DNA of 32,000 nt from Candidatus Harpocratesius repetitus (GTDB lineage Archaea > Asgardarchaeota > Lokiarchaeia > Sigyniarchaeales > Promethearchaeaceae). Position numbers and translations under genes: made by a program. Of this stretch, positions 1 through 32,000 are shown piece after piece. Location: positions 4,170,001 to 4,202,000 of the forward strand of contig JAIZWK010000001.1 of assembly GCA_021498095.1 (NCBI GenBank), in the 5' to 3' direction. Within the stretch, counting starts at the first letter, position 1, and the number at the start of each line of letters is the position of its first letter. The notes under the pieces are model-generated. The model saw only the letters and a program-made list of their open reading frames with translations, did no database searches and had not been told where the DNA came from.

Positions 1-57
1 CTGGGAAAATGATTTTAAAATGTTAATTCATGTAAAATGAAACACATCTTTTTTTAA

Positions 58-789
58 GTGCCTTTCTTTATTAAGGGTATGATCACTGAGGATCTTCGAC
101 CGACCGAAATTACCAATATTCAGCATTTAGTAGATCGAAATGGAGAGATTGTACGAGATCATTTGATTACGAAAATGAAAGAATCGTTGGAGATCGGTTC
201 TCGATTGATCGATGAAGAATTAAATGGGATGGCAGCAATTTTTCGCCCAATTATCAAATCTTTTTATTCTAATTTGGTTCAAAAGGATTTAGAGCATGGA
301 ACGATTAAAAGCATAAATGGCATGATTAGGATGTCCAAAAAATTAGTGATGGAAGGAATTGATCCAAACACACCTGAATTTGAGCGACGTCTGACTCAAA
401 AATTTCCAAGTTATTTGAAAAATGATCAAACAGGGCGACAATGTAAACCATACCATCCGAATTTTCCTCAGTTGAAGGCGATTTTGAAAAATACTTTTCG
501 AGCACAAATATGCGGTATATTACCTTTGCTAAAAGTTCAAATACACGATATTTCTTCATATAATGAGTTATGCCGAGCTGCATTTAAAACAGAAAAACAC
601 TGTAAAGATATTTTACGCTTACAAACTGATTCAATGAAAGAGGGTTTAAATGTTATTAAAAGAGATTTATCTATTTTGAACATTATGACAGGAAAAGAAC
701 TTATATTTCGAGTTTTACAAAAAGGATTCGAGAAGAAAATTAAGGATTTCAACAAAGAGATAGAAGAAATTTTTAATTGTGAAAACTAA
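58..789 (+). CDS. Hypothetical protein, 243 aa, largely helical and soluble (start may be ATG at 79)
   Basis: Long ORF; its TAA (787-789) overlaps the next ATG (TAATG), indicating translational coupling. No recognised motif. Confidence 0.8.
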   Translation: MPFFIKGMITEDLRPTEITNIQHLVDRNGEIVRDHLITKMKESLEIGSRLIDEELNGMAAIFRPIIKSFYSNLVQKDLEHGTIKSINGMIRMSKKLVMEGIDPNTPEFERRLTQKFPSYLKNDQTGRQCKPYHPNFPQLKAILKNTFRAQICGILPLLKVQIHDISSYNELCRAAFKTEKHCKDILRLQTDSMKEGLNVIKRDLSILNIMTGKELIFRVLQKGFEKKIKDFNKEIEEIFNCEN

Positions 790-1994
790 TGGCATCAGAA
801 CAAAAAGTAAGATACTACAATCCCTCAGAACCGCTAAAAAGAAATATTCTCGCCAAAATTCTTATTTTCTCCGTTGAATTTATGATTGTATGGCAAGGTT
901 ATTATGTTTTTTCTCTCATTGCAGGCAATTCAGTATCATTACATCAATTTAGCATAAATCCTTCTGATGTTTTTACAATTCCTATTTCTTTTTGGATTTC
1001 AGTTTTATTTTTAATGATAATATCCAAAATATTTAATCGTTATATTGTTTTACTCGCGGCAATATTTTGTGAAATATATATTGAATATTATATAGAAACT
1101 GAACAACTTCAACTAGTTATTATTGGATTCCTTATTATATTAATCGTAATTGAAAGTATTAAACCATATGAAGGAGGAGAATATTTAGGAGGTAAATTTA
1201 TTTGGAAACAGTTGGCATGGAAAGTATTTTATATTTGTGGGTATCTGCCAATTCTTTATTTTGGGTTTAATTTTCAGACTCCAATTAGTTTCTTTACTTT
1301 TGATGGATTTCAAATTCGATTTTACCTTAGTTTGATTTTTCTTTTTAACAATCTTATTTTGATAATTCCTGCATGGCTTATTTTTTGGCTTTTAGATCGT
1401 TCATTACATCCTTACTTTCCATTATCAAATTCTGATATGAAGATTCTGCAAGAAAAGGAGGAAAAAAAAATATGGGATTTATATAATTTATATCTTCCCC
1501 AACCAGGAGAAGTGTATCTTCAAATTCTATCTCATCATTCTATTGAGGAAGATGACCATACAATAGTTGTTGCATTAGGAAAAGTAAGAATTTATTTCTG
1601 CACAAGATGTACAGCTATGATTTTTGGTGTGATATTCACATTTTTTCTTTCTTTTATCATTTTTCATGATTTTAATATGAATTTAAATACAAGTCTTGCT
1701 TTTTGGCTGGGTACGATTCTTCCGATATTTCCTTTGTTAGATTGGGGTTTACAAGCACTTCAAATTAGAAAAGCTACAACACAATCAAGACTTTTCACAG
1801 GATTTATCTTAGGTGTTTCAATGCAGTTAATCCCTTTTGCATTGGGTGAAACTTTTTATTATATTTTTGTAGTAGTCGGATATTTTACTGTTTTCGGCGT
1901 TTTATTCTATTTTAGAACTCGCCTTGCTCAAAAAGAAGCAGATCAAGAAGCATTACAGGAAATTTTAGAGTTTAAAAGTAATTCAATATCATAA
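789..1994 (+). CDS. Polytopic membrane protein with C-terminal DUF2085-like domain
   Basis: Many hydrophobic segments; C-terminal FCTRCTAMIFG and LDWGLQ...TTQSRLFTGFILG match the DUF2085 pattern (CxRC..G; D...Q...R..TG...G). Confidence 0.7.
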   Translation: MASEQKVRYYNPSEPLKRNILAKILIFSVEFMIVWQGYYVFSLIAGNSVSLHQFSINPSDVFTIPISFWISVLFLMIISKIFNRYIVLLAAIFCEIYIEYYIETEQLQLVIIGFLIILIVIESIKPYEGGEYLGGKFIWKQLAWKVFYICGYLPILYFGFNFQTPISFFTFDGFQIRFYLSLIFLFNNLILIIPAWLIFWLLDRSLHPYFPLSNSDMKILQEKEEKKIWDLYNLYLPQPGEVYLQILSHHSIEEDDHTIVVALGKVRIYFCTRCTAMIFGVIFTFFLSFIIFHDFNMNLNTSLAFWLGTILPIFPLLDWGLQALQIRKATTQSRLFTGFILGVSMQLIPFALGETFYYIFVVVGYFTVFGVLFYFRTRLAQKEADQEALQEILEFKSNSIS

Positions 1995-2030
1995 AAATTA
2001 TTATTATTATTTTTTTTTTATTGTTTTTTG
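1995..2030. terminator. T-rich junction between convergent genes, probable oligo-T terminator
   Basis: Only 12 nt between the two stop codons; the T-run on + (ttattattattttttttttattgtttttt) overlaps the Lys-rich 3' end of the GTPase gene. Confidence 0.35.
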
Positions 2031-2699
2031 GTCAAGTTTTCGCTTTATTTTTTTAATTCGATGTGAAAACTTACCTTGAACTTGCTCTTTCTTTTTTAAT
2101 TTAGCGCCAAATCCAATTTCATCTTCATCTAACAACATCAATGCTTCACCTCGTTTTGCTAACATAGTAAAATATCTTAGCACTGCTTTTTCCATAAATT
2201 TCTCAATAGTTGCTTTACATGATGGATCAATAGCGCTTATTGCAATAATATCTTCCATCTGCAAAATTTCTTTAATTTCTTCAAGATTCAAGCGCCCAGG
2301 GAGATCTTGTTGATTAGCAATAATGAAAATAATTAATTTCCGTTTGATCTTTGGATACATACTAAAAGATTGCTTTACAGCCATAACATCTTCTTTAGTA
2401 CTATCTGTCACGATCATTAGTACATTTGTAGGCTCAAAAAGACGTTGTAAATGCCTTACTCGTAAATCTTTCCACCGCATATCTAATTTTGGGTCAGTTA
2501 AAAAAACCATTGAATGTTCCCATCTTCTCTGCAGAATCCAACATCGCGCATAGTAAATTCTATAATCATATGAAAGATTTCCACCATCCTTTAAAAGTCG
2601 ATCTCCTGCAAAAAGGTTAAAGATAGTGGTTTTGCCAACACCTACCTTTCCAAACAAATCAATGGTAACATATTTGGGTATAGAAAAATATTGAGGCAT
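2007..2699 (-). CDS. Small Ras-superfamily (Arf-like) GTPase with degenerate switch motifs
   Basis: G1 GKVGVGKT; G4 region IANQQDLPG resembles Arf ANKQDLP; G5 SAID; VLMIVTDST strand; basic C-terminal tail. Confidence 0.8.
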   Translation of the reverse strand: MPQYFSIPKYVTIDLFGKVGVGKTTIFNLFAGDRLLKDGGNLSYDYRIYYARCWILQRRWEHSMVFLTDPKLDMRWKDLRVRHLQRLFEPTNVLMIVTDSTKEDVMAVKQSFSMYPKIKRKLIIFIIANQQDLPGRLNLEEIKEILQMEDIIAISAIDPSCKATIEKFMEKAVLRYFTMLAKRGEALMLLDEDEIGFGAKLKKKEQVQGKFSHRIKKIKRKLDQKTIKKK

Positions 2700-2806
2700 A
2701 AATTATATTAGAAGAAGGAACACCATCTAAAAATTCCTTCCTTATTGGTGTTACTCTGTTGATAAATTAAATTAAATACTTCAGATTCCAAATTCAGTTA
2801 TTAATC

Positions 2807-3019
2807 ATGAATTCTCCCGCAAAATATATTGTAATTTTGTCGGATCCACAAGGTGGAACTGAGCAATTTCATTTTAGTTCCCGACAAAAAGCAGAAGAAC
2901 TTGCGCAACGGATTCGTTTTCAAAAATCGAAATGTAGCGTTTCTATCAAATATCCGTTCCGTAATATATTTGCAAGTGAGATTAAGCGCTTTAAGAAATC
3001 TTTCTATTCAAATTTATAG
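2807..3019 (+). CDS. Small hypothetical protein, 70 aa
   Basis: ATG start, divergent from the GTPase across a 107-nt AT-rich spacer, protein-like composition, fills the gap before the GNAT gene. Confidence 0.5.
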   Translation: MNSPAKYIVILSDPQGGTEQFHFSSRQKAEELAQRIRFQKSKCSVSIKYPFRNIFASEIKRFKKSFYSNL

Positions 3020-3072
3020 AAAAAATGCATATATTAGTTAAAGCTTTTATCTTTTAATAGATTGGGATCATA

Positions 3073-3585
3073 ATGAAGAATATTCATGTTATTCCCCTTT
3101 CTTTGGCAGATTTCACCGCCAATCTTGATTTTATGAATGCAGAGATACAACGTTCAATTTGGTTAGCACGAACAACTCCCATATCTCATGAAGAAATGAG
3201 AAATTTTTTTCAATTTATTCGTAATACTCCAGAAGCTATTTTTTTAGTAGCAAAATATCACAATCAAATTATTGGAAATATCTATGTTATCCCTAGAAAT
3301 GAAGAATTACTCCATCATATGGGCTTACTTTCTTATCAAGTTCATCCTAATTTTCAAAAAAAGGGTATCGGAACGCTTTTAATGAAAGAAATAATTGAAA
3401 AATCTAAAAATACTGATCTTGAAATATTAGTTGCCGAAGTACTTCAAAATAACATTCCTAGCATTGCTTTACTAAAGAAATTTTCCTTTCTGCAACAAGG
3501 TATTATTCCAGATGGTGTAAAAATTAATAAAAACACATATACTGATTTACTTATCTATATTCGTAGAATAATACCTAAAGTGTAG
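3073..3585 (+). CDS. GNAT-family N-acetyltransferase (RimJ/RimL-like)
   Basis: Acetyl-CoA motif VHPNFQKKGIGTLLM; later NNIPSIALLKKFSF motif. Confidence 0.9.
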   Translation: MKNIHVIPLSLADFTANLDFMNAEIQRSIWLARTTPISHEEMRNFFQFIRNTPEAIFLVAKYHNQIIGNIYVIPRNEELLHHMGLLSYQVHPNFQKKGIGTLLMKEIIEKSKNTDLEILVAEVLQNNIPSIALLKKFSFLQQGIIPDGVKINKNTYTDLLIYIRRIIPKV

Positions 3586-3688
3586 AACATTTATGATTTC
3601 ATTAAGAAACGGAGAAATCTTAAATTAAGTAAAAAGTATTCTTAAATTAAATAACCAACGAGTTAATGTTAAATTGCGTGATAATAAA

Positions 3689-4285
3689 ATGTCGACAGAA
3701 CAGAAATTTTGTCCTAATTGTGGGGCACAGATGAATGGAAATACAGTTTGTTCCCAATGTGGGTTTGATATTACAGCCGAATTAGATAAATCTCAAAAGA
3801 CCAGAACAATGAATGAACCAGGAACAATTCCTTATGAAAATACAAATGTTAATGTATGGAATACTATTGAAAAATACGTAGTATTTGTGGGTAAGTGGTC
3901 ATGGCTTGTGCTGATAGGGAATGTATTAACATATTTGATCATCGGAATTATCTCAATCGTGACTGGTGTTGCAGTGAATAGAACATTGGGAACAAATACC
4001 GGAGGTGCTACAATTGGAACAGGTATTTGGATGATAATCGGAGCAATTCTTACTGGAGTATTCTTGTATTTTATCGTTCTTCCATTTTCAAAGAAAATTG
4101 AAGCCAAAAATTACACATTCTTAGTGAATGATGTAATTATCTTAGGAAAACTTCGAATTCCAAGGATGCTTTTCTGGGGTATTGTAATCGAAATTTTCAG
4201 CCAAGGATGGGGAGGACTGTTCATTCTTGTTCCTGCACTTTGTATTTGCTTCTTAGGTCCTGCTTACATGCGATGGAGGGTTTAA
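3689..4285 (+). CDS. Zinc-ribbon-domain membrane protein
   Basis: N-terminal FCPNCG...CSQCG followed by about four transmembrane segments. ATG at 3689 is preferred over TTG at 3674. Confidence 0.8.
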   Translation: MSTEQKFCPNCGAQMNGNTVCSQCGFDITAELDKSQKTRTMNEPGTIPYENTNVNVWNTIEKYVVFVGKWSWLVLIGNVLTYLIIGIISIVTGVAVNRTLGTNTGGATIGTGIWMIIGAILTGVFLYFIVLPFSKKIEAKNYTFLVNDVIILGKLRIPRMLFWGIVIEIFSQGWGGLFILVPALCICFLGPAYMRWRV

Positions 4286-4299
4286 TTTTCTTTTTTTTT
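4286..4299 (+). terminator. Oligo-T terminator
   Basis: ttttcttttttttt directly after the stop codon. Confidence 0.55.
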
Positions 4300-4860
4300 G
4301 TTATACTTTTTCATTTGTAATTGAGGATATTTTATCTTTTTTAATTTAAACGCTTTTTTGAATATCATTCATATATATCCGACTTATATCTGAAATATCG
4401 CAATTCTTTTTTTGTCGAACTCGATTTTTTTAAAGAATTTGTTAAAAATTTACCATCCTGTTTATAAATTCTTCAATCTAATGTCTATTTTATTATAATT
4501 CTTGATTTACATATCTTGAATTTGACACCTTGGTAAAATCGACAAAAAATAAGAAAGGATATTTTAGAATTGAGTCGGGAAAGTTAAGATGATAAAATGA
4601 AAAACTTCGAATCTTTAAAATTTAAAATACCCTCAATTTATCCCTTATCATTTATCTGAAATTAAAAAATTAATCAGAAAATAATTTTCGATCTTTTGCC
4701 ATGCAAAAAAAGTCTTTCTCTTAATTAATTTTGTTTTTCTTGATGAATCTGAGAACGAGAACTTCCAGATTGGGCCAATTTTATATGTTTTAGCGGAAGG
4801 TATAAATATTGTTTCACATAGAATTAAAATTAATTCTTACCTAAAAAAAAAGGAATTACC

Positions 4861-5025
4861 ATGAGTTCGAATACTATTGAAGTTCCTAATACGATACGAA
4901 AGGAGCCCATAAATATTGTAATTGCACCTAAAGATCCAGATATGGTTTTTAAACTGCAGTTTATCTTGTTTGTGGCGCTAGAACGATTAATTTCGTACTT
5001 TTCGTTTATTTATTCTGTGATATGA
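4861..5025 (+). CDS. Possible 54-aa small protein (MSSNTIEVPNTIRKEP...LISYFSFIYSVI)
   Basis: Hand-translated ATG..TGA ORF below the track cutoff, preceded by AAGGA, with a hydrophobic C-terminus. Confidence 0.3.
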   Translation: MSSNTIEVPNTIRKEPINIVIAPKDPDMVFKLQFILFVALERLISYFSFIYSVI

Positions 5026-5034
5026 GGCAAGAAT

Positions 5035-5063
5035 AATTGTTAGAATTGTTGGAATTGTTGGAA
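5035..5063 (+). repeat. 9-bp tandem repeat AATTGTT(A/G)G x3
   Basis: aattgttag aattgttgg aattgttgg aa. Confidence 0.75.
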
Positions 5064-5472
5064 ACCTGAAAAAAAAACAATCGAGGGATTTTTTCTATTT
5101 TTTTTTTAATTATTTTAAAAAGAAAGAGATTTTATTTAAATATAAAGCAAAGAGTGATCTTCAAAAAGAATTGAAAAAATACAAAAAAAGGATGATTTTT
5201 GAAATAATTAATTTATAATTTGAGATTAATTTCGTAAATTCCGAATTTTAATGATAAATTGCATTTTAGAATGAAAAATCCATAGGAAATGAAATATTGA
5301 TATTTGTATTTTTTATAGTTTATTTTAAATATTGATAATATTTTTATGTGAATAACACAAAATGTGAATAATAAAAATGATCAATCATGAAAATTAAAGT
5401 CCAATATAATAAATCATGTAATTATGAAGATATTTATTTATTTTATCACCCAATTTTGAAGGATAACTATCT

Positions 5473-6306
5473 ATGAATAACAATCATTTATGCAATATTA
5501 AGAAATCACTCTATTTAGGACAAATCCATATTAATCATCGCTGTAATATCATCTCAGAAGCCCGTTGTAAAGACTATTGTTATCAAAATCTCTTTCAAAA
5601 TCAAGAGATGTCTTTTAATACATTTAAATCGATTCTACAGAAATATCGTCCTCGTCAAATTGCTCTAGGTGGCGGTGAACCGACATTGCATCCTGAATTT
5701 TTGGAATTCATCCAATATGCAAAAGATCAACCCTTCTTAAAACATGTTAATTACACAACTAATGGGGTGAAAATGCCCAAGAATTTCTCTCAAGTGGAAC
5801 AACTTGTTAGTGGTATATCATTATCATTGGATACCTTACGCTATCCAAACTTGTTAAGCCATGGAGTTCCACCAATAATACTAAATAATCTTAAATTATA
5901 TCAAGATTCTGCCATTCAAGTTATTGTTAATTTCGTAATCTCTGAAGATAATTATTTAGATCTTGAGTATTTATGCGATTTTTTGGAAAAATATGATTTA
6001 CAAATAATATATCTACTTTCTATTAAACGCAAAGCGCGTCCATTCGATCCTCCGAGATTGCATTTTATTAGAACACTTCATAACTTTTTGATTGAAGCAT
6101 TTGAAAGAGGTATCATTGTTGCCAGAGATTGCTGTTTAGCTTCTTATGAATCAAAATCAAATAAATGTAAAGCAGGGCAAGAATTTTTAGCATTTGATAC
6201 TGATGGAACACCCATGCCATGTTCATTTTCTCATATTCTTGAAAATTCACCTTGTCATTTTATCAATGATACACGAACAATCTCATTTACCCCACAATTA
6301 AAATAA
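5473..6306 (+). CDS. Radical SAM protein with non-canonical Cys motif and C-terminal SPASM/Twitch-like Cys cluster
   Basis: CNIISEARCKDYCY, ALGGGEPTLHP (GGE motif), YTTNG, ISLSLD; C-terminal DCC...CKAG...DTDGTPMPCSF. Confidence 0.85.
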   Translation: MNNNHLCNIKKSLYLGQIHINHRCNIISEARCKDYCYQNLFQNQEMSFNTFKSILQKYRPRQIALGGGEPTLHPEFLEFIQYAKDQPFLKHVNYTTNGVKMPKNFSQVEQLVSGISLSLDTLRYPNLLSHGVPPIILNNLKLYQDSAIQVIVNFVISEDNYLDLEYLCDFLEKYDLQIIYLLSIKRKARPFDPPRLHFIRTLHNFLIEAFERGIIVARDCCLASYESKSNKCKAGQEFLAFDTDGTPMPCSFSHILENSPCHFINDTRTISFTPQLK

Positions 6307-6322
6307 AAAAGATGGATAGAAG

Positions 6323-6943
6323 ATGGATGAGATTAATTTTGTGAAAAGTGATAATAAAGATGAAAACTTGAAAAGCGCAATTATTATTATTGATTTAATT
6401 CAAGATTTTTCTCCAATAGAACTAAATCCAAATGCACCGTTACCTGTTAATCAACTAACATTGAAAAAAAGAACTCAAATAAATCATTTTATTCAATGGT
6501 GTTCAGAAAATCAAATTGTTATTGTTTTCATTCGTGATTGCCATTTTCCAGAACAATTTCATAATTCGATTGAGATTCCACACGCTTTATTTGAGACACA
6601 AGGACGAGATTTCATGAAATGGCTTTTTCTTCCTGAAAAATATATTGAATTTGAAAAATATGGGTATAATGCACTTCAAAATGTTGAATTTCAAAAATTT
6701 TTGATGAAAAATCGATTTGATATTATTGGAGTATTTGGAACTTCTACCGGTGTTTGTGTTTATCAAACATGGAATTCTCTGCGAAAATTTACAAATTCAT
6801 GCGTTTATCTGCTGGCAGATGGGTGTACAGACATGTTTCCCAAAAGACATGAACAGACAATTTCAAAACTAAAACATTTTTGGCCAGAATGTATTATACT
6901 CTTTGAGGACTATAAAAAAATAAAAAAGCATAGTTTAAAATAA
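6323..6943 (+). CDS. Cysteine hydrolase (isochorismatase/nicotinamidase family)
   Basis: IIIDLIQDF (catalytic Asp), RDCH metal motif, EKYGYNA (catalytic Lys region), GTSTGVCV (catalytic Cys). Confidence 0.85.
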   Translation: MDEINFVKSDNKDENLKSAIIIIDLIQDFSPIELNPNAPLPVNQLTLKKRTQINHFIQWCSENQIVIVFIRDCHFPEQFHNSIEIPHALFETQGRDFMKWLFLPEKYIEFEKYGYNALQNVEFQKFLMKNRFDIIGVFGTSTGVCVYQTWNSLRKFTNSCVYLLADGCTDMFPKRHEQTISKLKHFWPECIILFEDYKKIKKHSLK

Positions 6944-6964
6944 ATATCCATCAATATAAGATTA

Positions 6965-8473
6965 ATGACGTTAAACACCAAACCATCAGTTATAATTGAA
7001 AAAGTAGAACTTCCAGATGAAAAACATCTTTATCCGCTTCATTTTTCGAAATCTGAGCGCGAAGCACTTTTATCCACTCTTCAAGATCATGTGGTTCAGA
7101 TATTTAAACCTTTTAGTGAGATTCGCCAAACGATTAATCAAAGACGTGAAATATTAATTAAAATTAACGGAATAGATGGAAACCCCTATTGTTATACGCG
7201 TCCTTTAGTTTTAGAAGCCACAATTCGATACTTACAAACATTTGGAAAGAAAAAAATATATGTGATTGAAAATTCGACCCAAGGCAATTTCACGCGGATT
7301 GTGTTTGCAACTGTTGGTTATGATAAAGTGTGTAAAAGAACAGGAGCGATCCCAATATATTTAGATGAACTTCCTACTTCTCGTCTTCCATTTAAACGTT
7401 CCAATAGTATCAAAGAAATAGAATATAATAAAAAAAAAGCAAATAAAACAGAAAGAATTAAAATAACAGAGAAAGCAGAAAAGACAGAGAATCAAACAAA
7501 GACATCAGACAAGTATGATCTTCAAACATTTCATTTACCGACTTTTTTAATCGAAAAATTAATAGAAAGGAGAGAAGAAGTAATTTACATAAATCTCCCA
7601 AAGTTAAAAACACACTCAATGTCTGGAGTAACCCTTGGGATTAAAAACCAGTGGGGATTACCCGTTCATCAAGATCGCAGTGCAGATCATAATTTTAGGT
7701 TACATGAAAAGTTAGTTGATGTTTTGGAATACATCCAACCTGATTTTACGCTGATTGAAGGTATTGAAGGCACAGTTCATGGACATTATCCTGCACAAGC
7801 ATTGGCAGATGAAATGATAATCCCATTTAGAATTCTAATTGGAGGAGATAATATTATTGCCGTCGATTTAGTTGGAGCAAGGGTCTTTGGATTAACCCCT
7901 GAAGAAATTCCACATTTAAAAATTGCAATCAATAGAAATTTAGGCTATGGCGTTAGAGATATAGATGATATCCAACTCATTGGTGATTTATCTCCTTATT
8001 CTACAAAATATGAGACCGATCTCATCCAAAAATTTCCACCCGATGTAAAATGGATTACAGGTAAAGAACTCTGGTGTAAAGAAGGATGCCGAAATAATCC
8101 ACTTTCTTTACTTCAGATTCTCTATCTAGATTATGGAGGAAAGGGGGGATTTACCTTTGTAGCAGGAAAGGGCTTAGATCTAAAGGAAATCGATAAAATT
8201 GAGGGAAAAGTATTCATTGCTGGACATTGTGCCCTTGAAGAAGTCAAAGATCGTCTTATTACCCGATTAGGAAAAAAGAATGTATACTGCAGTGGAGGGT
8301 GCAATAACTTAGCAGAAACTACTGCAGCATTATTGCACTTAATGCACGTAGATACAGTAAAATTAGTTCCAATCAATCCGATAAAAGCCATTTTTCTGTA
8401 TATCTTAGCAAAATTGCATGGATCAAATTCAAAAGTTCCCCCAATTTGGGCTCATTTAATAAAATCTGTTTAA
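6965..8473 (+). CDS. DUF362-family protein with Cys-containing C-terminal domain (putative Fe-S protein)
   Basis: LIKIN, PKLKTH..GVTLGIKNQWG, PDFTLIEGIEG, DLVGA.VFG; C-terminal CKEGC, AGHC, CSGGC. Confidence 0.8.
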   Translation: MTLNTKPSVIIEKVELPDEKHLYPLHFSKSEREALLSTLQDHVVQIFKPFSEIRQTINQRREILIKINGIDGNPYCYTRPLVLEATIRYLQTFGKKKIYVIENSTQGNFTRIVFATVGYDKVCKRTGAIPIYLDELPTSRLPFKRSNSIKEIEYNKKKANKTERIKITEKAEKTENQTKTSDKYDLQTFHLPTFLIEKLIERREEVIYINLPKLKTHSMSGVTLGIKNQWGLPVHQDRSADHNFRLHEKLVDVLEYIQPDFTLIEGIEGTVHGHYPAQALADEMIIPFRILIGGDNIIAVDLVGARVFGLTPEEIPHLKIAINRNLGYGVRDIDDIQLIGDLSPYSTKYETDLIQKFPPDVKWITGKELWCKEGCRNNPLSLLQILYLDYGGKGGFTFVAGKGLDLKEIDKIEGKVFIAGHCALEEVKDRLITRLGKKNVYCSGGCNNLAETTAALLHLMHVDTVKLVPINPIKAIFLYILAKLHGSNSKVPPIWAHLIKSV

Positions 8474-8490
8474 TTCTTTTTTTATTTTTT
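8474..8490 (+). terminator. Oligo-T terminator
   Basis: ttctttttttatttttt immediately after the stop codon. Confidence 0.55.
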
Positions 8491-8574
8491 AATAATTCAT
8501 GCTCACCATTTCCTAACAATTCAAAAAATCTTCTGGGTGTGTCCATTTGAGTATCTTTTCGTGCTAATGTCCAT

Positions 8575-8910
8575 ATGGGTCGTACAATTCCACCATTCAG
8601 ACCTGCTTTAGAACACGAAATCCAATCTTGGAAGGACTATCGACGGGGATTAAATCCAGAAGAAAGACCTCTAATGGATAAAATAATGCTTGAAGCCCGA
8701 AAACGCTCGGATGCAGGATCATTAGCCGCCCGTCCACTGATTTCTGAAGTATTATTTCTCTCGATTTTAATTGGACAACAAAAGGAGATTGAAAAATTAA
8801 AGGCACGCTTAGAAAAGATAGAAAATATTGATCAAAAATCGCAAATAGCAGGAAAAACGGGAAAAAGGAAAAATTTAAGCCATTATTTCCAAAAACTCAA
8901 TTTTTCGTAA
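8575..8910 (+). CDS. Small conserved archaeal helical protein of the MGRTxP family (usually found near PolB2 genes)
   Basis: MGRTIPPFR...EIQSWKDYRRGL..EER...D.....AR.....G....RP...E..FLSIL pattern. The family name and its genomic association are recalled, not searched. Confidence 0.6.
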   Translation: MGRTIPPFRPALEHEIQSWKDYRRGLNPEERPLMDKIMLEARKRSDAGSLAARPLISEVLFLSILIGQQKEIEKLKARLEKIENIDQKSQIAGKTGKRKNLSHYFQKLNFS

Positions 8911-8918
8911 TAATATGA

Positions 8919-9133
8919 CTATTATTATTAGGATTTATTGGTGGCCAAATGCTTAATGAAGGGATAAAAAATCATCATTTATTTTCTTTGGAACTTTTAT
9001 CTTCTCTTTTGGAGGATATTCATTTGGAAGCAAATTAGGGAATAGATTTCAAAGTAAAGCCGAAATATCAGGAGGTATTGTATTAATCATTTTGGGAATA
9101 AAGATTGTTGTTGAACATCTAGCTGCAATCTGA
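8919..9133 (+). pseudogene. mntP: Remnant of manganese efflux pump MntP (5'-truncated, internal deletion with frameshift)
   Basis: Frame A 8919-8975 reads LLLLGFIGGQMLNEGIKNH. Frame B 8981-9133 reads IFFGTFIFSFGGYSFGSKLGNRFQSKAEISGGIVLIILGIKIVVEHLAAI*. Both match MntP segments; there is no intact N-terminus. Confidence 0.7.
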
Positions 9134-9285
9134 TAATTTAATACATTGTAATTTCCCTTTTTTTTATAGCTTTTAAGAAATAACAGTGTCGAATAACTCA
9201 ATCAAAAAAGTTACTCGAATGATATAAGTACAAACATATATATTTTTATATTCTATACTTCTTATAGAAATTTATGTAAAAATGC

Positions 9286-11007
9286 ATGTATCAACTAACT
9301 TTCTTATCGGTAACGAAGAAAATGGTAATAGATTCACTAAGATCCTATTTTGAATCATCTTTTGATGGTTTTCTGGTAATTGAGAGCAATGGAAAAATTA
9401 TTTATGCAAATTCTCACTTTTCAGAAAAAACAGGATTTTCAAAGTTTGAACTTTTTCAAATGAGTGCTGCTGATATTTTCCTTGACTATGACCATGATTT
9501 TTTATCACAATATCTTTCAAATATGCAAAAATCACGAGAATTTAAGGAAATATCCATAAAAACTAAGATAAATAAAAAAAACTCTAATCTCAAGGTGAAA
9601 ATATGTGTATCTGAAATTCTATGGGAAAAGGAAAGACATTATTTAATTTGCATCAGATTTAACTCTTTTATTAATAAATACGAACAAATAAGTGAGCTAA
9701 CAACTAAAGAAGTTCTAAAATATTTAGATATTGTTGGAGTTATTATATTAGAACTAGATTCTATGGGTAGAATAAAACTACTGAATAAATTTGGTCAAAA
9801 TCTTTTAGGAGTAAGTGAAAACGAAATTATTGGTTTATCATGGTTTGATCATTTTCTTCCAAAGAATGAAGCAACTACCACTCGGGATGTATTTTATCGC
9901 TTGATGAAAAATGAAATTGAACCTGTAAAATATCACACTAACTCAATTCTGACAAAAAATAAAGGTGTGCGCACAATCAAATGGCATAATTCTATTATTC
10001 GAAATTCTAAAGGAAAAATTATGGGAACATTAAGTTCTGGGATGGATATCACTAATTTACTCGAAATTCAACATAATTTAGAAAAAAGCCGTGAATTTCT
10101 ACGCATAACTTTAAATTCATCCCCAAATGCAATTACAACGACTGATCTCAACGGAATAATTATTAATTGCAATCCAGCAACAGTGGAATTATATCGAGCA
10201 GATTCTGAGGGAGATATTATCGGTCGGAATTCCTTGGATCTAATAGCTGAAGAAGATCAAGAATTAGCACTGCATAATATGGAAAAAACACTTAAGACAG
10301 GAAACTTGAAAAATGCTCCTTACATATTACGACGATTCGATGGCACTACTTTTCCAGGCGAAATTTCTGCCAGTGTCATTTATGATTCAAAAAAAAACCC
10401 AATTGGTTTTGTTGCAATTACAAGAGATCTTACACACCAATTAAAAATGGAAGAAATTCAATTACAAAATCAGAAATATGAAGCATTATCATTAATGGCT
10501 GGTGGAATTGCTCATGATTTAAATAATTCACTAATGATAATTGGTGGAAATTTGAATATTATAAAATCTGAAATTGATTCGCCACCTATTCTTGAAATGC
10601 TGAACGATATTGAAAGTGCTATTGAGAATGCAAAACAAACCATTAATTCTTTAATGTTTTATGGAAAATCTACTTCTGTAAATAAGCGAATTTATGATAT
10701 CAATCAAATCATCCATTCTGCAGTTAAATTTGTTTCACATTCAATCTCAGAAATAGAACATTCAATCTCAGAAATAGAAGACGGGTTTAATTCAGTAAAG
10801 AGTGAGAGTGATGATCTAGGAGTACTTAATCAATTGATTCCGACAGTTACTAGAGTTTTTTTGAGAGAACCTCCAACAAATTCGTTTCTTCCCGAATCAA
10901 TACGAGATCAAAGAGGAATTGCAATTGAAGTAAATGAAACATATTCGTCAAGCTCAACGATCAACAATTCAATAGATCAATTTACAATTATGGGAATTGA
11001 CCTATAA
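9286..11007 (+). CDS. Triple-PAS sensor histidine kinase lacking the HATPase domain (truncated or chimeric)
   Basis: Three PAS/PAC units; H-box AGGIAHDLNN (His codon 10513-10515); no N, G1, F or G2 boxes; sequence is unrelated to kinases after about 10740. Confidence 0.75.
   Translation: MYQLTFLSVTKKMVIDSLRSYFESSFDGFLVIESNGKIIYANSHFSEKTGFSKFELFQMSAADIFLDYDHDFLSQYLSNMQKSREFKEISIKTKINKKNSNLKVKICVSEILWEKERHYLICIRFNSFINKYEQISELTTKEVLKYLDIVGVIILELDSMGRIKLLNKFGQNLLGVSENEIIGLSWFDHFLPKNEATTTRDVFYRLMKNEIEPVKYHTNSILTKNKGVRTIKWHNSIIRNSKGKIMGTLSSGMDITNLLEIQHNLEKSREFLRITLNSSPNAITTTDLNGIIINCNPATVELYRADSEGDIIGRNSLDLIAEEDQELALHNMEKTLKTGNLKNAPYILRRFDGTTFPGEISASVIYDSKKNPIGFVAITRDLTHQLKMEEIQLQNQKYEALSLMAGGIAHDLNNSLMIIGGNLNIIKSEIDSPPILEMLNDIESAIENAKQTINSLMFYGKSTSVNKRIYDINQIIHSAVKFVSHSISEIEHSISEIEDGFNSVKSESDDLGVLNQLIPTVTRVFLREPPTNSFLPESIRDQRGIAIEVNETYSSSSTINNSIDQFTIMGIDL
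10737..10779 (+). repeat. Exact 21-bp tandem duplication (HSISEIE x2)
   Basis: acattcaatctcagaaataga occurs twice in tandem. Confidence 0.95.
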
Positions 11008-11298
11008 AATCTTGCTAATAATGAGTTTAAGAATATTTTCTCCTTTCAAAACTCGTTTACATATGAATTAGGAACAAATGAAGTATTAATCGACTCAGAA
11101 ATGGCACTCTTGTATAATCTTTCTACGGGTGATACATTCAATGCATTTTCATTTTGGCAAGATTCAACAATTTATAATTATACTGGATTAAAAGTAGCCA
11201 GAATTTTTGAAATTCAAGATTTTAATCAGATGCTTACTGCTTTTTTTCCTTATGATTATCAACTCAGTCTAACTTCGAAAAATAAAAATAGTGGGTAA
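10780..11298 (+). pseudogene. Fragment of an unrelated gene, possibly a MacB/FtsX-type permease extracytoplasmic domain, interrupted by one in-frame TAA
   Basis: The same frame continues past TAA 11005-11007: FTIMGIDL*NLANNEFK...NEVLIDSEMALLYNLSTGDTF, resembling the MacB-PCD GID...EVLI...A..LNL..GD pattern. Confidence 0.4.
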
Positions 11299-11483
11299 AT
11301 CAATACGATTCTGTCCCAGTATCTACAGCGTTCCTTTATCAATTGCCATTATCTTATTGCAAATCTTCTTGAAAGTAAAGAAATTTTCTCAATTAATCGT
11401 AAGTATAATTTCCCACTAGTAAAATCATTTTTTTCATCATCTTTTCAATACGTTCATCTATTGATAATGTTAGCATTAAGAAA

Positions 11484-13463
11484 TCAATCTTTTTTTGCTG
11501 AGAATAAAACATCAAGTAAAATAATTGCAGTTACAGATTCAACTACTGGCAAAATCCTAGGAACAATACATGGATCATGACGACCGGGAATTTTTAGTTT
11601 TTCCATCTTTTTAGACTGAAGATTTAAAGTATTTTGCACCTTTCCAATAGATGCAGTCGGTTTGATAGCAATTTGAAAGGAAATAGACATGCCGGTGGAG
11701 ATTCCACCAATTATACCCCCCGAATTATTTGATTTTGTCTTGATTTTTCCATTCTCCAAAATGTATGGATCATTATGCTCACTTCCATACATTTCAGCAG
11801 CCCTAAATCCTAAACCAAACTCAATTCCACGAACTCCAGGAATACCAAAAATGGCTTGAGACAGAAGACTTTCTAATGATTGAAACCATGGATTTCCTAT
11901 GCCTGCTGGAAAATTATCTACAATGACATTTATTATTCCTCCAACAGAGTCTTTCTTGTTATAAGCTTGTTCAATCTCTCTTAGCATCTCTGAAGCGATA
12001 CTTGGATCAGGATTTCCAATAAATCTTTGAGATTTCGTAAAATGATTATTTACTGGAGAAAAATCATTTGGATAATTATCTATAGTGTTTATTTTGGAGA
12101 TTTTTTGTTTAAAGGAATCTCCCATAGTGCTTTGCGAAATCAGACGTTGTTTATTTAAAATTTTAAGCTTATTGATGGAATATTTGTGATCATCCTTGAT
12201 TTTTCCAATTTGAGAGATGTAGGCATAAATATGAATATTGCGAGTTGCAAGCAGTTGTAATGCAATTGCGCCTCCCATCACATAAACCGCAGATAATCTA
12301 CCTGAAAAGAATCCGCTGCCATTCAAATTTATATCTTTTCCAAAACGCAATCGTGCAGGATAATCAACATGAGATGGTCTAGGAATCTTATCGAATAAAC
12401 TATAATCCTTTGACCGAACATCCTTATTTAAAATGATTATGCGCAGGTATTTTTTTGATACAACAGATATTACAGAACCATCTGAATCACTTAAACCATC
12501 TGAATCACCTAAACCATTTGTAATTACGAATTCATCAAGTTCCTTACGTGGAGATACCAATTGGTGAAATCCAGGCCTTCTTAGACGCAACATCGCTTCA
12601 ATATGATCAAAATTTAATGAAAAACCTTTTGGAACTCCACTAATGATGCAACCTATCTTGTATCCGTGAGAAGTTCCAAAGCCTGAAACTGAAAAGATAG
12701 AACCGAGAGTCATACTATAAAAGATTGAATAATCAAGTAGAAAAGTGGACAAGGTTATTTGATTTGCTGCAGTCAGCATTTGGGGATTTAACCCGACATA
12801 TGTGAAAAAATTACCAAATTTCGCCCCTAAAATGCGGGAAAATTGAGAATGAGCCCCCATTCCAAATATAGTTAGATTTTTATCTGTAAATCTATTCCAA
12901 AAATAAAATTGAAACTGTTCTAAACGTTCAGCTTCTAATTCTGAATTAATTGACAACACAATTTTTGGATAGATACCTTGAATAGACAAGATTTCTTTCA
13001 TTTCATGCAACAGATGATCGAATTCTTTGGAAATAGATAAATGATGCGAGATAATGAACTTAGTATTATTTCTAGTTGAATGGAACAATTTATTTTGATC
13101 TGATTGTCGTAAATTTCTGATTTTTTGCCATAATGCAAGATTTTTAAATTCTATATCGATAAAATCATAATTACAAGCCATTGCTGCTTGAATTAATTCT
13201 AATCTCTGATTTATCGAAAAATTATACATACCACCTTCTTCTGGATCACGTATAGTTAAAATTAAAGGCTTTTTACTTTGATTTCTTATCATTTGCAGTA
13301 TTTTTGGATTACATTCTTCAGGTTTTAAATAATCCAGTCGCACTTCAATCACATCAATTTCTGTAACTGCGTTTATTTGAGAAATCTGTAATAATAATTC
13401 TTTTTGAGAATTAAACTTAAAGCATCCAACTAATTTCGATTTGATCTCTGTAATTTTTGCCAT
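11484..13463 (-). CDS. aroD-aroC: Fused type I 3-dehydroquinate dehydratase (aa 1-250) and chorismate synthase (aa 251-659)
   Basis: AroD: EVRLDYL, ILTIRDPEEGG, DFIDIE, ISHH, PKIV, FGMG..SQFSR, NQI. AroC: SHG, RRPG, PRKELD, PRPSH, NNSGGIIGGIS, KPTASI, GRHDPCIVPR. Confidence 0.92.
   Translation of the reverse strand: MAKITEIKSKLVGCFKFNSQKELLLQISQINAVTEIDVIEVRLDYLKPEECNPKILQMIRNQSKKPLILTIRDPEEGGMYNFSINQRLELIQAAMACNYDFIDIEFKNLALWQKIRNLRQSDQNKLFHSTRNNTKFIISHHLSISKEFDHLLHEMKEILSIQGIYPKIVLSINSELEAERLEQFQFYFWNRFTDKNLTIFGMGAHSQFSRILGAKFGNFFTYVGLNPQMLTAANQITLSTFLLDYSIFYSMTLGSIFSVSGFGTSHGYKIGCIISGVPKGFSLNFDHIEAMLRLRRPGFHQLVSPRKELDEFVITNGLGDSDGLSDSDGSVISVVSKKYLRIIILNKDVRSKDYSLFDKIPRPSHVDYPARLRFGKDINLNGSGFFSGRLSAVYVMGGAIALQLLATRNIHIYAYISQIGKIKDDHKYSINKLKILNKQRLISQSTMGDSFKQKISKINTIDNYPNDFSPVNNHFTKSQRFIGNPDPSIASEMLREIEQAYNKKDSVGGIINVIVDNFPAGIGNPWFQSLESLLSQAIFGIPGVRGIEFGLGFRAAEMYGSEHNDPYILENGKIKTKSNNSGGIIGGISTGMSISFQIAIKPTASIGKVQNTLNLQSKKMEKLKIPGRHDPCIVPRILPVVESVTAIILLDVLFSAKKD
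12476..12517 (+). repeat. 18-bp tandem repeat within the aroC half (GLGDSD/GLSDSD)
   Basis: aaccatctgaatcactta aaccatctgaatcaccta aaccat. Confidence 0.9.
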
Positions 13464-13476
13464 ACTATAATTTCCA

Positions 13477-14886
13477 CTATTTATTTAATGAAGTTAGAAG
13501 TTGAAAAAAGTTCGGACATGATTTTTTGACACACTCAGGATCTTTTATCCGCATTCCCTTAATTCTTAATCCAGCAATGGCAAAACCCATGGCAATCCGA
13601 TGATCGCCTTTAGGATCGATCAAAATTCCTTCGTAAAATTTCTGTGGTTCGATTGTTAAAGTGGTTTCAGTTAAGCTTACAATTGCACCTAAAGAAGTAA
13701 GATATTGCTCTAAAAGATGAAGACGATCGCTTTCCTTAAAACGTAAATGCCCAATATTGATAAAACGAGAAGTTCCTTCAGCGAAGAGTGCCGCAATTGC
13801 CAAAGGAATTACCAAATCGGGATAATCACCTAAATCGAGAGATAATGAATGAAGGCTTTCCATTTTTGAACGAGATAATCTGATTTCATTAAATTTTATG
13901 TCGATTTTACATCCCATTTCCTGCAAACAATTCAAAATATAGCGATCTCCTTGCAAAAATGAAGTATAATTAAAATGTTTCAAGTGTTTCAAGTGATTCA
14001 GGTTATTCAGATTCAGATTCAGATTATTCAGATTATTTAAAGGATGAAATTGACTAACAGTAGAATGAGAAGGTGAAATAAGACCTTTTATTGTAATACT
14101 GCCACCACATATTGCTCCTGCAACAAAGAAAAAAGCAGCAGATGAAAAATCACCATCAATCCACAAATTTTGGGCATGGTAGGGTTTTTGATTCAATACA
14201 CGAATATCAATTTCTTGGTTTAACAAATTTACAGAGACTTTTGCACCAAAAAGCTTCATCATTTCTACAGTTAAATCAATATACGGTTTAGAATGAATAA
14301 CGCCTTTTGAAACAATTTTAAGCCCATCTGGAAGATATGGCCCAATCAACAGTAAAGAACTTACAAATTGACTTGTTTTATCTGCTGAAACTTCGAAAGA
14401 ACCACCGAAAAATGGTCCTTGTATTTTAATCGGAGGATAGCCAGGAAAAAGGAGAAATTCGATATTCACACCACCTTCCATCAAAATATGGCATAAATCT
14501 TGTATTGGCCGTCGCTTCATCTGTTCATCGCATTTCAATACTACAGAATCGGAAAACAGAGAAACTAAAGACATAAAAAAGCGATAAGAAGTACCAGAAT
14601 TCCCAAGAAATATCTCGCTTTTTACTGAATGTAATGAAAAACAGCCTTTAGAACCATCAATGTATGCAGTATCACCATTTTTTTGAATTTTTATTCCTAA
14701 AGACTCTAATCCTTTAATCGTATGAATTACATCTTCACATAAAGAAAGATTATACAGTTCAGATCTTCCTTCTGATAAAGCTGCCAAAATAAGTGCCCGA
14801 TGACTAATGCTTTTTGAACCATTTATTTTAATACAACAATTTAAATTTTTCAAAGAACCAATAGATTTAATTTCTCGAATTGGCAT
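13477..14886 (-). CDS. aroA: 3-phosphoshikimate 1-carboxyvinyltransferase (EPSP synthase)
   Basis: GSKSISHRAL, LGNSGTSYR, RRPI, TSQFVSSLL, SKPYIDLT, DYPD, HLRFKESDR, DHRIAM. Confidence 0.96.
   Translation of the reverse strand: MPIREIKSIGSLKNLNCCIKINGSKSISHRALILAALSEGRSELYNLSLCEDVIHTIKGLESLGIKIQKNGDTAYIDGSKGCFSLHSVKSEIFLGNSGTSYRFFMSLVSLFSDSVVLKCDEQMKRRPIQDLCHILMEGGVNIEFLLFPGYPPIKIQGPFFGGSFEVSADKTSQFVSSLLLIGPYLPDGLKIVSKGVIHSKPYIDLTVEMMKLFGAKVSVNLLNQEIDIRVLNQKPYHAQNLWIDGDFSSAAFFFVAGAICGGSITIKGLISPSHSTVSQFHPLNNLNNLNLNLNNLNHLKHLKHFNYTSFLQGDRYILNCLQEMGCKIDIKFNEIRLSRSKMESLHSLSLDLGDYPDLVIPLAIAALFAEGTSRFINIGHLRFKESDRLHLLEQYLTSLGAIVSLTETTLTIEPQKFYEGILIDPKGDHRIAMGFAIAGLRIKGMRIKDPECVKKSCPNFFQLLTSLNK
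13976..14041 (+). repeat. Degenerate 9/6-bp tandem array within aroA (LNNLNNLNLNLNNLNHLKHLKH)
   Basis: tgtttcaag x2, tgattcagg, ttattcaga, ttcaga x2, ttattcaga, ttatttaaa. Confidence 0.9.
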
Positions 14887-14961
14887 GTTCTCGACTTTCT
14901 TTATTTATTTCTTCATTACACAGAAAATCATTTATACTATTATAAAGCTATCAAGATTTTA

Positions 14962-15276
14962 TTACTTTTTAGAACTATCTGGCATGCTAGCATGTTTTTT
15001 GCCTTGATTGATACTTTTTATTCTCTGTTGGTTTTTCATTTCTATTATAATTAAGGCAAAAAGATCATGCACAAATTCGGGATTCAAACCATATTCCTGC
15101 GCCAACTTACTGTAATGTTCAAACATTTCTTGCTCTCTTTCTGGTTGGAAAATTGGAAGATGGTCATTTTGTTTAATTTTCACTAATTGCGGAATTAACT
15201 GAAAGCGTTTTTGCAATAAATGAATGATTTGAAGGTCAATTTTGCTTATTTCTGCCCGTATTCTTGTGATTTCCAT
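14962..15276 (-). CDS. aroQ: Chorismate mutase, AroQ class
   Basis: IRAEISKIDLQIIHLLQKRF...KIK....PIFQPEREQEM...IFxxII signature; first gene of the aro operon. Confidence 0.9.
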   Translation of the reverse strand: MEITRIRAEISKIDLQIIHLLQKRFQLIPQLVKIKQNDHLPIFQPEREQEMFEHYSKLAQEYGLNPEFVHDLFALIIIEMKNQQRIKSINQGKKHASMPDSSKK

Positions 15277-15357
15277 GAAAATTCACTTAAAATGATATTG
15301 TAGTGATATTTAGGGAAAATGCTTTTTACACTTAATCATTGCCACCACAATAACTAG

Positions 15358-15386
15358 AAAGTTAATTTTATTAATATATTAACTTT
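15358..15386. promoter_or_regulatory. 9-bp perfect inverted repeat upstream of aroQ (operator or hairpin candidate)
   Basis: AAAGTTAAT-N11-ATTAACTTT. Confidence 0.35.
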
Positions 15387-15417
15387 GCTGGAAATAAGAA
15401 GAGAATTAATAATAGAA

Positions 15418-15465
15418 AAGAAAGATGGCGCCCGATCGGGATTTCCGTTTCCATTGTTATAACAG
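15418..15465 (-). repeat. Duplicated tRNA-Asp 3' end including most of the T-loop intron (distal attachment site)
   Basis: Identical to 19670-19718 except for a 1-bp deletion in the acceptor-stem run (ccc vs cccc on +). Confidence 0.92.
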
Positions 15466-15652
15466 CGAATCAGTAATTATCCACTGAGATTTTTGCAGAA
15501 TGGAGAAAAATTGCGGGTGTAATAGAAAAAAACAAAAAGATTTAATTCATCCCTTGCTTTGAAAATTCATCAGTTTCATCTCAAATTTGGAAAAAATTTC
15601 ATCAAAAGTATAAATTTTAAACAATAATAAAAATACATATTATTTTCATATT

Positions 15653-16885
15653 TTGAAATTAATTGTTGAATTAAAGCAGCGTTATTTGTTGTATCGTAAG
15701 TTGGAGATAGGAGATAATGATTTGCGGACAATGTTTGGATTGTCAATATTTGAAATTAGTACTCTTGACCGTTTAGCACCTTTATATAAAGAAATTGCAC
15801 AATTATTTATAGATGAGACCTTTCGAGATTTGAATGTGCTTGGAAAAACAATAGATTTATTCAAATATTTGCAAATCTCAAGCAGTGGTTATAGATATCC
15901 TCCTCGACGTACTACATTAGATATTCTAATTCGGTTTAAAGCAGCAACTATCGCAGGTTCCAGTAAGCAACTTAAATTAGCAGTTATGTTTGAGTGTTTA
16001 GGATTTGGAAAGTTAGCTTTTGGCGATTTATACGCACCTAAAAAAGATGCATTTGCTCTTCTCATGACTGCACTGGGTTATCCAATAATTTACACACCTT
16101 ACAGTGATGCAAGTTCAATCGGCGGATATTATGAAGATCTCGCGAGTACTCGCTATATTGGTCATATTGCACCTTATTTAAAGCAAAAATTTCAGGTGGA
16201 TGAGTACAGTCGAGCTTTGGCAATTGGATTGCATAATGGTTTGAATTATATGGAAATTTTCGAACGGATGTCCCGTACGGATGCAGCAACTGTTGTCGGT
16301 AGTGATGGACAGTCACATGCTCTACTTGATCAAGATGGAAACCCTTTGGTTGATGAGAACGGAAATCCATTAAATTGGTGGGAGGTTTTCGGATTTGATG
16401 ATCCAGAACAAGCAATAGCGCTTCAAGAGGCGTTTGGTCTGAAGGTGGATAAGGATAACGGGAATTTTGTCGAACCTATTGTGATTCGAAGGGTTGTTAA
16501 TGGGAAAGAGCAGTTTGAGATAAATGATGTTGCGTTTGATCACCGCACAATTTTATATGAAAAAAAAGATTCAAATGGAAAGCTAACAAAAACAATTCCA
16601 ATTTTGCATGATATGCGCCAATGGTGGGCGAATCTGCTCCAATCGGGAATGGCAGAATTCCAGCTGCCGATGATACCTGAATTTGCGCAGGAGTATAACA
16701 GCAAGAGGGCTTGGCTTAAGAAATTTTTTGCGATTGATTTGGGATATGGTGGAAAACCAAATAATATTATTCTCCAGCCATCAATTAATGAACTTCTTGC
16801 TTTATTCTTAAGAAATTCCAAGAAGATTCCTGTAAATCCATTTTATCCAATTGCTCAGTTAGATCCTCCTGAAGATCGGCTGTGA
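15653..16885 (+). CDS. Orphan 410-aa ORF, probably the C-terminal fragment of a larger gene
   Basis: Long open frame with no in-frame ATG near its 5' end (frame opens after TAA at 15611); visibly less AT-rich than neighbouring host genes; oligo-T at 16895-16900. Confidence 0.6.
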   Translation: MKLIVELKQRYLLYRKLEIGDNDLRTMFGLSIFEISTLDRLAPLYKEIAQLFIDETFRDLNVLGKTIDLFKYLQISSSGYRYPPRRTTLDILIRFKAATIAGSSKQLKLAVMFECLGFGKLAFGDLYAPKKDAFALLMTALGYPIIYTPYSDASSIGGYYEDLASTRYIGHIAPYLKQKFQVDEYSRALAIGLHNGLNYMEIFERMSRTDAATVVGSDGQSHALLDQDGNPLVDENGNPLNWWEVFGFDDPEQAIALQEAFGLKVDKDNGNFVEPIVIRRVVNGKEQFEINDVAFDHRTILYEKKDSNGKLTKTIPILHDMRQWWANLLQSGMAEFQLPMIPEFAQEYNSKRAWLKKFFAIDLGYGGKPNNIILQPSINELLALFLRNSKKIPVNPFYPIAQLDPPEDRL

Positions 16886-17102
16886 GTTACTGTGTTTTTT
16901 CAATTTTAAAATTATTTTAATTTTTTCAATTTTTGGAACAATGTGGTAATAATTATGCATAAAATCACAGGAGCGTTAAATTTAAAATGGAAAACTCTAT
17001 CGTTAATGTATATATATGTATACTTATAATAAATTTCATTAATATATTTTTGAAATTGGTTAATAAAGCAATAGAAATTAAATATTATAAGTGAGAAATA
17101 AC

Positions 17103-18719
17103 ATGGTAGATTCAAATGATTCATATGAACAATTAAAAAAAAAATATTCATTTTTCTTTAGTAGACATTATTTACCCCTTCTTGAAGCGCCAAATCCTTA
17201 TCTTGAAGTGGATTATCCATTAGTGGAACAAGAAGAAGAACTATTTCGAGCGGGTTATGAGGCAAGTGGGCGAAAGACAGGGTATCGACAAAATTTAGAG
17301 ATAAAGGGCCCCATAAATAGTTATAGCTTTTTAAATAATTATCCTAAACTTAAACGGATTGAATTATCTGATTCATGTCTTACGAGCTTTGAAGGAATGC
17401 CTATTTTACCTGAGCTGCGTTACTTTCTTATGAATTGGAGTTGTATTCCAAATTTTGAACATTTTCCAGAATTGCCTAAGGTAGAAGTGCTATTAATCCA
17501 TACATTCATGCAATCTTTTGAACATATGCCCGTTTTTCCTCGATTGAAGCGGTTAGCAGTCAGTACAGAGTTAAAAAATTTTCACCATTTCCCATTACAA
17601 CCAGTTTTAGAAAAACTTATCGTAAGTACAAATAAGTTGGTTTCATTTGAAGGTATGCCTGTGCTTCCCCGGTTAAAAATGCTCGATGTGAGTGATAATT
17701 TTCTCACCTCTTTTAAAGAGTTGCCACCCCATCCAAATTTGAAAGAGTTAATAGTAAGTGCGACCATGCCATATATTGATACTAATGAACGTTCCTATCT
17801 TGAAGAGTGTTACCGGCAACGCAACAATCACATTTGTTCTTTTGAAGAATTTCCGATTTTTCCTCGTTTGGAAACAATCTGGGCAGAACGTATCGGCTTG
17901 GAGTCGTTTGCCGGTATGCCAAAGCTTCCTAAAGTCAAACGGTTATATTTGAAGGATAATTCCATTCGTTCTTTTGCAGAACTTCCTTCACTACCTGAAT
18001 TAGAATATATTGATCTGAGTAATAATAAAATTAAAACATTAGATGGGATGCCTCTGCTTCCAAATTTACGAAGTTTAACACTCTGCGGCAACCCGATAAA
18101 AAATGGTGCTGCTCTAAAAATATTAAAAGAAAAAGCACCTCGTCTTAATGACTTGGATTTACGCAATTCTCCGCTTGAGACCCTTGAAGATTTTCCCAAA
18201 CCTCCCCATTTAAATAGTCTTTGGCTTGAACATACTCAGATTAAATCATTGGCTCCGCTTTACGATTTCAAAGGATTAAATTATCTTTTTTTAAAGAATA
18301 CACCACTTCAGACATTAGCAGAGATGCCAATCATCTATAGAACACCAGATCATGGTGAAGTGATTGATATCGATCCGCTTGGAGAAGATTATTCTGTAAT
18401 AGAAGGTTGGAATTTAGATTTACCATGGGATTTTTTAAAAAATATCCCAGATTCTGTTTATCAATGGTATAAAAATAAGCAGTATGACAAATTTACAGCA
18501 TATTATCATGTAAAAACGTCAGAACTTATCGATAAAGCACAGCATGATAAATTAGATCCGCTTTACTATCCGCGAATTGTTCAAGAATCTTCTCCTGAAG
18601 TGCAGCATTTTCTAATTAAAAAACTTGGAAGACAACATTCATTAAGCAAGCTTTTAATTGAGAATTTGGTGAATTTAGAAGTTCCTATAAAGAATGGGGA
18701 TTTTTCAATCAAATTGTAA
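17103..18719 (+). CDS. Leucine-rich repeat protein (about 14 LRRs of ~22 aa) with a helical C-terminal domain
   Basis: Repeats such as LEYIDLSNNKIKTLDGMPLLPN and LKMLDVSDNFLTSFKELPPHPN. ATG at 17103 is preferred over GTG at 17091. Confidence 0.9.
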   Translation: MVDSNDSYEQLKKKYSFFFSRHYLPLLEAPNPYLEVDYPLVEQEEELFRAGYEASGRKTGYRQNLEIKGPINSYSFLNNYPKLKRIELSDSCLTSFEGMPILPELRYFLMNWSCIPNFEHFPELPKVEVLLIHTFMQSFEHMPVFPRLKRLAVSTELKNFHHFPLQPVLEKLIVSTNKLVSFEGMPVLPRLKMLDVSDNFLTSFKELPPHPNLKELIVSATMPYIDTNERSYLEECYRQRNNHICSFEEFPIFPRLETIWAERIGLESFAGMPKLPKVKRLYLKDNSIRSFAELPSLPELEYIDLSNNKIKTLDGMPLLPNLRSLTLCGNPIKNGAALKILKEKAPRLNDLDLRNSPLETLEDFPKPPHLNSLWLEHTQIKSLAPLYDFKGLNYLFLKNTPLQTLAEMPIIYRTPDHGEVIDIDPLGEDYSVIEGWNLDLPWDFLKNIPDSVYQWYKNKQYDKFTAYYHVKTSELIDKAQHDKLDPLYYPRIVQESSPEVQHFLIKKLGRQHSLSKLLIENLVNLEVPIKNGDFSIKL

Positions 18720-18829
18720 ATAAAAGTTCTTTAAAATGCTCATTTTAGCTAAATTATTTTTAAAAAGCATCAGTAGAGCCGAAAATGGCTTTCTAAGGTA
18801 GATAATACCAAATACGCAGATTGCGGTAA

Positions 18830-19546
18830 AAGAAAACCTTAAAATTTCATTCACTCACGAAGGGAATTTATCGTGCTTTGAAAATTCATAACTTTGTAGC
18901 ATGGCGGAAATTTATCCATCCTTCGATTGACAGGATCTATTTTGATAGAGAGTTGTACATCACCAAACTGGTTTCAGAATTAGAAAAAAAGGGGTAAAAA
19001 ATATATTTTTTCGACCAAAAAATTACACAAGTAAAATATAAAATGACTCAATATTTGCATGGACAGAAAGGATTTCTCTCAAAAATTGTTTTTGTTCAGT
19101 CAAATTAGTATTATCTGAAACAGACAAGCACTTTTGTGCGCTTTCTAATTATCGAAAAGAAAAATGAAATGTCTTGGAATATTAGAGACAAATTTCAAAA
19201 ACAACTATTGACAGAATCGGAAGCACTTAAAAAATTAGCAAGTTCTATCACAACATATAATCCGTGGAAATATCAAAAAACTTGGGTAAGGTACTTGATT
19301 CGAGAATACAAAAGACGCTGGAACATCAAAACTGGATTTTCAATGTTAAATTTCATCCATATCTCAAGCAGATCACGCATTTTTTAAGCAAAACTCGTAG
19401 ATATTTATGCAAGAGCAATTTTTTATAATTGGTGACAGTCTTGGAGGGTTTTTAGAATAAAAAAAGTATATCATCATAGAAATTGCACTCTAAATGAATT
19501 TAAATACTATGCTTCAGACCAGATCTGCAAAATTCTAAAAGACTAG
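18830..19546 (+). pseudogene. Degraded DDE transposase, IS4 superfamily (ISH3-like)
   Basis: Hand translation across stops and frameshifts: IDRIYFDRELYITKLVSELEKKG, then KYIFSTKK, YKRRWNIKTGF (Y..RW.IE motif with E->K), and IFYNW*QSWRVF...KILKD*. Confidence 0.7.
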
Positions 19547-19694
19547 AAATGGAAAGTAATAATTTTTAATAACGAATTTAAAGGATGGAATGAAAGTGAA
19601 GATAAATAAAAAATCTTAAAGGTGGAAATAAAGAAACAAAATATATTAAATACTTATTTAATCACAGAGAAGAAAGATGGCGCCCCGATCGGGA

Positions 19695-19722
19695 TTTCCG
19701 TTTCCATTGTTATAACAGAAAG
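19695..19722 (-). other. 28-nt tRNA intron at position 59/60 with canonical BHB motif
   Basis: Central helix TCCG/CGGA, 3-nt bulges AG^C and AA^T, flanking helices GGG/CCC and TTTC/GAAA. Confidence 0.88.
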
Positions 19723-19765
19723 CTCGGACCCGAGTCGAGGGAGTGACAGTCCCCCATGCTGACCG

Positions 19766-19790
19766 TTCTGCCCTTCTTCTCCAAGAAGGC
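19766..19790 (-). other. ~25-nt D-loop tRNA intron (15/16 or 16/17) with relaxed BHB-like motif
   Basis: Hairpin CCTTCTT-GGAG-AAGAAGG inserted between TAG and CGGTCA; the central helix is imperfect, so the splice point is uncertain by 1 nt. Confidence 0.75.
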
Positions 19791-20152
19791 CTACACTATC
19801 GGGGCAAAGTTGTTGTGATTAATTAGATTAACCAACTAAGAAAAGTAAAAGCGAGATGCTATTAAAAATTTTTGGTGGGTAATTTGAACAAAGAAATGTA
19901 AAAATTCTTTAATAATATTAAAAAATGTCAGAATTCAAAAAAAATCTCAAAATTAGGTAAAAAATTGAAGTAAATTTCAACTATTTTTTAAGGTAATAAA
20001 AATATAGTTTTAACATTTTAATATACAAAAATAATAATTGTATAGGAAAATGTGATGCAAAAAGTGAAACCTTATAGTAATAATCTATGATACAAAATAA
20101 ATAAACTTAATATAATAGAATAATAAACATTGTATGTATAGGATTTTGCGGG

Positions 20153-20785
20153 GTGGAATTTTTGAATAATAAATCGTATCAAAATTATGATTTTAAATCT
20201 TTAAAGCAAATTTTTCAAAGAAATTCTTGGTACATGACCCGCAAGAATTTACTTAAAACAGGTCTAAATAGATACGATCTTGAGAAATTGGTGCGAAATG
20301 AAGTAATAGCTAAAGTTACATCTAAGTTGTATAAATGGAAGAATATTAACTTTGGAGAATATGAAGATCTGATTGATATATCTGTTATAGAACCAAGAGG
20401 AGTATTTTGTCTTTATACTGCCATGGATTTTTATAAATTATCAACATTTGTCTCAGATAAATATTACCTGGCAATTCTCAGAACAGATTGGGTCCCAAAA
20501 GGTCTTGAGCAATATCCTGTTATAATAAAAAAGTGGATAAGAAGAACTTTTTCTTTAGGAATAGATCTTCAGAAAGTTGGGAAAAATACAATCAGAATTT
20601 ATAATCTTGAAAAAACGATATGTGATTGTGTCCGGTATCGGAATGAACTTGGCTTAAATACTTTGAAAGAGATTCTTACTTCATATCTTCAAAAAAAATC
20701 GAAAGATTTGCAAAAATTATATCTTTATGCTGAATTACTCGGTATATCTAAAATTCTTAATAATTATTTAGGAATGATTTTATAG
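20153..20785 (+). CDS. abiEi: Type IV toxin-antitoxin antitoxin, AbiEi family
   Basis: N-terminal wHTH; PRGVFCLYTAMDFY.LS; IRIYNLEKTICDCVRYR; KLYLYAELLG. Confidence 0.88.
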   Translation: MEFLNNKSYQNYDFKSLKQIFQRNSWYMTRKNLLKTGLNRYDLEKLVRNEVIAKVTSKLYKWKNINFGEYEDLIDISVIEPRGVFCLYTAMDFYKLSTFVSDKYYLAILRTDWVPKGLEQYPVIIKKWIRRTFSLGIDLQKVGKNTIRIYNLEKTICDCVRYRNELGLNTLKEILTSYLQKKSKDLQKLYLYAELLGISKILNNYLGMIL

Positions 20786-20790
20786 ATTAG

Positions 20791-21714
20791 GTGGTTAAGA
20801 TTACATCCAAAAAAGTTAAAGATTTAGGTGCTTCCATTCTTGCGCGATTAAAGAACCATGCGAAAGAAAATAAAATTCAACCTCGAATGATCTACTTAGC
20901 CTATATTTTTGAAAAATTCCTTTATCGGGTTGCAATTTCAAAATATAGATCAAAATTGGTATTAAAGGGAGGTGTTTTACTATATTGCGAAAATTGGAAT
21001 TTTAGACAAACAACAGATATTGACTTTTTAGGACTTTCACTTTCAAATAAGGTCTCTAATATAATTCAAATAATTCAAGAGATTTGCACAATTCCCTGTA
21101 ATGATCCTCTACAATTTTATGTAGATGATATCTCTATTCAAGAAAATATGATTGATGACAAATATAATGGATTTAAAATTACAATTCCTGTTTCACTTTC
21201 AACCTTAAAGGAAAAACTGAATATTGATATAGGTTTTGGTGATGTTATATATCCAAATCCAAGATCTTTAAATTATCCGATATTGTTCAAAAAAGAGAAT
21301 AAATCAATAATAATACAAGCATATACAATAGAATCATTCGTTGCAGAAAAAATTCATGCTATCTATTACTTAGGTGCCTTTTCATCAAGAATGAAAGATT
21401 TTTATGATTTATATTGTATTGCAGAGTATAAGACATTTGAATTGATGGATTTACTTGAAGCAATAAAATTAACATTTAAAAAAAGAGATACTAAAATACA
21501 AAGTAGAACTTTAGAGAATATTTTAGATGATGATATTTGGAATCAAAGATTTATTCAATATTGTAGAAAAAAACATATTACCATTATCCCATTTGAAGAT
21601 GTATCAGAAAGAATAAAAAAATGGCTTTTACCAATATTTAAATTAATCGAAGAAAATAAGCCAAACACAACTCTAACTTGGGATAACCATTTATTCTTAT
21701 GGAAGGCAAATTGA
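20791..21714 (+). CDS. abiEii: AbiEii-family nucleotidyltransferase toxin
   Basis: LVLKGGVLL, RQTTDIDF, IDIGFGD, AEKIHA, SRMKDFYDL; 5 nt downstream of abiEi. Confidence 0.92.
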   Translation: MVKITSKKVKDLGASILARLKNHAKENKIQPRMIYLAYIFEKFLYRVAISKYRSKLVLKGGVLLYCENWNFRQTTDIDFLGLSLSNKVSNIIQIIQEICTIPCNDPLQFYVDDISIQENMIDDKYNGFKITIPVSLSTLKEKLNIDIGFGDVIYPNPRSLNYPILFKKENKSIIIQAYTIESFVAEKIHAIYYLGAFSSRMKDFYDLYCIAEYKTFELMDLLEAIKLTFKKRDTKIQSRTLENILDDDIWNQRFIQYCRKKHITIIPFEDVSERIKKWLLPIFKLIEENKPNTTLTWDNHLFLWKAN

Positions 21715-21812
21715 TTTAATAAAATATTTTTACAACTATTCATGTATTAATCGATTTAAAAGTAATATGAATTTAAAAGGAAGATAATCTTATCGGGAAA
21801 TAGCGAAGTTCA

Positions 21813-22427
21813 ATGACACTAGCACTAACTGCAGAATATTTACATGAAGCCATAATGGGAGAGCAACATGCGATTGAAAAATATGAAAAATTTGCGATAA
21901 TAGCATATAAAGAGGGATTTCCGCATGTTGCGACATTATTCAAAGCCTTGGTTCAAGCTGAGCAAATTCATGTTAATAATCACAAAAATGCTCAAAAAAA
22001 CATAAATGATAAAACAGATAATCCTATCTCTGAAAATCAAGCACCCACAAACTTTGGTAACACGCGGATGAATGTCAAAAATGCAATAGAGTCAGAGTTG
22101 TATGAATATCGAAAAATGTATCCAAATTTTATAAAAAATTTGAAGAAAACATCACAAAAAAGTAAACAACGAGATTTAACAATACTCTCCATGAAATGGG
22201 CGCGCGAAGTTGAATTAACTCACGCAAAAGCCCTAAAAATTGCTTTGAAATATGTCATTCGTGGAGTAGATCTGGATATTAAAACGATTTGGGTATGTAA
22301 AGTCTGCGGAAATCTAGTTTTAAGTAAAATTCTGGAGCCTCCGAAGGAATTATGTCCAGTGTGCAGCCATGATCCATATTTTTATCAAAAAGTGGAAGAT
22401 TTTCAATTAATTGACAGTGATCAATAA
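21813..22427 (+). CDS. rbr: Rubrerythrin
   Basis: Di-iron ligands EAIMGE, AEQIH, AIESELYE, VELTH; rubredoxin-like WVCKVCG...CPVC. Confidence 0.9.
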   Translation: MTLALTAEYLHEAIMGEQHAIEKYEKFAIIAYKEGFPHVATLFKALVQAEQIHVNNHKNAQKNINDKTDNPISENQAPTNFGNTRMNVKNAIESELYEYRKMYPNFIKNLKKTSQKSKQRDLTILSMKWAREVELTHAKALKIALKYVIRGVDLDIKTIWVCKVCGNLVLSKILEPPKELCPVCSHDPYFYQKVEDFQLIDSDQ

Positions 22428-22486
22428 TTTAATGATCCAGGTTAGGAATATGATAAACAAAATACAAAATAGGATGAGTTAATAAC

Positions 22487-23200
22487 ATGAGTAAACCATA
22501 TCAAGACGAACTTCATTTAACTGGGGGAGAAATAATACGACAGGTTACTTTCGGCATGAATGATGGCGTTGTGTCCATTTTCGCCTTATTAGCGGGTGTT
22601 GCTGGAGCAGATCAGACTCCAAAAACGATTCTAATTACTCTTTTGGCAGCTACAATTGCAGGAGCTTTGAGCATGGCAGCGGGAGAATTTATAAGTGGAA
22701 AATCAGAAAGAGATTATTATAAACACGAAATTGCCCAAGAACGACTCGAAATTCACCTAACTCCAGAAATTGAGAAAGAAGAGATCAGATTAATTTATAA
22801 ACGGAAAGGTTTTAGGGGAGATTTATTAGATCAAATTGTAAATCAGATTATTCAAGATGAAGATCGATGGGTTCGTGAAATGGTAATTGAAGAATTAGGA
22901 GTTACTGATTTGGAACCTGAAAACCCTTTGAAAAATTCGATTGTTATATTTTTTGCTTTTATTTTGGGCGCGCTTTTCCCCGTTCTTCCCTATGCGATAT
23001 TTCAAACACTTCTTTCACCATCATCCATATTTTGGGTGGCGACTGCAATTACTTTTGGAGGCCTGTTTTTAGCTGGCGCTTTAAAGAAATTTGTTACAGG
23101 TGTCAACTGGTTTAAATCTGGAATTGAAATGCTTGCAGTGGGGTTGTTTGCATACGGAATATCTTATCTTTTAGGGACATTAGTAGGTGTAGCAATTTAA
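22487..23200 (+). CDS. VIT1/CCC1-family Fe/Mn transporter
   Basis: FGMNDGVVS, AGALSMAAGEFISGKSE, Glu-rich cytoplasmic metal-binding region, five TM segments. Confidence 0.93.
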   Translation: MSKPYQDELHLTGGEIIRQVTFGMNDGVVSIFALLAGVAGADQTPKTILITLLAATIAGALSMAAGEFISGKSERDYYKHEIAQERLEIHLTPEIEKEEIRLIYKRKGFRGDLLDQIVNQIIQDEDRWVREMVIEELGVTDLEPENPLKNSIVIFFAFILGALFPVLPYAIFQTLLSPSSIFWVATAITFGGLFLAGALKKFVTGVNWFKSGIEMLAVGLFAYGISYLLGTLVGVAI

Positions 23201-23354
23201 TATAACTTCAAGCTATTTGCGGAGAGATTTTCTATTTTTTTAGGACTCTTTTATATATTCAAAATTGTATAGGATAATATGGTACTTGATCAAATTTTAT
23301 TTACACTCGGTGCAATCACTAAACTAAGCGTGGTAATCGAATTCTTGGAGTAAT

Positions 23355-23990
23355 TCATCTAATTGATATTACATTAAATTTCTTGTCTATTAAAATAGAA
23401 GCTTCTTGTTTCAAAGCTTGAATTGCTTTATGCTCCTGTTCCAAGACTTTTAACCGAAATTCATCATGGGGTTCCTTTTCGCGCAAGATTTGAGCATCCT
23501 TAGTTTCTTGATATGTTATATCAATGAAAATTTTAACGTCTACATTTGCTTTCAAAGAATAAAGACCTTCTAAAATTAAAATATCAATTTCTTTAAAATC
23601 TGTTCGAAGAATATCAACTTGATCAGTCAATAAATCAACACATGGCATTTCAGAAATATTTTTGCTATGAAAATCGTTAATAACTTGCGTAATTTTTTGC
23701 CAATCATATTCTTCAATACCAATATGTTCAAGTGAGTGTTGTTGACGCCATTTAGTTCTTTGTTTTGGGGGAACTCGATAAAAATCATCAGTATGTATAA
23801 TTTTTGCATAAATATATTCGTGTTTTAAATATTTCGAAATCATATGAGAGACAACACTTTTACCTGAACCAGATTCTCCCCCAATTGCGAGAATAATCCT
23901 TTGGGAATGAGATTTAAGATCTAAAATTTCAATTATCTTTTTTGCAGCTATTCGATGTTTTTCATGAATAATTAAGATATCTTCTAACAT
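23355..23990 (-). CDS. P-loop kinase, uridine kinase-like fold
   Basis: ILAIGGESGSGKS, HTDDFY, LILEGLY, KIFIDI. ATG at 23990 is preferred over GTG at 23999. Confidence 0.8.
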   Translation of the reverse strand: MLEDILIIHEKHRIAAKKIIEILDLKSHSQRIILAIGGESGSGKSVVSHMISKYLKHEYIYAKIIHTDDFYRVPPKQRTKWRQQHSLEHIGIEEYDWQKITQVINDFHSKNISEMPCVDLLTDQVDILRTDFKEIDILILEGLYSLKANVDVKIFIDITYQETKDAQILREKEPHDEFRLKVLEQEHKAIQALKQEASILIDKKFNVISIR

Positions 23991-24021
23991 TATAATCACA
24001 TTTTTAATCTACATAAGAACA

Positions 24022-27000
24022 TTACAATAAAGGAATGACATTCCATTTATCTTGTAATACATCTATTTCCGTATGGTTGATCTTTAGAGTTATAGAAGGG
24101 ATTCTTGAATCTTTTAAACGGATTTTTACTTCTTGATTTGATATTTTAATCATATACAAAATTCCATGATAAAAGAAGTTCATAATTATACTTTCAATTT
24201 GATTGGGTAAATTTGGATGAATATATATTTGATTTTCTGCAATTTGGAAACCTCCATAAGAACGAATTAATTCAATGATGCTTGAGGCCATTACTCCGGT
24301 ATGGATACCTTCTCCAGTTGTTCCACCTTGTATATCAAATATATCACTTTCTAAAGCGTTAATATAAAATTGCCATCCCAATGAATGATTATTGAGTTTT
24401 TCAGCCAAATGAGAAAAAACAATTTTACTTAATGTGGATCCGTGAGAAGTCCGTGGAAGATAATAATCAAAATTCTTTTCCAACAATTGATTATAAGAAA
24501 AACTTCCAAATCTTTGCAATATATTCATTATTTCTTCTTGAGAAAGAAGGTAAAAAGCCATTAATACATCTGGTTGCTTTGAGACTTTATAAAAATCAGG
24601 ATTTAAATTCTCAGATTTTAAAATTCGGTCAAGGCGAGAAATATTTCCGTATTTCTTTTTATAATTCGTCCAATTAAATTCTTTTAAATTAAAATATCCG
24701 ACAAATTGCTCAATAATTCCGTCCTTATCTATCGAAATGGATAGATTTTGTCGAATATCATTCCACTTTTGGAGATCTACAGATTGAATTTGAAATCTAT
24801 TTAATAATTGAGTTTCTTTTTTTGAACCAAGTAAATTTAGAAGGAGAACGGCTTTTTCTAACAACCAACAAACCATGATATTGGTATATGCATTATTTAT
24901 TAAACCTAAACGATCCCCATTAGGCATTTTTTCATGAAATTCATCAGGTCCCATTACTTCCGATAAATCATATTTTTTGGTGATAGTATTAATTTTTAGA
25001 TTATCAACCCAAAAATGAACAATTTCAATAAAAATTTCAAGTCCATAATTCTTCAAAAACTCAAAATCTTGAGTTATTTTGAAATAATTCCAGATATTGT
25101 ATGCAATTGCTAGCGAAACATGTTTTTGCAAATAGCTAAAATCATTATCCCATTTACCTGATTTTGGATTAAAATGGTATTTTTGAGTAGTTTCTTCCCC
25201 ATTTCGACCACTTTGCCATGGAAACATTGCGCCTTTGAAATTATTTTCCTCTGCATTAATCTTCGCAGATAAAAGACGATAATATCTATATAGAAGCAAT
25301 GCTCGTGTAATTTCAGGAAAAAATAAATTGTAAAAGGGAAAAATAAATACTTCATCCCAAAAAATGTGCCCATGATAAGATTCACCTGTTAACCCACGAG
25401 CAGGTATCCCAAAATCAAAATTTTGATTAACTAAAGAAGCGGTTGACAGTAAATGATAAGAATGTAACCGAATCGCTTGCTGTACGAATCGATCTCCTAT
25501 TAACTGAATATCCATTCTTTCCCAATAAGAATGCCATTTCTCTCGATGATTTTTAAGGAGCAGGGAAAAATCTGGAAGATTTTTTAGGGTTAATCGCGCC
25601 ATTTTTATTGGATCTGCAGAATCAAAGTGATTCGAAGTATAGAGAACAACAATTTTCTGGATGTTAGCAACTTCGTTTTTTTTTAAATTAATCGCAAATG
25701 TTGTATCAATTCGAGCTTGATCTTGAAAATTTATAAATTCAGGTTTGATACTTACAGAATTTTTTAACACTTTCAACTTTACCCATTCTGTGATGAGAAT
25801 ATTGGATTCTGAAGTTTTCATGGTTAAATAACTAAGGTTTTTTTCACACATACTGGAAATATACTTAAGATGTTGATTCTGGAATGATCTATATCTGTCA
25901 ACTCCCTCATTACGAATATTACCATCGATACTTGATTTAAAAATAAACTTTCCAGAATAGTTCAAAGGTTTTACTTTATAATCCAACACACCTATGTGAG
26001 GATTATCATGGCTAGCAAAAATTTTTGTTTGGATTTCAGTCCTCTTTCCATTTAAATCCTCAATGATTAAATCCCTATAAGAAATTCCATCTCTCAAGTC
26101 TATTCCTTTTTTATACAAAACAATTTTCCTTTCAGAATTACCTATATAGTTATTTATATCAAACCAAGTGTTGTTATTACTATTCTTAAAGGTTAATAAA
26201 ATCCAATTTGGAACATTTACTAAATCTTCGATCGAAAGAATTTTTCCTTCAATTTTAGAATTTAATTTATTATATACTCCTGCCAAATAGGTTCCAGGAT
26301 AATTAAATTTCGTGCGTGAATTTTCAATTTGAACGCCTCGACTACCGAAATAACCATTACCAATTGAACAAAGTGTTTCTATCACTTTTTCTTTATCATT
26401 CTGGTATTCGTTTGTTTCAAATTTCCATAATCGTTGAGGGAGTCCATTTTCAAACCAATTTTTGATATCTTCAATAGAAATTTCATTCAAATCTGAAACC
26501 ACGATATCTGCACCATTTTGTCTTAAATTTTCATGATTATTATGGCGAGCAACGCCAATGACCAATCCAAAATGACCTTTTGTTCCTGCTTGGACACCAG
26601 ATACAGCATCTTCAACAATTACGGATTGAAAATAGGGAACTTTGAGATTATGACAAGCAGTGAGAAAAAGATCAGGCGCGGGTTTTCCTTGCAGACTATA
26701 TTGCTTTATTGTCGTTCCATCTACGATTGTATCAAATAAATGAGTAATATGAGCAACGTTTAATACATGCTTACAGTTTTTACTTGATGAAGCAACTCCA
26801 ATTTTCACTCCTTGAGAACGAAGTTCTTGAATTAATCTTAGAGTGGATGAATACAGATCAACTCCTTGTTCATATAGAATTTCATTAATTAACTTGTTTT
26901 TTCGATTTCCTAACCCACAAATCGTTTCCTCTGATTCTGAATCTGTTGGACATCCATAAGGAATCTTTATATTTCGCGATTCTAAAAAGGATTGAACGCC

Positions 27001-27204
27001 TTTATATCGAGGTTTCCCATCCACGAAAGGTAAATAATCAGATTCATGATTAAACTCAAAAAATGGTTCATTAAATCGCTTTTCTCGACTCTTAAGATAG
27101 TCATCGAACATCTTTTTCCATGCCATACAGTGTAAACTGGCTGTTTGGGTAATTACTCCATCAAGATCGAAAATCACCGCTTTTAAAGAAGATATTCTTT
27201 TCAC
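24022..27204 (-). CDS. Fused beta-phosphoglucomutase-like HAD domain and GH65 disaccharide phosphorylase (trehalose/maltose/kojibiose type)
   Basis: HAD: VIFDLDGVIT, ASSSKN, GKPAPD, VEDAVSG. GH65: GNGYFGSRG, ARGLTGESYHGHIFWDE, WQSG, MGPDEFHE, KQPDV, HGSTLS. Confidence 0.93.
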   Translation of the reverse strand: MKRISSLKAVIFDLDGVITQTASLHCMAWKKMFDDYLKSREKRFNEPFFEFNHESDYLPFVDGKPRYKGVQSFLESRNIKIPYGCPTDSESEETICGLGNRKNKLINEILYEQGVDLYSSTLRLIQELRSQGVKIGVASSSKNCKHVLNVAHITHLFDTIVDGTTIKQYSLQGKPAPDLFLTACHNLKVPYFQSVIVEDAVSGVQAGTKGHFGLVIGVARHNNHENLRQNGADIVVSDLNEISIEDIKNWFENGLPQRLWKFETNEYQNDKEKVIETLCSIGNGYFGSRGVQIENSRTKFNYPGTYLAGVYNKLNSKIEGKILSIEDLVNVPNWILLTFKNSNNNTWFDINNYIGNSERKIVLYKKGIDLRDGISYRDLIIEDLNGKRTEIQTKIFASHDNPHIGVLDYKVKPLNYSGKFIFKSSIDGNIRNEGVDRYRSFQNQHLKYISSMCEKNLSYLTMKTSESNILITEWVKLKVLKNSVSIKPEFINFQDQARIDTTFAINLKKNEVANIQKIVVLYTSNHFDSADPIKMARLTLKNLPDFSLLLKNHREKWHSYWERMDIQLIGDRFVQQAIRLHSYHLLSTASLVNQNFDFGIPARGLTGESYHGHIFWDEVFIFPFYNLFFPEITRALLLYRYYRLLSAKINAEENNFKGAMFPWQSGRNGEETTQKYHFNPKSGKWDNDFSYLQKHVSLAIAYNIWNYFKITQDFEFLKNYGLEIFIEIVHFWVDNLKINTITKKYDLSEVMGPDEFHEKMPNGDRLGLINNAYTNIMVCWLLEKAVLLLNLLGSKKETQLLNRFQIQSVDLQKWNDIRQNLSISIDKDGIIEQFVGYFNLKEFNWTNYKKKYGNISRLDRILKSENLNPDFYKVSKQPDVLMAFYLLSQEEIMNILQRFGSFSYNQLLEKNFDYYLPRTSHGSTLSKIVFSHLAEKLNNHSLGWQFYINALESDIFDIQGGTTGEGIHTGVMASSIIELIRSYGGFQIAENQIYIHPNLPNQIESIIMNFFYHGILYMIKISNQEVKIRLKDSRIPSITLKINHTEIDVLQDKWNVIPLL

Positions 27205-27269
27205 CTCGTTGTAATATCAAAAAAATTTTTAAAATGTTAATGACTTAAACGATTTAATAGTCCATTTCC

Positions 27270-28382
27270 TTAATCATCAAATTTTTGAATGGGAATATTA
27301 TAAAGTAAATTTACTTCAGTTTTTGCATCAAATATATGAATTTTTTCAATAGGTATAGAAATATAGGCAGTATCACCCATTTTTCCTGAATAAAATCCAG
27401 AAGTCACAGCCATTGCAGAAATCCCCCCTTTAAAATCGAAAGAGACAACAGTATTTGCACCGAGATATTCAAGAACGGAAATTTGGACTTCAATGGAGCC
27501 CGGAAAAGGTTTTTGCTTAATTTCAATATGTTCAGGTCGAATTCCCATTATAAGACCATTATTTAATTTTGGTTGAATTTTATTCACATATTCTTCTGGA
27601 ATTTTTATTATATTTTCTCCAAATCTTAAATTTGATGATTCTAAATCACATTCTATAAAATTCATCATAGGAGAACCTATAAATCCTGCAACAAATTTGT
27701 TTCGAGGGTAATTGTACACTTCATGAGGAGTCCCAACTTGTTGAATTCGTCCTTGATTTAAAATCGTAATTCTATCTGCCATAGACATAGCTTCTACTTG
27801 ATCATGCGTTACATAAATTAAAGTCGTCTGAAGTTGTTTTTGTAATTTAATAATTTCTGCTCGCATTTGAGTTCGTAATTTTGCATCTAAATTACTCAAC
27901 GGTTCATCAAAAAGAAAAACAGTTGGATTTCTGACAATGCAGCGACCTAAGGCGACTCGTTGTCTTTGACCTCCACTAAGTTCTTTGGGTTTTCGATCAA
28001 GAAGATGAGATATGTTTAAAATATTCGCAGCTTTTTGAACCCGTTTTTCTATTTCATCAGGTTTTAATCTTGCCAATCGTAATGCAAAACTCATGTTTTT
28101 TCTAACATCCATATGTGGATATAATGCATAAGATTGGAAAACCATGGCTAATTTGCGCTCTTTGGGAGGCAACTCATTCACACATTGATCACCAAAGTAA
28201 ATTTCACCAGATGTAACTATTTCCAATCCTGCAATTAGATTTAAACAAGTAGATTTCCCACATCCTGATGGTCCAACTAAAACCATAAATTCTTTGTCTC
28301 GAATCGTTAAATCAATATCTTTCAATACATGCACGTTTGGTTTGAAAATTTTATTCACTTTTCTTAATTCAATTTTAACCAT
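27270..28382 (-). CDS. Sugar ABC transporter ATP-binding protein (MalK/MsmX family)
   Basis: Walker A GPSGCGKS, VFQSYALYPH, LSGGQRQR, LFDEPLSNLD, YVTHDQ, C-terminal TOBE region. ATG at 28382 follows the AGGTGA RBS. Confidence 0.96.
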   Translation of the reverse strand: MVKIELRKVNKIFKPNVHVLKDIDLTIRDKEFMVLVGPSGCGKSTCLNLIAGLEIVTSGEIYFGDQCVNELPPKERKLAMVFQSYALYPHMDVRKNMSFALRLARLKPDEIEKRVQKAANILNISHLLDRKPKELSGGQRQRVALGRCIVRNPTVFLFDEPLSNLDAKLRTQMRAEIIKLQKQLQTTLIYVTHDQVEAMSMADRITILNQGRIQQVGTPHEVYNYPRNKFVAGFIGSPMMNFIECDLESSNLRFGENIIKIPEEYVNKIQPKLNNGLIMGIRPEHIEIKQKPFPGSIEVQISVLEYLGANTVVSFDFKGGISAMAVTSGFYSGKMGDTAYISIPIEKIHIFDAKTEVNLLYNIPIQKFDD

Positions 28383-28388
28383 GTAGTA

Positions 28389-28395
28389 ATCACCT
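28389..28395 (-). promoter_or_regulatory. Shine-Dalgarno motif AGGTGAT for the ABC ATPase gene
   Basis: Minus strand reads TAA-AGGTGATTACTAC-ATG between the permease stop and the ATPase start. Confidence 0.7.
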
Positions 28396-30489
28396 TTATC
28401 CTTTAACTGCACCACTTGTAATTCCTTTAATTATTTGCTTTTGAAAGATCAAGACTATAATTACTAATGGAACAGTCGCTAATGAAGTCGCTGCCATTAA
28501 TGCAATGTCAGTATCCCAATCCGCAGAAAGACTTAAAGGACTTTGAACAAAACGCAAAATAGCACGGGGAACGGTATGATTAACATCACTCACTAACCAT
28601 ATTTGAGCAAATAATAACTCATTCCATGCATTAATAAATACTAAAATAAAGCAAGTAAATAGACCCGGAATCACTAATGGTGCAATTACCTTGTAAAAGA
28701 TTTGAAAATTTGATGCCCCATCAACTTTTGCGGCTTTCCATAAATCTTCAGGAATTTCTTGAAAAAAAGATCTTAACACAAATGTTGCAATCGGTAAATT
28801 AAAAGCAGTATATGGTAGAAGTAATCCTAAGAGATTATCAGTCAAATCCATGAATGGAAATATTTCTGCAATCGTTTTAACTTGAATAAAATAAGGTATA
28901 ATTATTATTAAAGCGGGTAAAGAAGTCATTGTAAAGATAATTCCAGTAGAGAGCATTTTTCCGGGAAATTTAAATTTCGCTAAAGCATATCCTGTCAGGG
29001 ATCCAATAATTAAAACAATTACGCCTGTTGTACTAGAAAGAATAAATCCATTTACTAATGCTCTACCAAAGCTGACTCCTGTAAATCCTGATGTTTCAAA
29101 AACTACTTTAAAAGCTTTAATAGAAAAATATTTCGGAAAGAATTCAAAGGACATTTGAGGAATATAAGGATTTCGAAATGATCGTCCAACAATCCAAATA
29201 AATGGTGCAGAACAGAATAAAATCATAAATATTATTGCTAATCTAAATCCCCAACGTTCAATTGCACGACGACGATTAAATCTTTTTAATACGCCCTTTT
29301 TAAGTGTAATTTTGGATGTTAAAGCTTCTTCTTTTTCAGTAAGAATTAAATCATCTGATTTTGACCTATTAATAAGATGCAATTTTTTTTTTGTTATTTT
29401 TTTTTCCTTTTTGAAAACACCAATATTTATACGATTTAGTTGTAACTTTATTTTTTTCCGTAAAATTTTCCAAATTTTATGTTTTTTAGGTTTTCGTTCT
29501 TTTGAAGCCCATTTAAATATAATCAAAGCAAATGTTGCAATTAGGACGAATTCCAATATCGCTACTGCTGAAGCCATGCCAAACTCTTGACTTTTTGCCC
29601 AGAAATTCACTGCTTGGTATGTCATCGAATAAACACTTGTATCACGAAAAACTACAATCGCATCATATACTCTTATTGCATCCATCATCCTAAAAACCAG
29701 CGCAATTCCCACTCCTGGTCTGATCATTGGCCAAGTAATTTTCCAAAATTTCTGCCAATTATTTGCTCCTGCAATATCTGCTGCTTTATAGAGATCATCA
29801 GGTACGATTTGTAAAGCTGCAAGAATAAGTAAACTAAAATAAGGCGTGGTTTTCCAGACATCAATAAATATACAACAGATCATAGTAAACGTTATATCAA
29901 CATCTAAAAGATAAGGAGAATAAGGAACTGGAAGAATAAGAGTAAACAGTGTTTGAACATCTGCACCATAAAAGGCAACTTCTCTTCCACTTAAAGCATG
30001 AATAATTGAATTAAATACACCGTAATCACTAAGAGGAGCGAAAAATTCATATCGAAAAATAGTAGCAGAAGCCACTGTAGGTAATGCCCAAGGTATTAAA
30101 AGGGTTGCTCGAGCTAACCCCCTTCCCCAAAATTTTTTATTTAATAATAGCGCAAAAACAATTCCTAAAAATAATTCAAAAAATACTGCAACTATCGAAA
30201 AGAATAGAGTTTGATAAGTATACTGCCAAAAGTATTTTGTGTTTCTTCCACCATAAAAGAGGAGTTCATAATAATTTAAAATTGATATTTTAGTTCCAAA
30301 ATATCCTGCAGTTGCAGAACTATCTGTGAAGCTGATAAAAATACCAATGATTAATGGAAAAAAGATCCCAAATAAAAAGACAACCAATGCAGGAATTAGA
30401 ATTTTAAGTGCAAATTTAGTGTCTTTCTCATATCTTTTTTTTTTTTTAGTTAAATTTAATTTTGGTTTTATTACAGAAACTTCTGCCAT
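28396..30489 (-). CDS. Fused double carbohydrate ABC permease (MalF-like plus MalG-like)
   Basis: Two EAA-loop motifs (DLYKAADIAGA..WQKFWKITWP; DLWKAAKVDGAS.FQIFYKV) joined by a long Lys/Arg-rich linker. Confidence 0.92.
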   Translation of the reverse strand: MAEVSVIKPKLNLTKKKKRYEKDTKFALKILIPALVVFLFGIFFPLIIGIFISFTDSSATAGYFGTKISILNYYELLFYGGRNTKYFWQYTYQTLFFSIVAVFFELFLGIVFALLLNKKFWGRGLARATLLIPWALPTVASATIFRYEFFAPLSDYGVFNSIIHALSGREVAFYGADVQTLFTLILPVPYSPYLLDVDITFTMICCIFIDVWKTTPYFSLLILAALQIVPDDLYKAADIAGANNWQKFWKITWPMIRPGVGIALVFRMMDAIRVYDAIVVFRDTSVYSMTYQAVNFWAKSQEFGMASAVAILEFVLIATFALIIFKWASKERKPKKHKIWKILRKKIKLQLNRINIGVFKKEKKITKKKLHLINRSKSDDLILTEKEEALTSKITLKKGVLKRFNRRRAIERWGFRLAIIFMILFCSAPFIWIVGRSFRNPYIPQMSFEFFPKYFSIKAFKVVFETSGFTGVSFGRALVNGFILSSTTGVIVLIIGSLTGYALAKFKFPGKMLSTGIIFTMTSLPALIIIIPYFIQVKTIAEIFPFMDLTDNLLGLLLPYTAFNLPIATFVLRSFFQEIPEDLWKAAKVDGASNFQIFYKVIAPLVIPGLFTCFILVFINAWNELLFAQIWLVSDVNHTVPRAILRFVQSPLSLSADWDTDIALMAATSLATVPLVIIVLIFQKQIIKGITSGAVKG

Positions 30490-30565
30490 AATCTTTGCTC
30501 CAATTTCTTTTTTATTATTTTAACTTAACATTAATAAAAGATTAAAAAAAATAAAACACTGGAAA

Positions 30566-32000
30566 TTAGTGTTTTTTCTTTATAATCACAAGAGTTCCAG
30601 CAGTTAAGCCCATGAATGCTATCATAAAAACCCATGTATATCCTGGAATAGAAACAGAATCTGAAGTTGGTCCTCCACTAATAATTTCTGAAATTGCTGT
30701 ATCCATTTCTCCTAAACCTTTTTCAACTGATTTAACACCACCTAAAATATCATTGAATTTATCTGCAATTTCAGTACTGATTTCAGGATATTTTGGATGA
30801 ACTGGGCGCGAAAGAGTTCGATCAGCTGCATCTTTAAATTTGGAAACCCATTCAAATCCAGCAGGTAGATCATCAAAGACCGATTTCAAAGCAGGAAAAT
30901 TGGAACATTCAGTTAATTCTGCATTTTGAGCGGTGGTATTCCCTAAAAATCGAATTAGCTTCAGCGCCAAATCTTGATGAGTACTATAGGAATTAATAGC
31001 TAAAATCGCACCTCCCACAACAGATGATTTCTCGTCTGCAGAACCAGTTTTTGTTGGCATAGCAGTAACTCCAAATTGAATGTAGTTTCCTGAACCATCA
31101 GTAGCGTTCAAAATATCTGTGTCCTCTGAAAGACCATAAGCAAATGGCCATTGCCGCATAAAAATGGCATTTCCTGCGAGCCACATACCGACACTTGAAC
31201 CTTCATCATGAGTTAACCCCGCACGAGGTATAATATATCCAGTACCTTGAACACCCGTATATCGTGGAGCTACAAGGCCTTTCAGGAATTCCATCGCACC
31301 TTGAACATCTGTGGTATTTAAGTTTGGATTACCATTTTCATCAAATATAGAAGTGACACCAGCGGAACCAATCCATTCTATAAAATTACATACACCGCCT
31401 TCATATGCATCAAATTGGCCTACAAATCCAACAAGATCGGGATTCAATTCTTGTTCAGTTGTATTTGCTAAAATCTTATTAGTGTTCGTTTTAAATTCAT
31501 CCCATGTATCAAAATCATCAATTGTAAAGCCATTTCGCGTTATTATATCATTACGGTAGAACAATACTCCAAGGTTCATAAAATATGGATATGCCCATAT
31601 CTTTCCATCATAAGTACAACTCTGAACCATACCACCAAAGTAGTTATCCATTTCCCCACTCTCTAAATCCGCAGTGAGATCTTTTATCCATCCGTTTTCC
31701 GCAAATTGTGCAGTCCAGACTGTATCTAACCCAATCACATCAAATTCACTATCCCCAGCCGCTAATAAGGTCGTTAAATAAGTTAATTGGTCATCAGCAC
31801 GTGTACCTGAAGCGACCACTTCAACTGCATCAACCCCATCAGTAACAGCAAGGAAATCATCGACGACAGCTTCTACTCCAGGAGCTTGCTGATCAGTAAC
31901 GATTATTTTTAAAGTAACGCCTTGTGCTTTAGATGTACTAACCATTACCAACCCAATAGGTAATACCATCATAACGAGTAGAAGGGTGCTATAAATGAAT
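30566..32000 (-). CDS. Sugar ABC solute-binding protein (trehalose/maltose-binding-protein-like) with C-terminal IPGY-TM-basic anchor; 5' end off-window
   Basis: DVIGLDTVWTAQF, YEGGVCNF, FMRQWPFAY, GGAILAIN, RPVHPKYPEIS; ends SVSIPGYTWVFMIAFMGLTAGTLVIIKKKH. The frame stays open from 31972 to the window edge (FIYSTLLLVMM). Confidence 0.9.
   Translation of the reverse strand, partial: FIYSTLLLVMMVLPIGLVMVSTSKAQGVTLKIIVTDQQAPGVEAVVDDFLAVTDGVDAVEVVASGTRADDQLTYLTTLLAAGDSEFDVIGLDTVWTAQFAENGWIKDLTADLESGEMDNYFGGMVQSCTYDGKIWAYPYFMNLGVLFYRNDIITRNGFTIDDFDTWDEFKTNTNKILANTTEQELNPDLVGFVGQFDAYEGGVCNFIEWIGSAGVTSIFDENGNPNLNTTDVQGAMEFLKGLVAPRYTGVQGTGYIIPRAGLTHDEGSSVGMWLAGNAIFMRQWPFAYGLSEDTDILNATDGSGNYIQFGVTAMPTKTGSADEKSSVVGGAILAINSYSTHQDLALKLIRFLGNTTAQNAELTECSNFPALKSVFDDLPAGFEWVSKFKDAADRTLSRPVHPKYPEISTEIADKFNDILGGVKSVEKGLGEMDTAISEIISGGPTSDSVSIPGYTWVFMIAFMGLTAGTLVIIKKKH

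Follow-up and report, generated by a model that had tools for sequence, protein, structure and literature searches.

A probable integrase-less remnant of a mobile element at the tRNA-Asp gene of a Lokiarchaeia-type Asgard archaeon, flanked by a repeat that begins inside a tRNA intron

How did a partial copy of the aspartate tRNA gene come to lie 4.25 kb downstream of the intact gene, in the same orientation, in the genome of Candidatus Harpocratesius repetitus? In order to answer this question we analysed a window, that is the whole stretch of 32,000 nucleotides of contig JAIZWK010000001.1 (positions 4,170,001 to 4,202,000), to which all coordinates refer unless a genome position is given. Reading the window directly together with a repeat search shows that positions 15418-15465 (48 nt) are the same as 19670-19718 (49 nt) save for one 1-nt indel, GCGCCC in the distal copy against GCGCCCC, with one additional C, in the proximal one. 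Over 35 nt (15431-15465 and 19684-19718) the copies are fully identical, and BLAST widens the pair with weaker similarity to 15406-15465 and 19658-19718, with 93% identity across 61 columns. Far from being scattered over many loci, the 49-mer occurs in two copies only in the single-contig genome of 4,361,485 bp, and no further copy of the 28-nt intron described below was found in the genome with up to 6 substitutions allowed. Self-BLAST of the genome (length 35-150 nt, spacing 1-80 kb) returned nine low-copy direct-repeat pairs, among which none but the 15418/19670 pair stems from a tRNA gene.

The proximal copy (19658..19718, core 19670-19718, minus strand) is the 3' part of the intact tRNA-Asp(GUC) gene with its trailer. 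This gene (19678..19805, minus strand) encodes its CCA, is present in a single copy as the sole aspartate tRNA gene of the genome and holds two non-canonical introns. Unspliced, it is detected neither by Rfam nor by ARAGORN with intron mode on or off; ARAGORN gives Asp(gtc) after both inserts are cut out manually. The T-loop intron (28 nt, 19695..19722, minus strand, position 59/60) shows an hBHBh' motif: in the MFE fold the T stem is followed by helix H (UCCG/CGGA), the bulges AG|C and AA|U and an inner helix starting UUUC/GAAA, and the two 3-nt bulges with a 4-bp helix between them are found for the intron folded alone as well as in the full precursor. The orthologue of the same-genus relative G002 lacks exactly these 28 nt, and the predicted spliced T loop, TCCGAGT, is that of the intronless orthologues in G002 and in the second congener, G001. 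The D-loop intron (25 nt, 19766..19790, minus strand) follows G15 and forms a CCUUCUU/AAGAAGG hairpin; it was recognised from its fold and from relatives, its boundary being placed by comparison with the D loops of G001 and G010. Sequence comparison predicts that removal of the inserts restores a canonical cloverleaf matching the intronless orthologues.

The repeat covers the trailer, the CCA, the 3' exon and intron nucleotides 5-28, hence 24 of the 28 intron nucleotides, and ends 1 nt past the palindrome TGTTATAACA (19708-19717 in the proximal copy, 15455-15464 in the distal one). These descriptive statements had all been made in the sequence-only reading of the window and they hold. The distal copy (15406..15465, core 15418-15465, minus strand) is a displaced 3' fragment of tRNA-Asp consisting of intron nucleotides 5-28, T60, the 3' strand of the T stem, the 3' strand of the acceptor stem with one G/C pair position missing, G73, CCA and ~20 nt of trailer. 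On its 5' side, within the tRNA intron, the identity block breaks off sharply, 35 of 35 identical positions being followed by 1 match in 4, and its 3' end is frayed, with three mismatches in the trailer. Such a combination of sharp 5' edge and frayed 3' end was reportedly described for tRNA att sites by Williams in NAR in 2002, the crossover being placed at the block's 5' end.

The distal fragment lies ~140 nt from the start of a chorismate mutase gene (14962..15276, minus strand), assigned to the host flank by domain search and synteny, and the tRNA 3' end of G002 is similarly placed. When an empty-site allele was looked for among relatives, it was found in this one genome: the gene order in G002 is EPSP synthase, chorismate mutase adjoining the 3' end of an intact tRNA-Asp, then rubrerythrin/VIT, and no 4.2 kb separates chorismate mutase from the tRNA. 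The ~4.2-kb block between the repeat copies (15466..19657) is therefore an insertion. G002 is a divergent relative, its flank proteins being 48-59% identical and its tRNA-Asp lacking the T-loop intron, and the G001 contig that carries tRNA-Asp has no genes in common with the window and offers no second empty site. On the other side of the tRNA the congeners differ as well, with an AbiE pair here and a zinc-ribbon protein and an SDR in G002. The insert thus lies between two direct copies of a tRNA gene segment, one of which belongs to the intact tRNA, and judged from the sequence this is the geometry of attL and attR of a tRNA-targeting integrative element. The proposal of an attachment-site-like repeat with its boundary inside a tRNA intron is borne out to this extent.

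The block carries the ORFan P0001, the leucine-rich-repeat protein P0002 and a degraded IS, and orthologues of its cargo genes are absent from 40 relatives. P0002 (17091..18719, plus strand, 542 aa) is internalin-like, with matches to LRR_4 (5e-27) and LRR_8 (3.5e-17), and has no orthologue among the relatives examined. The degraded IS (18841..19636, plus strand) adjoins the proximal att copy; it is a DDE transposase pseudogene that matches a ~438-aa transposase over residues ~153-426, includes an 83-aa ORF (19136-19387) and has a twin degraded copy at genome positions 3610272-3610968 in a genome rich in IS. In composition the block is ordinary, its GC ranking at the 81st percentile and its tetranucleotide distance at the 23rd, and composition was dropped as a sign of foreign origin since the block does not deviate from the genome. 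Within the block duplication is limited to the tRNA tail. The paralogues of the cargo proteins in the genome are only ~25% identical, and a search with the tail of the block found no DNA-level paralogous source elsewhere in the genome.

P0001 (15653..16885, plus strand, 410 aa) has no match in Pfam, PHROG or NCBIfam, and against 5.8 and 1.8 billion proteins it retrieved only itself and matches of a short D/G/N-rich repeat (residues ~216-241) in giant proteins. A Lokiarchaeial domain, best conserved over ~1-190, makes up its first ~270-330 residues and is also found within, or C-terminal in, giant proteins; the paralogous domain family has invariant D90, E114 and K131 and no ExK triad. A single-sequence model reached a pLDDT of 34 and an alignment-based one 61.5. 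The latter had no Foldseek match, and its weak structural matches (Z 5-6.3, residues ~30-186) are the PD-(D/E)xK nucleases EcoT38I, BstEII, SdaI, Can2, TnsA and Vsr, the best Z of 6.3 being below the usual chance ceiling (7-8) of a wide structural search. The nearest ESM-atlas clusters are phage portal-like at a score of 0.81, which is the chance level. P0001 was also considered as a hidden recombinase and rejected, as it gave no family, Foldseek or above-noise structural match. None of its paralogue loci has flanking repeats, and as a probe it found no related loci in metagenome and viral contigs. One paralogue lies ~350 bp from an ARAGORN 'tRNA-Lys' call.

The sequence-only reading had expected a linked integrase and copies of attP elsewhere, and neither was found. 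Searches of the block ORFs against Pfam, PHROGs and NCBIfam detected no integrase of any family and no excisionase or replication gene. In six-frame scans of the genome PF00589 had one match, XerA, which is the only tyrosine recombinase of the genome, so that no recombinase is tied to the site; PF16795 had none, PF00239 had 12 with none in the block, and no integrase pseudogene was detected. Hence an integrase gene is found neither beside the att copy, as in pNOB8-type elements, nor split by it, as in the SSV type. Viral, genome and metagenome contig collections had no match to an exact 28-mer from the repeat core, nor did they yield an element that was related or carried an attP.

We therefore consider the block to be, with a probability of roughly 70%, the stranded, integrase-less remnant of a mobile element that inserted in Campbell fashion at tRNA-Asp through an attP matching the tRNA tail, intron included. 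The attP of a circular element would have recombined with an attB formed by the 3' part of the single tRNA-Asp(GUC) gene, the matching segment running from nucleotide 5 of the 59/60 intron via the 3' exon and CCA to ~20 nt of the trailer. Recombination would have rebuilt a working tRNA at 19678-19805 and moved the non-functional copy of the tail 4.25 kb downstream, beside chorismate mutase. As the 24 intron nucleotides are shared by the two copies, the host gene as well as the element would have had the intron sequence beforehand, and the attP may earlier have been copied from, or have co-evolved with, the intron-bearing tRNA-Asp of this lineage. Site-specific, integrase-type chemistry is presumed here, with a crossover that probably lay close to the abrupt 5' limit of the identity block. 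The recombinase gene would have been lost later. An IS-linked deletion is a plausible cause, since the degraded IS fills ~800 bp by the rebuilt tRNA, the place of the integrase in pNOB8-type elements. The ORFan and the LRR protein would then be the leftover, trapped cargo.

It is unlikely, though to be weighed seriously, that no site-specific integrase took part and that a circular DNA with the captured last ~60 nt of the tRNA-Asp locus entered by homologous recombination, or after a double-strand break made by a nuclease of the element. The repeat edge would then mark the extent of the captured tRNA DNA or a nuclease cut near the palindrome. Such an entry is consistent with the lack of an integrase in the block, with XerA as the sole PF00589 protein of the genome and with the host-like composition, which is expected of DNA circulating within the lineage. 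Furthermore, an 8-kb Asgard element with LRR and homing-endonuclease-like genes lies by a tRNA gene (HeimM2; Wu et al. 2022, PMC8813620), and by analogy with it P0001 could be a weak candidate for the break-making nuclease, its best structural matches, all of them weak, being PD-(D/E)xK nucleases and D90, E114 and K131 being invariant. However, these scores stay under the typical best chance score, Foldseek is blank, and the domain, which otherwise occurs within giant proteins or terminally in them, looks closer to a surface or toxin module than to an enzyme of integration. Moreover, a cut at the palindrome alone would not duplicate 48-60 nt, and homologous recombination across 35-60 nt is inefficient.

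A local rearrangement of host DNA in which no mobile element had a part, whether by IS-mediated transposition or translocation or through decay of a tandemly duplicated tRNA-Asp region, appears quite improbable. It would agree with the IS remnant within the block of an IS-rich genome, with a block composition equal to that of the genome and with the variability of the other side of the tRNA between congeners. But target duplications of DDE transposases are of a few bp and not of 48-60 nt, the tRNA tail alone is duplicated and nothing else of the block, and the search with the tail and the distant protein paralogues reveal no DNA-level source, whereas the precise rebuilding of a functional tRNA is a hallmark of att recombination. 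A distal fragment or join mis-assembled at a short repeat, conceivable for a single-contig genome that is metagenome-derived or from an enrichment, is hardly credible, as the copies differ by an indel and three trailer mismatches and have four distinct flanks, 99% of sampled 31-mers from 15000-20000 are found in an independent contig set (a run of the probable source sample), and the distal copy is placed where G002 has its tRNA end.

Within the preferred reading of a Campbell-type insertion, the role that had been given to the intron can be narrowed. That a recombinase recognised the intron or its palindrome has no support, the edge of an identity block not being equal to the crossover point. 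The claim that integration installs or swaps T-loop introns finds no backing at this locus either: both copies carry the intron part, so that no gain of an intron can be inferred here, and at least 10 of the 19 relatives parsed, belonging to two families, have an insert of 28-31 nt at position 59/60 of tRNA-Asp, from which the intron, on sequence comparison, appears old and vertically explicable. An intron brought by the element was rejected on the same two observations. The further proposal that an attP can carry a tRNA intron stands in so far as intron nucleotides 5-28 in both copies imply that this attP had them, but as a model it is not new and had been proposed explicitly by Sugahara et al. 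2012 (PMC3293823). In that model the intron is in the rebuilt tRNA and absent from the displaced fragment, which is not the arrangement here, and the spread of introns by integration is likewise an earlier idea that this locus does not support. We regard as a long shot the thought that elements adapted to intron-bearing tRNAs form an undiscovered Asgard lineage, in which a recombinase or a P0001-type nuclease would act at the intron hairpin with TGTTATAACA at its apex, the intron would be the crossover site and attP would track the fast-evolving intron of the host.

Segments captured at archaeal tRNA genes, flanked by att copies and devoid of an integrase, are well established (PMC3293823). 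With the pNOB8- and SSV-type elements and captured segments (She et al., as summarised in PMC3293823) the present block shares a direct repeat of ~45-60 nt from a tRNA 3' end that brackets the insert, a tRNA rebuilt at one end with the displaced fragment at the other, accessory cargo and an empty site in a relative. Unlike them, it has no integrase gene, neither intact by the tRNA nor split across the att copies, its identity block begins in a non-canonical 59/60 intron and not in the anticodon or T loop of an uninterrupted gene, and its host is a Lokiarchaeia-type Asgard archaeon. At the tRNA-Thr(GGU) locus of Caldiarchaeum subterraneum (PMC3293823) a tRNA fragment and a multi-intron tRNA also flank a small insert, of 1.8 kb; there, however, the duplicated fragment is a 5' one, the locus has a recombinase gene and the rebuilt tRNA gene acquired an intron missing in the fragment, whereas here the fragment is 3', no recombinase is found and both copies carry the intron part. 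HeimM2 of Ca. Heimdallarchaeum (PMC8813620) resembles the block, by description only, as a small Asgard element that lies by a tRNA gene, carries an LRR gene of internalin type and lacks a classical integrase, but it has a recognisable homing-endonuclease homologue and sits between the 16S rRNA gene and tRNA-Arg.

The locus also bears on the long-standing suggestion that tRNA introns of archaea protect their genes from integrating elements (Randau and Soll 2008, as reviewed in PMC4090602). Here the intron did not stop the gene from being used and the matching segment includes it; one decayed example, a single event with neither enzyme nor free element, is an anecdote and not a test of that hypothesis. 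At that anecdotal value, it is an Asgard case of DNA capture by a tRNA gene, the empty site being kept in a congener, and it indicates that sequence of a non-canonical (59/60) tRNA intron can be part of an element's matching segment.

The 3' part of the tRNA-Asp gene is found twice in the window, as the tail of the intact gene (proximal copy) and as a displaced tail (distal copy). Sequence reading and repeat search agree that the 35 nt of 15431-15465 recur unchanged at 19684-19718, and between the longer cores, 15418-15465 and 19670-19718, the sole difference is a single additional C, present in the proximal copy. On BLAST the similarity extends to 15406 and 19658 with three mismatches (93% over 61 columns), the 5' edge of the identity block being sharp (35 of 35 positions match, followed by 1 of 4) and its 3' edge frayed. 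Each copy comprises about 10-20 nt of trailer, CCA, G73, the 3' strands of the acceptor and T stems, T60 and nucleotides 5-28 of a T-loop intron, and ends 1 nt beyond the palindrome TGTTATAACA, the apex of the intron inner helix. The repeated sequence occurs at only these two places in the genome (a single contig of 4,361,485 bp, of which the window takes up 4170001-4202000), where a search for a third copy of the 28-nt intron at up to 6 substitutions found none. Genome self-BLAST gave only nine low-copy direct-repeat pairs (35-150 nt, 1-80 kb apart), this one included, and the remaining eight consist of fragments of paralogous genes or promoters, none of them of tRNA. A chance origin of the pair is excluded.

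The unspliced tRNA-Asp is detected neither by ARAGORN nor by Rfam, while ARAGORN calls Asp(gtc) once two inserts are cut out. The resulting tRNA-Asp(GUC) with CCA lies at 19805-19678 on the minus strand and is a single-copy gene. One insert, of 25 nt, is a D-loop intron (19790-19766, minus strand); the other is the T-loop intron (28 nt, 19722-19695, minus strand), placed between positions 59 and 60 by fold and comparison. The predicted T-arm fold, obtained both for the region alone and within the full precursor, consists of the T stem UCGGG/CCCGA, a 4-bp helix UCCG/CGGA, 3-nt bulges AGC and AAU and an inner helix starting UUUC/GAAA, and as modelled it is the textbook hBHBh' motif. A cut predicted behind the second bulge nucleotide would take out 28 nt, with UCCGAGU remaining as the T loop. 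The orthologues in both same-genus genomes, G001 and G002, have the T loop TCCGAGT and lack exactly these 28 nt, which proves the intron boundaries. Fold, sequence reading and repeat search bear out all that the sequence-only reading had described of repeat, tRNA and intron. The T loop of tRNA-Asp in this genus has C at position 55 (window 19723-19728; loci L004, L017 and L009), where almost all tRNAs have U (pseudouridine 55); that of the relative G040, TCCAAAT, likewise has C55, and other relatives have TTCAAAT or TTCGAAT. ARAGORN in intron mode made only 36 tRNA calls in the whole genome (4.36 Mb), several of them dubious, and many of its tRNA genes probably contain non-canonical introns and so escape standard finders.

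In G002, EPSP synthase, chorismate mutase and tRNA-Asp are followed, past two unrelated genes, by rubrerythrin, a VIT-family protein and further genes. The window keeps this order, but G002 lacks the 4.2 kb between tRNA and chorismate mutase, which there are ~190 bp apart. Identity of the flanking proteins is 48-59%. The displaced tail of the window occupies the place expected for the tRNA end, ~140 nt from chorismate mutase, and the working gene stands 4.25 kb further on. This empty site supports the integration proposed from the sequence alone; it comes from one relative, since the G001 tRNA-Asp is on a 9-kb contig with no genes in common with the window. Given that the gene is single copy, the insertion event had to rebuild it. 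On the upstream side of tRNA-Asp, 20153-21714 holds an uncharacterised 210-aa gene and an AbiEii nucleotidyltransferase toxin (PF08843, 1.4e-37), whereas a zinc-ribbon protein and an SDR occupy this place in G002; both sides of the tRNA are therefore variable. No flanking repeats were noticed for this second block.

The insert (15466-19657) has a GC content of 0.329 versus 0.310, and its GC and tetranucleotide usage are unremarkable. It encodes an internalin-like LRR protein, P0002 (17091-18719), with no orthologue in 40 relatives, and contains a degraded IS (18841-19636), which corresponds to residues ~153-426 of a DDE transposase of ~438 aa with full copies elsewhere in the genome. The IS, separated from the proximal repeat by 22-34 nt, shares 80-84% DNA identity with another degraded copy at 3.61 Mb (genome 3610272-3610968). 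Both truncated copies begin at the same internal point, and one lacks a further ~100 bp. No integrase, excisionase or replication gene was found in the block. A six-frame scan of the whole genome gave one PF00589 protein, the XerA equivalog, no SSV-type integrase and twelve small resolvase-domain matches, none of them in the island.

The other cargo gene, P0001 (410 aa, 15653-16885), has no family match in Pfam, PHROGs or NCBIfam and matched only itself in a word search of 5.8 billion proteins; the sole further matches in a HMMER search of 1.8 billion proteins were to a short D/G/N-rich repeat. Its N-terminal region is a Lokiarchaeial domain, aligned to residue ~270-330 and most strongly conserved over ~1-190, and very large proteins of the window's own genome and of the relatives G006 and G010 contain it too, either internally or at the C-terminus. 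The domain is restricted to Lokiarchaeia (further loci are L026 6947-13975(-), L027 5084-7963(+), L025 7010-8059(+) and L037), its invariant residues include D90, E114, G117, K131 and Y147, and giant proteins of 2342, 959 and 1823 aa have it in their C-terminal part. A structural model from eight sequences (pLDDT 61.5, pTM 0.68) had no Foldseek match. In a wide structure search residues 30-186 matched PD-(D/E)xK nucleases best, at Z 5-6.3, below the quoted noise ceiling, a weak likeness to be taken as a lead only. The domain may be a polymorphic-toxin-like end module.

The best explanation, to which we give a probability of roughly 0.7, is Campbell-type recombination of a circular element with a tRNA gene's 3' part, which would yield the observed structure. 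A structure of this kind is the usual mark of integrative elements in archaea, and leftovers of such elements that have no integrase are well known (background in PMC3293823). Here an IS-linked deletion may have removed the integrase, as only the location of the IS remnant suggests. An entry that needed no integrase, by homologous recombination or following a cut by a nuclease, is an unlikely alternative; a local, non-mobile rearrangement is somewhat less probable still. Mis-assembly is very improbable, since the two copies differ in sequence, four distinct flanks surround them and 99% of the region's 31-mers recur in the contigs of a run on what is probably the source sample.

Under Campbell-type integration, the 24 shared intron nucleotides must have been present in both host gene and element before the event, because each copy, wherever the crossover lay, takes one side from each partner. 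The element's attP therefore contained sequence from this lineage's intron. Under a rule ascribed to Williams (2002), crossover is reported to take place usually where the identity block has its 5' end, and the sharp 5' and frayed 3' edges fit it. If the rule applies, the crossover would lie at or near the intron hairpin; a single decayed example can show neither this nor the proposed recognition of the intron itself by the recombinase.

Nor does the locus give evidence that integration installed or swapped a T-loop intron, as had also been proposed, since both repeat copies carry part of it. An insert of 28-31 nt at 59/60, very different in sequence, was found in at least 10 of the 19 relatives parsed for tRNA-Asp, across two families, and is absent from seven, both congeners among them. 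The 59/60 intron is therefore an old one of conserved position that is repeatedly lost or resampled, and a mobile element is unnecessary to explain it. Intron positions in tRNA-Asp(GUC) differ widely among close relatives (L003-L022, 19 relatives): D loop and 59/60 in the genome studied here, D loop only in G002, 37/38 only in G001, 59/60 only in G010 and none in G005.

An attP carrying an intron was modelled in 2012 for Caldiarchaeum (PMC3293823); that model predicts an intron in the rebuilt gene and none in the displaced fragment, unlike what is found here. As for introns shielding tRNA genes from integration (Randau and Soll 2008, reviewed within PMC4090602), the locus is an anecdote only, in which a gene was used despite its intron. 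Wu et al. 2022 (PMC8813620) reported small Asgard elements that lie next to tRNA genes; one of them carries an LRR gene together with a homing-endonuclease-like gene, and the present cargo is alike by description only. The tRNA-Asp locus is captured DNA at a tRNA attachment site, of a known type and here in a Lokiarchaeia-type genome, with the modestly interesting feature that the attachment-site identity block starts inside a non-canonical intron.

Follow-up and report, generated by a model that had tools for sequence, protein, structure and literature searches.

A predicted tRNA-Asp(GUC) gene with introns in the D-loop and the T-loop in the Asgard archaeon Candidatus Harpocratesius repetitus

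Positions 19678–19805 of the window (the whole stretch of 32,000 nt that was analyzed) raised the question of whether a functional tRNA gene lies at a site where standard tools report none and, if so, where its introns begin and end. The first-pass annotation had placed a tRNA-Asp at this site, had claimed that its cloverleaf forms only after a 28-nt insert in the T-loop and an insert of ∼25 nt in the D-loop are removed, and had expected annotation tools to miss it. On the raw DNA, both programs did so: ARAGORN found no tRNA anywhere in the whole 32,000-nt window, the Rfam tRNA model gave no match around the site at the gathering score and none at E ≤ 10, and the whole-genome search with RF00005 gave no match at the locus. 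When the DNA was spliced in silico, ARAGORN reported a 75-nt tRNA-Asp(gtc), only with both inserts deleted; with either one insert deleted alone, no tRNA was called. The removal of both inserts is needed, as claimed, and the coordinates given earlier were exact, with the gene on the minus strand. The features are listed in Table 1.

The failure of detection was not peculiar to this gene. Intron-free orthologues were detected by RF00005 at 64 and 60 bits and an orthologue with an intron at 37/38 at 45 bits; among the tRNA-Asp gene and the orthologues compared, 0 of 3 genes with non-canonical introns were detected. ARAGORN likewise recovered the intron-free orthologues and the one with the 37/38 intron. 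Where an orthologue had just one intron at a non-canonical site, ARAGORN and RF00005 also failed; one such intron suffices to defeat both ARAGORN and the Rfam tRNA model.

Table 1. Positions in the window of the predicted tRNA-Asp(GUC) gene, its parts and the adjoining insertion.
Feature	Position	Strand	Content or basis
Pre-tRNA-Asp(GUC), 128 nt	19678..19805	(-)	Sequence; ARAGORN after in silico splicing; 28 orthologues with all stems paired
Exon 1, 15 nt, pre-tRNA nt 1-15	19791..19805	(-)	Acceptor 5′ strand, U8 A9, D-stem 5′ strand GUGU, A14 G15
Intron 1 (predicted), 25 nt, pre-tRNA nt 16-40, D-loop 15/16	19766..19790	(-)	Relaxed BHB and orthologues
Exon 2, 43 nt, pre-tRNA nt 41-83	19723..19765	(-)	D-loop remainder, D-stem 3′ strand, anticodon arm, variable loop, T-stem 5′ strand, T-loop 54-59 (UCCGAG)
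Anticodon GTC, in exon 2	19747-19745		Anticodon loop CUGUCAC; variable loop of exon 2, 4 nt
Intron 2 (predicted), 28 nt, pre-tRNA nt 84-111, T-loop 59/60	19695..19722	(-)	Strict hBHBh′ and orthologues
Exon 3, 17 nt, pre-tRNA nt 112-128	19678..19694	(-)	U60, T-stem 3′ strand, acceptor 3′ strand, G73, CCA
Encoded CCA, 3′ end of the tRNA-Asp gene	19680-19678	(-)	
Direct-repeat copy A (att-like)	19670..19718	(-)	Intron 2 (its final 24 nt), exon 3, trailer (8 nt); BLAST, alignment
Direct-repeat copy B (att-like)	15418..15465	(-)	Acceptor 3′ strand with a one-base deletion; BLAST, alignment
4.2-kb insertion relative to G002	15466..19669	(.)	tblastx synteny; 410-aa ORF, 542-aa leucine-rich-repeat protein, 83-aa ORF

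The identity of the tRNA was deduced from the predicted spliced product. With its arms parsed, it carries G73, the anticodon G34-U35-C36, C38 and a G10-U25 pair. G73, the GUC anticodon, C38 and G10-U25 are identity elements for AspRS, and all of them were found here together with a complete cloverleaf. The spliced region contains 68% GC in a genome of 31% GC, and it stands out as a GC-rich island. Judged on its sequence, 19805–19678 encodes a tRNA-Asp(GUC), with non-canonical introns at two sites and none at 37/38.

The two inserts were compared with the motifs of archaeal splicing. For the T-loop insert, a textbook BHB motif had been described, and the fold and the geometry scan showed the strict form. 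The minimum-free-energy fold of the precursor contained a strict hBHBh′ motif, with which the geometry scan agreed and which was the best-scoring motif of the region in that scan. The motif has an outer helix of 5 bp (the T stem), a central helix of 4 bp (TCCG/CGGA), two 3-nt bulges (AG^C and AA^T, with predicted cut sites at the carets) and an inner helix of 8 bp; this geometry was found at 0 of 2,000,000 random genome positions. The D-loop insert, described earlier as a hairpin of ∼25 nt, was found to comprise 25 nt with a 7-bp inner hairpin. Its central helix (GUGU/GCAG) forms three of four pairs, with a G-G mismatch, its bulges are AG^G and AA^C, and the exon-side outer helix is absent; it has the relaxed BHB form and not the strict one. 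The end of this intron, GCAG-AA, is a near-copy of the 3′ strand of the D-stem and pairs with G10-U13. At the boundaries fixed by the orthologues, the chance of such a geometry (H ≥ 3 with a 7-bp inner helix) is 1–3e-4. The relaxed motif definition alone was too permissive, giving well over a hundred matches in 168 nt, and the case for the D-loop intron therefore rests on the orthologues and not on the motif.

To place the boundaries independently of the splicing motif, orthologues were used: the precursor was BLASTed against 40 relatives, and 28 orthologous loci were then parsed, representing 23 distinct mature sequences. In one species of the same genus (G001; L017:607-708), the D arm (GTGTAGCGGTCAGCAT) and the T arm are both uninterrupted, and a 30-nt intron is located at 37/38. 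In a second species of the genus (G002; L004:1484-1589), a 31-nt intron occupies the identical 15/16 site of the D-loop, and the T arm is continuous (TCGGG TCCGAGT CCCGA). The junctions predicted in the first-pass annotation, GTGTAG^CGGTCA and TCCGAG^TCCCGA, were both found contiguous in the DNA of same-genus orthologues. Three intron layouts of the same tRNA are therefore present within one genus, namely D-loop plus T-loop (window 19678–19805), D-loop only (G002) and 37/38 only (G001), with exons that are near-identical across the three species. The D-loop introns of G002 and of the gene analyzed here have nothing in common beyond position and a 3′-terminal GCA(N)AA.

The same comparison bears on a second way of reading the D-loop insert, in which the gene works and its T-loop intron is accepted as above, and the D-loop insert either leaves as a 23-nt intron at 16/17 (giving the D-loop AGGACGGUCA) or is taken out by some process different from the usual EndA cleavage of a relaxed motif. 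We consider this unlikely. The 23-nt excision, one base inward on each side, has an equal motif score, its cut-site pair scoring the same or slightly higher (H=3, inner helix of 6 bp, outer helix of 1 bp), and its product is likewise accepted by ARAGORN as a tRNA-Asp, whereas the chosen 25-nt motif is the one that has no outer helix and one central mismatch. The 25-nt excision, however, yields the D-loop AGCGGUCA, which matches exactly the uninterrupted D-loop of G001 and is also produced from the unambiguous 31-nt intron of G002; moreover, the bulge pattern AG^N ... AA^N recurs at 15/16 in seven distinct orthologue introns. Because the 23-nt excision would give a D-loop that is absent from the genus, we prefer the predicted 25-nt intron at 15/16.

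Among the orthologues, an intron at 15/16 ending in GCA(N)AA was found in G002 and five others. At the 59/60 site, 16 distinct orthologues carry an intron, and the central pairs of positions 54–56 are always formed. In 15 of the 16 distinct 59/60 introns U55 faces an A, whereas in the tRNA-Asp gene analyzed here C55 faces a G. This is a two-sided change, in exon and intron, that keeps the central helix, and such compensation argues that the BHB helix is under selection. Across the order, further intron positions were observed in tRNA-Asp (∼21–24, 37/38, 45–49 and 53/54), and no intron was observed in three genomes, although the automatic parsing is uncertain in some cases.

The first-pass annotation had inferred that the host needs an EndA able to cut relaxed motifs and had proposed that the EndA architecture be typed. 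Searches of the closed genome with PF01974 and PF02778 gave exactly two EndA-family genes, one catalytic and one structural. EndA alpha (210 aa) had its best match in A. pernix EndA alpha (3P1Z_B, E 9e-33) and keeps the Tyr/His/Lys triad; its Crenarchaea-specific loop, GIPVGIRKPKTEPF, can be aligned gap-free with that of A. pernix, GQPLDVEKPRGADF, a Lys falling on Lys44. EndA beta (230 aa) has Tyr→Phe and His→Ala changes at the catalytic positions, as in structural beta subunits. The same arrangement is found in the A. pernix enzyme (PDB 3P1Z; Kaneta et al. 2018, PMC5829648), which has two paralogues, an alpha subunit with the triad and the loop Lys44, and a beta subunit that lacks the Tyr and the His. 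The best identity of the EndA described here to solved structures is moderate. Asgard EndA has been described as an (alpha-beta)2 enzyme with an L1 loop, linked to the cleavage of relaxed motifs (Kaneta et al. 2018, PMC5829648). The genome is predicted to encode an (alpha-beta)2-type EndA, which is the type that the expected cleavage calls for, and the range of substrates of this enzyme is one that we infer. RtcB is encoded by one gene in the genome.

A route of processing can be proposed from these parts. The locus would be transcribed as a precursor of ∼128 nt with two archaeal endonuclease-type introns. In this precursor, the 3′ end of the T-loop intron, CGGA, would pair with T-loop positions 54–57 (UCCG) and form a canonical BHB atop the T stem, and the GCAG of the D-loop intron would pair with G10-U13 and, together with the 7-bp intron hairpin, form a relaxed BHB. 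In each 3-nt bulge, the cut by the (alpha-beta)2 EndA would fall behind the second nucleotide; the three exons would be joined by RtcB into the 75-nt tRNA. Whereas the gene, its boundaries and motifs, its copy status and the enzyme genes can be read from the sequences, we infer the cleavage and the ligation.

Copy status was examined in the closed 4.36-Mb genome, since the first-pass annotation had stated that another intact tRNA-Asp(GTC) elsewhere, together with the lack of a spliced product, would make this copy a pseudogene. Four methods gave none. A second tRNA-Asp was absent from the ARAGORN output with intron search; BLAST of the precursor against the genome matched its own locus and a 41-nt repeat only; the BHB-aware genome scan gave a single Asp locus, the gene at 19678–19805; and the scan for GTC anticodon arms gave one arm in a GC-rich context, which lies in exon 2. 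Single copy here means that no other copy was found by these four methods, of which the genome-wide BHB scan is a rough one that failed to recover some tRNAs. The census by BHB scan plus ARAGORN, which otherwise serves only as context, recovered 35 loci, some of them mislabelled (a Tyr gene was called Ile), and among them were a Leu(UAA) gene with two introns and an Arg(UCU) gene with a D-loop intron.

Other loci were noted during these genome scans. ARAGORN reported a tRNA-SeC(tca) at G000:C1:1668826-1668915 (Rfam tRNA, 31.8 bits) and an intron-containing 'tRNA-Pyl(cta)', which is doubtful, at G000:C1 751326-751433 (Rfam tRNA, 29.3 bits). The anticodon-arm scan also returned a hairpin-like word of 17 nt, CTCTGCTGTCGTCGGAG, at six places of the genome (e.g., G000:C1 1173128, 1594177, 2092267, 2323280, 2465703 and 2846096), which probably belongs to a dispersed repeat or to an insertion sequence.

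The exons themselves were conserved. In the 28 orthologues, the acceptor, anticodon and T stems contained 0 non-pairs, with several types of compensatory pair. One position deviates from the consensus: in the T-loop UCCGAGU (within 19723–19734, minus strand), the near-invariant position 55 is C, so that the consensus U54-U55-C56 is broken, and U55 was present in 32 of the 35 tRNAs parsed from the genome. C55 is common to all three species of the genus, and a distant orthologue (L009) also has C55 (UCCAAAU). Because it is common to the genus, C55 is read as a lineage trait rather than as damage.

The 3′ part of the gene is one arm of an att-like direct repeat. The two copies match at 48 of 49 nt, with one deletion, and the repeat starts 4 nt inside the T-loop intron. 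Copy B lies 4.2 kb downstream of the tRNA gene and ∼150 nt from a chorismate mutase gene. Since the distance from the tRNA 3′ end to the chorismate mutase gene is about 175 nt in G002 vs. 4.4 kb here, the DNA between them is regarded as an insertion, and repeats of the 3′ part of a tRNA gene thus surround DNA that is missing in a relative. As far as they are summarized in PMC8813620 (after Williams 2002), integrative elements that target tRNA genes have the same arrangement, a tRNA 3′ repeat around a strain-specific insertion directly downstream; the 4.2-kb insertion differs from them in that its repeat begins within an intron and in that it contains no recognizable integrase. Searches of the insertion with Pfam, PHROGs, ESM Atlas and stop-to-stop frames revealed no integrase or recombinase, and no long degraded frame was seen. 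The 410-aa ORF belonged to no known family in the Pfam, PHROGs and ESM Atlas searches; its N-terminal ∼190 aa show a weak likeness to parts of very large proteins of the same genome and of two others, which is not a likeness to recombinases. One of these weak matches (G000:C1:959267-959602; L037) falls within a 10,103-codon open frame in the same genome, where a giant protein is apparently encoded. Just upstream of the tRNA gene, within 20153–21714, a gene for an AbiEii-type nucleotidyltransferase toxin (20791–21714; Pfam E 1e-37) was observed; a 210-aa ORF that matches no known family comes before it and could be its partner.

The position of the repeat allows the T-loop intron and the integration to be put in order. 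That the element carried the intron in was considered and rejected, given that both copies of the repeat hold the same 24 intron bases. As both copies contain intron sequence, the intron is older than the integration, and the sites of host and element must both have been intron-bearing before it. The site of the element matched the intron-bearing allele, and the intron gave the tRNA-Asp gene no shield from integration. Within the genus, only the species analyzed here carries the T-loop intron (1 of 3). There is a slight chance that the locus records an interplay of mobile elements and tRNA introns. If this were true, intron-bearing tRNA 3′ ends borne by elements could seed or fix introns in host genes (e.g., by gene conversion), which would be a route of arrival; the route of intron arrival is treated as an open question in a recent Asgard census.

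That the locus is a pseudogene, a former tRNA-Asp broken by two insertions (perhaps tied to the adjacent integration) and yielding no tRNA, is very improbable: the adjoining mobile-element-like insertion and the off-consensus C55 speak for it, but in the closed genome, where GAU and GAC have to be decoded, no replacement tRNA-Asp was found by the four methods, the exons are (near-)identical to those of same-genus orthologues with every stem paired, both inserts have precise splicing geometry, C55 is genus-wide and occurs in L009, and decay, in the form of a 1-nt deletion, is seen in the displaced repeat rather than in the gene. Taken together, 19805–19678 is very probably a functional and apparently sole tRNA-Asp(GUC) gene, the precursor of which, with its two endonuclease-type introns, would be spliced to a 75-nt tRNA.

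Several features of this gene are known from other archaea. In three complete Asgard genomes, 92–95% of tRNA genes bear introns, often non-canonical and often multiple (Valentin-Alvarado et al. 2024, PMC11291895). According to Goswami et al. (2026 preprint, 10.64898/2026.10.13.758758), 25–30% of the intervening sequences in Asgard archaea go undetected by tRNAscan-SE, for the most part those in the D arm; the same work places Asgard inserts at BHB motifs, reports frequent gains on terminal branches and finds the two-paralogue EndA to be widespread (10.64898/2026.10.13.758758). The interrupted tRNAs of these two studies (PMC11291895; 10.64898/2026.10.13.758758) resemble the present gene in having several short non-canonical introns per gene at BHB sites, in D-arm inserts that escape annotators, and in gain and loss between close relatives. 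The published studies, however, center on Atabeyarchaeia and Freyr-/Jordiarchaeaceae, whereas the host described here is of the Lokiarchaeia type, a kind with a lighter burden. As far as the accessible text of those Asgard studies extends, neither this tRNA-Asp gene nor its turnover within the genus (D-loop plus T-loop, D-loop only, 37/38 only) is cited.

The first-pass annotation had associated multi-intron tRNAs with archaea of the Thermoproteales type. A layout of that type is indeed present here, but it is not specific to Thermoproteales, being documented in Asgard archaea (PMC5829648, PMC11291895, 10.64898/2026.10.13.758758). As relayed in PMC11291895, the multi-intron tRNAs of Thermoproteales (Sugahara et al. 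2008; Marck & Grosjean 2003) share with the present gene the D-loop and 59/60 introns, the combination of strict and relaxed (HBh′-type) motifs, and an (alpha-beta)2 EndA bearing the Crenarchaea-specific loop. The Thermoproteales belong to another phylum, and the present genome shows no sign of intron families copied between tRNA genes; by precursor BLAST, no copies of either tRNA-Asp intron were found elsewhere in the genome above chance.

Heavily interrupted tRNA genes, missed D-arm introns and the EndA type were all known before for Asgard archaea. Because these have been published, the tRNA-Asp gene is a further example of a known phenomenon, and it leaves the published view of Asgard tRNA introns unchanged. 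The tRNA-Asp of the three species provides a clean case of intron turnover that is independent of the splicing motif, and a closed Asgard genome would seem to be without any tRNA-Asp if this locus were overlooked.
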